Under the pieces are notes generated by a model, which did no database searches, was not told where the DNA came from, and saw only the letters and a program-made list of their open reading frames with translations. The translations under genes were made by a program, and so were the position numbers. From positions 202,831 through 266,830 of the forward strand of contig CAZXQA010000001.1 of the NCBI GenBank assembly GCA_964642835.1: a stretch of 64,000 nucleotides of DNA, in the 5' to 3' direction. Positions 1 through 64,000 of the stretch are shown piece by piece (position 1 is the stretch's first letter; the number at the start of each line of letters is the position of its first letter). Source of the stretch: an uncultured Candidatus Saccharibacteria bacterium. GTDB lineage: Bacteria > Patescibacteriota > Minisyncoccia > Phycocordibacterales > Zambryskibacteraceae.

Positions 1-15
1 GGTAACTACTTTGAC

Positions 16-831
16 GTGGTGGAGCAGATCGCGGCGAGAGTCGAGAAGGAGCGTCGCAAGAACGCCCAGCTCGAGAAGGAGATCCAGGCGAACAAGGATA
101 AGTCGAACTTCTTTGCCAACAAGGGCGGTCAGATGCGTCTCGTCGCGCGGCGCATGAGAGATAAGGCCGAGGAGCTTGAAGAGAGTAAGGTCGAGACCCG
201 CAAAGAAGACAAGACCATTCGCCCTTTCACCATCCCGTTCCAGGGAGTGAATGGCGACATCCTCACGGTGAAAGAGTTTAGCGTGCTTAATTTGAAAACG
301 CATAAGCCCGTGAAGCGCAAGGCCACTATTGTCCTTCGCAAGAACCAGCGCCTTCTCCTCAAGGGTCCAAATGGTATCGGCAAGAGCACGCTTCTGGAAA
401 CGCTCGCCGAGGGGAGGGCGCCCGGCCTCCAGATTGCTCCAGGAGTGACGGTTGGCTACTATCGGCAGGACTTCTCAACCCTTAACTTCGAAGACACGGT
501 GCATCAGTCGCTTATGTCAGTCATGCAAAACCCGAACGAAGAGGGGATGCGCTCCGTGGCCGCGGGGTTCCTCATCCACGCTGACGCCATTAAAAGTAAG
601 ATCGGTACGCTCTCTGAAGGACAGAAGGGGCTTGTTGCCTTTGCTCGTCTCGTGCTCCAGAAGCCCGGCCTTCTTATCCTCGACGAGCCGACGAACCATA
701 TCAACTTCCGTCACTTACCCATCATTGCGGAGGCACTCGATCAATACCAAGGAGCGATGGTCATGGTGAGCCACGTGCCGGAGTTCGTCGAGAAGATCCG
801 CATCGACGACGTGCTCGACTTGGAGAAATAA
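16..831 (+). CDS. ABC-F family ATP-binding cassette protein, C-terminal ABC domain (5' end cut by window start)
   Basis: Walker A GPNGIGKST, ABC signature LSEGQKG, Walker B LLILDEPTNHI; preceded by coiled-coil linker typical of ABC-F. Confidence 0.8.
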   Translation: MVEQIAARVEKERRKNAQLEKEIQANKDKSNFFANKGGQMRLVARRMRDKAEELEESKVETRKEDKTIRPFTIPFQGVNGDILTVKEFSVLNLKTHKPVKRKATIVLRKNQRLLLKGPNGIGKSTLLETLAEGRAPGLQIAPGVTVGYYRQDFSTLNFEDTVHQSLMSVMQNPNEEGMRSVAAGFLIHADAIKSKIGTLSEGQKGLVAFARLVLQKPGLLILDEPTNHINFRHLPIIAEALDQYQGAMVMVSHVPEFVEKIRIDDVLDLEK

Positions 832-855
832 AAATACCCCGTGAGGGGTATTTTC
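831..855 (+). terminator. rho-independent terminator after ABC-F gene
   Basis: AAAATACCCC-GTGA-GGGGTATTTT hairpin with T-run directly after stop codon. Confidence 0.6.
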
Positions 856-960
856 GAACCGACTACTTCGCTTTGTCCTTCTTCGGCTTCTTCTTGTTCT
901 TTTGCTGGCGGTTGTTACCTTTGGCCATATATTTAAATTACTTCTATACTTTTATTATAC

Positions 961-1230
961 ATGCCTTTCTTTGTCTACATTCTCGAATGTGCGGATAAAA
1001 CACTCTATATTGGCTCGACAAATGACGTGGAACGCCGTCTTGACCAACACAACAATAAGAAAAGTGGCGCTCACTACACGAAGATCAGGAGACCGGTTGT
1101 GCTCAAGTATCAAGAAAAAGTAACTACTCTAAGTAAAGCCCGCTCTCGAGAAGCGGAATTGAAGCGGATGAAGAGAGGAGAGAAATTAGCGCTATTTACT
1201 TCGAAACGTGGTAGAACTAAGACTTCATGA
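961..1230 (+). CDS. GIY-YIG nuclease superfamily protein
   Basis: [29 protein letters not shown] matches GIY-YIG motif (Y-I-L..G-x-Y-I-G-x-T..R...H). Confidence 0.8.
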
Positions 1231-1937
1231 CTATTCAATATCCTATCCGGATCAACAAGTATCTCGCCGAGAAAAAGGAGACAACTCGTCGCGGCGCCGA
1301 TGAGCTTATTAGCCAGGGGCTTGTCTTTGTGAACGGCGAGCCGGCGAAGCTCGGAGACATGATCCAGGAGCATGACTCCGTCGAAGTCCGTTACCGCGCC
1401 GGTAAGAAGAAGGCACTCGTCTACCTGGCTTACAACAAGCCGAGGGGTGTTGTGACGCACTCAGCCGACGAAGGAGATGAAGACATCGCCGACCGTGTGC
1501 CGGTCCCGGGCGTCTTTCCAATCGGTCGCTTGGACAAGGATTCCCACGGCCTTATTCTTCTGACGAATGACGGGCGGGTTACGGAGCGACTTCTTGGCCC
1601 GGGTCATGAACACGAGAAGGAGTACGTCGTCACGACGAAGGACCGTTTGCGCCCCAATTTCAAACAGAAGATGGAGGAAGGTGTTGAGCTCGGCGAAGAG
1701 ACGACTCGTCCAGCCAAGGTAGAGATTTTGGGAGATAAGACCTTTAGGATTATTCTCACCGAAGGCAAGAACCGCCAGATTCGACGAATGTGCGCCGCGC
1801 TTTTCCAAGAAGTGGTCTCACTTCGCCGTGTTCGTATCATGAATATCGAGATCGGGGATCTTAAGGAAGACGCTTGGCGTGAGATTGAAGGTGAGGAACG
1901 CGAAACATTGCTCCGCGCCCTTGGACTTAACGCCTAG
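1227..1937 (+). CDS. pseudouridine synthase, RsuA/RluB family (S4 domain plus catalytic domain)
   Basis: N-terminal S4-like RINKYLA...; catalytic motif [17 protein letters not shown]; start overlaps upstream stop (ATGA). Confidence 0.85.
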
Positions 1938-1961
1938 TGCTCCTGGTGGTATAATTTCTCT

Positions 1962-2447
1962 ATGAATACAAACTTTGCGGAAGCGACTCGGGAGGCTCTT
2001 GAATACATGAGAACTCGCACGTGTGTTGGTATGGTGGCCACGATAGGGGCGCATGCCCAACCGTATCTTTCGCCTGTCTATTACGCCATGGGTAACGACT
2101 TCGAAGTGTACTTCCTCACTGGTAAGAACACTCACAAAGCCGAGAATATCGAGTTAAACAACAAAGTAGCTTTCTCGGTTGGTACAGGGCCGGAATACAT
2201 CAGCGTCATGATCCGTGGTACGGCGAGCATTCCGGGAAGTGAAGAGGAGGAGCGCGCTTTCGCTCGTCTCAAGGATATTTTCGAAAAGAATGACGTGAAG
2301 AATTGGCCTCTCCGTACCCTTGATGATCTCAAGGATCAGAACCTTGTTCTCTACAAGATTACTCCAGAGAAGGTCACCTTCCTCAACATGAACTCCACCG
2401 AAGAGCCTAAGACCCACGCCGACCATCTCTACCACCTCGTCGACTAG
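1962..2447 (+). CDS. pyridoxamine 5'-phosphate oxidase-like FMN-binding split-barrel protein (general stress protein 26-like)
   Basis: size and pattern of PNPOx-like family; no catalytic assignment possible from sequence alone. Confidence 0.55.
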   Translation: MNTNFAEATREALEYMRTRTCVGMVATIGAHAQPYLSPVYYAMGNDFEVYFLTGKNTHKAENIELNNKVAFSVGTGPEYISVMIRGTASIPGSEEEERAFARLKDIFEKNDVKNWPLRTLDDLKDQNLVLYKITPEKVTFLNMNSTEEPKTHADHLYHLVD

Positions 2448-2520
2448 GGGAGACTACTTGACACTTTCTCGTATTTTTTATATTGTATAGAGGTATAGGG
2501 TTATCTCCTCTACGTTACGC

Positions 2521-3786
2521 ATGTATAGACCAGGGTCAAACAACAGCGGACGCGCTTCGAGCGCTCCTCGCGCCGGCGGTAAGCCGTCCTTCAGGGGCGG
2601 TTTTGGTGCTGGCTCACGCGGTGCTCGTCCAGGTGGTCGTGGTGGTGCTCGCCCGGGTCGCAGCCGCTTTGCGGACAAGTCTTTCTCCGACCTTTCTAAA
2701 TTCGTGAATAAAGTTTCTGTCGTCGAAGAGGCCGAAGTCTTTGTCCCCGAACACACCTTCACTGATTTCCTAATCGCCGAGAAGCTCAAACAAAACATTT
2801 TGACGAAGGGCTACACGCTCCCGACGCCGATTCAGGATAAGGTTATCCCGCACATTCTTCGTCGCGAAGATGTCGTGGGTATCGCGAACACAGGTACCGG
2901 TAAGACCGCCGCCTTCCTCATCCCTCTCATCGACAAGGTGCTTCGGGATGGCAATCAGAACGTGCTTATCATGGTCCCGACGCGCGAGCTCGCGGGTCAG
3001 ATTCGCGACGAATTGTCTGGATTCACGAGTGGTATGAGCATCTGGTCGGTGGTATGCGTCGGCGGCACCTCGATCGTGCCTCAGATCAAGGCTTTGCGAC
3101 ACAAGAATCAGTTCGTGATCGGCACGCCTGGTCGCTTGAAGGACCTTATGGAGCAGGGCTACCTTCGTTTGAACGAGTACGGCACTGTGGTCCTCGACGA
3201 AGCGGACCGCATGCTCGACATGGGCTTCATTAACGACGTGAAGATGATGCTCGGGAAGCTTCCGGCTGACCGTCACACCCTCTTCTTCTCCGCGACGACT
3301 ACGCCCGAGATCACAGGCCTCATTTCCAAATTCTTGAAGCAGCCGGTTACCATTTCCGTTAAAACACGCGATACCTCTGGCTCGATCGACCAGGATGTTG
3401 TTCGCGTCGCTCATCACGAAGATAAGATTGGTAAGCTCGCCGATCTGCTTCGCACCGCCGATTTCTCGAAGGTGCTCGTCTTCGGCAAGACCAAACACGG
3501 CGTCGAGAAGCTCGCTAAGGCTCTCACTACCATGGGTCTGCGTGCCGAATCCATTCACGGGAACAAAAATTTCAATAAACGCCAACAGGCTTTGAGTCAG
3601 TTTAAAGATAACAAGGTGAAGATCCTCGTGGCGACCGACGTCGCCGCGCGCGGTCTCGACATTGCCGACGTCTCTCACGTTATTAACTTCGATTTGCCAG
3701 CTACGTACGAAGACTACATTCACCGCATCGGCCGCACTGGCCGCGGGGGCAAGAAGGGCAACGCTCTCACGTTTGTCCAAGGTTAA
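2521..3786 (+). CDS. DEAD-box ATP-dependent RNA helicase with N-terminal Arg/Gly-rich extension
   Basis: Q-motif, Walker A NTGTGKTAAF, DEAD box VVLDEADRMLDMGF, SAT, HRIGRTGRGG motif VI. Confidence 0.9.
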   Translation: MYRPGSNNSGRASSAPRAGGKPSFRGGFGAGSRGARPGGRGGARPGRSRFADKSFSDLSKFVNKVSVVEEAEVFVPEHTFTDFLIAEKLKQNILTKGYTLPTPIQDKVIPHILRREDVVGIANTGTGKTAAFLIPLIDKVLRDGNQNVLIMVPTRELAGQIRDELSGFTSGMSIWSVVCVGGTSIVPQIKALRHKNQFVIGTPGRLKDLMEQGYLRLNEYGTVVLDEADRMLDMGFINDVKMMLGKLPADRHTLFFSATTTPEITGLISKFLKQPVTISVKTRDTSGSIDQDVVRVAHHEDKIGKLADLLRTADFSKVLVFGKTKHGVEKLAKALTTMGLRAESIHGNKNFNKRQQALSQFKDNKVKILVATDVAARGLDIADVSHVINFDLPATYEDYIHRIGRTGRGGKKGNALTFVQG

Positions 3787-3850
3787 TCCCCTAGGTGAGG
3801 GTGGCTTTATTTTTCTCTGTGAGTAGGGGATAATACGAAGATTCAACTAT

Positions 3851-4738
3851 ATGAATATGAAAAACAACAAGAACGTGTGGGTCATTGCAGGCGCGATTGT
3901 AACGATTCTCGTGATCTGGGCCCTTGTGCATGTCTCGAGAAGCTCCCGCACTCTCCTTGGTTCGGCTACGTACTTCTGTGACGCTGGTAAATCGATCGAA
4001 GCAAAGTTCTATAGTGGCAAGGAAATGGAAGCTCCTCTTCCAGGCGAGATGCCTCAGCCTACAGGTACGCTTGATGTCTCTCTTGATAACGGCCCTGTCA
4101 TGAATCTTCGCCAGACGATTTCCGCAGATGGTGTTCGTTATGCCAATAGCGATGAGTCCTTAGTAGTTTGGAGTAAGGGTACGACCGTACTCGTCATGAG
4201 AAATAACACCATGGATCTTGCGTATACCAACTGCGATGCTGCGCGCCTTGCGAACGCGACTTCCACTCCCGCCCAACCTCTTCCCACGACACCTTTGAAA
4301 CCCGCTCCACCCGCTCCTGCTGAACCAGTAGCTTGCACCATGGAAGCAAGAATTTGTCCTGATGGTAGCTATGTGGGTCGCACGGGCCCGAAGTGCGAAT
4401 TTAGTGCTTGCCCAACTATGGTTGGTCAGGTTGATCTGGGCACACTCTCAGTGGGGCAAACGAGAGTTATTAACGGTGTCTCTATCTCCGTCAATAAAGT
4501 AGTCGAAGACAGTCGCTGCCCATCGAACGTTCAGTGTATCCAGGCCGGACGCGCGCTCGTTTCTGTGACCTTGGCAGCTGGAACAGAGGCGAATACAGTG
4601 AACCTTTCTTCTCAGCCGGTAGTACCATATGTCTTCGGAGGCTCGAAGATTTCCCTCATCGAAGTATTGCCTGAGCGTCATGAGACGACGCTTCCCACGC
4701 AATCAAGTTACCGCCTGACCTTCCGAGTCGAGAAATAA
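3851..4738 (+). CDS. membrane-anchored protein with MliC-like (lysozyme inhibitor) domain, Pro-rich linker and Cys-containing C-terminal domain
   Basis: N-terminal TM helix; CDAGKSIEAKFYSG...SADGVRYANSDESLVVWSKG pattern resembles MliC family; rest unassigned. Confidence 0.5.
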   Translation: MNMKNNKNVWVIAGAIVTILVIWALVHVSRSSRTLLGSATYFCDAGKSIEAKFYSGKEMEAPLPGEMPQPTGTLDVSLDNGPVMNLRQTISADGVRYANSDESLVVWSKGTTVLVMRNNTMDLAYTNCDAARLANATSTPAQPLPTTPLKPAPPAPAEPVACTMEARICPDGSYVGRTGPKCEFSACPTMVGQVDLGTLSVGQTRVINGVSISVNKVVEDSRCPSNVQCIQAGRALVSVTLAAGTEANTVNLSSQPVVPYVFGGSKISLIEVLPERHETTLPTQSSYRLTFRVEK

Positions 4739-4740
4739 AC

Positions 4741-4777
4741 AAACAACACTGCCACCAAGAGGTGGCAGTGTTGTTTA
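4741..4777. terminator. bidirectional terminator between convergent genes
   Basis: AACAACACTGCCACC-AAGA-GGTGGCAGTGTTGTT perfect 15-bp hairpin flanked by A-run and T-run. Confidence 0.65.
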
Positions 4778-4806
4778 GAGTGGCGTGCGGTATCAATTAC
4801 TTGATC

Positions 4807-5166
4807 CTAGTGTGCTTCACCGAACTTCATATGGCCGGGGCCGCGAGGACCAAAGGCCCCGAGATCACCTGGTTTATGAGCGGCTCGTTTGTCGGCTTGG
4901 GCTTGGGTGATCTTACCTTCCTTCACGAGAGTGGCGAGATGTTCCTTCATCTTCGCTTCCATTTCGGCACGCCGGGCTTCAAATTCTGCCTTCACAACCG
5001 CTTCCACGTCGGCGGCATTGAGGTTAAATTTGGTGGCGATGGCATTCACAAGGCCCGACATGGGATTCTGCGGTGTCGCGTCGGCTGCGAAGACCGCTGT
5101 CGCACCGGTCGCGGCAAGGCCGAGGCCGACCGCGCCCGCGACGATCATTCTTGTTTTGTTCTTCAT
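4807..5166 (-). CDS. small secreted protein (signal peptide plus helical Ala/Lys/Glu-rich domain), divergent from ECF sigma gene
   Basis: MKNKTRMIVAGAVGLGLAATGATAVFAADA signal peptide; follows bidirectional terminator; strand-consistent spacing. Confidence 0.5.
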   Translation of the reverse strand: MKNKTRMIVAGAVGLGLAATGATAVFAADATPQNPMSGLVNAIATKFNLNAADVEAVVKAEFEARRAEMEAKMKEHLATLVKEGKITQAQADKRAAHKPGDLGAFGPRGPGHMKFGEAH

Positions 5167-5280
5167 CGTGTGTGGTTAACTCATAAGACAGCTAGCCTGT
5201 CATCCAGTTACTACAGCGAGGAAGGGGATTTATTTCATGAAATATTTCGTCTATATCGTTGTAGTAGTATGGAAGTCTTC

Positions 5281-5820
5281 ATGAGCGACCTTACCGACGA
5301 AGAAATCGCGAGACGCGTCAAAGCAGGCGAGACCTACTGGTTCTCGCTTCTTGTCGAGCGTTACGAAGCACGACTCTCGCGGTATGCTCGGAAGTTCCTC
5401 TTCGGGATTGAAGACACTGAGGATTTACTGCAAGAAGTTTTCGTGAAAGCCTTTACCAATATTCAAAGTTTCGACGGCAAGCGTCGCTTCTCACCCTGGA
5501 TCTATCGCATCGCTCACAACGAGTTCGTGAACGCGCTCAAGAAGCGCAAGCATGAGGCGTTGCCGTTCTTTGATCTTGATACGATCTTTCCTCATCCGGA
5601 GCCGGAAGAAGTTTCCCGCGAGGACTTGCGACCGATGCTCGAGCAAGCTCTCGACCGGATTGACGCCAAGTATCGCGAGCCCTTGGTGTTGTATTATTAC
5701 GAAAATTTAGAATACAAAGAGATTGCCGACGTGCTTCGCATCCCCATTTCCACGGTGGGAGTAAGGATTAAGCGAGGACGCGAGGCGCTCAAGAAAATAG
5801 TGACCACCGACCATGATTGA
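5281..5820 (+). CDS. RNA polymerase sigma-70 family ECF sigma factor
   Basis: region 2 (FSPWIYRIAHNEFVNALKKRK) and region 4 HTH (LEYKEIADVLRIPISTVGVRIKRGREALKK); the long upstream ORF extension looks non-coding, ATG at 5281 (or 5269). Confidence 0.85.
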   Translation: MSDLTDEEIARRVKAGETYWFSLLVERYEARLSRYARKFLFGIEDTEDLLQEVFVKAFTNIQSFDGKRRFSPWIYRIAHNEFVNALKKRKHEALPFFDLDTIFPHPEPEEVSREDLRPMLEQALDRIDAKYREPLVLYYYENLEYKEIADVLRIPISTVGVRIKRGREALKKIVTTDHD

Positions 5821-6265
5821 ACACCATCACATCGAAGAGAAGATTTCGGAAGCCATTAAGGCGGGGGAGCTCAAGATGCGTCCGCGCTGGCACTTTGTCG
5901 TGAAGGCGATACTCGCGGTCTGGGCCTTCTTCGTGGCTGTCTTTGTCGTTCTCTATCTTACGAGCTTCCTCTTCTTTTCGCGCTCCTTACCGATCATGCT
6001 TCTCCTTATTCTCATCGCGTTCGTGGCGGCCTTTGAAGTTCTCTTGCGCCAGTACCAGTTCGGTTACGGGAAGCCTCTGGCCTATACCTTGGGGGGCGTT
6101 ATCATCCTTGCCTTGTGCGTCGCGGCTTTTCTCCAGAGTTTGCGAGCTCATGAGCGTCTCTATGACTTCGTCGAGCGTCGTCAGATCCCCGTGGCGGAGC
6201 CTTTCTATAGACACTTTAGCCCGCCTCCTCGGCCGGGAGTCGAGCGCGTCATCTTTATCCGCTAA
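5813..6265 (+). CDS. putative anti-sigma factor / membrane protein co-transcribed with ECF sigma
   Basis: start overlaps sigma stop (ATGA); short cytoplasmic N-terminus then 3-4 TM helices; function inferred from gene order only. Confidence 0.45.
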   Translation: MIEHHHIEEKISEAIKAGELKMRPRWHFVVKAILAVWAFFVAVFVVLYLTSFLFFSRSLPIMLLLILIAFVAAFEVLLRQYQFGYGKPLAYTLGGVIILALCVAAFLQSLRAHERLYDFVERRQIPVAEPFYRHFSPPPRPGVERVIFIR

Positions 6266-6314
6266 GTAAGTCCACCCTGCATTCCTGCGTCTTATCTGCT
6301 ATTATAGCCCGGCT

Positions 6315-7085
6315 ATGACAGCGATTATCGAAACAAAGGATTTGCGAAAGGTCTTCAAGCGCGGGCGTGGCCAAGGCGCTACGGACGTTGTTGCTGTAAA
6401 AGGTACCAGTATTACCGTCGAACGCGGCGAGATCTTCGGCTTCCTAGGCCCCAACGGCGCCGGTAAGACGACGACCATGCGCATGCTCTCCACTCTCCTT
6501 ACTCCCACCTCCGGAGAGGTGAAAATTGCTGGACTCGATTTGAACGACGGAGCCGAAGAAATTCGCCGCAAGATCGGCTATGTCTCTCAGGTCGGTGGCA
6601 TGATTCGCGATGCCTCGGGTCGCGAGAATCTTATCCTCCAAGGTCGTCTCTTCGGGATGAGTGAGCAGGAGGCGAGCGAGCGCGCCAATGAACTCTTGAA
6701 CCTCTTCGACCTCACGGCCTACGCGGATCGCCCTACTTCGACGTACTCGGGTGGTCAGCGCCGCATCTTCGACCTCGCTTCAGGCATCGTGCACCGCCCC
6801 GAGCTTCTCTTCCTTGATGAGCCGTCTACTGGGCTCGATCCGCAGAACCGCGCTCATGTGTGGGAGCAGGTACGCAAATTGCACGCAGAAGGGACGACCG
6901 TCTTTCTCACCACCCACTACCTCGACGAAGCGGACGCGCTCTGCAACCGCATTGCCGTCATGGACAAGGGCGAGATTCTCGAAGCTGGCACACCGGATGT
7001 GTTGAAGGAGAAGTACGGCGCGAAGACGCTTGATGAAGTGTTTCTAAAGATTACCGGACACATTTTGTGGAACCCGGGAGCATAA
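6315..7085 (+). CDS. ABC transporter ATP-binding protein (ABC-2/DrrA-like exporter ATPase)
   Basis: Walker A GPNGAGKTT, signature YSGGQRR, Walker B LLFLDEPSTGLD, H-loop. Confidence 0.85.
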   Translation: MTAIIETKDLRKVFKRGRGQGATDVVAVKGTSITVERGEIFGFLGPNGAGKTTTMRMLSTLLTPTSGEVKIAGLDLNDGAEEIRRKIGYVSQVGGMIRDASGRENLILQGRLFGMSEQEASERANELLNLFDLTAYADRPTSTYSGGQRRIFDLASGIVHRPELLFLDEPSTGLDPQNRAHVWEQVRKLHAEGTTVFLTTHYLDEADALCNRIAVMDKGEILEAGTPDVLKEKYGAKTLDEVFLKITGHILWNPGA

Positions 7086-7091
7086 CCAGAT

Positions 7092-7856
7092 ATGAAAAAA
7101 TTACTGACAGAATCCTGGGTCATCGGCAAAAACGAAATTCTCATTCAGATGAGGAATCCGTTGTGGCTTTTCTTCGGCCTCTTCCAGCCGATCGTCTACC
7201 TCACGCTCTTCTCGCCCTTCCTCTCGGGGATCACGAGTGCGCCTGGCTTCCCGGGTGGCTCGGCTATCCAGTTCTTCGTGCCAGGTCTCCTTATCATGAA
7301 CGTGCTCTTCGGAGCGGGCTTTGCGGGTTTCGGACTTATTAACCAACTTCGCTCCGGCTTTATTGAGCGCATTCGCGTGACGCCGGTCTCGCGCCTCGCC
7401 ATTGTTATCGGTCTTGTCTTACGAAGCCCGCTCGTCACTCTCGTCCAGAGTGCCATCCTTGTAGTGACGGCCATCTTTATGGGTTTGGATTTGAGCTTCT
7501 GGGGCGCGCACATTCTTGTTCTCCTCATGATCCTTATTGGTCTCACCATGGCTTCTATCTCCTACACGATTGCGCTTATCGTGAAGGATGAGGGGACACT
7601 TGCCGCTATGACAAACTTCTTCACCCTGCCCCTGATGCTTCTCTCCGGGATTATGTTGCCGGTCGCCTTCGCGCCAAAGGTGATCCAAAATATCTCTGCC
7701 TTCGACCCCTTCCGTTACGCGGTAGACGCAGCGAGGGCTTTGGTGAACGGAGACCTTGGTAACGATGTTGTCCTTGTAGCTCTTGCCATCTTCGCCGTTC
7801 TTTCCATTCTATCCCTCACTTGGTTTATCCGTTCGATGAAAGATGCGGTAGCATAG
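7092..7856 (+). CDS. ABC-2 type transporter permease
   Basis: six predicted TM helices, adjacent to cognate ATPase. Confidence 0.8.
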   Translation: MKKLLTESWVIGKNEILIQMRNPLWLFFGLFQPIVYLTLFSPFLSGITSAPGFPGGSAIQFFVPGLLIMNVLFGAGFAGFGLINQLRSGFIERIRVTPVSRLAIVIGLVLRSPLVTLVQSAILVVTAIFMGLDLSFWGAHILVLLMILIGLTMASISYTIALIVKDEGTLAAMTNFFTLPLMLLSGIMLPVAFAPKVIQNISAFDPFRYAVDAARALVNGDLGNDVVLVALAIFAVLSILSLTWFIRSMKDAVA

Positions 7857-7880
7857 AGAGGGTAGTCAACAGAATATCTA

Positions 7881-8150
7881 ATGAAATTACATATGGAACA
7901 CTCAACCCACAAAAAGGTATATCGAAGCGATACGAACAAAGTCTTTGCCGGCATTTGCGGCGGTTTGGGAGAATATTTTAACGTCGACCCAGTCATTGTG
8001 CGCCTCGTCTGGCTCGTGATTCTCTTCACTTCAGGCGGGTTTCCTGGCTTGGCGGCTTACGGCTTGGCGATGATTATGATCCCTCGCAAGATAGCACCAG
8101 CACCGGTGCATACTTCTCACACGGAGAAGACAGAGGAGGAAAGCGTCTAA
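7881..8150 (+). CDS. PspC-domain membrane protein
   Basis: VFAGICGGLGEYFNVDPVIVRLVWLV is the PspC domain core. Confidence 0.7.
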   Translation: MKLHMEHSTHKKVYRSDTNKVFAGICGGLGEYFNVDPVIVRLVWLVILFTSGGFPGLAAYGLAMIMIPRKIAPAPVHTSHTEKTEEESV

Positions 8151-9292
8151 AGCGTATCCTTGAGGTATAAACTTTCGTAGAGTCCAAAGAGGACCAGAAC
8201 TCCCAAGGTAAAGAAGATCGCCGGGTATGAAATGGTGTGAATAATCACGCCACCTAAGAGCGCGCCTACAAGGAAGCCAGCTGGACGACCAAGGCGGAAA
8301 ATACTCAAGAAACCGGTTTCCGTCGCGGTGATGCGTTTGAAGAAGTAGACTTCCGTCATGATTTCGATGAGCGCGGCTCCCACTCGAGATATGAACAAAG
8401 CGATGAGCCAAGAAAAGAAGCTGCCATCAAGAAATGGCATAAAGAGGAGAGTTGTTCCCGTAATAAAGAAGCCAATACTCATAATCTCTTTTTCACCATA
8501 GAGTCGATCGGCCAATTCTCCTGCCGGCCACTCAAGGAACACAAAGGGGAGGAGAGCGATGGCCATGATCGTTCCAATCTCGCTCCAGCTGAATCCGGCG
8601 ATGTTAAAGAGATACGGAGGTATGTATACAACCATGACGCCATAGAAGATTTCTAGAATGAAGCGGGCCAGGGTGACGGCGCGGACATTCCTTTTGCGCC
8701 AAAGAGTTTTCCAGGGAAGATGGTGGTTGTCCGGAGTATATTCGAGTATGCTGCGTTTCTTGAATAAGTTCCTAGCAGAAAGCGTGAGAGGAATAAGGAG
8801 GATGAGACCGCCGACGAGATAAACCAGGCGGAAGCCATCGAAAGAAGATAGAAGAGCGACGATGAGTGGTCCAAGGGCGAAGCCAAAATTTAAAAATGTA
8901 TAGTAAATACCACGCAATTCTCCAGTGTATTCATCACTCGTTTTCTCCTCAAGGAAGATATCCAGACACCAGTAAATAAGCACAATAAAGCCTTGGTACG
9001 TAATAAAAGCGAAAGCCAGAGCAAGAGAGTTTGAGGTTGTGGCTAAGGCGAAGATGGAGAGTGCGGTAATGAGGACGCAGGCAAAGAGCATTTTCTCCTT
9101 CCCGAACTTTCTCATGAGGTGAGGCGTGCGAAGGAAAAGGTAGATGTTGAGGGTTGCTCCAACCACGAACAGAAGCGTTACGATCGGACGAGAGAAAAAA
9201 CTTTCTAAGAAACTAGCATTAACATAGACGAGGGTCCCGTAACTCACCGAAATGAGAAGGGTTGAAATAAAGATTGGTAGGAGTTGGAACAT
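8147..9292 (-). CDS. MFS transporter
   Basis: about 12 TM helices, MFS-like loop motifs. Confidence 0.7.
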   Translation of the reverse strand: MFQLLPIFISTLLISVSYGTLVYVNASFLESFFSRPIVTLLFVVGATLNIYLFLRTPHLMRKFGKEKMLFACVLITALSIFALATTSNSLALAFAFITYQGFIVLIYWCLDIFLEEKTSDEYTGELRGIYYTFLNFGFALGPLIVALLSSFDGFRLVYLVGGLILLIPLTLSARNLFKKRSILEYTPDNHHLPWKTLWRKRNVRAVTLARFILEIFYGVMVVYIPPYLFNIAGFSWSEIGTIMAIALLPFVFLEWPAGELADRLYGEKEIMSIGFFITGTTLLFMPFLDGSFFSWLIALFISRVGAALIEIMTEVYFFKRITATETGFLSIFRLGRPAGFLVGALLGGVIIHTISYPAIFFTLGVLVLFGLYESLYLKDTL

Positions 9293-9356
9293 CTATTAAG
9301 TATAACTTGAAATAAAAGCTCCTCCGGCACGAGCTGGGCCGGAGGAGCGGGGATGA

Positions 9357-9590
9357 TTAACAGGCTTGCTCAGCAAGTCTCTGGAGCGGCAGGAGAAATT
9401 TCGGAAGTTCGCGGGCGTGCGCAAGAGCAACTCCAGATGGCCGCAGAATGACGATCCCGTCTTTTAAAGAAACAAACTCTTCTTCCAAGAGCTCACTGAA
9501 GGCCCCTAGGTATTCTGGTGCGGGTTTCTTCTCATCCAACTCTCGGTTGCGGCGGTAAGAAGAGAAGAACTTCGCCCCAGCAAACCTCAT
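9357..9590 (-). CDS. hypothetical small protein
   Basis: ORF only; no recognisable motif. Confidence 0.25.
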   Translation of the reverse strand: MRFAGAKFFSSYRRNRELDEKKPAPEYLGAFSELLEEEFVSLKDGIVILRPSGVALAHARELPKFLLPLQRLAEQAC

Positions 9591-9679
9591 GGGAATAAGG
9601 AAATTCGATTCTTTGACAAAGCCGGTACGCGTGGTAGAAATGAGGGCGGAATGTAACTCTTTCAGAGCCTGGAGGCTAC

Positions 9680-10468
9680 ATGAAGCTGCCGTTGTATAAA
9701 GGGGTCACGGGATTTATGAGCAGGGCGCAAGCTATTGCTGCTCTGGATGCTGACGGGAATGAGGGCCGTCAACTCATGATCGGTGTTCTAGCAAGCGACA
9801 AGACGCTCCGGGGTGATTCGCCGACGGGAGCACGGTGGGTGAATCGTTATCCGAAAATTGATGACATTGCCTCGATTTTCATCGGTCACCCTGCCATCGT
9901 CAATCTCGTGCACTACAATACGAGGAACAGCGACGGCCTCTGCGAACAGCTCTATGAGCTGACGAAGAAGTCGGGGCCACACTGTCAGGGCTTCCAACTC
10001 AACATGGCGTGGCCGGATCCGAAGCAACTGCTCCGTTTCCATGCCCATACGAACTGGGAGAAGCGGATTGTGCTCCAGATCGGAGTCGGCGCCATGAAGC
10101 TACTCGACTGCAACCCCAAGCGAATCGCCGACAAGATTGGCGAGTATCTCGGGGCTCATCCGGTGATCCGAGATGCGCTCATCGACGCGAGTGGAGGCCT
10201 CGGCACGGACTTCGTGCTTGAGGACACCCGCGAACTGGTCAGGGAGATCTGCAGTCGGCACTACGAGGCCAATCTCGGTGTTGCGGGTGGTCTTCACGCC
10301 GGTAACCTTCATCGGCTCGTACCGCTTCTCGAGGAGGCTAACAAGTTCGGGCAGAGTTTGAGCATCGATGCTGAAGGGAAGTTGCGTCAGACACCGGAAG
10401 ACCCTCTCGATGTGAGGCTCATGGCTGACTACCTTGTTGCAGTAGAGGCCCTGTTCCTCAAGTTTTGA
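9680..10468 (+). CDS. TIM-barrel protein resembling phosphoribosylanthranilate isomerase (TrpF family), orphan
   Basis: IDASGGLGTDF and VAGGLHAGNL resemble TrpF LDxxxGGxGxxFDW / LAGGL motifs; no other trp genes nearby. Confidence 0.4.
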   Translation: MKLPLYKGVTGFMSRAQAIAALDADGNEGRQLMIGVLASDKTLRGDSPTGARWVNRYPKIDDIASIFIGHPAIVNLVHYNTRNSDGLCEQLYELTKKSGPHCQGFQLNMAWPDPKQLLRFHAHTNWEKRIVLQIGVGAMKLLDCNPKRIADKIGEYLGAHPVIRDALIDASGGLGTDFVLEDTRELVREICSRHYEANLGVAGGLHAGNLHRLVPLLEEANKFGQSLSIDAEGKLRQTPEDPLDVRLMADYLVAVEALFLKF

Positions 10469-10545
10469 GTCCCACACACAAACACCCGCCAGAGCGATCT
10501 GGCGGGTGTCTTTTATACCTAATCTTGAATGCTGGGTATTACGAG

Positions 10546-12420
10546 CTACACACCCAAGATGACAGGGATGACGATAGGCTTCTTGGCCGTCTTCTGGAAG
10601 AGGAAGCGAGAAATGTCTTCCGTCACGGCGTTCTTGGCGTTGTCGAAGTTGTGCGGATTGCCGGGCACCGAGGTGTGTTTCTCGATACTATGCTTGATGA
10701 TGTTGCGAGCTTCGGAGAGAAGAGCTTGAGATTCGCGCAGATAAACGAAGCCGCGGGCAATGATGTCCGGGCTCTTCTTCAACCTGCCGTTTCGGGCGTT
10801 CACGATAGCCACGACGACGAAGATGCCGTCCGCGGAGAGCATCTTGCGGTCACGAATGACGACATCTGGGATGTCACCAACGACCATGCCTTCGACGACC
10901 ATATCTTCAGATTGTGCCTTCTCCTTCAACTTCACGAGAGTCTGACCCTTGTCGCGGAGTTCGATGATGGAACCGTTCTCAGGGACGACGATGTTCTCGC
11001 GAGGCGTACCGAGGTTCGCGGCCAATTCGGCATGCATCTTCAAGCGGAAGTGAGAACCGTGGATTGGCATAAAGAACTTGTACGGAATCTGGCGATGGAT
11101 CCACTCAAGTTCACCGCGCTTACCGTGACCCGAGGTGTGCACGTCGGAGTCGAGGTAGGTGATGATGCGCGCGTCATGGCGGAAGAGGTTGTCCTTGAGC
11201 TTCTCAACGGCGCGGTCGTTACCTGGAATGACGGAGGAAGAAAGGATAACCGTGTCCGAGCGCTGGAGACGGATCTGCTTGTGAGTCTTGTTGGCCATGC
11301 GACCGAGCGCGGCGAACTCTTCGCCCTGAGCACCGGTTACGATCATCATGACTTTGTTGGGAGCGAGCTTGTCGAGCTCTTCGAGCGGCGCGAGGTGGTC
11401 GGTGTTCACGAGATTCAAATGCTTGATGATCTCGATGTTCGTCTTCATGCTCCTGCCTTCGATGACAACCTTGCGGCCGTAGCGCTTGGCGCTATTAATG
11501 AATTCGATAATACGCTCAACCTGAGAGGCGAAGGTGGCAATGACGACGCGGCCCGGTGCATCCTTCACGAGAGCGTCGATGTTCTTCAAGATCGAGGCCT
11601 CAGAAGGCGAGAAGCCTGGCTTGTCGATACCGGTCGAGTCCATGGTAAAGAGAAGGGTCTTCCTATCCTTAAACATGCTGTAGTACTCGACTTCTTTGTC
11701 GACTGGGACGCCGGCTTCATTCTCGACGCGTACGTCACCGGTGTTCACGATGTCGCCGAACGGTGTTTCGATAATGACGCCAGTCGAATCCGGGATCGAG
11801 TGCGTGAGTCCGAAGAAGCGAATCTTTAAGTTGGCAGATACAGGGATGGACTTGTCAGAGGCATCGACAATACGGATGTCGAGCGGAGCGAGCTGCGGGA
11901 ATTCTTCCTGACGCTTCTTAATGAGAAGGGCGCCGAACTCGCGAGTGTAAATCGGCGGATTGCCGAGACGCTCGATGAGGAAGGGGATACCGCCGATGTG
12001 GTCGAGGTGACCATGGGTCACGGCGAGAGCGCGGATCTTGTGTTTGCGCTCTTCAAGATACTTCGTGTTGGGAAGAATGTAGTCGATGCCTGGCGTGTCG
12101 TCGTTCGAGAAGAGAATGCCGGCATCAATGACGATGATATCGTCACCATACTCGATGGCGGTCATGTTGCGACCGATTTCCTCCGTGCCGCCCAAAGGAA
12201 TGATGCGGATCGTTTCCGGAGCGAGAGGCGGAATGACGTCGATCGGTTTCTTGGCCGGGAGTGGAGCCTGCGTGCGGCGGCGCATGTTCTTGTGACGAAG
12301 ACTCTTCGTGAAGTTCGAACGAGCCGGCGCGACGGTTGGCGTAGAAGCGGGGGTGTGAGTTGGGTTCATGGAATGCGTTACGGAATAATTATGTGTAATG
12401 GCTAACGAGGCACTGAGCAC
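10546..12420 (-). CDS. rnj: ribonuclease J (metallo-beta-lactamase/beta-CASP RNase) with basic N-terminal extension
   Basis: HGHLDHIGG motif, beta-CASP and C-terminal domain typical of RNase J; about 70 aa Thr/Pro/Lys-rich N-terminal tail. Confidence 0.9.
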   Translation of the reverse strand: MLSASLAITHNYSVTHSMNPTHTPASTPTVAPARSNFTKSLRHKNMRRRTQAPLPAKKPIDVIPPLAPETIRIIPLGGTEEIGRNMTAIEYGDDIIVIDAGILFSNDDTPGIDYILPNTKYLEERKHKIRALAVTHGHLDHIGGIPFLIERLGNPPIYTREFGALLIKKRQEEFPQLAPLDIRIVDASDKSIPVSANLKIRFFGLTHSIPDSTGVIIETPFGDIVNTGDVRVENEAGVPVDKEVEYYSMFKDRKTLLFTMDSTGIDKPGFSPSEASILKNIDALVKDAPGRVVIATFASQVERIIEFINSAKRYGRKVVIEGRSMKTNIEIIKHLNLVNTDHLAPLEELDKLAPNKVMMIVTGAQGEEFAALGRMANKTHKQIRLQRSDTVILSSSVIPGNDRAVEKLKDNLFRHDARIITYLDSDVHTSGHGKRGELEWIHRQIPYKFFMPIHGSHFRLKMHAELAANLGTPRENIVVPENGSIIELRDKGQTLVKLKEKAQSEDMVVEGMVVGDIPDVVIRDRKMLSADGIFVVVAIVNARNGRLKKSPDIIARGFVYLRESQALLSEARNIIKHSIEKHTSVPGNPHNFDNAKNAVTEDISRFLFQKTAKKPIVIPVILGV

Positions 12421-12468
12421 TAGGAGCGAAGGGATGCTTCACGCCTACTGTGCAATGTCTCCTAACTT

Positions 12469-14223
12469 TTATTTAAGGAAGATGCTCCACACCTTGTCTG
12501 TTTCGACGTACCAGTTACGAATCCCGGCAAAGCGGTCTTGGGAGGCAAGAAGAGCGCCAACGGTGACGGACTTCACCTTCTCCGGAAGGACGTACAGGAA
12601 GTTTGGCGTGTAGAGAAAGACGGCCGGCACGTCCTTTGCGACTTCGGCAGCGAAGGCTTTGTCATCTGCCTCTACTTCACTCTGGTCAGCGGCGCTGCGC
12701 GCTTCTTCGAGCAACTTGTCAGCCTTTGAATTCGCGTAGATCGCGATGTTGAGACCGGGATCGGTGCGTTGAGAAGAGTGCCAGAAAGGATAGAGATCGG
12801 CATCGCGGCCTACCATTTCACCGAAAAGAAGAGCGTCGAAAACTCTCGGACGAATAACGCTCTGGTTCAGCTCTCCCGTTTCGAAGGCGAGAACGCTGAC
12901 CGTGGCACCGAGTTTCTCCCAGGCAGCGACGAGGTGATTCGCAACTTCCTTGAGCTCCGGAGCGTCACCGGTAGAGATGGAAAACGACAAAGTCATTGTA
13001 TCGTTTCCAATCTTTTTTTCAAGTTTGCCCGTTTCGCTATTTGGCTTCCAGCCTGCCGCCGCAAGGACGCCACGCGCTTCCTCCAGAGCTGTTTCTGGGG
13101 TAGTGGAAGCCGTATAGGTTGTCCACGGATAGAGACCAGCTGGCAAGGGGCCGTCGATCGGAGTGGCGAAGCCGCCGAAGACTTCCGTGATGATTTCCTG
13201 GCGAGGTGCGGTGAGGTTTAAGGCTTGGCGGACAGCCTTGTCCTGAAGGACTTTAGAGCGGCTCTGGTTAAAGAAGACGGCAAAGATTCTCGGGAGTGGC
13301 GAGTCGATCACCTGACGATCCTTAGCTTCCAATTCTTCCAAACGCTCCGGCGAAATACCAGCCACGCTCTCAACATGATTTCCATTATAGGCATCGATCA
13401 GCATCGTTTCAGAGGGATAGAAGCGGAAGACGAGCGTTTTCAAAAAGGGTTCCTCGTTCTTGGTGTCCTTGGCCGGCGAAAGCTCGTAGTAATCGGGGAT
13501 GCCGCCTTCATTGCGCTCGACCCGAGCAATCTGGTACGGGCCGGAGCCAACTGGCAAGGTATTGAACTGGCTAAAGGAGAATTCGTCAGCTGTCACGTTC
13601 TTCCAAATGTGGCGCGGCAGAATACCGATGGTGAGGTTGTATATGAAGGGAGCGTACGGTTTCTTTAAAGTGAAGGCGACAGTCAAATCGTCGATCTTGG
13701 TAACCGTAATCCCTTCCCAGTTACCACGGCGGGGGCTCTTGATAAGCGGGTCGATAATCTTTCCCACCGTAAAGACGACGTCGTCGGCCGTCACTGGAGT
13801 ACCGTCATGGAAGCGGGCGTCCGTGTCGAGGGTGACGGTGTACGTGAGCAAGTTCTCGGCAATTGTAATTGAGCTCGCGAGATCATTCTCCACCTTACCT
13901 TCTGGTGTGACGCGTACAAGACCTGAGTAAATAAGAGCCGTGAGATTCTTGTCCGCCTCGGAGAGAGCGAGAACGGGGTTAATGAAGCGAGGATTACCCA
14001 CAATACCCTCCGTAAGTTTGCCACCTTCGGTCGGGACGCTGACAAGATAAGCGTCCGAAACGCTCCAGAGGAGAATAAGCCCACTTGCGATAAAGAGCGT
14101 CGCGCACACGGTAAAGACCGCGCGTTCCGCCAGAGTGAAGGATTGTATCGTCCGACGGACGGCGCGTTCCTTAGGGAGATTGTAGCGCCGACGGAGCAGC
14201 GCACGGAGATCAGAATAGTTCAT
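12469..14223 (-). CDS. ABC transporter substrate-binding protein, family 5 (oligopeptide/nickel-like), membrane-anchored
   Basis: N-terminal TM anchor then SBP_bac_5-type domain pattern. Confidence 0.75.
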   Translation of the reverse strand: MNYSDLRALLRRRYNLPKERAVRRTIQSFTLAERAVFTVCATLFIASGLILLWSVSDAYLVSVPTEGGKLTEGIVGNPRFINPVLALSEADKNLTALIYSGLVRVTPEGKVENDLASSITIAENLLTYTVTLDTDARFHDGTPVTADDVVFTVGKIIDPLIKSPRRGNWEGITVTKIDDLTVAFTLKKPYAPFIYNLTIGILPRHIWKNVTADEFSFSQFNTLPVGSGPYQIARVERNEGGIPDYYELSPAKDTKNEEPFLKTLVFRFYPSETMLIDAYNGNHVESVAGISPERLEELEAKDRQVIDSPLPRIFAVFFNQSRSKVLQDKAVRQALNLTAPRQEIITEVFGGFATPIDGPLPAGLYPWTTYTASTTPETALEEARGVLAAAGWKPNSETGKLEKKIGNDTMTLSFSISTGDAPELKEVANHLVAAWEKLGATVSVLAFETGELNQSVIRPRVFDALLFGEMVGRDADLYPFWHSSQRTDPGLNIAIYANSKADKLLEEARSAADQSEVEADDKAFAAEVAKDVPAVFLYTPNFLYVLPEKVKSVTVGALLASQDRFAGIRNWYVETDKVWSIFLK

Positions 14224-14250
14224 GCAAGAGAACCCCAGAGTGGGGAGAAT

Positions 14251-14472
14251 TTAGCGGACGAGAAGCGGCAGGAGAGCGGAAACACCGAAGAGAATCGCCA
14301 GCACAAGCGTGACGTTGAAGAGGAATTTCTCGAAACCGCGTCGAGTAAAGCGGGCACCGAAGGAGCCGTCGCCGCCGAAGCCGGAACCGAGGCTTGCTTC
14401 CGAGCGCTGAAGGAGGATTCCAGCGGTGAGCAAGATGCTTAAGATGACCTGAATGTAAGGCAGGTATGCCAT
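14251..14472 (-). CDS. secG: preprotein translocase subunit SecG
   Basis: 73 aa, two TM helices, ILLQ...GSGFGG motif. Confidence 0.75.
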   Translation of the reverse strand: MAYLPYIQVILSILLTAGILLQRSEASLGSGFGGDGSFGARFTRRGFEKFLFNVTLVLAILFGVSALLPLLVR

Positions 14473-14500
14473 AAGGGATACCTACACATAATACTCCAAG

Positions 14501-14528
14501 TTGACTTAGACGTCCATTTCTATACAAT
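14501..14528 (+). promoter_or_regulatory. sigma70-like promoter for groES-groEL (no CIRCE element seen)
   Basis: TTGACT (14501-14506), 16-nt spacer, TACAAT (14523-14528). Confidence 0.5.
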
Positions 14529-14540
14529 TTTGGCCAACGC

Positions 14541-14846
14541 ATGAAGAAAGTAGTGAAAAAAGCGAAGACAAAGATCATTCCTCTCGGTGAACGCGTTCTT
14601 GTTCGTCCTTTCACGGAAGCCGAACTTTCTCAAGGTGAAGGTAAGAAGAAATTTTCCTTCGTGCTCCCGGAATCCATGAGCAAGGAGAAGTCCGGGCAGG
14701 GAATTGTGCTCGCTGTAGGGGAAAGCAAGAAGATAAAGGTGGGTAATCGCATTCTCTTTAGTAAGTACGCCTATGACGAAGTGGAGGTGAACGGAGAAGA
14801 ACTCTATTTGTTGAAGGAGGAAAACGTGCTCGCAATCATTACATAA
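14541..14846 (+). CDS. groES: co-chaperonin GroES
   Basis: IIPLGERVLVRP ... mobile loop, 10 kDa chaperonin pattern. Confidence 0.9.
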   Translation: MKKVVKKAKTKIIPLGERVLVRPFTEAELSQGEGKKKFSFVLPESMSKEKSGQGIVLAVGESKKIKVGNRILFSKYAYDEVEVNGEELYLLKEENVLAIIT

Positions 14847-14847
14847 T

Positions 14848-16470
14848 ATGGCCAAGAACATTTTGCATGGTGAAGAAGCTCGGGCCGCGCTCAAGCGCGG
14901 GATTGATGCCGTCGCGAACGCGGTAAGGATCACGATTGGCCCCCGCGGACGCAACGTCGTCCTCGACAAGGGATACGGCGCGCCAACGATCACGAACGAC
15001 GGTGTCACCATTGCCCGTGATATCACACTCTCAGATAAGTTCGAGAACATGGGCGCCGAAATCGTGAAGGAAGTAGCCACGAAGACGAACGATAAGGCGG
15101 GCGACGGTACGACAACCTCTGTTGTTCTTACTCAGGCTCTCGCGGATGCTGGTTTCCGGAAGGCAGCTGCGGGGATAAATGCCATGGGTATGCGTCGCGG
15201 GATCGAAGCCGCGGCTAAGGACGCCGTCGCCGCTTTAAAGAAGCTCGCTAAACCGACGAAAACGGATGAGGAGATCCGTCAGGCAGCCACCATCTCAGCC
15301 GAATCGGAGGAAATCGGCGGTATTATCGCGGAAACGATCAAGAAAATTGGCAAAGATGGTGTTGTGACCGTCGAGGAGTCACAATCCTTCGGCATTACTT
15401 CCGAAGTCGTTGAAGGCCTCCAGTTCGACAAGGGATATCTTTCGCACTACTTCGTGACGAACCCGGAGCGCCTCGAAGCTGAGTATCGCGACCCAGCTAT
15501 TTTGCTTACCGATAAGAAGATCTCGAGCGTGAAGGATTTGCTCCCTCTTTTTGAAAAACTGGCCGCCACTGGCAAGAAGGACCTCGTTCTTATCGCGGAT
15601 GATGTCGACGGCGAAGCTCTGACAACCTTCGTCCTCAACAAACTGCGCGGCTCCTTTAACATCCTCGCCGTGAAGGCCCCTGGCTTCGGAGACAAGAAGA
15701 AAGATTACTTGGCGGATATCGCCGCGACAGTTGGCGGTAAGGTCATCTCGGACGATACTGGGCTCACCTTTGAGAAAGCCGACCTCACTGCCTTGGGTCG
15801 GGCCGCACGCGTCGTCTCTCGCAAGGACTCGACGACGATTGTTGGGGGCAAGGGGACTCGTGCGGCCGTTGCGGCTCGTATCAGCGCGCTTAAAGCTGAG
15901 CGGGAGAGAGCGACGTCGAAATATGAGAAGGAACAGCTCGATGAGCGCATCGGCAAGCTCGCGGGTGGCGTGGCGGTGATCAAGGTGGGCGCCGCCACCG
16001 AGACGGAGATGAAATATTTGAAATTGAAGATCGAAGATGCCGTGAACGCGACGAAGGCAGCGATCGCGGAGGGGATTGTGGCCGGTGGCGGCGCCGCTTT
16101 GGCCAAAGTTTCAGGGAAGCTGAGTGAAGCCTTTAAACCAACGGAGGAAACCGACTTCACCGCTGGGTACAAGATCGTCATTGATGCTCTCCAAGCACCG
16201 CTTCGCCGGATTGCTCAGAATGCTGGCAAGGACGAAGGGGTTGTTGTGAACACCGTCATGCGAGGTGGAGAGAAATCGGGTTATGACGCGTTGGCGGACG
16301 TCTACGTGGAAGACATGTTCGCGGCTGGCATCATCGACCCCGTGAAGGTCACTCGCGCCGCTCTCGAGCATGCTGCTTCCGCCGTTGCTATTCTCCTCAC
16401 GACCGAGGTGGCGATTGCCGATGAGCCGGAGAAGGGAAAGAATGTTCCTCAATCCAATCTCGACTACTAG
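14848..16470 (+). CDS. groEL: chaperonin GroEL
   Basis: 540 aa; AAVEEGIVAGGG-type motifs; conserved equatorial/apical domain sequence throughout. Confidence 0.97.
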   Translation: MAKNILHGEEARAALKRGIDAVANAVRITIGPRGRNVVLDKGYGAPTITNDGVTIARDITLSDKFENMGAEIVKEVATKTNDKAGDGTTTSVVLTQALADAGFRKAAAGINAMGMRRGIEAAAKDAVAALKKLAKPTKTDEEIRQAATISAESEEIGGIIAETIKKIGKDGVVTVEESQSFGITSEVVEGLQFDKGYLSHYFVTNPERLEAEYRDPAILLTDKKISSVKDLLPLFEKLAATGKKDLVLIADDVDGEALTTFVLNKLRGSFNILAVKAPGFGDKKKDYLADIAATVGGKVISDDTGLTFEKADLTALGRAARVVSRKDSTTIVGGKGTRAAVAARISALKAERERATSKYEKEQLDERIGKLAGGVAVIKVGAATETEMKYLKLKIEDAVNATKAAIAEGIVAGGGAALAKVSGKLSEAFKPTEETDFTAGYKIVIDALQAPLRRIAQNAGKDEGVVVNTVMRGGEKSGYDALADVYVEDMFAAGIIDPVKVTRAALEHAASAVAILLTTEVAIADEPEKGKNVPQSNLDY

Positions 16471-16542
16471 ACAGATATTCTGTAAAGGTCTAGTATCTGC
16501 CCCAGTTCGCTCCTTAGTTTCTCACCAATTGGGAGGTCCATC

Positions 16543-16971
16543 GTGCTCCGTAAAATCTCGATAATTCTGGTTTTTTTGTTTTGCGGCCTGTTTTTCTGGT
16601 CCGTTGTCGTGAGTGCTCGTACTCGTTACGTAACGCTGGGAGGGGAACGGAAACAGCTCGCGCTGAACGTCCAGGAATTCGCGAAGGATTACAGCGGAGG
16701 CAGGGTGCTCAGCATTCTCTCTGCTTCGTCGGGTGGCCTCAACTCTACGACTTATACGACATATCTCATCGAAGATCGTGTGGGCGAGAGGCGTCTCTCC
16801 ATAGTTGTCACCGGTTACATGCGGGAAAAAGGATTCGAGTTTTGCGCGGTCAGCGATGAAATATCCTTTCAGGCTCTTGAAGTACCGCAAAACGTTTCCT
16901 GGTTTGAGGTGCTCTTGCCCTTTCAAAGAGATCAGGCCGAGTTCCTCAAGGCGACCTGCAAGAAGAAATAA
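16543..16971 (+). CDS. hypothetical secreted protein
   Basis: signal peptide MLRKISIILVFLFCGLFFWSVVVSA; no other motif. Confidence 0.45.
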   Translation: MLRKISIILVFLFCGLFFWSVVVSARTRYVTLGGERKQLALNVQEFAKDYSGGRVLSILSASSGGLNSTTYTTYLIEDRVGERRLSIVVTGYMREKGFEFCAVSDEISFQALEVPQNVSWFEVLLPFQRDQAEFLKATCKKK

Positions 16972-16975
16972 ATAC

Positions 16976-17040
16976 TGAAAGCGGACCGTAAGGCCCGCTT
17001 TCTCTTATCTTTTACCCTCTCCTTACGCCTTGGAGAGGGC
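16976..17040 (+). terminator. tandem terminator hairpins
   Basis: GCGGACC-GTAA-GGCCCGC then T-rich, second hairpin CCTCTCC..GGAGAGG. Confidence 0.5.
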
Positions 17041-17079
17041 AGCGAAGCCGAGTGAGGTCTTTTATGCTAAAATAGAGAC

Positions 17080-17634
17080 ATGTCATTCATCACCATCATT
17101 TTGATCATCGTGGCTGTGTTTGTGCTCTGGATTATCTTTGCGTACAACTCCTTTATCCGCCTCATCAACCGCGGTAAGGAAGCCTGGTCGGATATCGACA
17201 TCCAGCTCAAGCGACGCTACGACCTCATCCCGAACCTGGTGAATACCGTCAAGGCCTATGCTCTCCACGAGGCTCAAGCCTTCGAAAACGTTACCAAGGC
17301 TCGCACCGCCGCCATGAACGCGGGCACCTTGGCGGAAAAGAGCCAGGCCGAGAACATGCTCACAGGCGCCCTCAAATCTCTCTTCGCCGTCTCGGAAGCG
17401 TATCCGGATCTTAAGGCGAATCAGAACTTCTTGAACCTTCAGAACGAACTCTCCGACACCGAGAACAAGATTCAAGCCGCTCGTCGCTTCTACAACGGGA
17501 ACGTCCGCGATCTCAACACGAAGATCGAAACCTTCCCCAACAACATGATCGCGAACTTCTTCCGCGTCTCGAAGATGGAATTCTTCCAGCTCGAATCTGA
17601 AGCCGAACGAGAACCGGTCAAGGTTCAGTTTTAA
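17080..17634 (+). CDS. LemA family protein
   Basis: N-terminal TM plus LemA pattern (NSFIRL...DIDIQLKRRYDLIPNLV). Confidence 0.85.
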   Translation: MSFITIILIIVAVFVLWIIFAYNSFIRLINRGKEAWSDIDIQLKRRYDLIPNLVNTVKAYALHEAQAFENVTKARTAAMNAGTLAEKSQAENMLTGALKSLFAVSEAYPDLKANQNFLNLQNELSDTENKIQAARRFYNGNVRDLNTKIETFPNNMIANFFRVSKMEFFQLESEAEREPVKVQF

Positions 17635-18521
17635 TGTCGACACTCTACACGCATCAAGCAGAGAACTCCTGGAAGACCTGGGGCTTCATGGCCCTTTTCT
17701 TCGCGCTCATTGGACTCGTGGGATACGTCTTTGCCGCCGTAGAGAATAATCCGAGCTTCTTGTATATCGCCTTTGGGATCGCTCTTCTTCTGAACATCTT
17801 CTCCTACTGGTATGCGGACAAAATCGTCTTGAAGCTTCATAAAGCGAAACCCGTTACGCGTGCTGAGTACTTCGACCTCTGGAACGCGACCGAGAACCTG
17901 GCCATTACTGCCGGTCTTCCCATGCCGAAGCTCTACGTGGTGGAGGACGCGGCGCCGAACGCCTTTGCCACGGGGCGCGACAAGGAGCACGCCGTCGTTT
18001 GTGTCACCACCGGACTCCTCGCCATTCTCGACAAGACTGAGCTTGAGGGGGTGATTGCTCATGAGCTCTCTCATATTGGGAACCGAGACATGCTTCTCTC
18101 GACCGTAGTGGTGGTGCTCGTCGGCTTCATCGCTATTCTCTCCGACATGTTCCGTCGCTCAGCTTTCCTTGGTGGGCATCGTGATAGAGAAAACAACCAG
18201 GCGAATGGCATCCTTTTCGTAATTGGGATCATTGTTTCTCTGCTTGCTCCTCTGGCCGCGACTCTTATCCAACTTGCCATTTCTCGCAAGCGCGAGTTCC
18301 TCGCCGACGCTTCCGGCGCGCTTCTCACTCGATATCCGGAAGGCTTGGCGAGTGCGTTGAGGAAAATTTCTATGCATGGCGCTCCGCTTCGCACCGCTAC
18401 CAATGCCACGGCGCATCTCTTTATCGCGAATCCCTTTGCGGGGAAGAGTTCTGGCCTCGCGAAGCTTTTCATGACCCATCCACCGGTCAATGAGCGCATC
18501 CAAGCTCTCCTCGGTAAATAA
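17634..18521 (+). CDS. htpX: zinc metalloprotease HtpX homologue (M48 family)
   Basis: HELSHI (HExxH) in context AHELSHIGNRD, four TM helices, start overlaps lemA stop (TAATG). Confidence 0.85.
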   Translation: MSTLYTHQAENSWKTWGFMALFFALIGLVGYVFAAVENNPSFLYIAFGIALLLNIFSYWYADKIVLKLHKAKPVTRAEYFDLWNATENLAITAGLPMPKLYVVEDAAPNAFATGRDKEHAVVCVTTGLLAILDKTELEGVIAHELSHIGNRDMLLSTVVVVLVGFIAILSDMFRRSAFLGGHRDRENNQANGILFVIGIIVSLLAPLAATLIQLAISRKREFLADASGALLTRYPEGLASALRKISMHGAPLRTATNATAHLFIANPFAGKSSGLAKLFMTHPPVNERIQALLGK

Positions 18522-18671
18522 TTCTTGCTTCTTTATTAGGGGAGGAGTATCGTTAATTCAGGCCTCGTTCCTCGGAGCCGTGCGCTCCGGTTCATTAACC
18601 GATCCATGGAGGTACCCTATTGAGGTAACCTATTTCTGGCTCATCTCCCGCTCCTAAGGTTGATTGGTACC

Positions 18672-18707
18672 AAAAGCGGGCCCTCGCAAGGGGCCCGCTT
18701 TATTTAT
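18672..18707 (+). terminator. rho-independent terminator after htpX
   Basis: AAGCGGGCCC-TCGCAA-GGGGCCCGCTT then TATTTAT. Confidence 0.65.
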
Positions 18708-18746
18708 ATTGAAAATCCGCCTCTTTTGAGCCATGTATTGACCCGC

Positions 18747-18775
18747 TTGACAAGATTAGATGGGGGGTGTATGAT
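18747..18775 (+). promoter_or_regulatory. near-consensus sigma70 promoter with no ORF downstream
   Basis: TTGACA (18747-18752), 17-nt spacer, TATGAT (18770-18775). Confidence 0.5.
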
Positions 18776-18781
18776 GAAATA

Positions 18782-19095
18782 GTTCCATTGGTGAGATCCA
18801 TTGTTCTTTCCAACAACCGTTGGCTGTGAGGCCAACCAGAAACGGAGTCAGGATGCGCAAGTATCACGACAGCGCGGGGGCGATGCTCCCCCTTAACCTT
18901 TTTTCCTCGGGAAGCAACAAGGCCGCCGTCGGCGCGCCCGTCATCCACGCCGGCGCGACGCCCGGCACGCAGACTCAGTAGCTGCCGGCCGCGCGGCCGT
19001 CAGTCATCCCCTGGTGGCGCAACCTATGACAAGGTCACCTCCGTAATATTCGGAATACCCTAGACCGGCTTCTCTTCAAGAGGCCGGTCTTTTTC
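18782..19095 (+). ncRNA. candidate structured noncoding RNA / leader of unknown class (promoter to terminator, no ORF)
   Basis: mutually exclusive hairpins near 18810-18838, internal GGGGG..CCCCC hairpin plus T-run near 18867-18905, GC-rich core, terminal hairpin GACCGGC..GCCGGTC plus TTTTT at 19062-19095. Confidence 0.35.
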
Positions 19096-19135
19096 TATAC
19101 CTAAACCCTGAGCTGTGCTATAAATGAGTTTCCAC

Positions 19136-19223
19136 GGAGGCGTCGCATAGTGGTCTAGTGCGCACGCTTGGAAAGCGTGTATACCGCAAGGTATCCAGGG
19201 TTCGAATCCCTGCGCCTCCGCCA
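19136..19223 (+). tRNA. tRNA-Ser (anticodon GGA), CCA encoded
   Basis: acceptor GGAGGCG/CGCCTCC, anticodon stem CACGC/GCGTG with loop TTGGAAA, long variable arm ATACC-GCAA-GGTAT, T-loop TTCGAAT. Confidence 0.9.
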
Positions 19224-19244
19224 AAGTAAAGAAGGGCGCGTGAT

Positions 19245-19275
19245 ATAGTTGAGCTGATGAAAAAAATTATTCTTC
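19245..19275 (+). repeat. duplicated leader/start module copy A1 (ATAGTTGAGCTGATGAAAAAAATTATTCTT)
   Basis: about 90% identical to 19759-19789; spans RBS region, ATG and first codons of the downstream gene. Confidence 0.6.
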
Positions 19276-19754
19276 CCGTAATTGCTCTCCTCGTTATCGC
19301 CGCCGGTCTTTTCTACTATGTGAGAGCTCCTTATAGTTACCCATGGATTGTGGGCCCTATTAATGATCTCTATAAAGATTCTTACGCGCAGGAAGGTGAG
19401 AGCGGGCAGAGGTGGGTGTCTCTCGACAAGAAATCGGGCTTCGATATCGTGAGCGTTGCTCAGGGAGATTTAAATAACGATGGGGTGGAAGACGCTTTCG
19501 TCTGGGCGACGTGGTGTGGCGCCTCGTGCGGTAGCCAGTTTGTCGTCATATTGGGAAACTCAACGGGGAAGCCTAGAGCTTTCCAACTGCCTGCGTCCTT
19601 GCCTCCTGAAGGGATTCTCACTTCTAGCGCAAACCAGGACCATGTCAAAAGCATGAACATTGAGAATGGCATACTCAGTATTAATCTTGAAAACCGAGCT
19701 GAAACGCTCCGATATAGATTGTCAGGGAAATTTTTAATTCGAGTGAAGGACTAA
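19257..19754 (+). CDS. small N-terminally membrane-anchored hypothetical protein (1 of 4 in tandem)
   Basis: MKK + hydrophobic helix; lower-GC coding sequence than surroundings. Confidence 0.55.
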   Translation: MKKIILPVIALLVIAAGLFYYVRAPYSYPWIVGPINDLYKDSYAQEGESGQRWVSLDKKSGFDIVSVAQGDLNNDGVEDAFVWATWCGASCGSQFVVILGNSTGKPRAFQLPASLPPEGILTSSANQDHVKSMNIENGILSINLENRAETLRYRLSGKFLIRVKD

Positions 19755-19758
19755 TGTT

Positions 19759-19789
19759 ATAGTTGAGCTTATGAAAAAACTTATTCTTA
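19759..19789 (+). repeat. duplicated leader/start module copy A2
   Basis: ATAGTTGAGCTTATGAAAAAACTTATTCTT matches copy A1. Confidence 0.6.
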
Positions 19790-20148
19790 TAGCTATCGCT
19801 GTTCTCGTTCTTATTGTTGCTGGGGTATTTATGTACGGTATTCGTGAAAATACTGAGGCACTCTTAACTCAAGAACAAGCACAAAATCTCGTGCATACAA
19901 CGTGGGGCGATTGTTCTCAAGGAAATTGTGCTGATGTTGAGGTGAGTGTTACTCAACAGGAGACAGGACAGTATGTAGTTACGGCGATCTTTACTGAGTT
20001 GGATGATTCTACCTCACACACAAAAAAGGTTTCGAGGGCTTCTTTCCAAAACGGTACCTGGATGCTTAGTGAGCCTATCGTTACTCGAGCTTGCCATCGC
20101 GGGCACGTAGACGGAAGTAAAGGCTTCACCTCCGCATTCTGTATATAA
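19771..20148 (+). CDS. small N-terminally membrane-anchored hypothetical protein (2 of 4), Cys-containing
   Basis: MKKLILIAIAVLVLIVAG anchor; no family motif. Confidence 0.55.
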   Translation: MKKLILIAIAVLVLIVAGVFMYGIRENTEALLTQEQAQNLVHTTWGDCSQGNCADVEVSVTQQETGQYVVTAIFTELDDSTSHTKKVSRASFQNGTWMLSEPIVTRACHRGHVDGSKGFTSAFCI

Positions 20149-20159
20149 CTATATTCAAA

Positions 20160-20191
20160 TAACTTCACACGTTAAAACTTATGAAAAAATA
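20160..20191 (+). repeat. duplicated leader/start module copy B1 (TAACTTCACACGTTAAAACTTATGAAAAAATA)
   Basis: 32/32 identical to 20672-20703. Confidence 0.65.
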
Positions 20192-20687
20192 CGCGTTGGT
20201 AGGAATTACTCTTCTCGCTCTCGGTGGGTTGGGGTATTTTATATTGGGGTGGTCTACATATGAGAATAAAGAGTATGGCTTCCGATTCGAATACCCATCC
20301 CGCCTCCACGTTTTAACGAATGGTTCTCAAAATGATGGTTTGATTCAAATAAGCGACAAGAGCGACTTTGAAAAAAATGAAGACGCCTTCCTCATGAAGG
20401 TATACGTCGAAGCAAATTCGTCTACAAATAATCTGAGATCAACTACAGGAGAAAAGAGGTTAGAAATCGCTGCTTTAAAGACGAGGTTGAATGTCCCCGT
20501 TACCGCCGATTTTTCCGGTGATCCTCCGTACGGAATCTATAGTGTTTCTATCCCTCTTGAGGCGCAACATAAGCTGGTGAGGATTACTATCACGATTCCT
20601 CAAAGTGATCTTCCCGAATACGGCGGAGAAAATAGGGATCTAAAACTTGCGAAGGAGATTCTTACAACCTTTAACTTCACACGTTAA
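20181..20687 (+). CDS. small N-terminally membrane-anchored hypothetical protein (3 of 4)
   Basis: MKKYALVGITLLALGGLGYFILGW anchor; the 3' end of this CDS contains repeat copy B2. Confidence 0.55.
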   Translation: MKKYALVGITLLALGGLGYFILGWSTYENKEYGFRFEYPSRLHVLTNGSQNDGLIQISDKSDFEKNEDAFLMKVYVEANSSTNNLRSTTGEKRLEIAALKTRLNVPVTADFSGDPPYGIYSVSIPLEAQHKLVRITITIPQSDLPEYGGENRDLKLAKEILTTFNFTR

Positions 20688-20703
20688 AACTTATGAAAAA
20701 ATA
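20672..20703 (+). repeat. duplicated leader/start module copy B2
   Basis: identical 32-mer to B1; overlaps the last codons of gene 3 and the start of gene 4. Confidence 0.65.
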
Positions 20704-21136
20704 TCTCAAAATAGCAGTTTCGGTCGTCACCGTAGCCGCTCTTGGATACGTGACTTTGAACTTCCTCGCTTCAAAAGGAATTATCACCACGGATGCTGTG
20801 CCGGGTGCTCGGACTATTTACAATGGCGAAGTACAGGTTAAGCCGGTGTCTCTTGCTGAGATTGAGGCCAAACTTAAAGCGCAAAACAAGATCTATGACG
20901 TTAGACCCGGGTACATCTCAATTTGTGCCGGAGGCCTTCCTGTAATGGGCGGATGCGAACTTGGACTCACGAGAGACAATATTCTTAGCGCTTATGCAGA
21001 CATCCCTGGAGCACCCAATGAAAGGAAGTTCAAAGCAGAAGTGAGGAAAAAACTGAAAGAAATCGGTGATGTCCTCTCGATCGAAGAAGACACGTGGGTT
21101 ATTACCACAACCTATCCGGTATCATACGTGTATTAG
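20693..21136 (+). CDS. small N-terminally membrane-anchored hypothetical protein (4 of 4)
   Basis: MKKYLKIAVSVVTVAALGYVTL anchor. Confidence 0.55.
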   Translation: MKKYLKIAVSVVTVAALGYVTLNFLASKGIITTDAVPGARTIYNGEVQVKPVSLAEIEAKLKAQNKIYDVRPGYISICAGGLPVMGGCELGLTRDNILSAYADIPGAPNERKFKAEVRKKLKEIGDVLSIEEDTWVITTTYPVSYVY

Positions 21137-21137
21137 C

Positions 21138-22070
21138 ATGAAAACGTTTCTTAGCATCACCGTCGCCGTTGTTTTGGTCGGCGGAGGATATGGGGTGATG
21201 CGAGGAAGATCAACGCAGGTTGAGAATGTGGAGCCGGCCACTCCTATCGAGAGAAGTGCCAAAATTCTTTTCCTCGGTGACATGATGTTTGACCGAGGGA
21301 TTCGCCAAGTGGCTCTCAAGAAGGGTGGGGATTTCCTCTTTGCGTGCGTTGACCCATGGCTAGAAGAGGCTGATCTTGTCGTCGGCAACCTGGAGGGGCC
21401 TATCACCGAGGAGGCTTCGGTAAGCGCGGGGAGTGAGGTCGGCAGTCCGCGGAATTATCAATTCACTTTTCCCACTTCAACCGCGCCTCTTCTCGCGAAG
21501 CATGGTGTCGGCCTCGTCAATCTCGGCAACAACCACATCGAGAACTTCGGCCTCAGTGGCATCGCGAGCACGAAGTGGTTCTTGGAAGAGGCTCGCGTCG
21601 CGTACTTCGGCGGACTTGCAGGCGATGCGCCTATCTATCGCGCGGAAGTAGGTGGTCTCAAACTCTCCTTCGTAAGTTACAACCAGTTCGGCGGCGAGTC
21701 GGTCGAGAAAGTGGCTCAGACGATTGCTCAAGAGCACGAGACAGGGCGACAAGTAATCGTCTACACCCACTGGGGTGAGGAATATGTGCCCGCTACTGAG
21801 CAAGTGAAGAGGATGGCCGCCCGCTTTGCTGCGAGCGGGGCGAATCTTATCATTGGCTCCCATCCACATGTCGTCCAAGAGCACGAATGGATAGGGAAGA
21901 CGCTTGTGTATTACTCCCTGGGGAACTTTATCTTCGACCAATACTTCGACACTGAGGTCACCCACGGTCTCACACTCATGGTTCACCTCTTCTCGGATCA
22001 TGTGAATGTTGAAGAGAAGCCAGTCACCATCACTCCTGATGGTCGAACGTGCGCATCCATTTCAGGCTAA
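21138..22070 (+). CDS. CapA/PGA_cap family membrane-anchored metallophosphoesterase-like protein (poly-gamma-glutamate capsule biosynthesis CapA homologue)
   Basis: N-terminal TM, LFLGDMMFDR and GSHPHVVQ motifs typical of CapA family; ATG at 21138 preferred over longer upstream ORF. Confidence 0.7.
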   Translation: MKTFLSITVAVVLVGGGYGVMRGRSTQVENVEPATPIERSAKILFLGDMMFDRGIRQVALKKGGDFLFACVDPWLEEADLVVGNLEGPITEEASVSAGSEVGSPRNYQFTFPTSTAPLLAKHGVGLVNLGNNHIENFGLSGIASTKWFLEEARVAYFGGLAGDAPIYRAEVGGLKLSFVSYNQFGGESVEKVAQTIAQEHETGRQVIVYTHWGEEYVPATEQVKRMAARFAASGANLIIGSHPHVVQEHEWIGKTLVYYSLGNFIFDQYFDTEVTHGLTLMVHLFSDHVNVEEKPVTITPDGRTCASISG

Positions 22071-22131
22071 ACTTTTGACGAATCGTTTATTTCGTGATAT
22101 TGTCTGAAAAGGCGTTAGTTTTCTGAGGAGC

Positions 22132-22497
22132 GTGGAAATGGTCAGAATCAAAGAGGATCAGCCAGGATGGTCGTTTTCAAAGATCATCTCGATCGTCATC
22201 GTTACTGGTGTGCTGCTGGGAGCTGGGGTGTTCTTCTTCAAGAAGGGCGACTTTCGAGGTCCGATTGCGAGGGACCTGATGTCCGCAACGGATATCTCAC
22301 TCAAGAAGGAAGTGGCGCCACCACCTCTGTCCCCGGCAGACAAGGTCAAGGCGTGGGAGAAGGCTGCGGCCTCTCTCTACACGGCGCCTGTATTGCGCCA
22401 GCTCACTCGTGCCGAGCGTGCGAAGATCGACCCGAAGGCGCCGAAGCCCGAGGACCTGCCCGTGCTCCTGCGGGCGTACGTTCGCTCCCATCGATAG
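22132..22497 (+). CDS. hypothetical membrane protein
   Basis: one TM helix; Pro/Ala/Lys-rich tail; followed by strong terminator. Confidence 0.4.
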   Translation: MEMVRIKEDQPGWSFSKIISIVIVTGVLLGAGVFFFKKGDFRGPIARDLMSATDISLKKEVAPPPLSPADKVKAWEKAAASLYTAPVLRQLTRAERAKIDPKAPKPEDLPVLLRAYVRSHR

Positions 22498-22517
22498 TCC
22501 CCGCTATCGATGTCGGC

Positions 22518-22555
22518 GGGCCGCTTAAGTTCTCACGAACTTAAGCGGCTTTTCT
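22518..22555 (+). terminator. rho-independent terminator
   Basis: GCCGCTTAAGTT-CTCACGA-ACTTAAGCGGC then TTTTCTTTT. Confidence 0.7.
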
Positions 22556-22592
22556 TTTATTCTTGGTCGTGCACCCCCCTCTATTTAAAGGC

Positions 22593-23516
22593 ATGTATAC
22601 TGGAAATATGAAAGAATCACTCAAAATTCTAAGCGCTATAGTATTGCTCGGTTTGATTGGGTGGGGAATGAGTAAGTTTACCGTTATCAAAAAGGAAGAG
22701 GCTTCACCTATTGTTTACACAGACGGGCATGAAGAAGAAACCACCCCCACTCTTTACGGAGATGGGTATGTAGAGCACCGTGTTGAGTCCATTAATATAA
22801 GTCAATCTCCGGCTCGTAATCTCCTAAATCCTAAATGCCTTGAGAGAAATACGCTGGATTATCGTCTCGTTACAGACGACGGAGAGGTAGTCTTACCTAG
22901 CTTTATCGCCGTATTCGCCAAGCAAGAAGGGCTTCCTGAATGTATTTTTGACAATCTCCATCTCCTCTCTTCATTTTCCCGGGAGCGCATATTCTATGTC
23001 GGCATTGGAGAGAACTATGCCGCCTGGCACGCAGGTGATGAGCTCGGCGTGTATAGACTGGACCTTCGTAATGACACCCTCACTCATTTGCCTGTAATTT
23101 CAGGTTATTTAGATGGTTCAAGCGAGTACACAAAGATCTTCCATGACGATAGAACGGGAATCGCGTTTAAAAATAGAGGAATCTACGTTTTAGATATAAC
23201 AAAGGATACAGCTTCTCTCGTCTACACTCTTCCTGAAGGAGAGAGCTTTATCCAACTTCTCTCGGCAGGCGAAGAAGGTGGTTACCAACCTTCGTATGGC
23301 TCTATTGAGCTCTTTGGTGATGGCAATGTGCTATTTATCCCTGTGTATAGCCCTACATTAACTGAGAGTGGGGCACGCGTCTCCTATGATTCGAACGAAA
23401 ATTATGACGTATACACCAGACGCCAGACCGTCAAAGTAGATTCGCCGGATTGGTACTTTGGAAAGTACATATTATTCAAACAGCTTCGCACACTCGAACT
23501 TCCCATCCCGAGATAA
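22593..23516 (+). CDS. hypothetical secreted/anchored protein preceding tripartite exporter
   Basis: signal anchor LKILSAIVLLGLIGWG; no family motif. Confidence 0.45.
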   Translation: MYTGNMKESLKILSAIVLLGLIGWGMSKFTVIKKEEASPIVYTDGHEEETTPTLYGDGYVEHRVESINISQSPARNLLNPKCLERNTLDYRLVTDDGEVVLPSFIAVFAKQEGLPECIFDNLHLLSSFSRERIFYVGIGENYAAWHAGDELGVYRLDLRNDTLTHLPVISGYLDGSSEYTKIFHDDRTGIAFKNRGIYVLDITKDTASLVYTLPEGESFIQLLSAGEEGGYQPSYGSIELFGDGNVLFIPVYSPTLTESGARVSYDSNENYDVYTRRQTVKVDSPDWYFGKYILFKQLRTLELPIPR

Positions 23517-23571
23517 TAAGCGCGCCGAGGTTTATTTCTGAATTAACATTTTTTAGGTACAATAGGCGGTA

Positions 23572-25032
23572 ATGTCAAAAATCAATTCAATCTGGAAGTT
23601 CCTTAAGAAAAAGAAGTACTGGATTATCGGAATTCTGGGCGCGTTGCTCGTAGGATGGTTTATGTTTGGTGGTAGCGAGGCTCCTCTGGAAACCGTCTCT
23701 CCCGTTCAAGCTGATCTCGTTCGCACTGTTCGCATTTCTGGCAAGGTGACTCCTCGTGAGAAGGTTGATCTCGGCTTCGAAGTCTCAGGTACGGTCGCTG
23801 GCGTAAATAGAGACGTAGGAGAGCGGGTAAGTCGTGGTCAAGTTCTTGTGAGCTTGGGTGCCGGCACAACGGCGGCCGAGATCCAGCGCTCCGAAGCAGA
23901 GCTCGCCTCGGCTCAAGCGGAACTCAACAAGCTCGACGGCTCGCAGATCTACCAGAGCAACGTGACGGGCGACAAGCGCTCAGTCGTCCAGGCCATTCGC
24001 GACGCTTACACGGCCGCGAGTGATGCCGTGCACAACAAAGCGGACCAAGTCTTCATCGACGCCAATACCGACCACCCTGAGATTATTGGTTACTTCAAGA
24101 ACTTCGATGATCTCCACAGCAAAGTGAACACAGGTCGCGTCGAGGCGGGCACCGTTCTCGACCAGTGGGGGAATCTTGTCGCTTCGCTCGGCGCCTCAAC
24201 CTACACCGATGCCCAACTCGAGATCTCGAAGACCTATCTTTCTAAAATTAGCGACTTCATCGCAAATCTCACCCGTGCCGTGAATGCCTTTGAAGTCACG
24301 AGTTATTCGACCCAAGCGCAGATTGACGATTACAAGAGCGCCATCCTCTCGGCTCGCGAGAGTATTAATACCGCGAACCAAGGCTTCATTAACGCTGAGA
24401 ATGGTCTCGCCGAGACTCTCTCGAGTGTGCCCATCCAAGTCTCTCGCGTCGAAGCGGCGCAAGCCTCACTTCTCAATTTGCGCTACCAGCTTGCCAAGAG
24501 CGCTCTTATCTCACCGATTTCTGGCATTATCTCTCGCCAGGACGCGAAGGTGGGACAAGGAATTACCGCCGGCACCTCGATCGTTTCCGTCATTAGTCCT
24601 GACTATATTATCGAAACCTACGTGCCTGAAGTTTCGATCCCAGGCATGAATGTGGGCAACATCGCCACTGTTACCTTCGACGCGTACGGTCCTGACGTGA
24701 CCTTCCCGGCCAAGGTAGACCACATCGATCCGGCCGAAACAGTTCGTGATGGCGTTTCCACGTATAAAGTGAAGCTCTCCTTCACTACCACAGACGAGCG
24801 CATTCGCTCCGGCCTCACCTCAAACGTCTCGATTGAGATTATGAGAAAGACTGACACCACTCTTATCCCGACCCGCGCCATTACCAAAGAAGACGCGGAG
24901 AGCTTCGTTTACGTTCTCGTTGGAGAAAAGAAGATGAAGAAGACCGTTGTGGTGGGCGAGAAGGATTCCCAAGGCAATATCGAACTTCTTTCTGGCCTCT
25001 CGCTCGAGGATAAGATCATCGTTAATCCATAA
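23572..25032 (+). CDS. HlyD-family periplasmic adaptor (membrane fusion protein) of ABC exporter, unusually long (486 aa)
   Basis: N-terminal TM, lipoyl-like hairpin motif VSRGQVLVSL, long coiled coil, C-terminal beta-barrel. Confidence 0.75.
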   Translation: MSKINSIWKFLKKKKYWIIGILGALLVGWFMFGGSEAPLETVSPVQADLVRTVRISGKVTPREKVDLGFEVSGTVAGVNRDVGERVSRGQVLVSLGAGTTAAEIQRSEAELASAQAELNKLDGSQIYQSNVTGDKRSVVQAIRDAYTAASDAVHNKADQVFIDANTDHPEIIGYFKNFDDLHSKVNTGRVEAGTVLDQWGNLVASLGASTYTDAQLEISKTYLSKISDFIANLTRAVNAFEVTSYSTQAQIDDYKSAILSARESINTANQGFINAENGLAETLSSVPIQVSRVEAAQASLLNLRYQLAKSALISPISGIISRQDAKVGQGITAGTSIVSVISPDYIIETYVPEVSIPGMNVGNIATVTFDAYGPDVTFPAKVDHIDPAETVRDGVSTYKVKLSFTTTDERIRSGLTSNVSIEIMRKTDTTLIPTRAITKEDAESFVYVLVGEKKMKKTVVVGEKDSQGNIELLSGLSLEDKIIVNP

Positions 25033-25033
25033 C

Positions 25034-26278
25034 ATGCCGCAGTTTATCCGCCTCGGATACTTCCTCGCCTGGCGTCAGGTACGCCGGGCCAACAAGTGGA
25101 CCACCGCGCTCATCATCTTTGTGATGACGCTCACCTTTTTGAACCTCGTTGTCGTTTCCGGCATCCTGGTTGGCCTTATCGAAGGAGCAGTAGAAGCCAA
25201 CAAGGAGTTCTACACGTCGGATATCATTATCTCAAGACTTAACAAGAAGGATTACATCGAGCAGACACCGACGGTCATGAACATTATCCAATCGATGCCA
25301 GAAGTAGCCGCCATTTCTCCGCGCTATCTCGGTTCTGGTCGCATCGAAGCGAACTACAAAACGGCCGCGAAGGAGGAAGAGATTGATTCGGCTGGCGCGT
25401 CCTTCGCTGGTATCGACCCCGTCGCGGAAAATAATCTCACTGGCGTTTCTCAGTTCGTGATCGCGGGCAGCTATCTCGAGCCAGGTGACTATGACCAAAT
25501 CTTAATTGGCGCCTATCTTCTCAAGGAATACTTCCCAGTCGAGTCATCGGCCATTCAAACATTGGCCAATGTCCATGTGGGCGACAAGGTGCGCGTCACT
25601 ATCGGAGACATTCAGCGCGAAATGACCGTCAAGGGCATTATTCAGTCCAAGGTCGACGAGATCTCATACCGCGCTTACTTTGTGGACACGCAGTTCCGTG
25701 ACCTTATCGGACGCAACGACTACAACGTGGGCGAGATCTCCGTGCGCTTGAAGCCGGGGAGTGATCCGATAGTTGTGAAGGAAGCTCTTCTTCGCTCCGG
25801 CGTCGGTGCCTATGCCAAAGTCCAGACTTTCGAAGATGCCCAGCCTAAATTTCTTATCGACATCAAGAACACCTTCGCTCTCTTGGGCAACATGATTAGT
25901 TCGATCGGCCTTGTCGTTGCCTCGATCACTATCTTCATCGTCATTTTCATCAATGCCATTACGCGTCGGAAATTCATCGGCATCTTGAAGGGAGTTGGCG
26001 TTTCTGGACGCACTATTGAAGCTTCCTATGTGTTCCAATCCTTCTTTTACGCCGCTATGGGTTCAGGGATCGGCCTCCTTCTTCTCTATGGTTTCTTGAA
26101 ACCTTTTATCACGGCACATCCGATTAATTTCCCATTCTCCGACGGCATCCTTGTCGCGCCGGTGAGTGGTACGATGCTCAAAGTTTCAATCCTTGTTCTT
26201 ACCACGGTTATCGCGGGCTATATCCCAGCGCGCATGATCGTCCGCAAGAACACGCTCGATTCCATTCTTGGCCGCTAA
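25034..26278 (+). CDS. ABC transporter permease, FtsX/MacB-type (large periplasmic domain plus 4 TM)
   Basis: TM1 - periplasmic domain - 3 C-terminal TMs; ATG at 25034 directly after adaptor stop. Confidence 0.75.
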   Translation: MPQFIRLGYFLAWRQVRRANKWTTALIIFVMTLTFLNLVVVSGILVGLIEGAVEANKEFYTSDIIISRLNKKDYIEQTPTVMNIIQSMPEVAAISPRYLGSGRIEANYKTAAKEEEIDSAGASFAGIDPVAENNLTGVSQFVIAGSYLEPGDYDQILIGAYLLKEYFPVESSAIQTLANVHVGDKVRVTIGDIQREMTVKGIIQSKVDEISYRAYFVDTQFRDLIGRNDYNVGEISVRLKPGSDPIVVKEALLRSGVGAYAKVQTFEDAQPKFLIDIKNTFALLGNMISSIGLVVASITIFIVIFINAITRRKFIGILKGVGVSGRTIEASYVFQSFFYAAMGSGIGLLLLYGFLKPFITAHPINFPFSDGILVAPVSGTMLKVSILVLTTVIAGYIPARMIVRKNTLDSILGR

Positions 26279-26287
26279 TCAACTTTT

Positions 26288-26968
26288 ATGACCACTCTTA
26301 TTACTGTCGCCAATCTTAAGAAATCCTTCAAAGACGGAGAGAAGGAGACACACGTTCTCAAGGGGATCGACTTTATGGCCGAAGAAGGGGAGTGGATCTC
26401 GATCATGGGACGCTCTGGCGCGGGAAAATCAACTTTCATGTATCAAATATCCCTTCTCGATGATCCAACTTCCGGAGAGATCACTGTCTTTGACAAAAAT
26501 ACTCACACCATGCACCCTGACGAGAAAACAGCTTTCCGCTTGAACGAACTTGGTTACGTGTTCCAGGATTACGCGCTTCTACCAGATCTCACCGCTACCG
26601 AGAATGTGGCTGTGCCGCTCATGATGCAGGGCAAAAGTAAGGAGGAGGCCTACAAACAAGCTCGCACCTCGCTCGAGCGCGTGGGTCTCGGTCATCGTCT
26701 CGACAACCTTCCTTCGCAAATGTCTGGCGGGGAGCAACAGCGCACCTCCATTGCTCGCGCTCTGGCTCATAAGCCGCGTATTCTCTTTGCCGATGAACCC
26801 ACCGCGAACCTCGATAACGAATCTTCGAAGACGGTTATGGAGCTTTTCAAACAAGTGCATAAGGATGGTCAAACGATCATCATGGTGACTCACGAAGAAG
26901 AGTATAGTAAATTCGCCGATCGTATCGTGCGGCTTGATGATGGGAAAATTGTCTCAGGTCACCACTAG
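26288..26968 (+). CDS. ABC transporter ATP-binding protein (MacB/LolD-type)
   Basis: Walker A GRSGAGKST, signature MSGGEQQRTSIARAL, Walker B ILFADEPTANLD. Confidence 0.9.
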   Translation: MTTLITVANLKKSFKDGEKETHVLKGIDFMAEEGEWISIMGRSGAGKSTFMYQISLLDDPTSGEITVFDKNTHTMHPDEKTAFRLNELGYVFQDYALLPDLTATENVAVPLMMQGKSKEEAYKQARTSLERVGLGHRLDNLPSQMSGGEQQRTSIARALAHKPRILFADEPTANLDNESSKTVMELFKQVHKDGQTIIMVTHEEEYSKFADRIVRLDDGKIVSGHH

Positions 26969-27094
26969 CTTTACATGTGGATAACTCCTGTGGTATAGTA
27001 GGAGCAATGTAAGTTTCTCGTAGGTTACGCCTTCGAAGAACCGCCCAGCGCTTACAGGAATTACTATAGGCTGGGCAAATTAGATTCAAAGTAA

Positions 27095-27373
27095 ATGTCA
27101 ACCAAGTTGTACGTCGGTGGTATTCCTTACACCTCGACTGAAGCAGGTCTCGGAGAAGCTTTCTCCAAGGCAGGCAATGTCGTCTCGTCCGCTATCATTA
27201 TTGATCGCATGACGGGCCGCTCCAAGGGTTTCGGTTTCGTAGAAATGTCGACCGCTGAGGAAGCTCAGAAGGCTATCGACATGTTCAACGGCCAGGACTT
27301 CGAGGGTCGCAAGCTCACCGTAAACGTTGCTCGCCCGCTCGAGCCTCGTAACAACGACCGCCGCGGTATGTAA
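27095..27373 (+). CDS. RRM-type RNA-binding protein
   Basis: RNP-2 LYVGGI and RNP-1 KGFGFVEM. Confidence 0.8.
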   Translation: MSTKLYVGGIPYTSTEAGLGEAFSKAGNVVSSAIIIDRMTGRSKGFGFVEMSTAEEAQKAIDMFNGQDFEGRKLTVNVARPLEPRNNDRRGM

Positions 27374-27395
27374 TCTTTGCCGCAAGGCACCGGTT

Positions 27396-27428
27396 CGCAA
27401 AAGCTCCCTTCGGGGAGCTTTTGCTTTA
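27396..27428 (+). terminator. rho-independent terminator
   Basis: GCAAAAGCTCCC-TTCG-GGGAGCTTTTGC then TTTATA. Confidence 0.7.
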
Positions 27429-27440
27429 TACTGGTTCCAT

Positions 27441-27929
27441 ATGAAGACCCTGCGCGCGATTACTCTCTCTGCTATCGGCCTCCTACTTGTTGGATGGTCT
27501 TTCTATGTCGTTTTACACCAGAGCGCGCCGGCAAAATATGCCTCTGGTGACGAACCTCTCCCTCTGACCACTTCTCATACCCTGCGCGTTGGAGAATACG
27601 TCCTACCCATTGAGATCGCAGAGACCCCCGAGGAACGGAGTCGAGGATTCTCTGGTCGCGAGAAGCCTTTGAGCGGACAGGGGCTCCTCTTCGTCTTTGA
27701 AAAGTCTGGTCAGTACGGCTTCTGGATGAAGGGTATGCGCTTTGCGATTGATATCGTCTGGATCGACGCGGACTGGCGGGTTGTCGAGGTGACGCGAGAT
27801 GTCCGACCGGAGAGTTACCCGCAAACTTTCACTTCTGCAGCTCCTGTCGCGTACGTTTTGGAGCTTCCGACAGGGGATGCGAATCTTTTCAATATTGACG
27901 TGGGTACCAAACTGTATCTGGATCGCTAA
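27441..27929 (+). CDS. DUF192-domain secreted/anchored protein
   Basis: GLLFVF...GFWMKGMRFAIDIVWID matches DUF192 (COG1430) core. Confidence 0.6.
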   Translation: MKTLRAITLSAIGLLLVGWSFYVVLHQSAPAKYASGDEPLPLTTSHTLRVGEYVLPIEIAETPEERSRGFSGREKPLSGQGLLFVFEKSGQYGFWMKGMRFAIDIVWIDADWRVVEVTRDVRPESYPQTFTSAAPVAYVLELPTGDANLFNIDVGTKLYLDR

Positions 27930-27938
27930 ATAGGGGGT

Positions 27939-27947
27939 TATCCACTA
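27939..27947 (+). promoter_or_regulatory. DnaA-box-like site (TTATCCACT) upstream of nrdA
   Basis: 8/9 match to TTATCCACA consensus, 45 nt upstream of nrdA start. Confidence 0.3.
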
Positions 27948-27992
27948 CTGGTAGGGGTGAAATTTTTGTAAAATTTACGGAACCATTTAGAC

Positions 27993-30680
27993 ATGTTCCA
28001 ACCATCACTCATGCCCATCAACATCACGAAGCGCGACGGTACTAAGGAAGCTTTCAACGCCGATAAAATCAATCGCTCTATCGAACGCGCCGCTGCCGGA
28101 CTCTTTGACCCAGTGTCGAAGGTGATTCAGGTCGCGACGGAGACTCGTCTCACGCTCTACGATGGCATTACGACGAACGAAATCGATCAAGCGACCATCA
28201 GCGCCGCGATCCAGAACATTAAAGACGACCCGGAATACGACAAAATCGCGACGCGCCTGCTCGCGAAGATTATTTATAAGGGAGCCGTGGGGGAATATGA
28301 CGAAGACAAGGCAGGGGACTTGGATCTCAAGCACAAGGCCTACTTCCCGGAATATATCCGCAAGGCGGTCGCGGACGGTCGTCTCGACAAGCGCATGGCC
28401 GAAGTCTATGACTTAGAGGTTCTCGCGGACGCCATGGACTTAAAGCGCGACGAACTTCTCCAGTACACGGGCCTCTCAACGCTCTCGAGCCTCTACCTTC
28501 TCAAGGATGAGATGACCAACAAGTTCCTCGAGACGCCCCAGATCTTCTGGATGCGCGTCGCCATGGGTCTCTCCTTCAACGAAGCCGAGCCAACGCTCTG
28601 GGCCAAGCGTTTCTATGACAAGATGAGCCGATTGAGCTACATTCCTGGTACCTCGACGAACCTCGGCGCCGGCACGACGCATCCCGCGCTCTCCAACTGC
28701 TTCCTTATGGAAGTACACGACGACATGGCCCACATCTCGAAGTCCGTGGCTGACGTCATGATGCTCTCCAAGGGCTCTGGCGGCCTCGGAGTGGCGCTCA
28801 CCAAGCTCCGCGCGACGAACTCTCCACTCAAGTCTACAAACGGCCTCTCCTCGGGCCCGACGCCCTTCGCGAAGATCATGGACGTCGCCATTCATGCCAT
28901 CATGCGCGCCGGCAAACGCCGCGGCGCTCTTTGTTTCTACATGGAGAACTGGCACCTCGACTTCCCAGAATTCATCGACTGGAAGCACAACGCCGGTGAC
29001 GACCACATGCGTATGCGCACCGCGAACACGGCCGCTTACATTTCTGACGAATTCATGAACCGCGTGAAGTTGGAACAGGATTGGTACATGTTCGACCCGG
29101 CTGAGACCGCGGACTTGAACGAGCTCTACGGCGCCGCTTTCTCGGAGCGTTACAACCAGTACGTGGAAATGGCTGAGACAGGTAAGATGCGCGCCTTCAA
29201 GAAGATGCCAGCCAAGGAGCTCTACAGAAAGATGCTCGTCTCTCTCCAAACCACATCGCACCCATGGCTCGTCTGGAAGGACTCCATCAACGTTCGTGCT
29301 CTCAACAACAACTCCGGCACGATCCACATGTCGAACCTCTGCACGGAGATTACTCTTCCACAGGACCGCGACAACGTGGCCGTCTGCAACTTAGCTTCCA
29401 TTAATCTTGCCGCTCACGTCTCGAACAAAGAGATCAAGTGGCAGCGCCTCGAGGAGTCGACTCGTTTGGCTGTTCGCCAACTCGACAACCTCGTCGATAT
29501 TAACCAGCTCCCGATCCCAGAAGCCGTGAAGTCCGACAAGGAGAACCGTGCCATCGGCTTAGGTGTCATGGGTCTCTCGGATGTCTTGGAACAATTCGGC
29601 ATGGCCTATGACAGTCCGCACGCCTGGGACTTCACGGACCGCGTCTTCGAATTTATTTCCTACATGGCGATCGACGAGTCAGCCAACCTTGCTCGCGAGC
29701 GCGGCTCGTATCCAAACTTCGCTGGCTCCGGCTGGTCGAAGGGTATGGTACCGATCGACACCTTGAACAAGCTTGAGGAAGAACGTGGCCTCCCACTCTC
29801 CGTCGCCAAAGACAGCAAGCACAAGGGTCTCGATTGGGACATGCTTCGCACCAAGGTGAAGCAGGGCATGCGCCACGCGACCCTTATGGCCGTAGCGCCG
29901 AACGCAACGATTGGTCTCGTGGCTGGTACCGTGCCGGGCATGGATCCACGCTTCGCCCAGGTCTTCTCGAGAAACACGCTCTCCGGTAAGTACCTCGACA
30001 TCAACACAAACCTCGTGAAGGACTTGAGGAACCTCGGCCTGTGGGAGACGGTGGGGCCGAAGATTATTGAGCGCCAGGGTGATATCTCCAACATTGACGA
30101 GATCCCAGATCACTTGAAGGCTATCTACAAGACCTCCTTCACCACCTCGCCATACGCCTTTATCGAAGTAGCAGCTCGCGCTCAGAAGTGGGTCGACCAG
30201 GCTATCTCGCGCAACATGTATCTGGAAACTCGTGACATCGACGAGACGATGAAGATCTACACCGCCGCCTGGGACAAGGGTGTGAAGTCGACGTATTACC
30301 TCCACATGAAGCCGCGCCACACGGCTGAGCAGTCGACAGTGAAGGTTAATAAGTCCGAAATGACCGGCAAACGCGGCTTCGGTGCTATTGGTGAGCGCGC
30401 GGGAGACGCGGGACAACTCGTCATGCGCTCGGAGCCTAAGATCGAAGTGGTCGAGGCACCTGCTCCAGTTCTCTCTCCCGAAGTGATCCCCGTTGAGATG
30501 AGCGCGCCCGCGACGACCATTGTCATGACGGAAGTGAAGCCCGAGCCAGAGCTCCTTCAGCCGACGCAAGTCGTTGATGCTGTCGCAGCCGCTCAGGTTG
30601 CTCCCGCCCCGCGCCCTAAGGTGACTATCCACGGTCCGGAGGACCCGCAAGACGCGCTCTTGTGTGAAAGTTGCCAGTAA
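27993..30680 (+). CDS. nrdA: class I ribonucleoside-diphosphate reductase alpha subunit with N-terminal ATP-cone and long low-complexity C-terminal tail
   Basis: ATP-cone INITKRDGTKEAFNADKI; active-site NLCTEI; C-terminal CESC redox pair. Confidence 0.9.
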   Translation: MFQPSLMPINITKRDGTKEAFNADKINRSIERAAAGLFDPVSKVIQVATETRLTLYDGITTNEIDQATISAAIQNIKDDPEYDKIATRLLAKIIYKGAVGEYDEDKAGDLDLKHKAYFPEYIRKAVADGRLDKRMAEVYDLEVLADAMDLKRDELLQYTGLSTLSSLYLLKDEMTNKFLETPQIFWMRVAMGLSFNEAEPTLWAKRFYDKMSRLSYIPGTSTNLGAGTTHPALSNCFLMEVHDDMAHISKSVADVMMLSKGSGGLGVALTKLRATNSPLKSTNGLSSGPTPFAKIMDVAIHAIMRAGKRRGALCFYMENWHLDFPEFIDWKHNAGDDHMRMRTANTAAYISDEFMNRVKLEQDWYMFDPAETADLNELYGAAFSERYNQYVEMAETGKMRAFKKMPAKELYRKMLVSLQTTSHPWLVWKDSINVRALNNNSGTIHMSNLCTEITLPQDRDNVAVCNLASINLAAHVSNKEIKWQRLEESTRLAVRQLDNLVDINQLPIPEAVKSDKENRAIGLGVMGLSDVLEQFGMAYDSPHAWDFTDRVFEFISYMAIDESANLARERGSYPNFAGSGWSKGMVPIDTLNKLEEERGLPLSVAKDSKHKGLDWDMLRTKVKQGMRHATLMAVAPNATIGLVAGTVPGMDPRFAQVFSRNTLSGKYLDINTNLVKDLRNLGLWETVGPKIIERQGDISNIDEIPDHLKAIYKTSFTTSPYAFIEVAARAQKWVDQAISRNMYLETRDIDETMKIYTAAWDKGVKSTYYLHMKPRHTAEQSTVKVNKSEMTGKRGFGAIGERAGDAGQLVMRSEPKIEVVEAPAPVLSPEVIPVEMSAPATTIVMTEVKPEPELLQPTQVVDAVAAAQVAPAPRPKVTIHGPEDPQDALLCESCQ

Positions 30681-30721
30681 TCTGGAAATTGTAAAATTAA
30701 AAATTGATAATTTAAAATCCC

Positions 30722-31732
30722 ATGGCTCTCATCGGCAAAGCGACTCCGGACGACATGAATCTTCACCCCATTCGCTACCAATGGGCATACGACCTTTACA
30801 ACCAGGCCGTGAGAAACACGTGGTTCCCGCACGAGATCGCGCTTCAAGAAGATCTCCAGGATTGGGGGAGAATGACTGAGGATGAGAAGCACGCCGTCAC
30901 CTTCCTCATGGCCTTCTTTAACCCAGCCGAGCTCATCGTGAACCGCTCGATCGCGCTCGGGATTTATCCATACTTAAAGTCGCCTGAGTGTCATCTCTAT
31001 CTCGCGAAGCAAATGTGGGAAGAGGCGAATCATTGCGTCTCCTTCGAGTACGTACTTGAGACTTTCCCCTTCGATAAGGAGAAGATCTTCAACCTTCACC
31101 TCGACGTGCCTTCGATGGTTGCCAAGGAAGCGTATATCAACAAGTTCTTGAAGCGCATGACGGAAGAGTCGCTCGATATCACGACACCAGAAGGCAAGAA
31201 GGACTTCATCCGGAACCTCGTCGCCACGAATATTGTCATGGAAGGCATCTGGTTCTACTCGGGCTTCATGGTAGCGCTCTCATTCCGCCAGCGAAACCAG
31301 CTCCGTAACTTCGGCTCCATGATCAACTGGGTTATCCGTGACGAGTCTCTCCACCTCAAGTTCGGTATTAACCTCGTCCACAACGTTCTTGAAGAAAACG
31401 CCGAGCTCCTCACTCAAGAATTCGCTGACGAGATTCGCGACCTCATTATCGAAGGAGTGAACTTGGAAACCGCCTACAACAAGGACCTCTTCCCAAACGG
31501 CATTCTCGGTCTCAACGCCGAATACGTGAACCAGTACGTTCAGTATGTCGCTGACCGCCGCCTCGAAGAGCTCGGGTTGCCAAAGCACTACGGCGCCACG
31601 AACCCAGCCAAGTGGATGGGCACCGCGACCGACGTCTTTGAGTTGGTAAACTTCTTCGAAAGTCAGAACACAAGCTACGAAGTAGATGCCCGCGCTCACA
31701 CCAAGGAGAAAAAGAATGAGGCGGCTCTCTAG
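30722..31732 (+). CDS. nrdB: class I ribonucleotide reductase beta subunit (ferritin-like di-iron)
   Basis: adjacent to nrdA; EANHCVSFE / DESLH di-iron ligand pattern. Confidence 0.85.
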   Translation: MALIGKATPDDMNLHPIRYQWAYDLYNQAVRNTWFPHEIALQEDLQDWGRMTEDEKHAVTFLMAFFNPAELIVNRSIALGIYPYLKSPECHLYLAKQMWEEANHCVSFEYVLETFPFDKEKIFNLHLDVPSMVAKEAYINKFLKRMTEESLDITTPEGKKDFIRNLVATNIVMEGIWFYSGFMVALSFRQRNQLRNFGSMINWVIRDESLHLKFGINLVHNVLEENAELLTQEFADEIRDLIIEGVNLETAYNKDLFPNGILGLNAEYVNQYVQYVADRRLEELGLPKHYGATNPAKWMGTATDVFELVNFFESQNTSYEVDARAHTKEKKNEAAL

Positions 31733-31750
31733 CGTGATACAATCGAGACT

Positions 31751-32740
31751 ATGAAAAACATCAGAGTTGCTATCAACGGTATGGGTCGCATTGGTCGCGC
31801 CTTCTACAAGTTGGCCAAGGAACGTGAGGGGATTGAAGTCGTCGCCGTGAACGATCTGGGAGAGAAGGAGAACATCGCTTATCTCCTCGCCCACGACACC
31901 GTCTATGGCGCTTGGCCTGGCACCTTTGATGCTCAATTTATCTCCGAAAAAGATCCGGCGAAACTTCCGTGGAAAGATCTCAACGTCGACGTCGTGATCG
32001 AATCGACCGGCCTCTTCACGAGTTATGCCTCGGCTAAGGCCCACCTTGATGCCGGCGCCAAGCGTGTTGTCGTCACCGCTCCGATGAAGGACGATCCGAT
32101 CCCAGGTATTGAAGGCGCGACAGTCCTTATGGGAGTAAACGAGGAAAAGCTCGCGAGCTCCACTATCACCTCGAACGCTTCTTGCACGACCAACGCCGGC
32201 TCGCCACTCATCGCCATTCTCGACGAAGCTCTAGGAATAGAGAAGGCGCTCTTGAACACGACACATGGCTATACCGCCACGCAAGCCTTGGTCGACGGTC
32301 CATCGAAGAAGGGTTGGCGCGAAGGTCGCGCCGCCGCGCAAAACATCATCCCGTCCTCCACGGGCGCTGCCATCGCGGTGACGAAGGCTTTCCCCAAGCT
32401 CACCGGACTCTTTGATGGCATCTCCGTGCGCGTCCCGGTCCCAGCCGGATCCATTGTCGACATCACCTTTATTTCGAAAAGGAATACAACCGCCGAAGAG
32501 GTAAATAACATTCTCAAGCAGGCCGCGGAGGAGAAGCGCTGGGCTGGCATCTTTGCCGTTACCGAAGAAGAACTCGTCTCCTCGGACATCTTAGGCTCGC
32601 ACTATGGCTCCATTGCCGATCTCCAGATGACCCGTGTTGTCGGTGGCAATCTCGTCAAAGTTCTCGCCTGGTATGACAACGAGAGTGGGTATGCCCATAC
32701 ACTTCTTAGCCACGTGGAGAAACTGGGCGCTCTCGCGTAA
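31751..32740 (+). CDS. gap: type I glyceraldehyde-3-phosphate dehydrogenase
   Basis: NGMGRIGR Rossmann motif, active site SNASCTTN. Confidence 0.95.
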   Translation: MKNIRVAINGMGRIGRAFYKLAKEREGIEVVAVNDLGEKENIAYLLAHDTVYGAWPGTFDAQFISEKDPAKLPWKDLNVDVVIESTGLFTSYASAKAHLDAGAKRVVVTAPMKDDPIPGIEGATVLMGVNEEKLASSTITSNASCTTNAGSPLIAILDEALGIEKALLNTTHGYTATQALVDGPSKKGWREGRAAAQNIIPSSTGAAIAVTKAFPKLTGLFDGISVRVPVPAGSIVDITFISKRNTTAEEVNNILKQAAEEKRWAGIFAVTEEELVSSDILGSHYGSIADLQMTRVVGGNLVKVLAWYDNESGYAHTLLSHVEKLGALA

Positions 32741-32780
32741 GATCATGCATGAATAAAAAGAAGGTGGATATAAACTTTCT

Positions 32781-33221
32781 ATGAAAATTTATATTGGTTC
32801 CGACCATGCTGGTTTTGAATTAAAGGAGAAGCTCATTCCTTTTCTTCAAGAGCTCGGACATGAAGTGGAAGATAAGGGCGCCTTTACCTATGAGGCAGGA
32901 GACGACTACCCAGACTACGTCAAACCGGTAGCCGGAGCTGTCTCTCAAGATAAAGACGCGAAGGGGATTGTGCTTGGCGGCTCCGGAGAGGGGGAGGCCA
33001 TGGCCACCGAAGATGCTCCTGGCGTACGTACCGCTGTCTGGTACGGAGGAACTCTAGAAGTGGTGAGACTCTCTCGCGTGCACAACGACGCGAACATTCT
33101 CTCCCTCGGCGCCCGTTTTATAACTGAAGAAGAAGCCAAAGAAGCCGTGAAGCTCTGGCTCGAAACGCCTTTCTCCGGAGACGAGAGGCATGTGAGAAGG
33201 ATTGCTAAATTGGATCAATAA
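32781..33221 (+). CDS. rpiB: ribose-5-phosphate isomerase B (RpiB/LacAB family)
   Basis: MKIYIGSDHAGFELKE N-terminus characteristic of RpiB. Confidence 0.85.
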   Translation: MKIYIGSDHAGFELKEKLIPFLQELGHEVEDKGAFTYEAGDDYPDYVKPVAGAVSQDKDAKGIVLGGSGEGEAMATEDAPGVRTAVWYGGTLEVVRLSRVHNDANILSLGARFITEEEAKEAVKLWLETPFSGDERHVRRIAKLDQ

Positions 33222-33223
33222 CC

Positions 33224-33781
33224 ATGCACGAAATTATTCCCGCCGTTTTGGCTCGCACCGAAGAAGAGCTGAAGGAGCAGATTGCGAACTTGCCGCCCGA
33301 GATAACCTTCTTCCACTTCGACGTGCTCGAGGAAGACTTGTGGGCAGAGGCGAATCGCGACTTCGAAGTGCACCTTATGGTGCGTGAACCTGGACGAATT
33401 ATGGATAAGTGGATCGGTCGTGGCGCCAAGCGCCTGAGCATCCACGAGGTGAACCACAAGCTCGCCGGATATCGCGAACAGGCGGAGATCGGACTCGCCG
33501 TCGTGCTCCAGAAGCCGCTCGAAGAAGTGTATCCCTTCCTCGACTTCGTCGACTATGTGCATCTTATGAGTATCGCGGAAATAGGTGCGCAACATCATCC
33601 GCTCGATGAGAGAATCTTTGATAGAATTAAAGCCGTTCGTGAGAAATTCCCAACCCTTCCCATTTCCGTTGACGGTGGCATTACGCTCGAGAATTATCAG
33701 AAGCTTCTCGACTGCGGCGCTACCCGTCTTGTAGTGGGTTCTCACTTCACCGAACTATGGAACTCTCTCAAGAAAAACTAG
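33224..33781 (+). CDS. ribulose-phosphate 3-epimerase family protein, divergent (lacks the usual MDxxFVPN loop)
   Basis: HFDV...EVHLMV...ISVDGGI retain the His/Asp metal ligands of RPE; pentose-phosphate neighbours. Confidence 0.6.
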   Translation: MHEIIPAVLARTEEELKEQIANLPPEITFFHFDVLEEDLWAEANRDFEVHLMVREPGRIMDKWIGRGAKRLSIHEVNHKLAGYREQAEIGLAVVLQKPLEEVYPFLDFVDYVHLMSIAEIGAQHHPLDERIFDRIKAVREKFPTLPISVDGGITLENYQKLLDCGATRLVVGSHFTELWNSLKKN

Positions 33782-34623
33782 TTACTCTCGCGGAAAGGGC
33801 GAACGCCATCCGCATCTCCATCATTGAGATGCTCCTTGAGGCGAAGTCTGGCCACACCGCGGGCCCCTTAGACATGGCCGACATCTTTACTGTTCTCTTT
33901 TTCCATACACTTAGACACAATCCGAAGAAACCAGAATGGCCAGAGCGCGATCGCGTCATCTTAAGTAACGGGCACATCTGCCCGGTTTACTACGCGACAC
34001 TCGCTCACTCGGGCTATCTTCCACTTCAAGAGTTACAAACCTTGAGGAAGTTCGGCTCGCGCCTCCAAGGACACCCGCACCGCGCCTTCTTGCCACTTCT
34101 CGAGACAAGTTCCGGACCGTTGGGCTCTGGCCTCTCGCAAGCCGTCGGCATGGCCTTGGCGGACCGCATAGATAGAGGCCTCGTGAACGATCGCAGGATC
34201 TACTGCCTTATGTCGGATGGCGAACTGGAGGAAGGACAGAGCTGGGAGGCAGCCATGCTCGCGGGCAAGGAGAAGCTCTCAAACCTCGTCGCGGTCGTCG
34301 ACCGGAACAACATTCAGATCGACGGCTACACCGAAGACGTCATGCCGCTCGAATCTCTCTCCGACAAGTGGCGCGCCTGGAACTGGCATGTCATCGAGAT
34401 CGATGGGCACAATCTCGAAGAGATTGCCGACGCCTTCGAAGCGGCGAAGGGGATTCTTGAAAAACCGACCGTCATTATCGCTCACACCATTGCTGGCAAA
34501 GGCGTACCAGAATTCGAGCGTGATTACCGCTGGCACGGCAAACCGCCGAATAAGCAAGAAGCCGACCTCGCTCTTAAAGAACTGAGAACCCTCGGTGGCA
34601 AAATTAAATCTGAACACCAATAG
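33757..34623 (+). CDS. transketolase, N-terminal (TPP-binding) subunit of split enzyme
   Basis: KSGHTAGPLDMADIF..., GDG-type TPP motif region; overlaps rpe-like gene. Confidence 0.85.
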   Translation: MELSQEKLVTLAERANAIRISIIEMLLEAKSGHTAGPLDMADIFTVLFFHTLRHNPKKPEWPERDRVILSNGHICPVYYATLAHSGYLPLQELQTLRKFGSRLQGHPHRAFLPLLETSSGPLGSGLSQAVGMALADRIDRGLVNDRRIYCLMSDGELEEGQSWEAAMLAGKEKLSNLVAVVDRNNIQIDGYTEDVMPLESLSDKWRAWNWHVIEIDGHNLEEIADAFEAAKGILEKPTVIIAHTIAGKGVPEFERDYRWHGKPPNKQEADLALKELRTLGGKIKSEHQ

Positions 34624-35620
34624 CTTTAAACGCATGCTTAACCCTTCACAGAAATTAAATAAAAAGGTACTCGACGCGGATGTCGAGCAAGTACCGATCC
34701 GCAAAGGCTTCGGAGAAGGGTTGGTGATCGCGGGAGAAGCAGATAGCCGAGTCGTGGGACTCTGCGCCGACCTCACCGAGTCGACCACGATGAACCTCTT
34801 TAAAGAAAAGTTCCCGAAGCGCTTCATCGAGGTAGGAGTAGCAGAACAGAACATGGCCTCGGTCGCTTCTGGTATGGCCGCTATGGGGAAGATTCCCTTC
34901 ATCTCCTCCTACGCCATGTTCTCTCCAGGGAGGAATTGGGAACAAATCAGGACCACGATCTGCTACAACGACCGGCCGGTAAAGATTGCCGGTTCTCATG
35001 CCGGAATCTCCGTGGGTCCGGACGGTGGCACACACCAAGCCGTGGAGGACATTGCCATCACGCGCGTGATCCCAAACATGGTGGTCATCTCTCCTTGCGA
35101 CGCTCTTGAGGCAAAGCGCGCCACCATCGCCGCGGCGGCAACCAACACTCCGGTCTATATCCGTCTCGCTCGCGAGAAGACTCCTATCATCACCACGGAG
35201 AAAACTCCTTTCCACATCGGTCGCGCCGAAGTGTATTGGGAGCGCGAGAACGCGCAGGCAGGAATCATCGCCACGGGCGCGCTCGTCCACAAGGCACTCG
35301 AAGCCGCGCAAGAATTAGAAGGTGAGGGCGTCGCCGTCGAGGTCTTAAATCTCGCGACCGTGAAGCCGCTCGATGAGGTGGCCGTTCTCGAGTTCGCCAA
35401 ACGCAATAAGAGAATCGTCACCGTCGAAGAACACCAAGTCGCGGGGGGCATGGGCTCCGCCGTGGCAGAATACCTCGCCGAACACTATCCCGTACCCGTT
35501 CAATTCGTAGGCATTCGCGACGAATTCGGCCAGTCCGGTACGCCCGAGGAACTTCTCGCACACTTTGAACTCAACACGGAAAGTATAAAAGTGGCAGTCA
35601 AGAAAATTTTGAAAAAATAG
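34595..35620 (+). CDS. transketolase, C-terminal (pyrimidine-binding plus C-terminal domain) subunit
   Basis: EQNMASVASGMA...; follows N-terminal subunit with short overlap. Confidence 0.85.
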   Translation: MAKLNLNTNSFKRMLNPSQKLNKKVLDADVEQVPIRKGFGEGLVIAGEADSRVVGLCADLTESTTMNLFKEKFPKRFIEVGVAEQNMASVASGMAAMGKIPFISSYAMFSPGRNWEQIRTTICYNDRPVKIAGSHAGISVGPDGGTHQAVEDIAITRVIPNMVVISPCDALEAKRATIAAAATNTPVYIRLAREKTPIITTEKTPFHIGRAEVYWERENAQAGIIATGALVHKALEAAQELEGEGVAVEVLNLATVKPLDEVAVLEFAKRNKRIVTVEEHQVAGGMGSAVAEYLAEHYPVPVQFVGIRDEFGQSGTPEELLAHFELNTESIKVAVKKILKK

Positions 35621-35662
35621 AACAAGAAAAAGAGCGGAAGTCCCGTAGGACTTCCGCTCTTG
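35620..35662. terminator. bidirectional terminator
   Basis: AGAGCGGAAGTCC-CGTA-GGACTTCCGCTCT, A-run before and T after. Confidence 0.65.
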
Positions 35663-35683
35663 TAACGGCCCGAGGCCGGCGTG

Positions 35684-36031
35684 TCAGCGTTGACGCAGGT
35701 AGCGGTGCGCGTCGTCGTCGAGCGGATGCGGATCGGCCATGCCGGCGCGCAGCTTCGTCAGGAACGTCGTATCGGTCATCGCGGCTTGGGCGTTCATTTT
35801 GAGCGCGATGGTGACGATCGAGTCGTTCTTCATGTCGGCAATGGCTTCGAACGTCAGCACGCCAACCATCTGGTCGGCGACGCTGACATCGAGAACCGGG
35901 TGCGCCGGCGCCGTGATCGCGGTCGTCATGAGAGAGGTGGGCAACGTGGCAGCAGAGGCAGAGGTGCTCAGCGCGGTCGAAGCAATCATCAATACGGCCA
36001 TCATGGCCAAGCAGTGAAGCAAGCGTTTCAT
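35684..36031 (-). CDS. small secreted protein encoded in GC-rich insert
   Basis: MKRLLHCLAMMAVLMIASTALSTSASA signal peptide; region is markedly more GC-rich than flanks; overlapping ORFs on both strands make the call uncertain. Confidence 0.4.
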   Translation of the reverse strand: MKRLLHCLAMMAVLMIASTALSTSASAATLPTSLMTTAITAPAHPVLDVSVADQMVGVLTFEAIADMKNDSIVTIALKMNAQAAMTDTTFLTKLRAGMADPHPLDDDAHRYLRQR

Positions 36032-36126
36032 CGTGAGGCTCCTTCTGTGGATGGTTGGTTTTCGTACCAACACCGATCCATGCGGTGTCTACGTAAAAAT
36101 TATCACACACTACTTTTCATGTCAAA

Positions 36127-37092
36127 TCAAAATCCTATGGGAGCATTCTTTACGTATTCCTCGATCTTTTCTTTATTCAAAAGTCCTTTCTGAGCGCCCA
36201 CATACTGAACAACGGACATTGAGTTTACGGCCCCCCACTTGAGCGCAGTTTGAAGGTCTTGCCCTAACGCAAGTGCGGCAACCGTGGTCGAGGCGAAGGC
36301 GTCACCCGCGCCGGTGCGCTCGAACGGTGGCTTCGGATCAGGATAGGGAAGCTGGGTGTAGAAATTCTCTCCGTCGTAAGCATAGGCGCCCTTGGGACCA
36401 TCGGTAATGACGACCGTCTTCGGCCCTAAGGCATGCACTCTTTTCAACAATTCGTTCACCCCTAAGGTTTGCATGCCGAGAATCTCTCCCGCCTCCTCGA
36501 CATTGCAAAAGAAGATATCGGTGCGAGCGTAGATTTCTCTCAGCGCTTCTACACCAAAGGTGATCTGGAAGATGCCAGGCTGGAAAGCGAGCTTTGTCTC
36601 CGGGTGCTCACGAAGAAAGGCGGCAATCTCCATGTGAAATGGAAGCGAATTCTCGCCGAGCGAGGTGAGATAGAGCCACGCGGGAGCCGCCATCTTTGGC
36701 AAGGTATAGGGGAAGTGGCTGTGCTTCTGCAGAATGGTGCGTTCGTCTTCGTACCAGAGCACGTAGTGGTAATTGGTATCCAATCCTTCGTTCACCTTCA
36801 CAAACTGGGTAGAAACATTTTCCTGCTTTAGGCGCTCAATACACTTCGCGCCATTCGTGTCACTCCCCACATTGGCCACCAAGGCACTTGAGAGACCGAG
36901 ACGAGCAGCCGCCACCGCGGCGTTACTGGCATTAGCAACCGCGGGGATCTCTTCGGCGGATTCAAAGGGCACTTTCGCGGCGGCAGGAAGAGAGACCGTG
37001 CCCTTCGTTTTGTCGAGCGTGACGTGAGCCTCCTTTCCAAGACGAATGAAGGCGTCTATGGTTGTCTCTCCGATCGCAAGGAAGTCGTTCAT
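36127..37092 (-). CDS. PfkB-family carbohydrate kinase (ribokinase-like)
   Basis: C-terminal TGAGDAF motif, N-terminal GG motif region. Confidence 0.85.
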   Translation of the reverse strand: MNDFLAIGETTIDAFIRLGKEAHVTLDKTKGTVSLPAAAKVPFESAEEIPAVANASNAAVAAARLGLSSALVANVGSDTNGAKCIERLKQENVSTQFVKVNEGLDTNYHYVLWYEDERTILQKHSHFPYTLPKMAAPAWLYLTSLGENSLPFHMEIAAFLREHPETKLAFQPGIFQITFGVEALREIYARTDIFFCNVEEAGEILGMQTLGVNELLKRVHALGPKTVVITDGPKGAYAYDGENFYTQLPYPDPKPPFERTGAGDAFASTTVAALALGQDLQTALKWGAVNSMSVVQYVGAQKGLLNKEKIEEYVKNAPIGF

Positions 37093-37119
37093 GTGGAGAA
37101 ATTATATCATGCTAAAATA

Positions 37120-37977
37120 ATGCACATGAAAACTCTCAAAGATTATCTCGCCTGGGCCAAAGAAAAGAACGTCGCCATCGGACACTTCAACGTCTCTGAC
37201 TCGGAAGGCTTCAACGCAGTGACTTCAGCAGCGACAGAGCTTGGTGTCCCGGTTATTATCGGAGTTTCCGAAGGAGAGCGCTCATTCCTCGGCGTGGCCG
37301 AGATTCGTGCCTTGGTTTCTGTCGAGCAGAGTAAGGGTCTGCCGATCTTTCTGAACGCTGACCACACATATACCATCCCCGCTTCCATGGAAGCAGTGGA
37401 TCAGAAGTTCGACGCGCTCATTATCGACGGCGCGGAGAAGCCCTTCGGCGAGAATGTGGCCATGACTCAAGAAGTGGTCCGCTATGCTCGCGAGCATCAC
37501 CCGAGCATGCTCGTCGAGGGCGAGCTCGGCTTCATTGGCCAAGGCTCCTCTCTCCATGACGAGATCCCCGAAGGCGTCTCCGAAGAGACGCAGACAACAC
37601 CGGAAGACGCGATCGAGTTTATCAAACAGACTGGCGTCGACCTCTTCGCGCCCTCTGTCGGGAACATCCACGGTCTTATCAAAACCGGTGAGCCAAAGTT
37701 AAATATTGAACGCGTGAAGGCCATTGCCGACGCTGTCTCCGTGCCTCTCGTCCTCCACGGTGCTTCGGGGAACACAGATGAAGATATTAAGAGCGCCATT
37801 GCCGCTGGCATCCGCATCGTCCACATCAACACTGAGCTTCGTCTAGCGTACAAAGAGGGGGTGAAGAAATCTGTCATGTCTTCCGACGAAGTGGCGCCGT
37901 ACAAATTTATGGCAGAAGGGGTGGAAGCTATGAAGGCCCTCGTCACCGCTAAGCTTAAAGTCTTTAATGGACTCTAA
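37120..37977 (+). CDS. fba: class II fructose-bisphosphate aldolase
   Basis: class II aldolase pattern (VPVIIGVSEGE..., LHGASG); ATG at 37120 rather than longer ORF overlapping divergent gene. Confidence 0.85.
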   Translation: MHMKTLKDYLAWAKEKNVAIGHFNVSDSEGFNAVTSAATELGVPVIIGVSEGERSFLGVAEIRALVSVEQSKGLPIFLNADHTYTIPASMEAVDQKFDALIIDGAEKPFGENVAMTQEVVRYAREHHPSMLVEGELGFIGQGSSLHDEIPEGVSEETQTTPEDAIEFIKQTGVDLFAPSVGNIHGLIKTGEPKLNIERVKAIADAVSVPLVLHGASGNTDEDIKSAIAAGIRIVHINTELRLAYKEGVKKSVMSSDEVAPYKFMAEGVEAMKALVTAKLKVFNGL

Positions 37978-39577
37978 TCTCCTCACTCGAGACCAGGCGA
38001 CGCGTGAGACATACTCGACCGACGCGAGCCTCTTTAAGGTAGAGCCAGAAGCTGTAGCTTTCCCCAAGGACGCCGAGGAGTTAAAGCAGCTTGTGGCCTA
38101 CGCGAAGAAGCACCAGACCTCTCTTACCATGCGCGCGGCTGGGACCGACATGAGTGGCGGCCCATTGAATACGGGGATCATCGCTGACACGACGCGGTTC
38201 ATGAACAGAATCGGAGAGATTACCCCTGTGGACAAAGGATTATCCTCTGTAACGGTAGAGCCGGGCGTCTTCTACCGGGATCTCGAGAAGAAGACGCGTG
38301 CCCACGGGCTCCTCTTGCCGTGCTACCCGGCGTCCAAGGATCTCGCCGCTCTGGGAGGGATGGTAGGGAACAACTGCGGTGGGGAATTGTCGCTTCGCTA
38401 CGGGAAGATGGAGAACTTCGTCATTGAGTCGAAATATATTTTCTCCGACGGGAACGAATACGTCGTGAAGCCTCTCACGGGGAGCGAACTCGATGCCAAA
38501 ATGGCCGAGAATACCTTCGAAGGTCGCCTCTACGCTTCGCTCGTCTCTCTCATTTGGCATCACAAAGACATTATCAAGGCCGCGAAGCCCAAGGTGGCCA
38601 AGAACTCAGCCGGCTACTTCCTCTGGAACGCCTGGGATGGTCGGACCTTCGATTTAAATAAAATCCTGACCGGCGCCCAAGGCACGCTCGGTCTCATGAC
38701 GGAAGCCACCCTGCGACTCGTGCCCGAGAAAACGCATCACGACCTCATCGCTGTCTTTCTCTCCTCCTGGGATGAGTTGCCGAAGGTAGTGAACGCCATT
38801 CTTCCGCACGAGCCGGAGAGTCTGGAGACCTTTGATAAAGAAACGATCAAACTCGGTCTGCGCTTCTTCCCTGAGATCGCGCGGAAAGCCCATACCAACA
38901 TCTTCTCCTTCCTCTTCAAATTCTTGCCGGAAGCTCTCGTGGGTCTCCGGATGGGTGGTCTTCCAGAAATTATTATCTTAATTGAGATTGCCGAAACTAC
39001 TCCTCAAGAAGTCGATAGTAAACGCGAAGCCCTCCTCAAAACTTTGAAAGAGTTGGACGTGCTCCATCGCGCGATCACGAAAGACAGCGAGGAAGAGAAG
39101 TTCTGGATCGTGCGCCGAGAATCCTTCAACCTCTTGCGTCATCATGCGAGTGGGAAGCGAACAGTGCCGCTTATCGACGACTTCTGCATTCCGCCCGAAC
39201 GTGTGCCGGAAGCCCTGCCGGAGATGAAAGCTCTTCTCGAGAAATTTGATATCCCCGTGAACATTGCCGGTCACGCCGGAGAAGGGAACTTCCACATTAT
39301 TCCGCTCATGGACCTCACGCTCGCGAGTGAACGCGAGAAGCTTCTGCCTGTGGCGCATGCGTTTTATGACCTCGTCGCGAAGTACAAGGGCACGACGACA
39401 GGGGAGCACAACGACGGCATCGTCCGCACCCCCTTCCTTTCCAAAATATATTCCCCGGAGGTGCTCGATCTCTTTACCCAGGTGAAGAATATCTGCGACC
39501 CCGAGAACATCTTTAACCCCGGCAAGAAGATTGGAGGCTCTTTCGCAGACTTCGAGAGATACTTGACAAATAGGTAG
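37967..39577 (+). CDS. FAD-linked oxidase (GlcD/D-lactate dehydrogenase-like, PCMH-type FAD-binding)
   Basis: N-terminal FAD-binding domain (RAAGTDMSGGPL...), C-terminal FAD-oxidase domain. Confidence 0.8.
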   Translation: MDSNLLTRDQATRETYSTDASLFKVEPEAVAFPKDAEELKQLVAYAKKHQTSLTMRAAGTDMSGGPLNTGIIADTTRFMNRIGEITPVDKGLSSVTVEPGVFYRDLEKKTRAHGLLLPCYPASKDLAALGGMVGNNCGGELSLRYGKMENFVIESKYIFSDGNEYVVKPLTGSELDAKMAENTFEGRLYASLVSLIWHHKDIIKAAKPKVAKNSAGYFLWNAWDGRTFDLNKILTGAQGTLGLMTEATLRLVPEKTHHDLIAVFLSSWDELPKVVNAILPHEPESLETFDKETIKLGLRFFPEIARKAHTNIFSFLFKFLPEALVGLRMGGLPEIIILIEIAETTPQEVDSKREALLKTLKELDVLHRAITKDSEEEKFWIVRRESFNLLRHHASGKRTVPLIDDFCIPPERVPEALPEMKALLEKFDIPVNIAGHAGEGNFHIIPLMDLTLASEREKLLPVAHAFYDLVAKYKGTTTGEHNDGIVRTPFLSKIYSPEVLDLFTQVKNICDPENIFNPGKKIGGSFADFERYLTNR

Positions 39578-39648
39578 TAGTGTGCTAAGGTAGAAAATAG
39601 GAACGTGGAACCCCGCCTCACGGCAGGCTTCCTCCACGCGGAGACTAT

Positions 39649-39900
39649 ATGAACAAGAACGCCAAGAAGGCGCGCCTGAAGGCCCACAAGCTCCTCGCGA
39701 AGAACCGCAAGGCAACCATCCGCGGCGAGCAGATCGCCGCCACGCTGAAGCACATTCAGAAGCGCCGCGAGAAGGGCGTGCGGTACACCATCCACAACCA
39801 CAAGCGCGTCCTCATCAACGACCTCGAGCGCGAACTCCTCGAGAAGCTCGTGAAGGGAAGCAGCAAGATCGTGCGTCGACTCAAGCAGATCGCCGCCTAG
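39649..39900 (+). CDS. small highly basic hypothetical protein
   Basis: 83 aa, Lys/Arg-rich; GGAGA RBS 6 nt upstream; no family motif. Confidence 0.4.
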   Translation: MNKNAKKARLKAHKLLAKNRKATIRGEQIAATLKHIQKRREKGVRYTIHNHKRVLINDLERELLEKLVKGSSKIVRRLKQIAA

Positions 39901-39986
39901 GTTCACACCATGAAGATCATCGTGTGGAGCTAGTAGAAGGGCCCGGAGCAATCTGGGCCCTTTTCTTTTGTCTAAAACCTGCTAAA

Positions 39987-40649
39987 ATGATCCCCATGCT
40001 TACCTTACAGGCAGATATTCGGGATACGAAGACCAATACATCAGAACTCAGAAAAGCGGGATACATCCCCGCCGTCTTTTACGGTAAGAAGGAAGCATCG
40101 ACGCCTATTAGCCTCAAGCAGACCGACTTCGTGAAGGTCTGGAAAGAAGCTGGTGAATCCTCCGTCGTCACCCTCAATACTCCTCAAGGTCCTAAGGACA
40201 GTCTTATCCACGATGTCGTGCTCGACCCCGTAAGCGGCACTCCAACCCACGCTGACTTCTACGTTTTCGAAGTTGGTCACAAGGTAGAAGTGTCTCTCCC
40301 GGTCGAATTCGTCGGTGTCTCTGGCGCGGTCAAGGACCTCGGCGGCACCCTCATGAAGGTTCTCCACGAACTCGCGGTTGAAGCCATGCCAAAGGACCTC
40401 CCACACAATATTTCCGTTGATATTTCCTCTCTTGCTGCTTTCGGCGATCAAATTGCCGCCAAAGATATTCCGCTCCCGAAGGGTGTTGAGCTCAAGGCCA
40501 ACCCTGACGAAGTTGTTGTCACCGTTTCCGCTCCTCGTGAAGAGAAGGAAGAGGAAGCTGCTCCGGTTGATCTCTCTGCCATCGAAGTTGAGAAGAAGGG
40601 TAAGGATGAGCCTGCTGAAGGCGAAGCCGCTCCTGCTGAAGCTAAGTAA
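39987..40649 (+). CDS. rplY: 50S ribosomal protein L25 / general stress protein Ctc
   Basis: LTLQADIRDTKT...RKAGYIPAVFYGK N-terminus, acidic Ala/Glu/Pro-rich tail. Confidence 0.85.
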   Translation: MIPMLTLQADIRDTKTNTSELRKAGYIPAVFYGKKEASTPISLKQTDFVKVWKEAGESSVVTLNTPQGPKDSLIHDVVLDPVSGTPTHADFYVFEVGHKVEVSLPVEFVGVSGAVKDLGGTLMKVLHELAVEAMPKDLPHNISVDISSLAAFGDQIAAKDIPLPKGVELKANPDEVVVTVSAPREEKEEEAAPVDLSAIEVEKKGKDEPAEGEAAPAEAK

Positions 40650-40667
40650 ACAGTCTCTCTGTTTACC

Positions 40668-42044
40668 GTGCCTGTGCGCCTCCATATGAAAAAACTGCTC
40701 TTAATTTTGTTAATGTGTTCTCTCGGCGTCTCTCCTATGGTCGTGGTGGCTCAGACCGCTTGCACCGGAGTGACCGCTGGCAAAACGCGCCCTCAACTTG
40801 AGGCTGAACAGGCTGTCTGCGAACAGGAAGCCGCTGAAGCCGCCAAGATGAAGGCCTCCCTCGACCAGCAGAGTGCCTCATACGCGAACGACGTGAAGGC
40901 TCTCACCGCGAAGATCAACGCGGCCCAGGCCAATATCAAGGCGAAGAACATCGCCATTTCCAATCTCGCGAGTGACATCAAGGAGAAGGAGGCGACTATC
41001 GGCGTGTTGAACACCCGGATCGAGAAGGGGAAGCGCGCCATCGCCGAAATTTTAAGAAAAACGAACGACATTAACTCCTACTCCCTTGTCGAGGCACTCC
41101 TCTCCGACAAAGACCTCTCGGAATTCTTCGTCGACATCGACACCTACGCCTCAACGGAGGAAGCGCTCGAGAACCTCTTTGCCGACCTCCGCGATACCCG
41201 CGCTTTGACGGAAGCGCAGAAAGCCGAACTCAATAAGAAAAAGGAGGCTGAAGCCGCCGCCCGTGCCACCATCGAAGCCGCCAAGAAAGAGGTTGAGAAA
41301 GCCAACAACGAGAAGAAGGACCTTCTGGCCGTGACGCAAAGTAACGCCAAGGGCTACGCTCAGCTCGTCGCTGACCGCCAAGCCAAGGCCGCCCAGATCC
41401 GCGCCATTCTCTTCCCACTCGTCGACTCCGGTGCCATTCCGTTCGGCACCGCGCTCCAATACGCGCAGACCGCGAGCGCAAAGACGGGCGTCCGCCCAGC
41501 TCTTATCCTTGGTATTCTCCAGCAAGAATCGAACCTCGGCGCGAACGTCGGTCGCTGTGTCATTACCGACCTCTCGACGGGTCAGACCAAGAACCCGACC
41601 ACTGGCGTCGTCTTCTCAAATGGTATCCATCCGACTCGTGACCTCCCTCTTCTCCAGAGCATTTTGAAGAATCTCGGCCGAGATCCACTCTCAACCAAGG
41701 TGTCCTGCCCAGTGGCCGGCGTCGCAGGCTATGGTGGCGCTATGGGACCAACCCAGTTCATCCCTTCGACTTGGAATCTGTTGGCAGGGAAGATTAAGAC
41801 CGCGACCGGCAAGGAGACTCCTGATCCGTGGAATCCGGCTGATGCCATCATGGCGGCCGCTATCCTTCTCCAAGGCAACGGCGCCGCGGCTGGTAGCGCT
41901 GATGCCGAGCGCAATGCTGCCTGCAAGTACTATTCCGGCAAAAACTGCTCCGCGGCAAGCTATATCGCTTCTTACGGCAACTCTGTCATGAGCCGCGCTT
42001 CGACCATCCAGTTGACCATGATTGACCCGTTGCAGAATTTATAA
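40668..42044 (+). CDS. secreted coiled-coil protein with C-terminal lytic transglycosylase (MltB/SLT_2-like) domain
   Basis: signal peptide, long coiled coil, GAMGPTQFIPSTW motif. Confidence 0.65.
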   Translation: MPVRLHMKKLLLILLMCSLGVSPMVVVAQTACTGVTAGKTRPQLEAEQAVCEQEAAEAAKMKASLDQQSASYANDVKALTAKINAAQANIKAKNIAISNLASDIKEKEATIGVLNTRIEKGKRAIAEILRKTNDINSYSLVEALLSDKDLSEFFVDIDTYASTEEALENLFADLRDTRALTEAQKAELNKKKEAEAAARATIEAAKKEVEKANNEKKDLLAVTQSNAKGYAQLVADRQAKAAQIRAILFPLVDSGAIPFGTALQYAQTASAKTGVRPALILGILQQESNLGANVGRCVITDLSTGQTKNPTTGVVFSNGIHPTRDLPLLQSILKNLGRDPLSTKVSCPVAGVAGYGGAMGPTQFIPSTWNLLAGKIKTATGKETPDPWNPADAIMAAAILLQGNGAAAGSADAERNAACKYYSGKNCSAASYIASYGNSVMSRASTIQLTMIDPLQNL

Positions 42045-42066
42045 TCTCTGGTATATTTGACGAGCA

Positions 42067-42324
42067 ATGAAAAAGGAAATTCACCCGGCTAACTACCGCC
42101 CTGTGCTCTTCATCGACAACTCCGACGGCACGGAGTTTATTATCCCGTCCACGGTTAAGACCGAGGAAACTTTGAAGTCGAAGACCGACGGCAAGGATTA
42201 CCCGGTTTTCCGCCTCGAAATCTCCTCCGCCACTCATCCTTTCTACACTGGTCAGGAAAAGACTCTCGACTCTGCCGGCCGCGTTGAACGCTTCAAGCAG
42301 AAGCAGGCTAAAGCAAAGAAGTAA
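42067..42324 (+). CDS. rpmE: 50S ribosomal protein L31, type B (no zinc ribbon)
   Basis: MKKEIHP...HPFYTG...GRVERF without CxxC pairs. Confidence 0.9.
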   Translation: MKKEIHPANYRPVLFIDNSDGTEFIIPSTVKTEETLKSKTDGKDYPVFRLEISSATHPFYTGQEKTLDSAGRVERFKQKQAKAKK

Positions 42325-42404
42325 CGAGCTTACAGCTGACTGCTGGTAGCTTACAGGTTTGTTCCTAGTTCCCGCTACAAGCTATAAGCTGTAAACTGTA
42401 AGCT

Positions 42405-43385
42405 ATGAATCCCGATCTCGAAAAGTATAAGTCGAATCCTCGCACCGCTTATCTCGCGGATTCTTTCGCCCGTCTTCTCAAGGAAGAAGAGGAGTTAAAG
42501 GTTCTCGCCACCGATCCCGAGATGGCCGCTCTCTCGGAAGAAGAGATGAAGAATATCGAAGCGCAAAAGGAAGCACTCATGAAGGAAATTGAGGACATCG
42601 TCGCCGCCGAAGAAAAGGAGGACGAATTCCCGAACGAACTTATTTTAGAAATCCGCGCCGGTGCCGGGGGAGACGAAGCCGCTCTCTTTGCCCACGAGCT
42701 GGCCGAAATGTACAAGGCCTATGCCGCCACTCAGGGTTGGTCCTTCACTCTTCTCGCGAGCTCCGAGAACTCGATCGGCGGCTACAAGGAAGCCTCGTTT
42801 GAAATCCGCGGTCTCAACTGCTACAAGCGTCTCCGCTACGAAACGGGCGTCCAGCGCGTCCAGCGCGTCCCTGAGACCGAGAAGATGGGTCGTGTTCACA
42901 CTTCCACCGTAACAGTGGCTATCCTCCCGGTAAGAAAGAAGCTCAACATCGAGATCCGCCCTCAAGACTTGGAGATCACCACCTTCCGCTCCGGCGGCGC
43001 GGGCGGTCAGAACGTAAACAAGGTGGAAACAGCCGTCCGTATCGTCCACACCCCAACTGGGCTCGAAGTAAAGTGCACTTCAGAAAGAAGCCAGCTCAAG
43101 AACAAGGAGAAGGCCATGAGCATCCTCGCCGCCAAACTCGAGCAGCTTCGAGAGGAGGAGGAAGCGAAGAAAGTGGGTGCCGAGCGTAAAGCACAGGTCG
43201 GAACAGGCGATCGCTCAGAAAAGATCCGCACCTACAACTTCCCTCAGAACCGCATCACCGATCACCGCGTGAAGGTCTCCGTCCACGACATGGAAGGCTT
43301 CATGGCGGGCAATATTGATAAGATTTTGGACGCGCTCGAGAACCCTGAGGCTCACGCTGGTGACGCTGCCGATGACGAAGATTAA
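42405..43385 (+). CDS. prfA: peptide chain release factor 1
   Basis: GGQ motif [13 protein letters not shown]; PET tripeptide (RF1-type PxT). Confidence 0.9.
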
Positions 43386-44028
43386 GAGTGAAGAACCGGA
43401 AGCCTACCGCCTCGGCTGGATTCCTTTTATACACACGCATATTTGGCTCGATTCAAAGCCGCTCATCCCACGACCAGAAACTGAATACTGGGCACATGAA
43501 CTTATCTGCAAGTTCCAAGCTCTAAGCTCTACACCTCTTAAGGTTCTTGATCTTTGCGCCGGCTCGGGAGCGATTGGCGTCGCTCTCGCGCAGGAAATTC
43601 CAACGGCTACAGTCGACTTCGTGGAACTCGATGAGAAGCATCACGAAACGATCCGGAAAAATATCAAAGAAAACGGTATTGAAGAGAACCGAATAAGGAT
43701 TTTTGGAGGAGATTTGTTCGAACAGGTGCAAGATTCCTACGATGTAATCTTCTCAAACCCACCCTACATCGATATGAACTTGGGTAGGGTAGAGGACTCT
43801 GTGCTCGACCATGAGCCTCACCTCGCTCTCGATGGCGGTATGCATGGCACGGCCATCATCGCGCGCATTCTGGCTGCCGCACCATCGCATCTCAAACCTC
43901 GCGGCGCTCTTTGGTTGGAACACGAGCCTGAACAGGTTGAGTGGCTTTCGATACAGGCAGGCTATACGGCTTCTTACCCCGATCAATACGGTGTCTTGCG
44001 CTACTCCATCTTTGCCGCTTTTCCCTAA
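43372..44028 (+). CDS. prmC: release factor glutamine methyltransferase PrmC/HemK (short form)
   Basis: SAM motif [14 protein letters not shown] motif; start overlaps prfA 3' end. Confidence 0.75.
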
Positions 44029-44048
44029 ATCACCCCCTCCCTCTCCCG

Positions 44049-44082
44049 TATCCCCAGTTTTTGCAAAGGTCTAACCTCTGCA
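44049..44082 (+). repeat. intergenic repeat copy 1: TATCCCCAGTTTTTG + degenerate palindrome TGCAAAGGTCTAACCTCTGCA
   Basis: 15/15 identity to 50711-50725; palindrome related to 50358-50378 and 50737-50757. Confidence 0.55.
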
Positions 44083-44090
44083 TGATGTGC

Positions 44091-44119
44091 TTGACAATAT
44101 ATTGTATATATGATAAGTT
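44091..44119 (+). promoter_or_regulatory. sigma70-like promoter with no ORF downstream
   Basis: TTGACA (44091-44096), 17-nt spacer, extended -10 TGATAAGTT. Confidence 0.4.
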
Positions 44120-44125
44120 AAGAGC

Positions 44126-44505
44126 AGATAGGGTACGGCCTGGTTTAAGGGGAGGGGAAATTCCCAGGGGAAGGCAATTACATCACAGACCTCACATAAA
44201 GGCCTCACACGACCGGAACAACGGGAGAGCACGCGCATTTAAGCGACCTGCATACTACCCAACCGGCACGAGGCCACTGCTCAGAAGAGCAAGAGGCAGT
44301 GATTGCGCCAGCCACTGTTCGGACAAATCACCTTTCCACCCAGACCGTACCCCATAGCGCATCCAACAGGGCTGCATGCAGCCCGAACAGGAGAGTTATG
44401 GCGAAGAAGACCGAAGACCGAGTTGCGGCGTAGATCCGCAACCGGCTGGGGGTGGCACGAAGCCACCCCGTCGATAGGGCCGCCCAACACACCGGGCGGC
44501 CCTTT
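44126..44505 (+). ncRNA. candidate long structured noncoding RNA of unknown class between prmC and rpsB
   Basis: about 390 nt with no ORF over 60 aa in sensible context, many local hairpins (e.g. GGGGTGG-CACGAAG-CCACCCC), ends in GGGCCGCCC-AACACACC-GGGCGGCCC hairpin plus TTTT. Confidence 0.3.
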
Positions 44506-44648
44506 TCCTTGTCTAAACAGGACTTTCCTGCTATAGTTCTCTAGCTTTTAAGGCTTCGGTCGGCCTTTATCAATAACCAAAAGCACAAGGTCCCTGACCC
44601 GGATCTGTCCGCCTCGTGAGAGAGGCGCGATAGCAAAACCACTCACAC

Positions 44649-45374
44649 ATGAAAAAAGATTCTAAAGGTGTCATTGATTCGTTGTTTGCCGCTGGCGCGC
44701 ACTTCGGCTTCGTCAAAAGCCGCCGTCACCCGTCTGCCAAGCCGTTCATTTTCGGTGCTAAGAACAAGGTAGAAATCTTCGACCTTGAGAAGACCTCCGT
44801 GGAACTCGCGAAGGCTCTTGAGTTTGTCGAAGGTAAGGGCAAGGAAGGCGGTCTCATTCTCTTTGTTGGCGGTAAGTCTGAAGCTCGCGAGGCGGTCGTA
44901 AAGGCCGGCACCGAGCTCTCCATGCCGTACGTCGCCGGTCGCTGGATCGGAGGCACCCTCACCAACTTCCCAGAGATTAAGAAGCGCATTGCCAAACTTG
45001 AAGAACTTACCACTCAGCGCGAAAAGGGTGAACTCGGTAAGTACACCAAGAAGGAACGCCTCCTCATCGACCGCGAGATCGACAACCTCACCACATACTT
45101 CGGCGGTCTTTCGACTTTGAAGATGCTCCCGAAGATCCTCGTCATCATTGACCCTAAGAAGGAGCACATCGCTGTTTCCGAAGCTCGTCGCATGAAGATC
45201 CCGGTTGTTGCCCTCTGCGGTTCTGACACCGACCTCCACCAGATTGACCGCGCCATCCCAGGCAACGACTCCTCTCGCCAGACTATTTCCTACGTCTTGA
45301 GTGAAGTAGTCTCCGCCTTCAAAGCTGGCCAAGCTCTCGCTACCGAGGCTGCCACCACTCCGGCCGCTCAGTAA
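44649..45374 (+). CDS. rpsB: 30S ribosomal protein S2
   Basis: canonical S2 sequence (HFGF..., ILFVGGK...). Confidence 0.95.
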   Translation: MKKDSKGVIDSLFAAGAHFGFVKSRRHPSAKPFIFGAKNKVEIFDLEKTSVELAKALEFVEGKGKEGGLILFVGGKSEAREAVVKAGTELSMPYVAGRWIGGTLTNFPEIKKRIAKLEELTTQREKGELGKYTKKERLLIDREIDNLTTYFGGLSTLKMLPKILVIIDPKKEHIAVSEARRMKIPVVALCGSDTDLHQIDRAIPGNDSSRQTISYVLSEVVSAFKAGQALATEAATTPAAQ

Positions 45375-45464
45375 CCTCTCGCTCTCGTTTCTTTTCTCAG
45401 TTTGTTTTTCTGGGAAGTAATGTAAAATTGATAACTGAATAATCAACCTTAATTCATCCGTACC

Positions 45465-45917
45465 ATGATCAGCACCGACCAAATTAAAGAGCTCCGTGAC
45501 GCTACCGGCCTCTCTCTGCAGCAGATCCGCGTCGCCCTCGAAGAAGCAGGGGGAGATAAGGAGAAGGCGCTCGCCATCCTTAAAGAGAAGAGTGGGGAAA
45601 TTGCTGCGAAGAAAAGTGATCGCACCTTGGGCTCAGGTTACATTGGCTCCTACGTTCATTCCAACGGCACAGTAGGCGCCATGGTGGAACTCCTCTGCGA
45701 GACCGACTTCGTAGCCAAGAATCCTGAATTCCAAGCCGCCGCCAAGGACATGGCCATGCACATCGCCGCCATGAACCCTCTCGACCAGGGCGAACTCCTC
45801 GAGCAAGCCTTCATCAAGGGCTCCGGTGGAACGATTGGGGAAATGGTCAACGGCCTCATCCAGAAGTTCGGTGAGCGCACGGAGATCGGTAAGTTCACTC
45901 GCTTCTCACTTAATTAA
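45465..45917 (+). CDS. tsf: elongation factor Ts (short form)
   Basis: N-terminal UBA-like IKELRDATG...; LLCETDFVAKN core motif. Confidence 0.85.
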   Translation: MISTDQIKELRDATGLSLQQIRVALEEAGGDKEKALAILKEKSGEIAAKKSDRTLGSGYIGSYVHSNGTVGAMVELLCETDFVAKNPEFQAAAKDMAMHIAAMNPLDQGELLEQAFIKGSGGTIGEMVNGLIQKFGERTEIGKFTRFSLN

Positions 45918-46610
45918 ATGCCAACGCTTATCATCTTCATTCTCTCCGGGGTTGCTCTCATGAGCCTCACTCTGGCCAAGAGAGTGGAAATGAAGAGCAA
46001 GCGGCCCTCCTTCCTCTTGAAGCTTGTTTCTAAGGGCGACGAACACGCTCGCGTAGCGTATCACGAGGCGCTTCACTTCTACTCTGAAGGCAAACACCGG
46101 GCCGCCTTCTTCGTGAAGAAGCAACTCCCACTTAAGGCCAAGAGCTACGTGAATAAGGGTGTCTCGTACGTAAAGGCGAAAGGCGAGGAGCGTTTCGGCA
46201 ATATGCGGAACTCTCGCCTTATCAAGCGCGATGGCGGGATCAGTGAATTCTTCAAAACTATTTCCGAAATGGAAAAGGGTGCTGGAGAAATAAACGAATC
46301 TCTCCACGCCACACCCGTGGTCGAAGTGGCGGCTCCAGAAGTAATGGGGGCGAAAGAAGGAGCAGTGGTAGAAACAATCACACCTCTCGAGTCTCCGAAA
46401 GCCAAGAAATCTCGCGCTCCTCGCAAGAAGAAAGTGGAAGTGGTCTTCACCGAAGACGTCACGGAAGTAGTGCCCGAGGTCACTATTGTCCCGGAACCTG
46501 AGGCTACCCCTGTACTCCCCGTTATCGAGGCCGTGCCCACGCAGCCTCACAACTTTAAACCAATCCAGCCCCGCAAGCGTCGCTTGAAAGTAGTAGAGTT
46601 GGGAGAGTAG
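45918..46610 (+). CDS. hypothetical membrane-anchored protein (occupies the position usually held by pyrH/frr)
   Basis: N-terminal TM; Lys-rich; Pro/Glu/Val-rich C-terminus. Confidence 0.45.
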   Translation: MPTLIIFILSGVALMSLTLAKRVEMKSKRPSFLLKLVSKGDEHARVAYHEALHFYSEGKHRAAFFVKKQLPLKAKSYVNKGVSYVKAKGEERFGNMRNSRLIKRDGGISEFFKTISEMEKGAGEINESLHATPVVEVAAPEVMGAKEGAVVETITPLESPKAKKSRAPRKKKVEVVFTEDVTEVVPEVTIVPEPEATPVLPVIEAVPTQPHNFKPIQPRKRRLKVVELGE

Positions 46611-46628
46611 AATCCAGTGCGCGTATAC

Positions 46629-46701
46629 GCCGCCTTAGCTCAGTTGGTAGAGCAACGCTTTTGTAAAGCGAAGGTCCCCAGTTCGAATCTGGGAGGCGGC
46701 T
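46629..46701 (+). tRNA. tRNA-Thr (anticodon TGT), CCA not encoded
   Basis: acceptor GCCGCCT/AGGCGGC, D-arm GCTC-AGTTGGTA-GAGC, anticodon loop TTTGTAA, T-arm CCCAG-TTCGAAT-CTGGG; one A-A mismatch at top of anticodon stem. Confidence 0.8.
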
Positions 46702-46726
46702 CTCGTTTGTTTAAAGGTATCGAAGA

Positions 46727-47407
46727 TTATCTTACCTGCACTGTACTCGTCGCGGCTTTCTGCATCTTCAATGTTTTAAGTGCTGGGATCTGAGCTTCAA
46801 GCTCCTCAATAGAGTGGAAACCATAATACGGTGTTCCATTCACAATAATTGCCGGCACCTGAGAATTAACCTTGTAGATCGAGATAAGAGTCTGAACGGC
46901 ACCGAGGTCGTAGTTGTAGTCGAAGGAATAGACGCGGAGATCAGGATACGTATCGCGAAGAGTGGTGAGTACATAACCCATCTTCTCGCAATCCTCGCAT
47001 TTGTCGCGAGTCGAGTAGAAGTAGAGGATGAAGGTCGGCTTAATGTTGCACTTCTCGGTCAAGCGCTTCATGAGAAGGTAATCCTTGATCTCGAGGAGAA
47101 AGTAGGAGCGCTTGAGACTCTCAACGTCTTGGCTATCAAACCCGCCCTGGTTCTCGGCGTAAGAGAGCTTCTCACCCAAAGGACCGAGTTCCTTCGAGAG
47201 GAAACCGGGCCCAATATCCTTGCAGGAAGTCTCAGCGAGGAGAGCGAACTGCGTTTCTGAGGAAAGGATGTCGAGCGACACGCGGTTCTCGATATCGCGG
47301 ACGTTCTCGACCTTCTTGTCGGTGAGCTTTGTGCTCACAAAGATTGCCGTACCGAAGATAAGAGCGGTGATGAGGAACGCGTAGATATATTTCTTCGAAT
47401 CGATCAT
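46727..47407 (-). CDS. membrane-anchored thioredoxin-fold protein with CxxC (CEDC) motif
   Basis: N-terminal TM; CEDCEKMG redox-like motif; co-directional and 22 nt downstream of GT2 gene. Confidence 0.5.
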   Translation of the reverse strand: MIDSKKYIYAFLITALIFGTAIFVSTKLTDKKVENVRDIENRVSLDILSSETQFALLAETSCKDIGPGFLSKELGPLGEKLSYAENQGGFDSQDVESLKRSYFLLEIKDYLLMKRLTEKCNIKPTFILYFYSTRDKCEDCEKMGYVLTTLRDTYPDLRVYSFDYNYDLGAVQTLISIYKVNSQVPAIIVNGTPYYGFHSIEELEAQIPALKTLKMQKAATSTVQVR

Positions 47408-47428
47408 GTGAATAGAAAAAGGATTAAG

Positions 47429-48685
47429 TTAGCGCCAGGTGACCTTCGTCCTGAATATAGTATTCCAGATGGCCTTCGTCAACCAGAGAGGCACGATGAA
47501 GGCGTAGAAAGCGAGGTAGTAGAAGAAACCGCGATCAAGCTTCACTTTCCCATCCGCGAGACGGATAGCGAGGAACAAAATGATGAAGAGAATAAGCGTC
47601 GTACCAATCATCAGGAAAGGAAGGACGCCAGTGTTTAAGAAGTACCAGTCAAAGGAAGGCCAAGCGAAATGCCAATTCAACCCTACTGTGGAAACGCGTT
47701 CAACCCATTTCCAAAGATCGGCCGCTTTACCGAAAATCATGTTACCAATCGTAATCGGAGTAAAGAAGATTGAGAAAATGGAGAGGGGAATAATGAACAT
47801 GCCAATATTGCCGTACTTGCGATTAAAGAGCATCTCGCGATAATCGAAAACGTTGTTCAAGAAGCCGTAGGTCCAGCGGACACGTTGCTTGAGAAGCGTT
47901 TTAATCGTGGCTGGCGTCACGGTGTACACATGAGCGCTGTGAGAGTTCACGAACTTGTAACCGTTCTTCTGGAGACGCATGGCCATCTCCATGTCTTCGG
48001 TGAGATGCGCGTTCTTGTAGCCACCAAGCTCGTGGTATACGGAAGTACGGAAGGTTGAGAACGGCCCGGGTGTCACATACAAAGCGCCCATCGAGGAGAG
48101 CATGCGGCGGAGGAAAACGCCCCAGCGGTACTCGTTCTTCTGCATGCTCTGAAGCATATTCGTCGGCTCGAAAACCTTAATGGAAGGCACAACGGCCTTA
48201 ATTTCCGGATCATCGAAGTAAGGCACGATATTACGAAGAGTCTCGGGTGTAACGAAGGAGTCGGCATCAAGGCAGGCCACGAGATCGGTCGTTGTCATAT
48301 CGATACCAAGATTTACGGCCGTATGTTTGCCACCATTTACCTTGCTCACCACACGCACATTCGAAAGATGTTCGAAGCTTTTGAGCACGGCGAGGGTGTT
48401 ATCGGTTGAGCCGTCATCCACCAAGATGAAAGAGATTTTGTCCTGCGGATAATCGAGGGCGAGCACGGAGTGGATCGTGGCGGCGACCGTCTTCTCTTCG
48501 TTGAAGCAGGGAATGATGACCGTCATGGTCGGGAAGTGCTTCGGTCCACGCGCAAGCATTTCATTCTCGCGCTTAATGTCTCCGCGCACTTCAAGATAGG
48601 TAATAAGGAGGAACACCTCGAAGAACAAGGTGGTAAAAATCGAGACGTAGAGAATGGCTGAATAGAGGTCGGTCATATAAGCCAA
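47429..48685 (-). CDS. processive family-2 glycosyltransferase (PgaC/IcaA/NodC/HAS-like beta-glycan synthase)
   Basis: DDGSTD (D,D,D motifs), QRVRW (QxxRW) motif, N- and C-terminal TM helices. Confidence 0.85.
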   Translation of the reverse strand: MAYMTDLYSAILYVSIFTTLFFEVFLLITYLEVRGDIKRENEMLARGPKHFPTMTVIIPCFNEEKTVAATIHSVLALDYPQDKISFILVDDGSTDNTLAVLKSFEHLSNVRVVSKVNGGKHTAVNLGIDMTTTDLVACLDADSFVTPETLRNIVPYFDDPEIKAVVPSIKVFEPTNMLQSMQKNEYRWGVFLRRMLSSMGALYVTPGPFSTFRTSVYHELGGYKNAHLTEDMEMAMRLQKNGYKFVNSHSAHVYTVTPATIKTLLKQRVRWTYGFLNNVFDYREMLFNRKYGNIGMFIIPLSIFSIFFTPITIGNMIFGKAADLWKWVERVSTVGLNWHFAWPSFDWYFLNTGVLPFLMIGTTLILFIILFLAIRLADGKVKLDRGFFYYLAFYAFIVPLWLTKAIWNTIFRTKVTWR

Positions 48686-48727
48686 AAGCTCATAGATTAT
48701 AGACGTTTTATGTTATAATTTCAACCC

Positions 48728-49885
48728 ATGAAGATCACGATCGAAACCCCAGAAGAAAGTGCCTTGAGAGCTAATTTGGCTCTCCGCACCGACGCGGAAG
48801 CCGAACGCATCAAGCGCTACCTCGCCATGCCCGACCTCTCCCGCACGCCAGGGAGTCCCCTCTATGACATTACCGAGCGCGTGAAGGCGGCTCCGTCGTT
48901 CGCAGGCTTCGACCTCATCGAAATTCCCGAAATTGTCCCGACCTCCATTCTCTTCGACCTCTTCGACTTCCCAGCCGATCACCCCGCGCGCTCGAAGTCA
49001 GACACGTATTATGTAGATGAACAGAATGTTTTGCGTACTCACGACACCGTCTTCTGGTACTACTATCTCCAGAACCCAGAGGTGAAAGCTCGCATCGCCA
49101 AAGGAGAAGCCATGGGCGCGCTCTGCCACGGCAAAGTCTACCGCAAAGACGAGATCGATTCTCGTCACATGAACATCTTTCATCAGTTTGGCGGTTGGTT
49201 CATCGCGCCGAAAGGGCAGGTGAACGTCGAAGATTTGAAAACAGCTTTAGGTGAGGTCGTGAAGACTGTCTTCGGGCCTGAGCAGATCTTCCGCATCAAT
49301 ACCGACACCTTCCCATACACTGATCCCTCCTTCGAAGTTGAGGTCAACGTGAAGGGGACTGCCGCCGAAGGCCCAGCGAAGGGTGAGTGGCTCGAAATTT
49401 TAGGCTCCGGCATGCCGAAAGCCTCTGTGCTACAGAAGATGGGGGTTGAAGGGTACGAGGGCTGGGCCTTCGGTTTCGGGATCGAGCGCCTCGCTATTAT
49501 TTCCATGCAGCTTCCGGACATTCGCCTCCTCTGGTCCACCGACGAGCGCGTGAAGGGCCAACTCAAACTGGGCACGGTCTATAAAGAAGTTTCCAAATTC
49601 CCTCCGGTTATCCGCGACATCTCCTTCATCGTGCCAAAATCCTTCATCCTAAACGACTACTTCGACCTCGTCCGTGATATCGGCGGCGACATGGTAGAAG
49701 ACGTTAAGATGACCGACAAATATGAAAATGATGAGAAATTCGGTGCCGACAAGATGTCCTACACCTTCCGCATTACCTATCGTCACCTCGAGCGTACACT
49801 CACCAACGATGAGGTAAATATTGTCCACGCCAAACTCGAAGACAAGACGGAAAGTGAGTTCAGTGCCCAGGTTCGCCGAGTATAG
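48728..49885 (+). CDS. monomeric phenylalanyl-tRNA synthetase-like protein: PheS-type class II catalytic core fused to a C-terminal FDX-ACB anticodon-binding domain (mitochondrial-type architecture)
   Basis: motif 1 DHPARSKSDTYY, motif 2 YRKDEIDSRHMNIFHQFGG, motif 3 GWAFGFGIERLAII; C-terminal FPPVIRDISFIV...YTFRITYRHLERTLTNDEVN resembles the FDX-ACB domain normally at the PheT C-terminus; no pheT nearby. Confidence 0.8.
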   Translation: MKITIETPEESALRANLALRTDAEAERIKRYLAMPDLSRTPGSPLYDITERVKAAPSFAGFDLIEIPEIVPTSILFDLFDFPADHPARSKSDTYYVDEQNVLRTHDTVFWYYYLQNPEVKARIAKGEAMGALCHGKVYRKDEIDSRHMNIFHQFGGWFIAPKGQVNVEDLKTALGEVVKTVFGPEQIFRINTDTFPYTDPSFEVEVNVKGTAAEGPAKGEWLEILGSGMPKASVLQKMGVEGYEGWAFGFGIERLAIISMQLPDIRLLWSTDERVKGQLKLGTVYKEVSKFPPVIRDISFIVPKSFILNDYFDLVRDIGGDMVEDVKMTDKYENDEKFGADKMSYTFRITYRHLERTLTNDEVNIVHAKLEDKTESEFSAQVRRV

Positions 49886-50106
49886 ACATCCATCAAAATA
49901 CCTTGTAATCTACTGACCAGGCGTTCCACTAACCATATTCGGGGGTCAGAGTGCGCACTACGAATTGGGATAGGTTAATCACGTCGGACCCACGGGATTC
50001 CGTTGCAGCCCGGGTTACCAGAGCTTCACCTCGCTGGTGTGCTCCACCGCAGGAAGTAAGGCCGAAGGTGCAGATCGAACCGACGGCAGCGACCCTGCCG
50101 ACCGAC

Positions 50107-50298
50107 ATGTCCAACTTTACGGGTAAAAGAATTGGTTCAATCGTGATCACAGGGTTCTGGAAGAAAGGGCGCCCGGCACGCAACAGTGTCTGGAAAGGCC
50201 TTTGCGACTGCGGCAAAACGGTCTACCGTCGACACCATTGGGTGAAAAATCCTCGGGACGACAACTACGACCGGTGCGACGCCTGCGCTCATCGGTAG
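50107..50298 (+). CDS. hypothetical small Cys-cluster (zinc-ribbon-like) protein
   Basis: CDCG...CDAC motif; preceded by about 180 nt GC-rich structured leader; followed by strong terminator; longer GTG-initiated version 49951..50298 also possible. Confidence 0.35.
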   Translation: MSNFTGKRIGSIVITGFWKKGRPARNSVWKGLCDCGKTVYRRHHWVKNPRDDNYDRCDACAHR

Positions 50299-50311
50299 AA
50301 CAACGAAACCA

Positions 50312-50342
50312 AGCCGCCTAGTTCACGCTAGGCGGCTTTTTT
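50312..50342 (+). terminator. rho-independent terminator
   Basis: GCCGCCTAG-TTCACG-CTAGGCGGC then TTTTTT. Confidence 0.7.
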
Positions 50343-50378
50343 ATCCCCATCTCCTCCTGCAAAGGATAATCCTTTGCA
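50341..50378 (+). repeat. intergenic repeat copy 2: TTATCCCCA + perfect palindrome TGCAAAGGATAATCCTTTGCA
   Basis: palindrome identical to 50737-50757; TTATCCCCA is 8/9 DnaA-box consensus. Confidence 0.55.
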
Positions 50379-50428
50379 ACTTGAAGCCATCTTTTGGTAT
50401 CGTGAGGAAGGACGCATCGAGGAGACCC

Positions 50429-50671
50429 ATGGCTACATACATCAGTGAACGGCCCGTCAAAACCGAGCGTTCCGATCGAGTCATCAGGATGTTCCAAAAC
50501 ACCTTCCCAATCGGCAAGATTGAGGTGGTGCAACCTGCTCACAACCCGCCAGAAGTCTCTCAAGCGAAATCGGCTTACTTTGCCATCGAGATTCCAATCT
50601 TAGAAGAAGAGAGGCTCGCTGTCTGGCTCAACCGACTCAACGGTCGCCAGATGAAGAAGCAGAAGAAATAA
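50429..50671 (+). CDS. hypothetical small protein flanked by the palindromic repeats
   Basis: ATG with GGAGA RBS; followed by strong terminator; no family motif (ORF track gives TTG-start version 50381..50671). Confidence 0.35.
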   Translation: MATYISERPVKTERSDRVIRMFQNTFPIGKIEVVQPAHNPPEVSQAKSAYFAIEIPILEEERLAVWLNRLNGRQMKKQKK

Positions 50672-50674
50672 ACC

Positions 50675-50707
50675 CCGCCGCCCGGAACATCGGGCGGCTG
50701 TTTTTAT
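50675..50707 (+). terminator. rho-independent terminator
   Basis: CCGCCCG-GAACAT-CGGGCGG then CTGTTTTTAT. Confidence 0.7.
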
Positions 50708-50709
50708 AC

Positions 50710-50757
50710 TTATCCCCAGTTTTTGATCTATTTTATGCAAAGGATAATCCTTTGCAT
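50710..50757 (+). repeat. intergenic repeat copy 3: TTATCCCCAGTTTTTG + 10 nt + palindrome TGCAAAGGATAATCCTTTGCA, immediately upstream of gyrB promoter
   Basis: shares 15-mer with copy 1 and 21-mer palindrome with copy 2; TATAAT at 50795-50800 follows. Confidence 0.55.
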
Positions 50758-50816
50758 GGGGGCAAAATACGGCTTTCTTGTAGAGCTAAAATCTGCTATA
50801 ATACGGGGTACCAAAC

Positions 50817-52805
50817 ATGGCCAAGAAAGACGAGAAATCCTCATACGGCGCCGACTCCATCACCGTCCTTGAAGGTCTCGAACCAGTCCGCAAGCGCCCG
50901 GGCATGTACATCGGCACGACCGGGCCCGATGGTCTCCATCATCTCATTACGGAAATCTTCGATAACTCTCGCGACGAAGCGATGGGCGGCTTCGCGAATG
51001 ACATTGAGATCGCCCTCTTACCTCCGTTCAAGGAAGGGGAGCCGGCTCGCGTTCGCGTCACAGACAACGGTCGCGGCATCCCGGTCGACATTCACAAGCA
51101 GACCAAGGTCTCGGCTCTCGAGATGGTTATGACCGTGCTTCATGCCGGCGGTAAATTCGGTGGGGAAGACTCAGGCTACAAAGTCTCCGGCGGTCTCCAC
51201 GGCGTGGGTGCTTCCGTCGTGAACGCGCTCTCTATCTATGCTCGCGCCGAAGTCCACAAAGACGGTGGCATTTACATGCAGGAGTACAACCAAGGCAAGA
51301 AGAAAGCGAACGTTAAGCAGATAGGAAAGACCAAGAACCAAGGTACGATCATCACCTTCCAGCCTGACAACACCATCTTCCCGATTACTGACTTCAGCTT
51401 CGACCGTGTGGTCACGCACATGCGTCAGCAGGCCTATCTCGTGAAGGGCGTGAGGATCTCGATCATTGACGCCCGCGGTGCCTCAGACGTCGCCGATACG
51501 GAGTGCTTCTATATCCGCGAACTCGGCCTTAACGCGCCGTCGATGTCCTTCTACTTCGAAGGCGGTCTCGTCTCGCTCGTACGCTTCGAGAACGAACACG
51601 CCAAGCCTGTGCATCGCAATATTTTCTATGTCGAGAAGTCGGCCAACGGCAAGGCGCATGAAGTGGTAGAAGTAGCTCTCCAATACGTCGACGACATCTC
51701 CTCTCGCATCCTCCCATTCGCCAACAATATCTATACCGCTGAAGGTGGTACGCATGTGACGGGCTTCAAGACGACTCTTACCCGCATGTTGAACTCCTAT
51801 GCCCGCAAGAACAACCTGGTCTCCGAGAAGGAAGACAACTTCACAGGTGAAGACGTGCTCGAAGGTCTCACGGCAGTTATCTCGGTGAAGTTAAGCGAGA
51901 TCCAGTTCGAAGGTCAGACGAAGGGGAAGCTCGGTTCCGTAGAAGCCCAGGGTATGGTGGCGGAAGTCTTCGGCGACGCCTTCGGGAACTTCCTCGAGGA
52001 GAACCCGGAAGACGCCCGTGCCATGATCCAGAAGTCCTTGCTCGCGCTCAAGGCGCGCAAGGCCGCCAAGGCGGCCAAGGACTCCGTCCTTCGCAAGGGC
52101 GCTCTCGAGGGCATGACGCTCCCGGGCAAGCTCGCAGACTGCCAGAGCCGCTCCGCCGAGGAGTCAGAAATCTTTATCGTAGAGGGAGACTCGGCCGGTG
52201 GTACGGCCAAGATGGGTCGCGATCGCCGCACCCAGGCCATCCTTCCACTCCGCGGCAAAATTTTGAACATTGAGCGCGCTCGCCTCGACCGCATGTTGGG
52301 CAGCGAACAGATCAAGAACCTTGTCATCGCCTTGGGCACCGCGATCGGAGACACTTTTGATATTTCTAAACTCCGCTATCACAAGATCATCATCGCCACC
52401 GATGCCGACGTCGACGGCGCGCACATCCGCACCCTTCTTTTGACCTTGCTCTACCGCTTCTTCCGTCCGCTTATCGATGCTGGTCATGTCTACATCGCTC
52501 AACCACCGCTCTACAAGATTAAAATGGGGAAGACCGTCCACTACGCCTACTCCGACGAGGAGAAAAAGAAAGTGGTAGGTAAAGAAGAAAGTGGTGACAT
52601 CCAGCGCTACAAAGGTTTGGGAGAAATGAACTCCGACGAACTCTGGGAAACAACCATGGATCCTGCTAAACGCGTTTTGAAACAAGTAAATGTCGACGAC
52701 GCTCGTGAAGCCGACCGCATCTTCGATGTCCTCATGGGTACCGACGTGCCGAGCCGCAAATCTTTCATCCAGTCGAACGCGAAGAAAGCTACCCTTGATA
52801 TTTAA
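50817..52805 (+). CDS. gyrB: DNA gyrase subunit B (type IIA topoisomerase ATPase/TOPRIM subunit)
   Basis: GHKL ATPase motifs, TOPRIM EGDSAGG, C-terminal tail; 662 aa short form. Confidence 0.88.
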   Translation: MAKKDEKSSYGADSITVLEGLEPVRKRPGMYIGTTGPDGLHHLITEIFDNSRDEAMGGFANDIEIALLPPFKEGEPARVRVTDNGRGIPVDIHKQTKVSALEMVMTVLHAGGKFGGEDSGYKVSGGLHGVGASVVNALSIYARAEVHKDGGIYMQEYNQGKKKANVKQIGKTKNQGTIITFQPDNTIFPITDFSFDRVVTHMRQQAYLVKGVRISIIDARGASDVADTECFYIRELGLNAPSMSFYFEGGLVSLVRFENEHAKPVHRNIFYVEKSANGKAHEVVEVALQYVDDISSRILPFANNIYTAEGGTHVTGFKTTLTRMLNSYARKNNLVSEKEDNFTGEDVLEGLTAVISVKLSEIQFEGQTKGKLGSVEAQGMVAEVFGDAFGNFLEENPEDARAMIQKSLLALKARKAAKAAKDSVLRKGALEGMTLPGKLADCQSRSAEESEIFIVEGDSAGGTAKMGRDRRTQAILPLRGKILNIERARLDRMLGSEQIKNLVIALGTAIGDTFDISKLRYHKIIIATDADVDGAHIRTLLLTLLYRFFRPLIDAGHVYIAQPPLYKIKMGKTVHYAYSDEEKKKVVGKEESGDIQRYKGLGEMNSDELWETTMDPAKRVLKQVNVDDAREADRIFDVLMGTDVPSRKSFIQSNAKKATLDI

Positions 52806-52996
52806 GCGTTAAAAACGCTTTTCTTAATACCGCGCGAGGACCATTTCGGTTCCTCGCGCGGTTTTATATTGGCTTTATTTGGGGCCTTTGTTGAGCGGTA
52901 TTTTAGGGCAATGGTGTGGACAACTGGGCTACTCATGTGGCGTATGGTGGGATATACTGGTGGATAGGTGGGAAGGAGTGGTAAGATATCTGTATC

Positions 52997-53392
52997 ATGT
53001 TTATCGGCGAATACACTCACACGATCGACGAGAAGAATCGCTTCTCGCTCCCGGCCAAGTTCCGCAAGGAACTCGGTCGCAAAGTAGTGGTGACGCGCGG
53101 TAAGGATCATTGTCTCTCCCTCTATCCGTCGAAGACCTGGGCCGCGATCTCGAAAGAAGTCGCGAACCTCGGTCACGTCGAGAGAGACCCACGATATGCT
53201 CGGTTCACCTTCGCCGGTGCCGCCGAGATCGAGATTGACGCCATCGGTCGCATCCTCGTTCCGGAATTCCTTCGGGAATACGCGGGACTGGGTAGCACTC
53301 TCGTCATCACCGGCGTCCACGATCGCGTGGAAATCTGGAATGACAAGCAGTGGGCCGCTTATAGGAAGAAGCTCGAAAGTGAATATGCATAG
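52997..53392 (+). CDS. mraZ: transcriptional regulator MraZ
   Basis: duplicated DxxxR-containing MraZ fold, FIGEYTHTIDEKNRFSLPAKFR. Confidence 0.9.
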   Translation: MFIGEYTHTIDEKNRFSLPAKFRKELGRKVVVTRGKDHCLSLYPSKTWAAISKEVANLGHVERDPRYARFTFAGAAEIEIDAIGRILVPEFLREYAGLGSTLVITGVHDRVEIWNDKQWAAYRKKLESEYA

Positions 53393-54239
53393 GTCAGTTC
53401 TTTTACACGAAGTGTTGGAAGGGTTGGACCTCGCCCCGGGCAAGGTCATGATCGACGGGACCTTGGGTCTTGGCGGCCATAGCCGGGAAGCCTTGGCAGA
53501 GAACCCGGGCCTCCGCGTTATCGGCATCGACCGAGACCCGAAGCGCTTACAGGAAGTAGGGAAGTCACTTGAGATCGACACCTGGCAGGGGAATTTCGCG
53601 GAGATGGACAAGGCGCTCATCGCCTTCGGTCTCGCTCACGTCGATGCCATCCTCCTCGACCTCGGCTTCTCGAGCGATCAGCTTGAAGACATCGAGAAAG
53701 GTCTCTCCTTCCAGAACGATGGACCGCTCGACATGCGTCTCTCGGGCCAAGGATTCACGGCTGCTGACATCTTGAACTCCTGGGACGAGTCCGCTATCGA
53801 ACTTATCCTCAAGGGTTTCGGCGAAGAGCGTCATGCCTGGCGGATCGCTCAAGCGATCGGTCAGCGTCGCAAGGTGAAGCCCTTCGAGACGACGAGCGAA
53901 CTCGTAGCGGTGATCGAAGGCATCGTGCCTGGTGGCTATCACAAGATCCATCCGGCCACGAGAACCTTCCAAGCCTTGAGAATCGCGGTGAACGAAGAGT
54001 TCCCAAGCCTCGAAAAGGCACTCGAGAAGGGTTGGGAGGCCTTGAAGCCAGGTGGCCGCTTCGCCATTATCTCCTTCCACAGTCTCGAAGATCGCATCGT
54101 CAAGAATTTCTTCCGCGAACGGGCCCAGGACGAAGAGGGTGAACTTATTAGCAAGAAACCGATCACCGCGAGCGAAACGGAAGTGGCAGAGAATCCGCGT
54201 TCCCGCAGTGCCAAGTTACGCATTATCAAAAAATTATGA
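53385..54239 (+). CDS. rsmH: 16S rRNA (cytosine1402-N4)-methyltransferase RsmH (MraW)
   Basis: HRSVLLHEVLEGL...DGTLGLGGHS motifs; ATG at 53385 overlapping mraZ end. Confidence 0.9.
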   Translation: MHRSVLLHEVLEGLDLAPGKVMIDGTLGLGGHSREALAENPGLRVIGIDRDPKRLQEVGKSLEIDTWQGNFAEMDKALIAFGLAHVDAILLDLGFSSDQLEDIEKGLSFQNDGPLDMRLSGQGFTAADILNSWDESAIELILKGFGEERHAWRIAQAIGQRRKVKPFETTSELVAVIEGIVPGGYHKIHPATRTFQALRIAVNEEFPSLEKALEKGWEALKPGGRFAIISFHSLEDRIVKNFFRERAQDEEGELISKKPITASETEVAENPRSRSAKLRIIKKL

Positions 54240-54610
54240 TGAGAAAACAAAAATTTAACTACAATCAGCTCTCCTTACCGCTCGGTGAAGGGCGCGCCGC
54301 CACCGCTCTCTCCTTTGAAAACCGCACGAAAGCGTTCTGGGCTCTCTCATCGGCCTGCCTCCTCTCCCTCGTCCTCTACGTCTACGCGGTCAACGCTACC
54401 GCTCACAACGTCGCCATGCGCGCCTCTCTCGAACGCGAAGCAGCCGAGCTTACCGGTGAACTCGCCAGTCTCGAATTCCAATACATCAACCTCCAAGGTG
54501 ATGTCACTCTCACTCGCGCCGCCGAATACGGCTTCGAAGAAGTGAAGGAACCTCTCTATGTGTCGAAAACTGCCGGCAATTCTCTTTCTTTCAACACGCA
54601 AAGCCGTTAA
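54236..54610 (+). CDS. cell division protein FtsL-like (single-TM coiled-coil protein in dcw position)
   Basis: position between rsmH and ftsI, one TM plus coiled coil. Confidence 0.55.
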   Translation: MMRKQKFNYNQLSLPLGEGRAATALSFENRTKAFWALSSACLLSLVLYVYAVNATAHNVAMRASLEREAAELTGELASLEFQYINLQGDVTLTRAAEYGFEEVKEPLYVSKTAGNSLSFNTQSR

Positions 54611-54636
54611 GATAGTAAGGAACACTTCCTTACGCG

Positions 54637-56400
54637 ATGCTTAGTCTCGAAAATCGCCTCCGCGTCATCACGCTCTTCCTCGTCCTCTTTGCTCTCTTGC
54701 TCGTGAGCAAGCTGTACTTCCTGCAAATTATTCAAGGAGAAGAATTCCGCGCCAAGGCTGAGCACCAGTACGTGGCAGGGATTAACTACTTCGACCGAGG
54801 CTCCATTTTCTTTACCACGAAGGACGGGACGCTTGTCCCCGGAGCCACTGTGAGATCAGGCTTTACCTTAAGCGTGAACCCGAACATCCTTGCCCCTCTC
54901 CCGAACCTCGATGAAATATACGGGAAGCTCAACGCTCTCGTCCCTATGGAGAAAGCCACCTTCCTCTCTAAAGCCAAGAAGGCAGGGGACCCGTACGAAG
55001 AATTGGCCAAGCGCCTCGACAGCCCAACAGCCGAAGCCATCCAGAGCTTGAAGTTCACGGGTGTCTCCGTCACGCGCGAACGCTGGCGCACCTACCCTGG
55101 AGAGACCATGGCCGCCCACACGCTCGGCCTCATTGGCTATGGCGACGGGAACGAACTTGCCGGGCGTTACGGTCTCGAGCGCTTCTACGAGGACACGCTC
55201 AAACGCGACGGCGACGAAGTCTTCGTCAATTTCTTCGCCGAAATCTTCTCGAACCTGCGCTCTGCCGTGACGGAAGGACAGGGAGCGGAAGGAGACATCG
55301 TTACGACGATCGAGCCCTCGGTAGAAGCCTTTTTGGAACGGGAGTTAAATGAGGTGACCAACACGTATTCCTCCGAATTCACGGGCGGTATCATCATTGA
55401 TCCGCACACGGGAGAAATCCGCGCCATGGCCCTGACGCCCACCTTCGACCCCAACTCTCCAGCCAGCGCCAAGAACGCGAGTGTCTTTACCAACAAGCTC
55501 GTTGAGGGCCGCTACGAAATGGGCTCGATCGTAAAGGCCTTCACCTATGCTATCGGTCTCCAAGAGAAAGCCATCACCGCGAAGACGACCTACAACGACC
55601 CTGGCTGTCTTACCTTAAACACAAAGACCTTCTGTAACTACGACGGGGCCTCGCACGGCTCAAGCGTGAGCATGCAATCTGCTCTGGGCCAGTCTCTCAA
55701 CACTGGCGCCGCCTTCGTGGTGAGCAAGGTAGGAACGAAGAAGTTTAGCGAGGACTTGCTCTCCTTCGGCCTCGAAGAGAAGACGGGGATCGACCTGCCG
55801 AACGAAGGCAACTCGCTCGTCTCGAACCTCCACACCAACCGCGAGCTCGAAGCCGCTCAAGCCTCCTTCGGACAGGGTATCGCGCTCACTCCGGTGGGAA
55901 TCGTGCGTGCTCTCTCCGTCCTTGCAAATGGCGGCACACTGATCACCCCACACCTGGTCAAAAAGATCGACTACAAGATCGGTCCGGCCAAAACTATTTC
56001 CTATCCTGCGCCCGAGGAGCGCACGCGTGTCATTTCTGAGGAAACATCGGCCGCTATTTCTCAAATGCTTACCGAGGTGGTCGACAGGAGCCTGCGCTTC
56101 GGCGATATGCGTCTTGAGAACTACTCCATTGCCGCAAAGACCGGTACCGCCCAGATCGCCGCGCCGACAGGTGGGTATTACGCGGACCGCTACCTTCATT
56201 CCTTCTTCGGTTACTTCCCAGCCTATAACCCAGAGTATCTCGTCTTCCTCTATACCTATTACCCCAAGAACGTGCAATACGCTTCGGAAACACTGACGGA
56301 CTCTTTCTTTAATATTGCGAAGTTCCTTATCAACTACTACGAGATCCCGCCGGACCGTGAGAAGGCACCAGAACCTGATCAAACTCTTAGAAATTATTAA
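54637..56400 (+). CDS. ftsI: peptidoglycan D,D-transpeptidase FtsI / penicillin-binding protein (class B)
   Basis: N-terminal TM, dimerisation domain, SIVK (SxxK), SLN, KTGT motifs. Confidence 0.85.
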   Translation: MLSLENRLRVITLFLVLFALLLVSKLYFLQIIQGEEFRAKAEHQYVAGINYFDRGSIFFTTKDGTLVPGATVRSGFTLSVNPNILAPLPNLDEIYGKLNALVPMEKATFLSKAKKAGDPYEELAKRLDSPTAEAIQSLKFTGVSVTRERWRTYPGETMAAHTLGLIGYGDGNELAGRYGLERFYEDTLKRDGDEVFVNFFAEIFSNLRSAVTEGQGAEGDIVTTIEPSVEAFLERELNEVTNTYSSEFTGGIIIDPHTGEIRAMALTPTFDPNSPASAKNASVFTNKLVEGRYEMGSIVKAFTYAIGLQEKAITAKTTYNDPGCLTLNTKTFCNYDGASHGSSVSMQSALGQSLNTGAAFVVSKVGTKKFSEDLLSFGLEEKTGIDLPNEGNSLVSNLHTNRELEAAQASFGQGIALTPVGIVRALSVLANGGTLITPHLVKKIDYKIGPAKTISYPAPEERTRVISEETSAAISQMLTEVVDRSLRFGDMRLENYSIAAKTGTAQIAAPTGGYYADRYLHSFFGYFPAYNPEYLVFLYTYYPKNVQYASETLTDSFFNIAKFLINYYEIPPDREKAPEPDQTLRNY

Positions 56401-56441
56401 AAACTGCTGCGACCATGAAGGTTGCAGCAGTCGTCGAGGTT

Positions 56442-57038
56442 CTACCCTCTTTTCACCTTGAGAGGAGGGAGGTCGAGTTCAGAAAAATCGATCGGAGCTT
56501 GCCCAGTACGCGGGCGACGCTTGAGCGCCGACGAGAGCCGTTCGCTCATCTCAATCACATTTTCTCCTGAGGAGTTGGAAAAGATGAGCCAGCCATTCCA
56601 CACGAGTTTGTGGAGAGCGCCTTGAAGTTCTTTTCTTCGCTGCTCGAGCTCGTCGTCAGCAAGCTCGTACGTGCGGATAACCGACGTAAAGCCGCCGACC
56701 ATGAACGTTTGCGGCAGAAGACTCCGCAGCCGCGGTTTGGACATCTGCCCAAGCGTTGGCAACCACAAGAGCCAGTAGCAAACCCTCTTACGCGCGTAAC
56801 GCGTGCGAGCTAGTCGGAGTGCATGTTCATGCCGCCTGCGTGCTTCTTGCGAAGCTTGCACATCAGCTTCCATACTCTCATCAAACTCTTCAACGGTAAC
56901 CGGAGAGGAAGGATGCCGGTGGGCGAGGAGAGTGATACGGGAGACAACTTCCCGCTCGTGGATGTTCGAGAACATCCCACACAGGAATGAATTCTCAACA
57001 GGCACGTATTCAACAACAGAAAAAACGTTGTGACGCAT
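56442..57038 (-). CDS. hypothetical protein, monocistronic unit between twin terminators
   Basis: AAGGAGGT RBS 7 nt upstream of ATG; terminators with identical CATGAAGG loops on both sides. Confidence 0.45.
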   Translation of the reverse strand: MRHNVFSVVEYVPVENSFLCGMFSNIHEREVVSRITLLAHRHPSSPVTVEEFDESMEADVQASQEARRRHEHALRLARTRYARKRVCYWLLWLPTLGQMSKPRLRSLLPQTFMVGGFTSVIRTYELADDELEQRRKELQGALHKLVWNGWLIFSNSSGENVIEMSERLSSALKRRPRTGQAPIDFSELDLPPLKVKRG

Positions 57039-57100
57039 AGGACCTCCTTGTCCGTATGTGTGTTCTGCCTAGCATCCTGTAATAAAATTAGTTATTTGTC

Positions 57101-57134
57101 AAAAAGCTCCACCCATGAAGGTGGAGCTTTTTGT
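57101..57134. terminator. bidirectional terminator
   Basis: AAAAAGCTCCACC-CATGAA-GGTGGAGCTTTTT. Confidence 0.65.
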
Positions 57135-57267
57135 ATGCCATGACCCAAGTGGGACGTAATTGGAACCAGTTGGTAACAGAATTATACAATTGGCAGAAAT
57201 TCGGTAAAGAGTTGGCTAGGGTATAAAACAGAAAGCCCACCCTAAGGTAGGATTCCTGTTGGGTGGG

Positions 57268-57525
57268 CTAATGCATATCACAATTGCAGTTTCCGTCGCG
57301 GCAAAGCCGATGTTGTTCGACTCTGCGGACGAATTCCTCGACATCGTCCTGGTGGATCTCGAGAGAATGGTAATCGGCAGGAGTGCCCCTGAATCGAAGA
57401 CCCTCGCCCAGATTGGGGTAGCCCTGGATTTTTCCATCCACATAACGACTCGCGTACTGACACTGCTGCCTCAGTCGAGCTCGGGCGATATCGCCGAAGT
57501 TGACGAAACCCTCCGTCTGCGCCAT
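57268..57525 (-). CDS. small hypothetical protein with its own consensus promoter, SD and terminator
   Basis: AGGAGA 8 nt before ATG; C-terminal CRDGNCNCDMH Cys/His cluster; terminator hairpin CCCACCC..GGGTGGG plus T-run downstream. Confidence 0.5.
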   Translation of the reverse strand: MAQTEGFVNFGDIARARLRQQCQYASRYVDGKIQGYPNLGEGLRFRGTPADYHSLEIHQDDVEEFVRRVEQHRLCRDGNCNCDMH

Positions 57526-57576
57526 TTGAATTTCTCCTGTTTATGTTGGCGACAAGCCAAAATTGTCTCTATCACA

Positions 57577-57605
57577 ATACTAGCATATCAAAATCTATTT
57601 GTCAA
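57577..57605 (-). promoter_or_regulatory. near-consensus sigma70 promoter for small ORF
   Basis: minus strand TTGACA (57605-57600), 17-nt spacer, TAGTAT (57582-57577). Confidence 0.5.
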
Positions 57606-57610
57606 TAGTG

Positions 57611-57682
57611 TGACCCTACGGGGAATCGAACCCCGGTTTCGACCTTGAGAAGGTCACGTCCTAGCCGCTAGACGATAGGGCC
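57611..57682 (-). tRNA. tRNA-Glu (anticodon CTC), CCA not encoded
   Basis: minus-strand acceptor GGCCCTA/TAGGGTC (one G-U), anticodon stem TGACC/GGTCG with loop TTCTCAA, T-arm CGGGG-TTCGATT-CCCCG. Confidence 0.85.
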
Positions 57683-57780
57683 CTAACCCAGACACTTTAC
57701 TATATATGGAGCCATTTTCAAGGCAAAGAACGACGTGGTTATTGTCTCAACACGCCAAAATATGGTATCGTTACAGCATC

Positions 57781-58164
57781 ATGAATACGAAAAATAAAGC
57801 ATATATCGCCGGAATCGTCATTATCATTGGTCTTGCCGTAGTACTCTGGAACAAAAGTGGTTCGAGCGAACAACCGCCGGAAGTGATCCTCTTCGACGGA
57901 CAAGCTGCTGCCAAGGCTCTTAAGAACAGCGACCGCAATGTCACCCCAAGTGAATATGTGAAGAGAAACATCACCGGTCTCTCCGGCGAAGCAGGTATTG
58001 TCGCTTCTCTTGGTGGCACCTTCCAGGTAACAAAGATTGAGGCTGCAAACGGCAAGGGCACTGTCTCCTACGAAGATGGTCACAACTCTTACAGTGCTGA
58101 ATTCGCCTACACTGTCGACAAGAAAGGTCTCGTCTCCATCACCGCCTTCACGGTTAAGAAGTAA
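57781..58164 (+). CDS. hypothetical membrane-anchored protein
   Basis: MNTKNKAYIAGIVIIIGLAVVLW anchor; ATG at 57781 preferred over longer ORF. Confidence 0.5.
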   Translation: MNTKNKAYIAGIVIIIGLAVVLWNKSGSSEQPPEVILFDGQAAAKALKNSDRNVTPSEYVKRNITGLSGEAGIVASLGGTFQVTKIEAANGKGTVSYEDGHNSYSAEFAYTVDKKGLVSITAFTVKK

Positions 58165-58166
58165 GC

Positions 58167-58466
58167 ATGAAGAAGGGCGTTCTTAGCTTCCGCGACCAGG
58201 TGTACGCGGTGGTGAAGAAGATTCCTGCCGGAAAGGTTCTCACCTACAAACAAGTAGCGGCAAAGATTGGGAAACCAGGCGCCTCTCGCGCCGTGGGCAC
58301 CGTGCTCTCGAAGAATTATGATTCTACTGTGCCGTGCCACCGAGTTATTCGCTCGGATGGGAAAATTGGTAACTACAATAGGGGAGGTCAGTCGGGGAAG
58401 GTGAAGATTTTGAAAAAAGAAGGGTACCTGCCCACCCTCCCGCTGGTCGGGAGCAGGCGGGTTTGA
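58167..58466 (+). CDS. ogt: methylated-DNA-[protein]-cysteine S-methyltransferase (MGMT/Ogt DNA-binding domain only, 99 aa)
   Basis: active-site PCHRV motif. Confidence 0.85.
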   Translation: MKKGVLSFRDQVYAVVKKIPAGKVLTYKQVAAKIGKPGASRAVGTVLSKNYDSTVPCHRVIRSDGKIGNYNRGGQSGKVKILKKEGYLPTLPLVGSRRV

Positions 58467-58473
58467 AATAGAG

Positions 58474-58510
58474 AAAGGGCAGCTACCGGTTCGGTAGCTG
58501 CCCTTATTTA
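58474..58510. terminator. bidirectional terminator
   Basis: AAGGGCAGCTACCG-GTTC-GGTAGCTGCCCTT. Confidence 0.65.
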
Positions 58511-58699
58511 GTTGTCGTACCCGGCGGAGGCGCGCGCTGCGTCCTGCCGTGCCCGCGTCGCAGAGTCGAGTTCGTCGTACCGGAGCACCTTGTGTGCCGG
58601 CTCTCCGTATGGCGGAGGCACAGGTGGTCCGTCTTGGGCGGAACCGCTCTTCTTGCTCTTACCTGACTTACGGCGTCGACTTCGGTATTTGAAGGCCAT
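58508..58699 (-). CDS. hypothetical small basic protein downstream of yqeY-like gene
   Basis: ORF between yqeY-like gene and terminator; Arg/Lys-rich N-terminus; no motif. Confidence 0.3.
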   Translation of the reverse strand: MAFKYRSRRRKSGKSKKSGSAQDGPPVPPPYGEPAHKVLRYDELDSATRARQDAARASAGYDN

Positions 58700-58773
58700 C
58701 TGGCTCTCCCATCAATACTGGTTGCCGAGTGCGAGTGCTGGTTCTGACCCCCACATTAACACACAAACCCTCT

Positions 58774-59226
58774 TTAGGCAAAAAGGGTATCAATGACCTC
58801 TTTGACAAGCGTGCCATCGGCCTTGCCCTTGAGATCCTTCATGACGGCGCCCATGAACTGGTTCTTCTTGTCGGCTTCCGGTTTCTCGGCTTCCATCTTC
58901 GCCTTCACAAAGGCTTCAACCTCTTCCTTCGACATTTGAGCAGGCATGTAGGTCATGAGGACAGCGAGTTCCGCCTTCTCATCTTCGGCAAGCTCTGGAC
59001 GGCCCCCCTTCTCAAACTGCTCGATCGAGTCCTTGCGCTGCTTCACGGCACGAGAAATAACGGCGAGAGCCTCTTCGTCGGTGAGGACGTCGTCCGGCTT
59101 ACGACCCTTGGCAACCACTTCGTTGGTAAAGGAAGACATGAGACCGCGAATCACGGAAAGCTTGACGGCGTCCTTCGCCTTCATGGCTTCGATCATCTGG
59201 CCCTTAATATCGGTTTGGAGTGACAT
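58774..59226 (-). CDS. GatB/YqeY domain protein
   Basis: MSLQTDIKGQMIEAMKAKD... YqeY pattern; ATG at 59226 preferred. Confidence 0.8.
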   Translation of the reverse strand: MSLQTDIKGQMIEAMKAKDAVKLSVIRGLMSSFTNEVVAKGRKPDDVLTDEEALAVISRAVKQRKDSIEQFEKGGRPELAEDEKAELAVLMTYMPAQMSKEEVEAFVKAKMEAEKPEADKKNQFMGAVMKDLKGKADGTLVKEVIDTLFA

Positions 59227-59236
59227 GTTGTTTATC

Positions 59237-59983
59237 TTACTTATTATCAATAAATTTGAAAGTCTTCATGAGTCGATCGAAATCGAAAAGGTCTTGCCTC
59301 AACGAAGACGCGTAATGCCCTTCGCGAACCCATGTGGTCAAATTGCCGTTGTATTGTTTTTCCGCTTCTAGGAGTTCAGGGGAGTGAGCAGTTAATCGAT
59401 AAATTAACCAACCTTGCACTACCACCTGCGGCCCATATACTTCATAATCCTGGACAACAGCAGAACCCAAAGCATTAAATAGATTAGGGTAATAAAACAC
59501 AGGATATCCCTGTTCCGTTTTAAAGGTTCCTTGACCATAGATGTTAAAATTTGGCACCACAGGATTTGGTGTGAAGAGGCTCTCTTTTCGTTCAGAGATT
59601 TTTGTTAGAAATTGCCCATCGACACAAATCTCCGGGGAGCTTTCATTGAAGCCCGTTAAACCAATATCGATATAATCAGGGCGAGCAGTAAAGTTCAGCA
59701 CGTCCGAGGGAGCGATGGCGGAAGGGAAATAGGTTTTATGTGAAAATTCGCTAGGCACGCATTCAGACAAATCAAGGTTCCGATGAACCAAAACTACGTC
59801 GCCCCAACTTGTCGGATATTCAAAGCTTACATTCAATTCGCTATTTACATAACTCTTCCATTCTGAAGTTATTTCGGTAGGCGGAACAAAATAAAATCGG
59901 TACCAAATTCCGGCTCCCACCACTGCAAGGAGTAATACTGACAATATAAATCGCGAAGCCTGGCCCATAGTTTGTATTGACAT
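59237..59983 (-). CDS. hypothetical secreted/anchored protein
   Basis: signal anchor FILSVLLLAVVGAGIW. Confidence 0.5.
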   Translation of the reverse strand: MSIQTMGQASRFILSVLLLAVVGAGIWYRFYFVPPTEITSEWKSYVNSELNVSFEYPTSWGDVVLVHRNLDLSECVPSEFSHKTYFPSAIAPSDVLNFTARPDYIDIGLTGFNESSPEICVDGQFLTKISERKESLFTPNPVVPNFNIYGQGTFKTEQGYPVFYYPNLFNALGSAVVQDYEVYGPQVVVQGWLIYRLTAHSPELLEAEKQYNGNLTTWVREGHYASSLRQDLFDFDRLMKTFKFIDNK

Positions 59984-60047
59984 ACATTCAGTATAGGGGC
60001 TGTATCGATAAAGTGCGAATTACTGAGTTTAAAGGAGAAACGGTATA

Positions 60048-61130
60048 ATGGAAGACATGAACTTCACCTTCATTATTTTATCTGCCGTGCTTCTTGTTAA
60101 TATATGGCTCGCTTGGAAGCTCGCCCAGAAAAAGGAAGAGAAGGGGAGCGGCGAGGGGATGAATCTCCTTCTCACTCAACTCAACAACCTCTCTCACACC
60201 CTGGACCACAAGCTTGGAGAGGGCAACAAGACGATGCACCAGTTCATGGACTCGCAGTCGAGTCAGGCGCAGAAGCTTATGAGCACAATCACAAAGCAAG
60301 TCTCCGACCAGCTCGTCGAAGTGGTGAAGGGGGTGACGGAAACGCGCGAATCGACCAAACAAGTCTTCACCATCGCGGAGCAGCTGCGGAATTTGGAAAA
60401 GGTCTTGAAGAACCAGAAACAGCGCGGCAACTTAGGGGAAGCCTCTCTCGAGCTCATCCTCTCAAACGTGCTCCCCGGCCAATACGAGAGTCAGTACATG
60501 TTCGCCGATGGTGAGAAGGTAGACTTCATCATTAAAACGCCTTCCGGCCTTGTCCCTGTCGACGCCAAATTCCCACTTGAGAACTATATGCGCCTCGTGG
60601 ATGAAGTCGATGATGAGCGCAAGGAAATGTATCGCAAAGAGTTTAAAAACGATGTGAAAAAGAGGATTGACGAAACCGCGAAGTACATCCGCCCGAACGA
60701 AGAGACCTTGCCGTACGCCTTCATGTTTATCCCGGCCGAAGGGATCTACTACGACCTCTTAAACAACGATGTCGGAGTGGGGGTGAACGCGAACGACCTC
60801 ATGAACTACGCCTACCAGCAGAAGAACGTCATCATCACCTCGCCCACAACCTTCTTGGCGTATCTCCAGACGGTCCTCTTCGGCAATAAGCAGGCGAAGA
60901 TCCAGGAGGAAGCGAAGGATATTATCAAAAAGATTGGCGAGCTCCAGCGACACCTTGTCGCATATGAAGAGTCCCACAACAAGCTCGGGAAGACCTTAGG
61001 CACGGCAGTAAACCACTTCAATGACTCGAGTAAAGCCTTTAAGCGTATCGACAAGGACATTGTGAAGATTACCGAGAAAACGACCGAGATTGAACCTCTC
61101 ACCCTAGACAAACCGAGTAGCGAAGTGTAG
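60048..61130 (+). CDS. rmuC: DNA recombination protein RmuC
   Basis: N-terminal TM/coiled coil and RmuC C-terminal region (NLGEASLELIL..., VDAKFPLENY). Confidence 0.85.
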   Translation: MEDMNFTFIILSAVLLVNIWLAWKLAQKKEEKGSGEGMNLLLTQLNNLSHTLDHKLGEGNKTMHQFMDSQSSQAQKLMSTITKQVSDQLVEVVKGVTETRESTKQVFTIAEQLRNLEKVLKNQKQRGNLGEASLELILSNVLPGQYESQYMFADGEKVDFIIKTPSGLVPVDAKFPLENYMRLVDEVDDERKEMYRKEFKNDVKKRIDETAKYIRPNEETLPYAFMFIPAEGIYYDLLNNDVGVGVNANDLMNYAYQQKNVIITSPTTFLAYLQTVLFGNKQAKIQEEAKDIIKKIGELQRHLVAYEESHNKLGKTLGTAVNHFNDSSKAFKRIDKDIVKITEKTTEIEPLTLDKPSSEV

Positions 61131-61157
61131 TGTTCTGCGCAGAAATGGAGGTGGCAC

Positions 61158-61499
61158 ATGAACGTACCGAGACTGTTTCCCCAAGAACACCACAGCGTGG
61201 ACGATGGACTAGCAAAGGACCTTGCCTCAATAACTAACTACAGTTGGGGTGAGCCCATGCTGGTAATCATCACGATGCACTCACCAAGTGAGGTGACTCA
61301 CTTAAAGGCTACGATGCATGCCGTCTATGTCCTGACAAAGGATGGTGAGGGCAAGGCTATCGTCGAAGGCATGGTGATCGGCAAAGAATACGGCGAGGGA
61401 GGCAGGGCTCTCATCGAGAAGTTCGTTGAGATGATTCGAAAAACCCACGGCCTCCGGATCAGAATCAGCTACATCACCAAGCACTACAGACTCGAGTAA
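61158..61499 (+). CDS. hypothetical protein
   Basis: ORF with own strong terminator; no motif. Confidence 0.4.
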   Translation: MNVPRLFPQEHHSVDDGLAKDLASITNYSWGEPMLVIITMHSPSEVTHLKATMHAVYVLTKDGEGKAIVEGMVIGKEYGEGGRALIEKFVEMIRKTHGLRIRISYITKHYRLE

Positions 61500-61502
61500 C
61501 CT

Positions 61503-61541
61503 GCGGCGCGCCCACCCTGGGCGCGCCGCTATTGCTTTTTA
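61503..61541 (+). terminator. rho-independent terminator
   Basis: GCGGCGCGCCCA-CCCT-GGGCGCGCCGC then TATTGCTTTTT. Confidence 0.7.
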
Positions 61542-61568
61542 AGCCTCAATATGTAAAATAATACCCCT

Positions 61569-61943
61569 ATGACTGAAGCAACCACGACCAAGAAACCAGC
61601 CCGCAAAACCGCCCCAAAGAGCGGCCTCTATGCCGTATTCACGACCGGTGGCAAGCAGTACCGCGTCCAGGCAGGCAGCAAGGTGAAGATTGAGATCCTC
61701 CAGGGCGAACACGAGGAAGGCGAGACCCTCACCTTCGACCAGGTCCTCATGACCGACAACGGTGGCACCGACGTTACCCTCGGCAAGCCTTACATCTCGG
61801 GTGCCGCTGTGACCGCAAAGATCGCAAAGATCGGCCGCTACAAGACCGTCGACGTTATCAAGTACCAGCCGAAGTCCCGCTACTTCAAGAAGCGTGGCCA
61901 CCGCCAGCCGTACTTCGAGATCGAAGTCACCTCCGTTAAATAA
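61569..61943 (+). CDS. rplU: 50S ribosomal protein L21 with short N-terminal extension
   Basis: YAVFTTGGKQYRV...KYQPKSRYFKKRGHRQPYFEIEV. Confidence 0.85.
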   Translation: MTEATTTKKPARKTAPKSGLYAVFTTGGKQYRVQAGSKVKIEILQGEHEEGETLTFDQVLMTDNGGTDVTLGKPYISGAAVTAKIAKIGRYKTVDVIKYQPKSRYFKKRGHRQPYFEIEVTSVK

Positions 61944-61953
61944 GAAAATATAG

Positions 61954-61986
61954 AAAAGGCCCAGACATCTGTCTGGGCCTTTTCTT
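61954..61986. terminator. bidirectional terminator
   Basis: GGCCCAGAC-ATCT-GTCTGGGCC flanked by A-run and T-run. Confidence 0.65.
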
Positions 61987-61996
61987 TTACTGGAAG

Positions 61997-62599
61997 CTAG
62001 TGAGTGCGATTCTCTAACGCGCTCTTCAAGGTTTCTGGATCCGCGTATTCAAGCTCGGCACCCGTTGAAAGACCACGACCCAAGATAGAGAAAGTGAGGA
62101 GCCGACCTTTGAAATGCTCTTTAATAAACTCCGCCGTATGTTCACCGTCCTGATTCGCGTTCATGGCGAGGATGACTTCCGTGATGCGAGGTGAGGCATT
62201 GAGGCGCGCTTCGAGTTCGGCGAGGCGAATCCGTTTCTCCGGCTCCTTTTCTAAAATAGGCACCACGCCCCCTAAGACAAAGTAGCGTCCTTGGTACCCC
62301 CCGCTTCTCTCGAGAGCTTCGAGATCGACGTCACGAGGCACGAGCATGAGAAGAGTCTCATCGCGATGTTCGTCCGCGCACAAGCGACACAGAGCCTGCC
62401 CCGCACTCGCGGAAGGGAAGTAGCGGAAACATTCTCGACACTGGCTAATCTCCCGGCGGATACCGGCGATAGCGCGCGTCAGATCGTCGAGATACTGCTC
62501 GTTCTTATAGAGGAGGAAGTAGACAAAGCGCCGAGCTTGGCGAGGACCAATCCCGGGGAACTTAGAAAAGAGTTCCGTGAGCTTATCTAAAGAGTTCAT
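61997..62599 (-). CDS. recR: recombination protein RecR
   Basis: HhH GIGPRQARR, C4 zinc finger CRECFRYF...C, Toprim domain. Confidence 0.9.
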   Translation of the reverse strand: MNSLDKLTELFSKFPGIGPRQARRFVYFLLYKNEQYLDDLTRAIAGIRREISQCRECFRYFPSASAGQALCRLCADEHRDETLLMLVPRDVDLEALERSGGYQGRYFVLGGVVPILEKEPEKRIRLAELEARLNASPRITEVILAMNANQDGEHTAEFIKEHFKGRLLTFSILGRGLSTGAELEYADPETLKSALENRTH

Positions 62600-62620
62600 G
62601 TCGGTTCTCTAAGCTCTAAG

Positions 62621-64000
62621 CTAGAAGCTGTTAAAGTCTTCCTCGATCTTGCCGTAATTACTGTGATCGATTTCGATAAAGGTGTTGAAGCGGGAGTGAT
62701 AGTCGAGCGAGGCTGTGCCTAAAGGACCGTTGCGGTGCTTGGCGATGATGAGCTCTTTGCGTTGCACTTCGCGGACCTTGCCGGCCTCGTCGCGGATATC
62801 ACTGTCTTCCTGGTGAATAAACATCACCACGTCGGCGTCTTGCTCAATGGAACCGGAGTCACGAAGGTCGGAGAGCTTCGGCTTGCCGCCGCGTTGCTCG
62901 ATATTACGCGAGAGCTGAGAGAGCGCGATGACGGGAATGTTGAGCTCGCGGGCCAAGTGCTTCAAGCCGCGAGAGATCTCAGTGACTTGCTGCACGGTCG
63001 AGTCAGAAGCGCGAGCACTTGAAGGACTCATGAGCTGGAGGTAGTCGACGACGAGCATCTTTAAACCCTTTTCAATCTTCAACTTCCTCGCGGCGGAGCG
63101 CATCTTCATAATCGTGTTGCCCGGCTGATCGTCGATATAAATAGGAGTACGCGAGAGATCGTCGAGCGCATCGCGAATGTTCTTGAAGACGTCGTCGCGC
63201 CAGGTACCTGTCTGCGTACGCACACCCTTCCTGATCACGGAGGCATCGGTACGCGACTGGGCGGCCACGATACGGTCAACGAGCTGGTCGGCACTCATTT
63301 CGAGCGAGAAGATACCTACCGGAATCTTGTGCTCAGAGGCCGTGCGGCGTGCCACGTCGAGAGCAAAGGCCGTCTTACCGACGGAAGGCCTGGCGGCGAG
63401 GATGATGAGGTCTGAGGGCTGGAAGCCTCCCATGATGTCATCCAGGCACTTGAAGCCCGTCGGCACGCCGCGGAGCTCGTGCTCGGCGCTCGAGAGCTTC
63501 TCGAAGCGCTCGAAGGCGTCATGGAGAAGCGGCATAAGATCCTTGAAGCGCGCCGAGCCACCGTAGCGCTCGGTAATGTCGAAGATCTTCTTCTCCGCCT
63601 GGTCCAAGATTTCTTCGAGTTCGCCCGCTTCGTTGAAGCCCAAGTGCGAGAGATGTTCGGAAGCGCTAATGAGCTCGCGCATCATGAACTTCTTCATAAC
63701 GATATCCGCGTAGTGCTTGATGTTTGCCGAAGAAGGGACGGAGGAAGAGAGCTCGGTCAAGAAAGCGGCGCCGCCAATGCGCTCGAGCACTTCCTTTTCC
63801 TTCAGCCTCGTCGAGAGGGAGAGGAGGTCGATCGGCTGGTGCTTGCCGAAAAGTTCGAGCATTGCTTCAAAGACGATGCGATGCTTCTCGAAGTAGAAAG
63901 AGTGCGGACCAACGGTGTCGATGATCTCGTAGACCGCGTCCGGACGAAGCATGACGGAACCCAAGAGGGCCATCTCCGCCTCAAGCGAGTGCGGTGGGAT
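62621..64000 (-). CDS. dnaB: replicative DNA helicase DnaB (N-terminus runs off the window end)
   Basis: Walker A GKTAFAL, RecA-like core; reading frame continues past 63973 (IPPHSLEAE upstream of the tracked ATG). Confidence 0.9.
   Translation of the reverse strand: MPPHSLEAEMALLGSVMLRPDAVYEIIDTVGPHSFYFEKHRIVFEAMLELFGKHQPIDLLSLSTRLKEKEVLERIGGAAFLTELSSSVPSSANIKHYADIVMKKFMMRELISASEHLSHLGFNEAGELEEILDQAEKKIFDITERYGGSARFKDLMPLLHDAFERFEKLSSAEHELRGVPTGFKCLDDIMGGFQPSDLIILAARPSVGKTAFALDVARRTASEHKIPVGIFSLEMSADQLVDRIVAAQSRTDASVIRKGVRTQTGTWRDDVFKNIRDALDDLSRTPIYIDDQPGNTIMKMRSAARKLKIEKGLKMLVVDYLQLMSPSSARASDSTVQQVTEISRGLKHLARELNIPVIALSQLSRNIEQRGGKPKLSDLRDSGSIEQDADVVMFIHQEDSDIRDEAGKVREVQRKELIIAKHRNGPLGTASLDYHSRFNTFIEIDHSNYGKIEEDFNSF

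Follow-up and report, generated by a model that had tools for sequence, protein, structure and literature searches.

What is encoded by the roughly 315 nt of GC-rich DNA that lie between the protease gene htpX and a tRNA-Ser(GGA) gene in the 64-kb stretch analysed here (the window)? The host has a Patescibacteria/Parcubacteria-type genome, and the best relatives of its HtpX all come from MAGs of that group. An earlier note, made from the letters alone, had described an orphan promoter-to-terminator unit with no credible open reading frame (ORF), and had offered two readings of it, a stable structured RNA or a riboswitch- or attenuator-like leader. Comparison with related genomes allows these two readings to be weighed along with several others.

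The outline drawn by the earlier note held up well. The near-perfect sigma70 promoter that it had pointed out (TTGACA-17-TATGAT) matches the consensus at 11 of 12 positions and is one of two sites with at most one mismatch in 64 kb, where 0.13 would be expected. The very GC-rich core, put at about 75% by eye, is the most GC-rich 120-nt stretch of the 53% GC window, and the terminal hairpin with its T-run does stand some 40 nt before tRNA-Ser, with seven G-C pairs among the 12 of its stem. The positions of the near-consensus promoter and of the terminator give the ends of the predicted transcript, at about 18782 and about 19095 (Table 1). An extended -10 box further on (TGC-TATAAA, 19116-19124, read by eye) is apparently tRNA-Ser's own. 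Judged from these signals, the unit is a self-contained, independent promoter-to-terminator gene, presumably transcribed on its own, and not a leader of the tRNA. Several small secreted-looking ORFs come after tRNA-Ser(GGA); the ORFs that start at 20181 and 20693 are preceded by the identical 19-nt sequence acttcacacgttaaaactt (20162-20180 and 20674-20692) and are probably tandem paralogous small secreted-protein genes.

Table 1. Coordinates of the features at the htpX–tRNA-Ser(GGA) locus, in positions of the window
Feature	Position	Strand	Remarks
lemA	17080-17634
htpX (protease gene)	17634-18521
RNA-1, conserved non-coding stretch	18522-18705	+	ends in a terminator hairpin, 18673-18701
Sigma-70-type promoter	18747-18775	+	TTGACA 18747-18752, 17-nt spacer, TATGAT 18770-18775
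Predicted transcript, about 314-315 nt	18782-19095	+	ends predicted from promoter and terminator positions
Parts of the predicted transcript			71-nt leader, 129-nt ORF, 114-nt trailer including the terminator
Leader hairpin GTTGGC/GCCAAC	18819-18836	+	loop TGTGAG in the window, TAAG in L163
Shine-Dalgarno-like GGAG	18844-18847	+	5 nt ahead of the ATG; identical in L163
42-codon ORF (MRKYHDSAGAMLPLNLFSSGSNKAAVGAPVIHAGATPGTQTQ) plus TAG	18853-18981	+	44 codons in L163
GC-rich core	18870-19046		0.74-0.75 GC, against 0.53 in the window
GGGGGC-GAU-GCUCCCCC hairpin within the ORF	18876-18892	+	'internal terminator' of the earlier note
Anti-SD-like TCACCTCC	19035-19042	+	identical in L163
Intrinsic terminator	19062-19095	+	12-pair stem (19062-19090), 5-nt loop, TTTTT; 100% identical in L163/L171
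tRNA-Ser(GGA)	19136-19223		41 nt beyond the terminator

The unit belongs to none of the described families. At the gathering threshold, Rfam 15 finds three tRNAs in the whole window and nothing else. When the threshold is relaxed to E<=10, as in the scan of 18600-19150, an Rfam check proposed by the earlier note, and in that of 18440-18790, the only hits are sX13 (E=6.1, on the terminator) and isrD (E=6.8), neither of them a meaningful family match. Rfam matches neither the homologous loci of relatives nor, among its riboswitch families, the unit itself, and ARAGORN reports no tmRNA in the window. These searches agree with the earlier note, which had been unable to recognize SRP RNA, RNase P RNA, tmRNA or 6S RNA by eye. 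An SRP-like GGAAGCA motif, spotted by eye, was discarded, as it sits in a variable part of the unit and no SRP model matches.

To follow the unit through related genomes, htpX loci were compared (80 from GTDB and 80 from metagenomes; 168 fetched loci with htpX overall). The tRNA-Ser(GGA) gene lies downstream on the same strand in 80 of the 168 (L001-L172), an order widely conserved across Parcubacteria, and the gap between the two genes ranges from 8 to 2518 nt, which makes it a hypervariable slot. Neither blastn, nhmmer nor tblastn matched the unit in the htpX loci of the GTDB and metagenome scans. The closest loci from these scans (HtpX 70-71% identical) leave a gap of merely 58-63 nt, and in relatives whose HtpX is 73-76% identical the slot is occupied by GGDEF and/or NUDIX genes. 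A protein search retrieved one close relative, with an HtpX (P0002) that is 88% identical and a locus (L163, from GCA_020049755.1) that is homologous to the window transcript at 5161-5479 (alignment A2). A near-identical sister contig of L163, L171, also carries the homologous unit. Of the cluster-mate loci, L170, from a third species, lies on a contig that ends inside the promoter, and L172 likewise ends before the unit. The unit is known from two species and three sequences; a hunt for further copies by way of the downstream 134-aa protein led to homologues in other genomic contexts. Judging from these loci, it is confined to one genus.

The cargo of the slot in relatives is otherwise unrelated: GGDEF, NUDIX, a CDP-alcohol-phosphatidyltransferase-like ORF, assorted small ORFs, or none. 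Other units consisting of a promoter, a small ORF and a terminator, all unrelated to that of the window, occupy the same place in L169, L166, L035, L055 and L027, as would be expected if orphan small genes gather in the slot. For example, GC-rich promoter-to-terminator units without called genes are found in L169 (3915-4325, with a 39-codon ORF behind GGAGG) and, twice, in L166 (4900-5112 and 5100-5360); neither the L169 nor the L166 units can be aligned to that of the window. In L163, a 147-aa ORF stands between the unit and tRNA-Ser. An ORF of this kind (143-147 aa) is present in L163 (5508-5951) and in L164 (6453-6884), at 76% identity, the same figure as for HtpX of the two genomes; at its 3' end it runs into tRNA-Ser(GGA) by ~20 nt, and it is absent from the window. 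It has no Pfam match, and a guess that the L163 copy might be a LAGLIDADG endonuclease found no support there.

The tRNA gene itself may also attract foreign DNA. In L169, 22 nt from the 3' end of tRNA-Ser recur as a direct repeat (4438-4459 and 4562-4583) about 100 nt past the tRNA, which has the look of an att-type scar, and in L167 an island with a serine recombinase, an HTH protein and an SNF2 helicase (2100-5413) begins immediately after tRNA-Ser(GGA); this repeat and this island suggest that tRNA-Ser(GGA) serves as an integration site in the group. Furthermore, the gap in L061 (4886-5205) has 0.50 GC in a locus of 0.37 GC and opens with what resembles the 5' half of a tRNA (GGAGGAGTGGCTGAGTGGTTTAAGGCG), after which comes a long insert. 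Possibly a tRNA with an intron stands here, directly ahead of tRNA-Ser.

Between the window and L163, the segment 18522-19100 is 85.5% identical over 602 columns, gaps included, with 91% mean column identity (alignment A1). The differences are strongly clustered, with an index of dispersion of 2.9 where permutation gives 0.83 (P<0.0002), leaving identical runs of 72 nt (18829-18900), 54 nt (18945-18998) and 50 nt (19051-19100); the invariant blocks include GGAGTCAGGATGCGCAAGTATCACGACAGCGC and CACGCCGGCGCGACGCCCGGCACGCAGACTCAG. Both promoter hexamers are identical in L163/L171, whereas only 9 of the 17 spacer positions are. Hairpin loops and two pockets, at about 18795-18802 and about 19003-19030, are scrambled between the species. 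For the same pair of genomes, third codon positions of groES, groEL, lemA and htpX are identical at 0.46-0.66, the intergenic DNA upstream of lemA cannot be aligned, and tRNA-Ser is about 77% identical (counted by eye), with several compensatory changes in its stems. Because the identical runs contrast with these diverged third codon positions and with the scrambled spacer, the alignment points firmly to strong purifying selection on the RNA or DNA sequence of the unit. We take the RNA itself to be the main object of this selection: ~85% of its columns are unchanged in a sister species in which synonymous sites have elsewhere nearly reached saturation.

A non-functional segment, either recently transferred between the two lineages or decaying from a GGDEF or NUDIX gene, would sit easily in so hypervariable a slot (gap 8-2518 nt), next to a tRNA-Ser with integration scars and islands in relatives, and would suit a core whose GC content is atypical for the genome. 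Uniform recent ancestry, however, predicts something other than the bimodal divergence seen here, with 9/17 spacer positions and the pocket at about 19003-19030 on one side and changeless runs on the other; frozen blocks beside near-saturated pockets indicate selection, not recent transfer. A pseudogene of the slot's cargo was likewise rejected, as tblastn with the GGDEF, NUDIX and 100-, 143- and 147-aa proteins against the unit gave nothing below E=0.09 and so no residual similarity to GGDEF, NUDIX or other cargo proteins. So was an origin from a mobile element, since viral contigs contain no exact blocks of the unit and phage and plasmid collections give no blastn hits. We consider a non-functional segment very unlikely.

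The same comparison contradicts a riboswitch or attenuator leader that would switch between anti-terminator and terminator hairpins, the second reading in the earlier note. Its ingredients do exist in the window, both the hairpins that overlap and the internal GC hairpin with Ts after it. Of the two hairpins that the note had taken to be mutually exclusive, only GTTGGC/GCCAAC is kept in L163, where CCAAC/GTTGG is broken (CCATC). The internal GGGGG/CCCCC hairpin is there too, but not as a conserved terminator: its T-run, broken up as TTGTTT in L163, begins 6 nt past the GGGGGC/GCUCCCCC stem, and this stem, invariant in L163, bears one G>C change in L171. Moreover, the unit holds no gene further downstream and regulates none beyond its end, its strong terminator precedes a tRNA with an apparent -10 box of its own (by eye), the 147-aa ORF intervenes before the tRNA in L163, and the riboswitch families have no match. 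With neither the alternative hairpin nor the internal terminator conserved, a leader of this type is hardly credible.

Did the earlier note overlook a gene in finding no credible ORF? This claim did not survive the comparison, as a 42-codon ORF follows GGAG after 5 nt and is conserved as a 44-aa gene called in L163 (P0121; the ORF is also called in L171). Two indels separate the window and L163 versions, both of 3 nt, whereas the seven indels outside the ORF measure 2, 1, 1, 2, 11, 1 and 1 nt; the two in-frame indels by themselves carry p≈0.11. Scored with the window's own codon usage, the ORF reaches 0.24 bit/codon, against 0.37±0.20 for real genes and -0.65 and -0.45 for the other frames (p≈0.002 from dinucleotide shuffles), and it is the sole positive-scoring segment of 18522-19100 in any frame. 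Its GC content at codon positions 1/2/3 is 0.62/0.55/0.86. On the opposite strand, an 82-aa ORF (18700-18948) was rejected, as a 2-nt loop deletion shifts its frame in L163.

The peptide itself (MRKYHDSAGAMLPLNLF ... HAGATPGTQTQ among its segments) is an orphan. A search of 5.8 billion proteins and 1.84 billion cluster representatives returned only the sister-species P0121 and P0126, Pfam gave no match, and AlphaFold modelled it with pLDDT 64, pTM 0.14 and no secondary structure. Nor does the pattern of substitution speak for the peptide. Where the same amino acid is encoded, 32 of 34 codons are identical (counted by eye), compared with 0.48-0.68 in neighbouring genes (p<3e-4). Substitutions are spread evenly over the codon positions (about 2, 3-4 and 2, by eye). 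All variation falls in the middle, at codons 17-31, where dN/dS comes to about 1 (by eye); codons 1-16 and 32-42 are free of any change. With so even a spread and such a dN/dS, the substitutions give no evidence of selection on the peptide.

An ordinary orphan small-protein gene, in which nucleotide conservation merely reflects mRNA stability or expression signals, would account for the codon-usage signal of the ORF as the sole positive-scoring segment, and it would have company in the unrelated promoter–small ORF–terminator units that fill the slot elsewhere (L169, whose 39-aa ORF has GGAGG, L035, L055 and L027). Such a gene is, however, hard to reconcile with 32/34 identical synonymous codons (by eye), with untranslated regions that make up 60% of the transcript and are conserved as strongly as the ORF, or with dN/dS about 1 (by eye) where the ORF varies; we hold it to be quite unlikely. 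The signals around the start codon are also unusual for the genome. Gene starts in the window mostly show a -10-like box 6-12 nt ahead of the start codon and no Shine-Dalgarno sequence (SD), a style in which a 71-nt leader with an SD is atypical for an mRNA. Starts with a TATAAT-like box and no SD are seen, for example, at 1962, 6315, 17080, 19257, 19771, 31751, 48728 and 50817, and GGAG or GAGG stands upstream of 7 of the 55 long ORFs in the window, near the background rate. From these starts, leaderless-type expression seems common in this genome.

Much of this would be equally at home in an abundant structured RNA with no coding role at all (a trans-acting sRNA, a protein-binding RNA or an RNP RNA), in which the frame is incidental or a frozen coding relic. 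Constraint is equal in leader, ORF and trailer and independent of codon position, synonymous sites are frozen, and the neighbouring RNA-1, which has no ORF, is conserved equally well. A very strong promoter and a long leader amid leaderless-type genes, together with a peptide that has neither relatives nor a predicted fold, add to the case, and since stop codons are rare at 75% GC an open frame is expected by chance. Against this, within the 580-nt stretch a frame-specific signal of codon usage (p≈0.002) is found in the ORF and nowhere else, both indels in the ORF are multiples of three, and GGAG is correctly spaced before the ATG. Additionally, one SNP in L171 is synonymous yet disrupts a stem pair, and covariation backs no fold. 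A non-coding RNA is the main rival to the explanation that we favour and a serious one, although on balance we think it unlikely.

How far does the RNA fold? The plus strand folds better than its shuffles in both species (z = -3.07 in the window, -2.63 in L163), and RNAalifold on the two draws 81 pairs with none broken; its two 'compensatory' pairs both fall in a poorly aligned pocket. The minimum-free-energy fold computed from the window alone was rejected as the real fold, 12 of its 16 variable pairs being broken in L163. With no informative compensatory changes among three sequences of two species, a defined conserved fold is plausible but unproven. Of the stable structured RNA proposed by the earlier note, the independent unit and the strong purifying selection at the nucleotide level can thus be retained, but not a defined fold; similarly, the homologue comparison that it had suggested brought out nucleotide conservation in L163/L171 but, as to covariation, only the two pairs in the poorly aligned stretch.

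Several predicted features recur, all of them invariant and hence uninformative as to pairing. In these predictions, the 5' end is paired with sequence just ahead of the terminator, a stem with a GCAA loop on top takes up the AUG, and the stop codon falls in the loop of a hairpin. The predicted fold as a whole is multibranched. The GTTGGC/GCCAAC stem is invariant around a loop of 6 nt in the window and 4 nt in L163. In the trailer, CUCCGU (19039-19044) may pair with ACGGAG (18842-18847) around the SD, to which it is complementary. The overlapping TCACCTCC consists of the same eight letters as the canonical 3' end of bacterial 16S rRNA, the anti-SD; the window itself has no rRNA gene. UCACC may also pair with GGUGA close to the 5' end.

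Taken as a whole, we favour a genus-specific structured RNA with a small ORF whose translation is controlled by structure, in other words a dual-function sRNA or a gated small-protein mRNA. We hold this explanation tentatively, at somewhat less than an even chance, and its transcription, fold, translation and any target are deduced from sequence. A near-consensus promoter would drive a GC-rich transcript of ~314 nt that ends at the intrinsic terminator, and the 42-44-codon ORF of this transcript would be translated under structural control. The AUG would be held in a hairpin stem, GGAG would pair with the conserved CUCCGU or anti-SD-like segment of the 3' trailer, and the 5' end would pair with sequence just upstream of the terminator. 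It is from these three pairings together that we infer control of translation by structure.

Three species (L163/L171 and L170) share the conserved stretch directly upstream, RNA-1; with indels of 2, 11, 1 and 1 nt it can contain no conserved ORF. Rfam gives no hit to RNA-1, its folding z is only -1.5, and compensatory pairs are absent. It may be the 3' UTR of htpX or a second small RNA, and is treated here as a neighbour of the unit. RNA-1 was tried as an antitoxin or partner of the unit (RNA-2), and was rejected because the duplex energy is not above that of shuffles. A type I toxin-antitoxin pair fails on the same duplex and on two further grounds: in the peptide MRKYHDSAGAMLPLNLFSSGSNKAAVGAPVIHAGATPGTQTQ there is neither a hydrophobic run of about 18 residues nor a membrane helix, and the AlphaFold model has no helix; and no promoter-like site exists on the minus strand of 18000-19800. 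RNA-1 would find a place as a possible second, co-evolving component if the unit represented a new class of abundant structured Parcubacteria RNA, binding RNA polymerase, the ribosome or a protein, with an incidental ORF and slower evolution than the adjacent tRNA as most of its surface would be contacted. We rate such a class as rather unlikely.

A search of the literature brought up neither regulatory RNAs nor small proteins described from the Candidate Phyla Radiation, nor any sRNAs described from Patescibacteria/Parcubacteria. Genomes of the Candidate Phyla Radiation are tiny and have little spare DNA, and the window holds mostly leaderless-type genes, a setting that makes a 315-nt unit conspicuous. 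As a lineage-specific regulator or as an orphan small gene, possibly born recently, the unit is a concrete candidate that can be put to the test, and it may well become the first regulatory RNA or small protein to be studied in this group. The slot between htpX and tRNA-Ser(GGA) may be a birthplace of such genes. As the unit is restricted to a single genus, of which two species have been sampled, and does not point to a new mechanism, its value is local rather than general.

Among known systems, the abundant housekeeping or regulatory RNAs (6S RNA, Ms1, SRP RNA, RNase P RNA and tmRNA) share with the unit a strong promoter, high GC content relative to the genome, paired termini, and a primary sequence more conserved than the neighbouring tRNA. 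However, the unit shows no meaningful Rfam match to them at E<=10 and no tmRNA by ARAGORN, it is missing from the same locus in about 170 relatives, and its predicted multibranched fold differs from the rod of 6S RNA. In the mRNAs of hok-type type I toxins and in that of Staphylococcus aureus icaR, with the anti-SD of its 3'-UTR, expression is gated by pairing between the 5' and 3' ends or between SD and anti-SD. The unit resembles these mRNAs in its predicted pairing of 5' and 3' ends, in a 3' CUCC segment complementary to the SD of the ORF, and in a small ORF within a highly structured, nucleotide-conserved RNA. It differs from them in a peptide that is not hydrophobic and has no membrane helix, and in that no antisense promoter or partner RNA was found, the complementarity of RNA-1 and RNA-2 being not above shuffles.

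In its presumed way of working, the unit would be most like the dual-function sRNAs (PMC8916003, PMC8152036, PMC10730256), a class that includes SR1/SR1P and Spot 42/SpfP (PMC8152036, PMC8916003). It differs from them in its host, a Patescibacteria/Parcubacteria MAG, and has no sequence or Rfam relationship to them; its translation, moreover, is a prediction. Like SR1/SR1P of Bacillus subtilis, Spot 42/SpfP and SgrS/SgrT of Escherichia coli and RNAIII/hld of S. aureus, the unit runs from an independent promoter to a terminator over a few hundred nucleotides and has a short ORF within a structured RNA, and in both the sequence is constrained beyond what the peptide would need.

Follow-up and report, generated by a model that had tools for sequence, protein, structure and literature searches.

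Related systems

Flexible ("metagenomic") genomic islands, which carry genes for cell-surface proteins, differ from one co-occurring strain to the next, and strain-variable surface-gene hot spots beside tRNAs are well known. The CPR/Patescibacteria have a lifestyle of attachment to other cells, and small membrane-anchored proteins without known function fill much of their tiny genomes. The block described here consists of four tandem small genes, g1 to g4, directly 3′ of a tRNA-Ser gene in a 64-kb window—the whole stretch of 64,000 nucleotides that was analyzed. Haloquadratum walsbyi, for example, has a flexible island of this sort that is associated with the cell wall (PMC4535781). The block resembles flexible islands in its atypical composition, its predicted surface products, and its tRNA adjacency, and in the apparent presence, absence, and replacement of genes between strains of ~98 to 99% identity with conserved flanks. 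It differs from them by being tiny—1.9 kb and four genes—and embedded in an operon, and by having its breakpoints, as seen in one short contig, at 20- to 32-nt modules shared between gene starts and not at flanking core genes.

Integron cassettes share with the block the one-ORF units with a repeated junction, the same orientation, and the unrelated neighbors. The block differs in having no integrase and no attC hairpin, in carrying a promoter of its own in at least two units, and in a repeat that reaches across the start codon and the first codons of whichever gene follows. Deletion and duplication between short direct repeats, by RecA-independent slipped mispairing or short-homology recombination, are established bacterial genetics. 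Here, the block features a 512-bp segment between 32-bp perfect direct repeats, and the apparent variant keeps exactly one copy. The repeat corresponds to the end of g3 and the start of g4 copied before g3, and the event may have been an insertion or a deletion.

Leaderless genes with extended −10 promoters are known from Actinobacteria, Deinococcus, and others; a literature search for leaderless extended −10 starts in Patescibacteria found no description. The block is alike in that a TGnTAnnnT element ends 6 to 9 nt before the ATG at g1, g2, and many genes of the window. VirB8, PrgL, and TraM are bitopic proteins with an N-terminal transmembrane (TM) helix and an NTF2-like ectodomain. The g2 protein is 7 to 8% identical to them, is much shorter, has two conserved Cys pairs, and lies near no type IV secretion genes. 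As a fold, the NTF2/cystatin cone is very widespread.

Organization and composition of the locus

The left border of the block is formed by the tRNA-Ser gene (anticodon GGA; 19136–19223, + strand), which was identified by ARAGORN and matches Rfam RF00005 with 57.4 bits. It is followed on the same strand by g1 (19257–19754; 165 aa), g2 (19771–20148; 125 aa), g3 (20181–20687; 168 aa), and g4 (20693–21136; 147 aa). The spacers between them are 16, 32, and 5 nt long, and the coding density is 97%. The right border is a CapA-like (PGA_cap) gene with an N-terminal anchor (21138–22070, +), which matches PF09587 at E = 4.5e-49 and 167.7 bits (cut-off 27) over profile positions 1 to 255 of 255. The arrangement given in a preliminary description of this DNA—four tandem genes 3′ of tRNA-Ser, with the block ending at a CapA gene—is thus borne out by the coordinates and the PF09587 match. 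A small anchored ORF of 121 aa (22132–22497, +), taken from the ORF list and from composition, is probably the last gene of the transcription unit that runs from g1 through capA. Two intrinsic terminators on the + strand frame this arrangement. The one at 19062–19090, with a 12-bp stem of which 7 pairs are GC and a following T run, is predicted to close the transcription unit before tRNA-Ser; the one at 22518–22551, with a 15-bp stem and a following T run, is predicted to end the unit of g1 to capA and orf22132. From 19090 to 22518, the + strand carries no terminator-like site except a weak one inside g2.

When the block was subjected to 1000 dinucleotide shuffles, none of them contained four ORFs of 125 aa or more. 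This test, the substitution pattern of g4, and the conserved homologs of g2 and g4 (see below) show, at the level of sequence, that g1 to g4 are truly coding. Genes within ~10 kb upstream comprise MFS, RNase J, SBP_bac_5, SecG, GroES/EL, LemA, and HtpX, and those within ~10 kb downstream comprise CapA, HlyD-like, FtsX, and ABC.

The GC content of the block is 0.444 compared with a window mean of 0.531, which makes it the lowest 1.9-kb stretch in the 64 kb, ~3.7 sd under the mean. The GC3 of g1 to g4 ranges from 0.357 to 0.506—the value of 0.357 for g2 being the minimum of the window—against a gene mean of 0.625 (sd 0.096). The CapA-like gene is of normal composition with a GC3 of 0.617. Low GC also occurs outside the block, in the single-TM ORFs at 22563–23516 and 59237–59983 (− strand). 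Windowed GC and GC3 hence agree with the earlier remark that the block is AT-rich, but the feature is not limited to 19230–21137. The low GC could stem from relaxed selection on lineage-specific genes instead of from transfer. One g4 homolog is AT-rich within its own 52% GC genome.

Signs of a mobile element were sought at several levels. No integrase or recombinase, IntI-like ones included, is present among the genes within ~10 kb on either side, and no second copy of the 25-nt tRNA 3′ end occurs in the 64 kb, even with 3 mismatches. The whole block has no match in phage and plasmid collections at blastn sensitivity. Of the features of a tRNA island, the atypical composition is found here, and the integrase and the direct repeat of the tRNA 3′ end are not. 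The gene survey and the scan with the tRNA 3′ end agree with the earlier statement that no integrase or att repeat is visible. The proposal in the same description that the block was inserted at the tRNA finds no support here: there is neither att repeat nor integrase, the nearest GTDB genomes are too distant (CapA at most 58% identical), and synteny is not conserved.

Gene-start modules

Two pairs of gene starts carry repeated modules. Module 1 lies at 19241–19265 (+), where it consists of TGA-TATAGT, a 7-nt spacer, and ATG AAA AAA of g1, and at 19755–19779 (+), where it consists of TGT-TATAGT, a 7-nt spacer, and ATG AAA AAA of g2. The sequence TATAGTTGAGCT[G/T]ATGAAAAAA is found at 19244–19265 and 19758–19779, and the similarity reaches 77% over 65 nt. 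Module 2 is the exact 32-mer TAACTTCACACGTTAAAACTTATGAAAAAATA. Its first copy (20160–20191, +) covers part of the g2–g3 spacer and the first 11 nt of g3; its second copy (20672–20703, +) encodes N F T R and the stop of g3 and continues through the 5-nt spacer into the first 11 nt of g4. One 32-mer and the g3 body together make up a "g3 unit" of 512 bp (20160–20671, +). The spacing of the repeats is 514 nt for module 1 and 512 nt for the 32-mer.

With 3 mismatches allowed, a search of the 64-kb window finds neither module at any other place, and shuffled sequence yielded 0 matches. By exact scan, the core of the 32-mer has no match in JGI metagenomes or IMG/VR, and module 1 has none in IMG/VR. 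The junctions contain no inverted repeats, and their RNAs are less stably folded than those of shuffled sequences (z = +0.3 to +1.5; the range is also given as +1.2 to +1.5).

A TAnnnT box is located 4 to 12 nt upstream of the ATG at 22 of 49 gene starts, compared with 7% of random positions, and half of these starts (11 of the 22; 11/49) have the TGn extension. Shine–Dalgarno (SD)-like motifs are present at merely 7/49 starts. The start of g1 is identical at 21/31 positions to that of an unrelated housekeeping-type gene at 31751. Module 1 (TGnTATAGT-N7-ATG) is a predicted leaderless promoter and start at g1 and g2, and its sequence suggests that it is mostly the generic leaderless promoter of this genome, plus some real extra similarity. 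The g1/g2 module had been put forward as a duplication, unless a generic RBS consensus found genome-wide explained the 5′ identities. Since the module is largely a generic promoter, that exception applies by half—as a promoter and not as an RBS consensus.

The starts of g3 and g4 are identical at 30/31 in-register positions with an exact run of 32 nt, while the longest run in the background of 1176 gene-start pairs is 12 nt. Directly after the 32-mer, the two genes cannot be aligned. Here, the duplication described earlier proved genuine, as the identity lies far beyond the gene-start background. The overlap of the 32-mer with the final codons of g3, also noted there, is confirmed.

Anchors and ectodomains

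The proteins of g1 to g4 each feature an MKK start and a single hydrophobic segment, with Kyte–Doolittle 19-residue maxima of 1.98 to 3.07; the same scan detected no second TM segment. BLASTP matches among the four are confined to the N-terminal anchors, those of g1 and g2 being 64% identical over 22 aa, and no similarity between the ectodomains was detected by BLASTP. The hydrophobic segments and the anchor-only matches are what the preliminary description had stated: membrane-anchored proteins with mutually unrelated C-terminal domains. Its suggestion of a polymorphic secreted family is not supported, as the four proteins are not one family and match no toxin, defense, or phage family. The features of polymorphic toxins are absent as well; the common part is promoter, MKK, and anchor, and there are no toxin, immunity, or defense matches. 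Searches of the four proteins against Pfam, NCBIfam, PADLOC, and PHROGs gave nothing over threshold. The type IV prepilin motif K/R-G-F/(A,T)-x-x-E is not present—g1 to g4 start with MKK[I/L/Y] and lack G-F.

The g1 ectodomain contains a CxxxC pair and a single FG-GAP-like DxNxDGxxD loop, with sub-threshold matches to FG-GAP_3 (E = 0.009) and an integrin alpha blade (E = 0.05) and no PDB sequence match of note. Among 5.8 billion clusters, g1 matches itself alone; Logan assemblies from at least two runs contain an identical copy. The g3 ectodomain is devoid of Cys, its homology search likewise returned the self-match alone, and it has no Pfam, NCBIfam, or PDB match.

The g2 protein consists of a TM anchor and an ectodomain of ~95 aa with four conserved Cys in two pairs. 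The structure model is of medium confidence (pLDDT 70), and in it the ectodomain looks NTF2/cystatin/VirB8-like. The ectodomain is 63 to 70% identical to proteins of low-GC Patescibacteria, the only organisms in which homologs were found. These homologs sit on contigs of 35 to 45% GC, are singletons and not in arrays, and align solely from about residue 30; their N-termini differ and start with MKYNKGF. Hence, g2 gives the impression of an imported ectodomain that was fused to a 5′ module of local origin.

The g4 protein has a TM anchor and an alpha/beta ectodomain, with a helix at residues 2 to 27 in the model, and the ectodomain weakly resembles TBP as judged by the model. It belongs to a small family of uncharacterized, anchored proteins of ~130 to 170 aa. 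Compared with the ~98% identical strain, g4 shows 5 synonymous to 1 non-synonymous changes. As far as can be read from sequence, the family is under purifying selection.

Strain variation

The ENA metagenome contig L086 has a length of 631 nt, derives from a strain ~98 to 99% identical to the window, and ends 22 nt past the 32-mer. It reads gX, TGATATAGTTGAGTTTATG-g2, 32-mer, g4. Window positions 19755–20191 are joined straight to 20672–20725, and the identity over g2 is 99.3%. The 172 nt upstream of g2 encode the end of a gene (gX) found nowhere in the 64-kb window, and the 5′ synteny breakpoint lies at 19755, so that homology begins exactly at the promoter module. This order suggests that g1 is replaced and that the 512-bp g3 unit seems absent.

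In contig L084, from the same sample as L086, the order is g3, 32-mer, g4, capA. Both L083 and L084 are colinear with the window from the 3′ part of g3 through g4 to capA at ~98% identity; the 3′ end of g3 is likewise ~98% identical, with 2 synonymous and 1 non-synonymous changes. The Logan k=31 contigs L001 and L002 stop inside the 32-mer at 20189. Exact-sequence look-ups of g3 and g4 found no further contigs. In a scan of 185,579 GTDB species genomes, the best CapA match was 58% identical and the CapA context was not conserved; no homologs of g1 to g4 were found at 80 GTDB CapA loci.

Both L086 breakpoints appear to fall at modules, and the 32-mer appears to behave like a cassette junction, as read from one 631-nt contig. 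L086 could also be a graph-traversal chimera, or its strain may have a longer repeat and, after g2, a gene that merely shares the first codons of g4. Of the cassette-style pattern proposed earlier, the 32-mer duplication and the L086 breakpoints speak for it, but the g1/g2 module is largely promoter consensus.

Origin of the block

The best explanation, with a probability of roughly 0.6 for the reading as a whole, is a flexible and probably horizontally fed cluster of ectoproteins that is compositionally foreign or fast-evolving and is rearranged at short junction repeats. The host is a Parcubacteria/Paceibacterota (CPR) bacterium, and the block would be a flexible segment of an envelope-gene operon. 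Each of g1 and g2 would be transcribed from a separate extended −10 promoter, at a distance from the ATG that suits leaderless mRNA, and g3, g4, capA, and orf22132 would be expressed from unstructured A/T-rich starts, with neither terminators nor SD motifs. Between close strains, the content would shift through recombination at short sequences common to gene starts: the 32-bp direct repeats bracket the 512-bp g3 unit, which seems to be precisely present or absent, and the promoter module would mark the site at which g1 is replaced by another gene. For the ectodomain of g2 at least, low-GC Patescibacteria are the probable source, and a local promoter-plus-anchor module would have been fused to it. 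As to mechanism, recombination or slippage at short direct repeats, together with homology-facilitated replacement, is the most likely, and a dedicated recombinase is not implied. The stronger proposal that the modules constitute an integrase-independent cassette exchange in CPR—units of ~0.4 to 0.5 kb, each a module plus an ectodomain ORF, swapped, inserted, or deleted between strains and lineages by short-homology recombination—is distinctly improbable. Were it true, the organism could refit its surface with domains taken from other Patescibacteria and keep using one local module for expression and anchoring.

The block could also be a stable, lineage-specific part of the capA operon with one old local duplication, the variant being an assembly artefact and the low GC a result of weak codon selection on genes that are poorly conserved and expressed at low levels. 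The shortness of L086, which ends 22 nt after the repeat, would suit this account, as would the colinearity of g3(3′), g4, and capA at 98% identity in L083 and L084, the equally AT-rich single-TM orphan ORFs elsewhere in the window, and the AT-rich g4 homolog in another GC-rich genome. It is rather unlikely, given that the gX end in L086 is missing from the window and homology starts at the promoter module, where a 20-nt repeat is an unlikely source of a chimera. That two genes which cannot be aligned elsewhere have a 100% identical 32-mer in common points to a recent event, and the g2 ectodomain is 63 to 70% identical to low-GC Patescibacteria compared with at most 58% for CapA and GTDB representatives.

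We consider it unlikely that the block is the remnant of an integrative island targeted to tRNA-Ser by a tyrosine or serine integrase, with integrase and att site since lost. Its position directly 3′ of tRNA-Ser, the lowest GC of the window, and the patchy homologs of its genes, or their lack, would fit such a remnant, but there is no integrase within ~10 kb, the tRNA 3′ end is unrepeated in the 64 kb, and phage or plasmid matches are missing. Moreover, the block comprises just 1.9 kb and is co-directional inside the capA operon with no terminator, and the breakpoints observed lie within it, where genes start, instead of at the tRNA. Tandem duplication of paralogs, with diverged ectodomains and 5′ ends kept alike by gene conversion, would account for the MKK-TM-ectodomain architecture of all four proteins, the similar repeat spacings of 514 and 512 nt, and the 64% identity of the g1 and g2 anchors over 22 aa. 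It is very unlikely, as the ectodomains share no similarity, the NTF2-like and TBP-like model topologies of g2 and g4 differ, their homolog sets are separate with neither found in such arrays, and the g3/g4 alignment is lost immediately past the 32-mer. Least of all does the locus look like an integron-like or other site-specific cassette system whose recombinase is encoded elsewhere and acts on the modules: breakpoints at repeated modules and units of one module and one ORF would be expected of it, but no IntI-like gene lies nearby, the junctions have no inverted repeat or hairpin and fold worse than shuffles, each module has just two copies in the 64 kb, and exact scans of the IMG/VR and JGI metagenome collections found none. 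It is extremely unlikely.

Under the preferred reading of a flexible ectoprotein cluster, the locus is a modest and fairly ordinary flexible surface-protein hot spot, and a new mechanism is not demonstrated. Should the foreign composition, the strain difference, and the module-coincident exchange hold, the locus would offer a PCR-sized handle on surface turnover in CPR.

Possible roles of the proteins

Each protein would be bitopic: its N-terminus, short and rich in Lys, would lie in the cytoplasm, and a single TM helix would connect it to ~100 to 140 aa of ectodomain outside the membrane. The g2 ectodomain is predicted to be a disulfide-bonded NTF2/cystatin-like domain, and g1 would contribute one Ca-loop-like motif. 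Most likely, the proteins are modules for binding or scaffolding at the cell surface or in the envelope. A VirB8-like type IV secretion component was considered for g2 on account of the NTF2-like model and rejected, as no type IV secretion genes lie nearby. Candidates for structural and binding studies are g4, a confidently modeled new small family, and the disulfide-bonded NTF2-like g2. Among the g4 homologs, P0010, the one whose gene neighborhood could be read, occurs singly next to glycosyltransferase genes and a restriction–modification cluster, and P0012 is located on a 653-nt contig.

Organization of the block

On the best-supported reading, the block g1–g4 forms a short, flexible part of an envelope operon and encodes four unrelated ectoproteins, each tethered by an N-terminal helix. 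The block lies between tRNA-Ser(GGA) (19136–19223, + strand; ARAGORN, Rfam) and a PGA_cap/CapA gene (21138–22070; PF09587, E = 4.5e-49). It consists of g1 (19257–19754, 165 aa), g2 (19771–20148, 125 aa), g3 (20181–20687, 168 aa) and g4 (20693–21136, 147 aa), all on the + strand, with spacers of 16, 32 and 5 nt; the g4 stop and the CapA gene are 1 nt apart, and the coding density is 97%. None of 1000 dinucleotide shuffles of the block contained four ORFs that reached 125 aa, and 1.5% contained one. Each protein features an MKK start and one hydrophobic segment at residues ∼4–27, and mutual BLASTP alignment is confined to these N-terminal anchors. The preliminary description of four tandem genes with MKK starts, a single hydrophobic helix and mutually unrelated C-terminal domains is therefore accurate.

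Upstream lie genes for RNase J, a solute-binding protein, SecG, GroES/EL, LemA and HtpX. Downstream, CapA—whose best relatives, in Parcubacteria/Paceibacterota MAGs, reach 58% identity at most—is followed by a small anchored ORF (orf22132), a terminator (22518–22551), an AT-rich anchored ORF and an export system. Between g1 and 22518, no convincing terminator was found; judged from sequence, g1–g4, capA and orf22132 probably form one transcription unit, with g1 and g2 each preceded by an internal promoter. The earlier statement that integrase and att repeat are missing holds: no integrase occurs in the block neighbourhood, and the tRNA-Ser 3′ end has no second copy in the window. The block also bears no phage or plasmid similarity.

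Composition

The block has a GC content of 0.444 compared with 0.531 for the window; no other 1.9-kb stretch of the 64 kb is as low, and it lies 3.7 sd under the mean, so that windowed GC bears out the AT-rich coding claimed before. GC3 is 0.357 for g2, 0.432 for g3, 0.466 for g4 and 0.506 for g1 (gene mean 0.625, sd 0.096). Six of the seven lowest-GC3 genes of the window encode single-TM proteins without any family: g1–g4, 22563–23516 (+, GC3 0.431) and 59237–59983 (−, GC3 0.402). Because two of these lie outside the block, the anomaly marks a scattered class of anchored orphan genes; LemA and CapA, which are anchored and of known families, have normal GC3. The seventh is a small GIY-YIG nuclease gene (961–1230, +; PF01541, E = 1.7e-16; GC3 0.433), possibly a mobile or selfish element.

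The four proteins

None of g1–g4 matched toxin, defence or phage families. For g1 and g3, no homologues were found in the searches run, the 5.8-billion-cluster search among them; g1 features a CxxxC pair and one sub-threshold FG-GAP-like DxNxDGxxD loop. The same search yielded four homologues of g2, and JGI/ENA metagenomes three or four further loci, all at 50–70% identity and aligning over the ectodomain only, from about residue 30. Four Cys are invariant in this ectodomain family, which also has a YVVTAIFTELDDS core. The homologues are single genes on Patescibacteria contigs of 35–45% GC, with N-termini unlike that of g2 (MKYNKGF..., long linkers). This pilin-like start is seen in the homologues on L087 (41–100), L089, L090 (95–154) and L091 (4392–4451), which have a conserved upstream region in common, ATTATTAAAGGTCATATTTAACTTAG...AACTTTATG. 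Its layout, TAACTT-N10-AACTT-ATG, resembles that of the 32-mer before g3 and g4; the likeness could reflect chance or a common start-region element.

For g4, a full HMMER scan covering 1.84 billion representatives yielded 39 relatives, mostly anchored and of 130–170 aa, with conserved motifs including RTxYxGxVxIEP, GFGPxSF, KDIPGxPDxEKFKxEVR and SWxI...YPW. The AlphaFold model based on their alignment (pLDDT 91.5) features a TM helix at residues 2–27 and an alpha/beta domain. Foldseek returned nothing significant for this model, and the sole high-probability match was again TBP (TM 0.42); the fold is therefore classed as weakly TBP-like and otherwise new to the PDB. The proteins of g1–g4 probably serve as binding or scaffold domains outside the cytoplasm. 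An epibiotic lifestyle is generally attributed to CPR bacteria, and such a role would suit it.

Gene starts and repeated modules

Forty-nine gene starts of the window were compared in register from −30 to +12. A TAnnnT box ends 4–12 nt 5′ of the start codon in 22 of them (7% at random positions), 11 of these 22 carry a TGn extension, and only 7 of the 49 have an SD-like tetramer. From these frequencies, the genome seems to rely on extended −10 promoters positioned to yield leaderless or near-leaderless mRNAs, and genes of this kind appear to dominate; no description of this for Patescibacteria was found in the literature searched. The starts of g1 (TGA-TATAGT-N7-ATG) and g2 (TGT-TATAGT-N7-ATG) show precisely this architecture. 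None of the junctions forms a hairpin, and all fold more weakly than shuffles, which fits SD-independent start regions. The same folding result led to the rejection of attC-like sites at the junctions.

The 5′ module held to be shared by g1 and g2 stands only in part. It is identical at 25 of 31 positions (77% over 65 nt, into the anchor codons), above the in-register background among gene starts (mean 10.9, sd 2.5), but g1 also matches an unrelated start at 31751 at 21 of 31 positions. The module is largely a generic promoter plus MKK, probably with an older common origin of the anchor module.

The module before g3 and g4, by contrast with this background, reaches 30/31 identity and contains an exact run of 32 nt where the background maximum is 12 nt, so the reported 32-mer overlapping the last codons of g3 is confirmed. 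It has no −10-like box and no copy elsewhere in the window. Its second copy covers the final four codons of g3 with the stop, the 5-nt spacer, and g4 up to nt 11. The abrupt stop of identity at both ends identifies the repeat, as read from sequence, as a recent duplication of the gene junction.

Strain comparison and apparent gene turnover

Exact-protein look-up recovered independently assembled contigs from this organism or one very close to it. The Logan contigs L001 and L002 (k=31) match the window at 100% identity and break off at 20189, within the 32-mer, as expected at k=31 because the repeat spans at least 30 nt. In the ENA contigs L083 and L084, gene order follows the window at ∼98% identity over the 3′ part of g3, g4 and capA. 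Relative to this 98% strain, synonymous and nonsynonymous changes number 2 and 1 in the g3 3′ end, 5 and 1 in g4, and 16 and 4 in CapA.

The 631-nt ENA contig L086, from the sample that also gave L084, is arranged differently. Its nt 1–172 encode the C-terminus of another protein, gX (...VEYPDS), absent from the entire window. Homology to the window starts at 19755, the first base of the g2 promoter module, which reads TGATATAGTTGAGTTTATG, a blend of the g1 and g2 versions. The g2 protein is identical, with one synonymous change in the gene, and is followed by one 32-mer and 22 nt of g4 codons. This layout suggests that gX stands in place of g1 and that the g3 unit (20160–20671, 512 bp) is missing with one repeat copy kept; the absence of the unit is read from this single contig and from only 22 nt beyond the repeat. 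The contig could possibly be a chimeric assembly path, or the gene after g2 in that strain could merely have a longer 5′ module in common with g4; under either alternative, the break still coincides with the module.

Gene content appears to turn over between near-identical strains at common gene-start sequences. The simplest mechanism would be recombination or replication slippage at short direct repeats plus homology-facilitated replacement, and there is no sign of a dedicated recombinase. The g2 ectodomain, at least, looks like an import from low-GC Patescibacteria, fused to the local promoter-plus-anchor module common with g1. Strain-variable surface-gene hot spots beside tRNAs and deletions between short repeats are already known kinds. 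The novelty lies in the genes themselves, two of them orphans and one from a small, unnamed, confidently modelled family, and, tentatively, in the coincidence of breakpoints with expression-and-anchor modules. That short-homology cassette exchange is a general mechanism for CPR surface genes is very improbable.

A second small structural difference between strains in the same operon concerns orf22132: near its 5′ end, window 22141–22230 and L083 1514–1573 remain unaligned (90 versus 60 nt), and the product has 121 aa in the window and 109 aa in the 98% strain.

Flanking features

The gap between htpX and tRNA-Ser (18522–19135, 614 nt) is gene-free. It features a near-consensus promoter-like TTGACA-17-TATGAT (18747–18775) and, just 5′ of the tRNA, a strong intrinsic terminator (19062–19090). 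The ∼314-nt RNA between these signals has a high GC content and a folding energy of −124.5 kcal/mol (z = −3.45 versus shuffles), with no Rfam match even up to E = 10; the 18747–19095 region is a candidate unannotated structured small RNA. A 17-nt inverted match (19063–19079 and 22009–22025, 16/17) joins the left arm and loop of this terminator to the capA 3′ end and brackets the block plus capA; it is probably due to chance. The export system downstream of the block is of HlyD-like/FtsX/ABC (MacAB) type (23572–26968) and, together with an anchored protein that carries an MliC (lysozyme-inhibitor) domain (3851–4738), adds to the envelope theme of the region.

Follow-up and report, generated by a model that had tools for sequence, protein, structure and literature searches.

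The closest described systems are the REPtrons of Enterobacteria and Pseudomonas, in which REP/BIME palindromes are associated with the transposase TnpA-REP (Nunvar 2010; Bertels & Rainey 2011; Ton-Hoang 2012; structure 4ER8). REPs of this type are over-represented outside genes, with tens to hundreds of copies that often form inverted doublets (REPINs). Here, a syntenic single-copy gene for a HUH/Y1 enzyme with a Y-x3-NP motif is flanked by inverted palindromes, and solo palindromes of a type specific to the transposase lineage are found between genes, often after terminators. In the TIRYT/TIRtron systems, RAYT-like genes are combined with longer, partly self-complementary inverted repeats, which sometimes lie over the gene ends (Di Nocera et al. 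2013, PMC3733652); they correspond to TnpAY1 subclass 2.1 and RAYT group 1 (Quentin 2018; Bertels 2017). Some RAYT subclasses bear an HTH domain that resembles DnaA-C (Quentin et al. 2018, PMC6006769), and the TIR consensus, as published, was stated to be unlike DnaA boxes (Di Nocera et al. 2013, PMC3733652).

The stretch of DNA analysed here (the window, 64 kb) contains three composite elements, each composed of a 9-mer foot or A-module (TTATCCCCA), a spacer of 5-17 nt and a 21-bp palindrome. These are probably solo, non-canonical repeats of the REP/TIR type, cognate to a RAYT-type (REP-associated tyrosine) Y1 transposase, and not an operator of gyrB. The elements and the signals next to them are as follows.

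44048-44082, + strand: copy 1, with A-module GTATCCCCA (44048-44056), a 5-nt spacer and the variant-II palindrome TGCAAAGGTCTAACCTCTGCA (44062-44082)
50311-50343, + strand: intrinsic terminator of a 115-aa Zn-ribbon-like ORF, stem at 50311-50338; copy 2 abuts it
50341-50378, + strand: copy 2, with A-module TTATCCCCA (50341-50349), an 8-nt spacer and the perfect variant-I palindrome TGCAAAGGATAATCCTTTGCA (50358-50378)
50677-50708, + strand: intrinsic terminator of an 80-aa ORF, kept in the relatives L037 and L038; copy 3 begins 11 nt past its stem
50710-50785, + strand: copy 3, with TTATCCCCA (50710-50718), a 17-nt spacer and the variant-I palindrome (50736-50756); the block given is the whole segment missing in L038
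50794-50802, + strand: extended -10 of gyrB (TGcTATAAT), outside the element and conserved in L037 and L038 whether the element is present or not

A sequence-only reading of the window had reported three copies at these places, and this was borne out, as were the exact 15-mer shared by copies 1 and 3 (TATCCCCAGTTTTTG, at 44049 and 50711) and the exact 21-bp palindrome shared by copies 2 and 3. The latter 21-mer, TGCAAAGGATAATCCTTTGCA, occurs twice in the window against 0.01 expected even at three mismatches, and the half-site TGCAAAGG is confined to the three elements within the 64 kb. No extra copies of variant I or variant II were found in the window, and all three copies fall inside 6.7 kb. 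Copy 1, with the A-module (G)TATCCCCA at 44048-44056, had been taken for a degenerate AAAGGATAATCCTTT palindrome; instead, it matches a second perfect palindrome, TGCAGAGGTCTAACCTCTGCA (variant II), at 20 of 21 positions and, A-module included, is 35/36 identical to an element at 1912-1946 of L037, a different locus. It has a single arm mismatch and a weak hairpin, with a single-stranded DNA fold of -4.5 kcal/mol (z -1.3); the corresponding value for copy 2 is -8.5 kcal/mol (z -4.1). Copy 3 had been placed correctly but described as too short, since the CCCC of its A-module is able to pair with GGGG just 3' of the palindrome and the L038-absent block runs on to 50785. Its fold of -11.6 kcal/mol includes this outer CCCC:GGGG stem, and the 3' part consists of a partial inverted A-module TGGGGGCAA (50757-50765) and a tail to ...CTTTCTTGTAGAG (50785), which is the DNA immediately upstream of the gyrB extended -10. 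Across copies, the spacing between foot and hairpin ranges from 0 to 17 nt, and the central base or loop occurs in both orientations relative to the foot, which a symmetric double-stranded site fits equally well as a hairpin.

The start of copy 2 falls in the T-run of the terminator before it, and the 80-aa ORF (ATG 50430) follows downstream. The other two copies had been described as sitting directly upstream of promoters; copy 1 is indeed followed after 9 nt by a TTGACA box and copy 3 after about 40 nt by the extended -10 of gyrB, but neither promoter passed a consensus promoter scan.

When 596 Gb of genomes were scanned with the palindrome core, the matches were mostly singletons, consistent with chance; the source genome of the window was not among them. 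The exception was a single Zambryskibacteriota MAG with five exact cores, among them two at a transposase gene and one inverted doublet. Beyond these, a metagenome scan turned up the exact 21-mer only twice, both times without recognisable surroundings. In the MAG locus (L006), TTATCCCCA-N7-TGCAAAGGATAATCCTTTGCA stands immediately upstream of a 237-aa ORF, and the 3' end of this ORF carries TGCAAAGGATAATCCTTTGCA-T-GGGGATAA, forming an inverted pair with the upstream copy. Ten further loci of the gene family were read, with proteins 51-81% identical to that of L006 (some are the same protein on different contigs), and matching palindromes were present both upstream and at the stop codon in eight of them (L033-L036, L046, L047, L039 and L041). 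The identical 9-mer and 21-mer bracket the transposase gene in inverted orientation in related genomes, which supports the earlier suggestion of a small repetitive extragenic palindrome family.

Palindrome and transposase co-vary. Six loci at 67-81% identity to the L006 protein share the variant-I core, of which a third copy lies within the gene; the palindrome of L039 (60%), CAGAGGTTTAACCTCTG, is near variant II, and that of L041 (51%), with 23-nt arms, is unrelated; only weak palindrome versions were seen in L043/L044 (56%), and L040, L042 and L045 stood outside the flank comparison. Compensatory changes maintain the palindromy: 6 of 12 palindrome pairs vary on both sides, and paired cells amounted to 91%, against 82% when shuffled and 36-46% when slid. 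At the RAYT loci, the upstream palindrome extends over the -35 region of the transposase gene's promoter, beside TATAAT.

The encoded protein belongs to the Y1 HUH enzymes; it carries the HUH and Y-x3-NP motifs and matches Y1_Tnp, the IS200 family model. Its modelled fold was nearer to TnpA-REP (4ER8) than to the TnpA of IS608 or ISDra2 in a fold search, and the best NCBIfam model was NF047646 REP_Tyr_transpos, at 37.9 bits and thus below the 80-bit curated cutoff. The gene neighbours (PG_binding_1 / RAYT / PKD / beta-helix-LCAT) were the same at the seven homologous loci long enough for flanks, the proteins of syntenic loci being 51-69% identical, and in L006 the conserved neighbours lie on the downstream side of the gene. 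Such a conserved position is a hallmark of RAYTs, unlike IS elements. None of the loci read contained a second copy of the orthologous transposase family; another Y1 gene, in L006, is 26% identical and has different flanks (GGGGTCAGACCCC), which fit the motif GGGGWSAS exactly. The family is a RAYT-type one (HUH/Y1), single-copy as far as the loci read show, and widespread in Paceibacteria/Zambryskibacteria, which are related ultra-small bacteria of the candidate phyla radiation (CPR). A tblastn search of the 64-kb window found no RAYT homolog, and a cognate RAYT in this organism itself is assumed.

Among close relatives, the gyrB-side copies are present, absent or swapped. In L037 (GyrB 97% identical), variant-II elements occupy the same two junctions, and the palindrome upstream of gyrB is perfect but differs from variant I of the window at 5 of 21 positions; the 9-mer foot is kept while the palindrome switches between variants I and II. 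The syntenic L038 (GyrB 92%) has a clean 76-bp gap opposite window positions 50710-50785 and no element at any junction in 22 kb, which could reflect a deletion and not an ancestral empty site. Conservation of the gyrB-upstream element, as checked in these relatives, was therefore not found, although the gyrB -10 and leader are conserved where the element is absent (L038) or swapped (L037). Dispersed copies number three in the window, two in L037, two in L003 and one in L030. In the MAG, an inverted palindrome doublet lies in frame in topA, at a surface loop of TopA, whereas the closest topA orthologs (91% and 86% identity) are without the doublet's 17-18 residues; the same palindrome was also found in frame within tsaD of that genome. 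The near-identity of copy 1 to an L037 element at a different locus, together with the absence of the topA doublet from the closest orthologs, led to the conclusion that the repeats disperse.

If the enzyme works like TnpA-REP of E. coli and TnpA of IS608, it would recognise the hairpin where the DNA is single-stranded, as at replication forks, and cutting and rejoining near the 9-nt foot may allow copies to spread or be replaced. Preferred landing places would be just past terminators and where small gene cassettes meet. An effect on gyrB or the adjacent transcription units, if there is one, would be a by-product, which for copy 3 may be the provision of DNA upstream of the gyrB -10. Several observations speak against this reading: the copy number is low (three in 64 kb, five exact cores in the MAG), the GT[AG]G foot of REPs is missing and no GTAG/GTGG abuts any copy, and two variants occur in one genome, yet related genomes have one gene of the orthologous family at the conserved locus. 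The 0-17 nt range of spacings is also odd, being unexpected under a fixed enzyme-DNA geometry.

Unlikely is the view that the host maintains the copies as hairpins that function in RNA or DNA (terminator boosters, stabilisers of mRNA 3' ends, cassette insulators or supercoiling-sensitive cruciforms upstream of gyrB), with a merely historical link to the transposase. Three of the five dispersed copies in the window and L037 begin right after an intrinsic terminator, the hairpins are stable (-8.5 to -12 kcal/mol, z -4 to -6), and two lineages have retained a perfect palindrome upstream of gyrB even though its sequence has turned over; in E. coli, mRNA stabilisation and gyrase binding by REPs are known (background in PMC6006769). 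However, L038 is without such hairpins at every junction, that of copy 1 is mismatched and weak, none has a T-run of its own, and the conserved 9-mer foot and the in-frame intragenic copies are left unexplained.

The foot differs from the DnaA box TTATCCACA by one mismatch, as noted earlier, and this resemblance holds, with perfect TTATCCACA boxes close to the palindrome in relatives: downstream of the 3' palindrome in L033 and L034, between two upstream palindromes in L034 as an additional box, and about 80 nt upstream of the upstream palindrome in L036, past a terminator-like hairpin. In L039, a single box is found 132 nt downstream of the 3' palindrome, in + orientation and not inverted. 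The 9-mer might hence be a working DnaA box that serves titration, transcriptional control by DnaA or opening of the adjacent palindrome, with or without the transposase; its retention across the change between variants I and II and the DnaA-C-like HTH of some RAYT subclasses mentioned above are in favour. We consider this quite improbable from the sequences at hand. Each element has one one-mismatch box, and there is neither a box cluster nor an AT-rich unwinding element; the four consensus boxes in the 64 kb are scattered and at chance level, and a lone one-mismatch 9-mer is weak evidence, with 15 hits against 8.6 expected. Furthermore, a Pfam scan of 56 members of the transposase family (E<=10) and fold searches gave no DnaA_C or HTH domain, and in more distant orthologs the 9-mer has drifted to TTATCCAAA, TTATCCATA or TTGTCCACA, or is absent. 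Compared with DnaA boxes proper (consensus TTWTNCACA), the foot is thus one mismatch off in the window, with perfect boxes in three relatives and a distant one in a fourth, whereas the boxes of the elements are single, unclustered and without origin context.

The sequence-only reading had also offered, among three options, an operator for a dimeric regulator of gyrB and neighbouring genes; in that view, a dimeric transcription factor would bind the palindrome and control gyrB, the small ORF and the non-coding unit together. A perfect 10+1+10 palindrome is typical of dimer sites, two copies lie within 10-45 nt of promoter elements, a palindrome that is likewise perfect stands at the corresponding site before gyrB in L037, and the palindrome over the -35 region at the RAYT loci implies that binding there could regulate the transposase gene. 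Nevertheless, such an operator is very doubtful and was not supported, because conservation at a fixed position relative to the promoter fails: with the -10 and leader of gyrB conserved, the site is missing in L038 and replaced in L037 by a palindrome differing at 5/21 positions, and the palindrome centre lies at unequal distances from the nearest promoter elements from copy to copy. In-frame copies of the sequence lie within topA, tsaD and the transposase gene as well, and it travels with a 9-mer foot that would be superfluous for a simple operator.

That the repeats are ends, or MITE-like derivatives, of an insertion sequence of the autonomous IS200/IS605 type, in place of a domesticated RAYT, is highly improbable. 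The protein does match Y1_Tnp, and copy 3, with its two feet, resembles a unit that has collapsed (TTATCCCCA ... palindrome ... TGGGGGCAA); these points are opposed by one syntenic orthologous gene per locus, whose chromosomal position is the same for proteins of 51-100% identity, by the absence of a second orthologous copy in the loci read (the only other Y1 gene, in L006, being the distant one with different flanks), by a fold nearer to TnpA-REP, by the Y-x3-NP motif, a class 2 (RAYT) signature, and by the same palindrome standing inverted at both ends, the left and right subterminal hairpins of IS200/IS605 elements being different.

Against the known systems, the putatively RAYT-serviced repeats can be compared as follows. 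With IS200/IS605 elements (IS608, ISDra2) and their hairpin-bearing miniature derivatives, the family shares the HUH/Y1 catalytic core and, presumably, single-strand hairpin recognition, but it shows no multiple gene copies in the loci read, keeps a conserved position and has the same inverted palindrome at both ends. The in-frame inverted doublet in the TopA surface loop of the related genome recalls Rickettsia palindromic elements and intragenic REPs; however, it is found in the related MAG and not in the window, and its units, at about 21 bp each, are much shorter than RPEs. The TIRtrons are similar in their self-complementary inverted repeats, sometimes over gene ends, and in dispersed families that are only moderately abundant, and their motif GGGGWSAS resembles the foot TGGGGATAA, though the fit is only partial; unlike them, the foot here is a DnaA-box-like 9-mer, and no C-terminal HTH (Bac_DnaA_C / HTH_23 / HTH_28-like), as in subclass 2.1, was found in the family. 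Differences from the REPtrons are the 9-nt foot TTATCC(C/A)CA at a variable 0-17 nt in place of GT[AG]G, a very low copy number (three solo copies in 64 kb, five cores in one MAG), the placement of the palindromes (one over the gene promoter, one over the stop codon, and a conserved third one within the coding region), the NCBIfam RAYT score of 37.9 against a cutoff of 80 bits, and the host, which has a streamlined Patescibacteria genome. Shared with them are the syntenic single-copy HUH/Y1 gene with Y-x3-NP and inverted palindrome flanks, the solo intergenic copies, often after terminators, the specificity of the palindrome type for the transposase lineage and a modelled fold closest to 4ER8. 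The elements, known here from sequence, are most likely a further member of the known REP-RAYT-like kind.

The sequence-only reading described three copies of a short repeat in the window, and reading the sequence bore out their number and places. In each, a foot of the type TTATCC(C/A)CA precedes a 21-bp palindrome, with variant I of the palindrome in copies 2 and 3 and variant II in copy 1, both variants thus being present in one genome.

Repeat copies in the window
44048-44082, copy 1: GTATCCCCA-GTTTT-TGCAAAGGTCTAACCTCTGCA
50341-50378, copy 2: TTATCCCCA-TCTCCTCC-TGCAAAGGATAATCCTTTGCA
50710-50765, copy 3: TTATCCCCA-GTTTTTGATCTATTTTA-TGCAAAGGATAATCCTTTGCA-TGGGGGCAA

The 21-mer stands far above chance, as 0.01 matches are expected in the window with up to three mismatches permitted, and within the 64 kb the 8-nt half-site TGCAAAGG occurs only inside the three copies. 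No fourth copy emerged when the window was searched for both palindrome variants and for hairpins preceded by any 9-mer, and the remaining perfect palindromes are terminators, each of them unique; the repeat count is low (3 in the 64-kb window). Foot and hairpin are separated by anything between 0 and 17 nt, the palindrome loop is seen in both orientations and the elements lack the canonical GTAG foot. Folded as single-stranded DNA, the perfect copies reach values between -8.5 and -12 kcal/mol (z between -4 and -6). Pairing of the foot's CCCC with GGGG beyond the palindrome is possible in copy 3 and in both copies of the relative L037, a 'double-foot' form resembling a transposase locus that has collapsed into a single palindrome. 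At 38231-38251 (+), a FAD-oxidase-like ORF contains in frame (DKGLSSV) the sequence GACAAAGGATTATCCTCTGTA, which matches the palindrome at 16 of 21 positions; it could be an old intragenic copy and was not counted as one, since by our own calculation chance alone would give about 0.16 matches of this kind.

When one genome per species (596 Gb) was scanned for GCAAAGGATNATCCTTTGC, 30 loci matched, mostly singletons from unrelated phyla and approximately the number that chance would give for 18 specified bases; the exception was a single Zambryskibacteriota MAG (isolate S40-15, JANLIM01), which had five matches. Only two matches to the 21-mer were found in metagenomes, and these were rejected as uninformative, one having a coding-like context and the other that of a Clostridia-type terminator. 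At one locus of S40-15 (L006), two perfect 21-mers bracket an ORF of 237 amino acids (313-1026). On its left side, TTATCCCCA-N7-palindrome is followed immediately by TATAAT; on its right side, the palindrome is followed by T-GGGGATAA, the 9-mer in inverted form; and a third copy, TACAAAGGATTATCCTTTGTA, is internal to the gene. The ORF matches Pfam Y1_Tnp (E 3e-8); among NCBIfam models it is matched best by that of the REP-associated tyrosine transposase (RAYT), with a score under the model cutoff. The protein has 6,695 homologs at E <= 1e-5, many from Patescibacteria; 56 of these were aligned, and none departs from the HUH histidines, the catalytic tyrosine or the class-2 signature Y-x3-NP. 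No homolog of the transposase is encoded in the window, where tblastn gave only a trivial match across copy 3. A second Y1 transposase gene (L006 6276-6893) is located 5 kb from the first, with 26% identity to it; the palindrome at its flanks, GGGGTCAGACCCC, is another one and conforms to the published TIRYT motif GGGGWSAS. The small S40-15 genome therefore carries two separate transposase/repeat systems.

Ten further loci of the gene family were read (L033-L036, L039-L041, L043, L046 and L047; 51-81% identity to the L006 protein), some of which are the same protein on different contigs; the flanks read exclude L040, L042 and L045. Eight of the ten have matching palindromes both beside the -10 element and across the stop codon or the 3' end. 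Where identity is 67-81% (six loci), the core CAAAGGAT(A/T)ATCCTTTG recurs at three places, ahead of the gene, some 150 nt inside it and at its 3' end. L039 (60% identity) has AGCACAGAGGTTTAACCTCTGTGCT as its palindrome, L041 (51%) an unrelated one with 23-nt arms, and L043/L044 (56%) weak versions only. Across 24 palindromes from 11 loci and the window, 91% of positions were paired, against 82% when shuffled and 36-46% when slid, in sequences that had been preselected for at least nine pairs, and six of 12 pairs within the palindrome had changed on both sides. In the seven loci long enough for flanking genes, the transposase gene lies between PG_binding_1 and PKD plus beta-helix/LCAT proteins, and the latter pair is likewise downstream of the gene in L006. 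A comparison of L039 (3001-3660) with L033 (10001-10669) showed that the L039 gene is inverted relative to PG_binding_1, PKD and LCAT, an orientation differing from that of six other loci, as if the segment between the inverted flanking palindromes had been flipped. What sets RAYTs apart from insertion sequences is that the gene is single and syntenic and that the palindromes flanking it are specific to the lineage (PMC5581495, PMC6006769). The REP family, one of the options offered from the sequence alone, is supported, since the window repeats are sequence-identical to repeats flanking a RAYT-type gene in related genomes and the palindrome co-varies with that gene.

Within S40-15, the palindrome was also found inside genes. 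In topA (L003 1211-1256, minus strand), an inverted doublet of the variant-I palindrome encodes DIAKDNPLQTGKGLSF in frame; this insert is located in a loop, and exactly this segment is missing in the closest orthologs (91% and 85-86% identity). More distant TopA orthologs carry different inserts of 8-15 aa in the same loop (e.g. VRPLEDSQGRTLS), which suggests that palindromes may have been inserted recurrently at one site. In tsaD (L030 4617-4637), a 20/21 match lies in frame (LAKDNPLR) between the HMEGH and SGGHT motifs. Di Nocera et al. (2013, PMC3733652) reported REPs inside genes for replication and repair.

The genes neighbouring the copies comprise, in a first part, prfA, prmC, a non-coding unit of about 400 nt, rpsB, a short tsf, tRNA-Thr and a glycosyltransferase gene and, in a second part, a single-chain pheS-like gene, two small ORFs with their own terminators, gyrB and rsmH. 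The best named relatives of GyrB are from Candidatus Zambryskibacteria (85% identity), which assigns the window to a Patescibacteria (CPR) genome. The non-coding unit after copy 1 (44091-44505, +) has a TTGACA box at 44091 and is closed by a strong terminator (44476-44503) directly ahead of the rpsB promoter; Rfam gave nothing for it at gathering or E<=1, and there were no tRNA/tmRNA calls. It contains a short ORF (ATG 44399), MAKKTEDRVAA*, whose ending is reminiscent of tmRNA tags. The pheS-like gene (48728-49885, +) encodes a single chain of 385 aa with a class II core and a C-terminal FDX-ACB anticodon-binding domain; this layout, conserved in the relatives L037 and L038, is that of the mitochondrial-type monomeric PheRS and not of the bacterial alpha subunit.

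Comparison of the gyrB region with these two syntenic relatives (L037, GyrB 97%; L038, GyrB 92%) revealed copy turnover between close relatives. L037 has elements at the same two junctions as the window, just 5' of the counterpart of the 80-aa ORF, which comes straight after pheS in that genome, and ahead of the gyrB promoter. They share the TTATCCCCA foot, but their perfect palindrome is TGCAGAGGTCTAACCTCTGCA, with its reverse complement at the second site; of its five differences from variant I, four make up two compensatory pairs. Copy 1 carries this second variant and, from TATCCCCA to CATG, is 35/36 identical to the L037 element at a different locus, which suggests that a unit of some 36 bp has been dispersed. 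In L038, no element was found across 22 kb, and the terminator is followed immediately by ...TTTTTATAC joined to CCCTTTTCTGCTATAAT, window 50710-50785 being cleanly missing.

Between pheS and gyrB, the three genomes differ in which small ORF cassettes they carry and in what order. Fast-evolving cassettes of this kind have a hot spot in the spacer (window 49951-50671; L037 2000-2663; L038 9303-9923), every one having its own terminator and none a Pfam domain; the order of the Zn-ribbon-like and 80-aa ORFs is reversed between the window and L037, and in L038 a membrane ORF takes the place of the Zn-ribbon-like one. The prfA-rpsB region carrying copy 1 is also variable, only the last ~170 nt before rpsB being conserved, and in L038 it is without prmC, element and non-coding unit. 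In the window, prmC (the release-factor methyltransferase gene) follows prfA at 43315-44028, and L038 has an unrelated ORF of 133 aa instead (3303-3960).

An operator controlling gyrB and its neighbours had also been proposed. This proposal was not supported: the element is missing in L038 and has another palindrome in L037, and the extended -10 and leader of gyrB are conserved in L038 although the block is missing, the promoter being unchanged. Local effects on gyrB are probably incidental, the copy 3 block supplying the DNA upstream of the extended -10, and a tempting but wrong annotation, 'gyrB operator', is removed. Copies 2 and 3 as the ends of a decayed transposase locus were rejected, as the intervening ORF has no similarity to the transposase and its homolog in L038 is without repeats; the small ORFs were likewise rejected as cognate DNA-binding proteins, having no Pfam domains and, for the 80-aa homolog of L038, no upstream palindrome.

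The foot is one mismatch from the DnaA box, and its likeness to that box is stronger than the sequence-only reading knew: a perfect TTATCCACA is present near a flanking palindrome in L033, L034 and L036, and 132 nt downstream of the 3' palindrome, in non-inverted orientation, in L039. It was considered whether the foot might be a genuine DnaA box recruited into the RAYT/REP system, such that host DnaA on TTATCC(C/A)CA would open the adjoining AT-rich spacer and the palindrome would be extruded as a single-stranded hairpin, a substrate for the HUH transposase away from replication forks. In minimal genomes, REP processing would then be directly coupled, at the level of mechanism, to binding of the replication initiator, with DnaA-titrating sites and supercoiling-sensitive cruciforms scattered beside topology genes (upstream of gyrB in the window, inside topA in the relative). 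Some RAYT subclasses carry a DnaA-like DNA-binding domain (Quentin et al. 2018, PMC6006769). Such a domain was unsupported in this transposase family by Pfam scans of 56 members at E<=10 and by fold searches, the window has no DnaA-box cluster, and we regard the recruitment of a true DnaA box as very improbable.

For the REP/RAYT reading, a mechanism can be proposed by analogy with TnpA-REP and IS608, in which the enzyme would bind the palindrome as a hairpin on single-stranded DNA, make use of the conserved foot on its 5' side in a manner comparable to the GTAG used by E. coli TnpA-REP, and cut and rejoin, whereby copies would spread, be replaced or be lost. The foot of nine bases and the 21-bp hairpin, with two natural variants and compensatory changes, offer short defined substrates for the study of non-GTAG RAYT recognition. 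More generally, a large Y1-transposase family in ultra-small genomes, with a fixed chromosomal position and lineage-specific flanking palindromes, whose repeats turn over at small-gene-cassette junctions beside gyrB, is a concrete and testable case of repeat DNA persisting in streamlined genomes.

REP/RAYT systems are known chiefly from Proteobacteria, along with a few other phyla, and our literature search found no paper tying them to Patescibacteria. The elements share the defining RAYT architecture, and we file them as a putative non-canonical REP/RAYT member in Patescibacteria. They behave like REPs but depart from REP/RAYT systems in the GTAG criterion and in a transposase below the NCBIfam cutoff, and they are like the 'TIRtron' class in their longer composite flanks and few dispersed copies.
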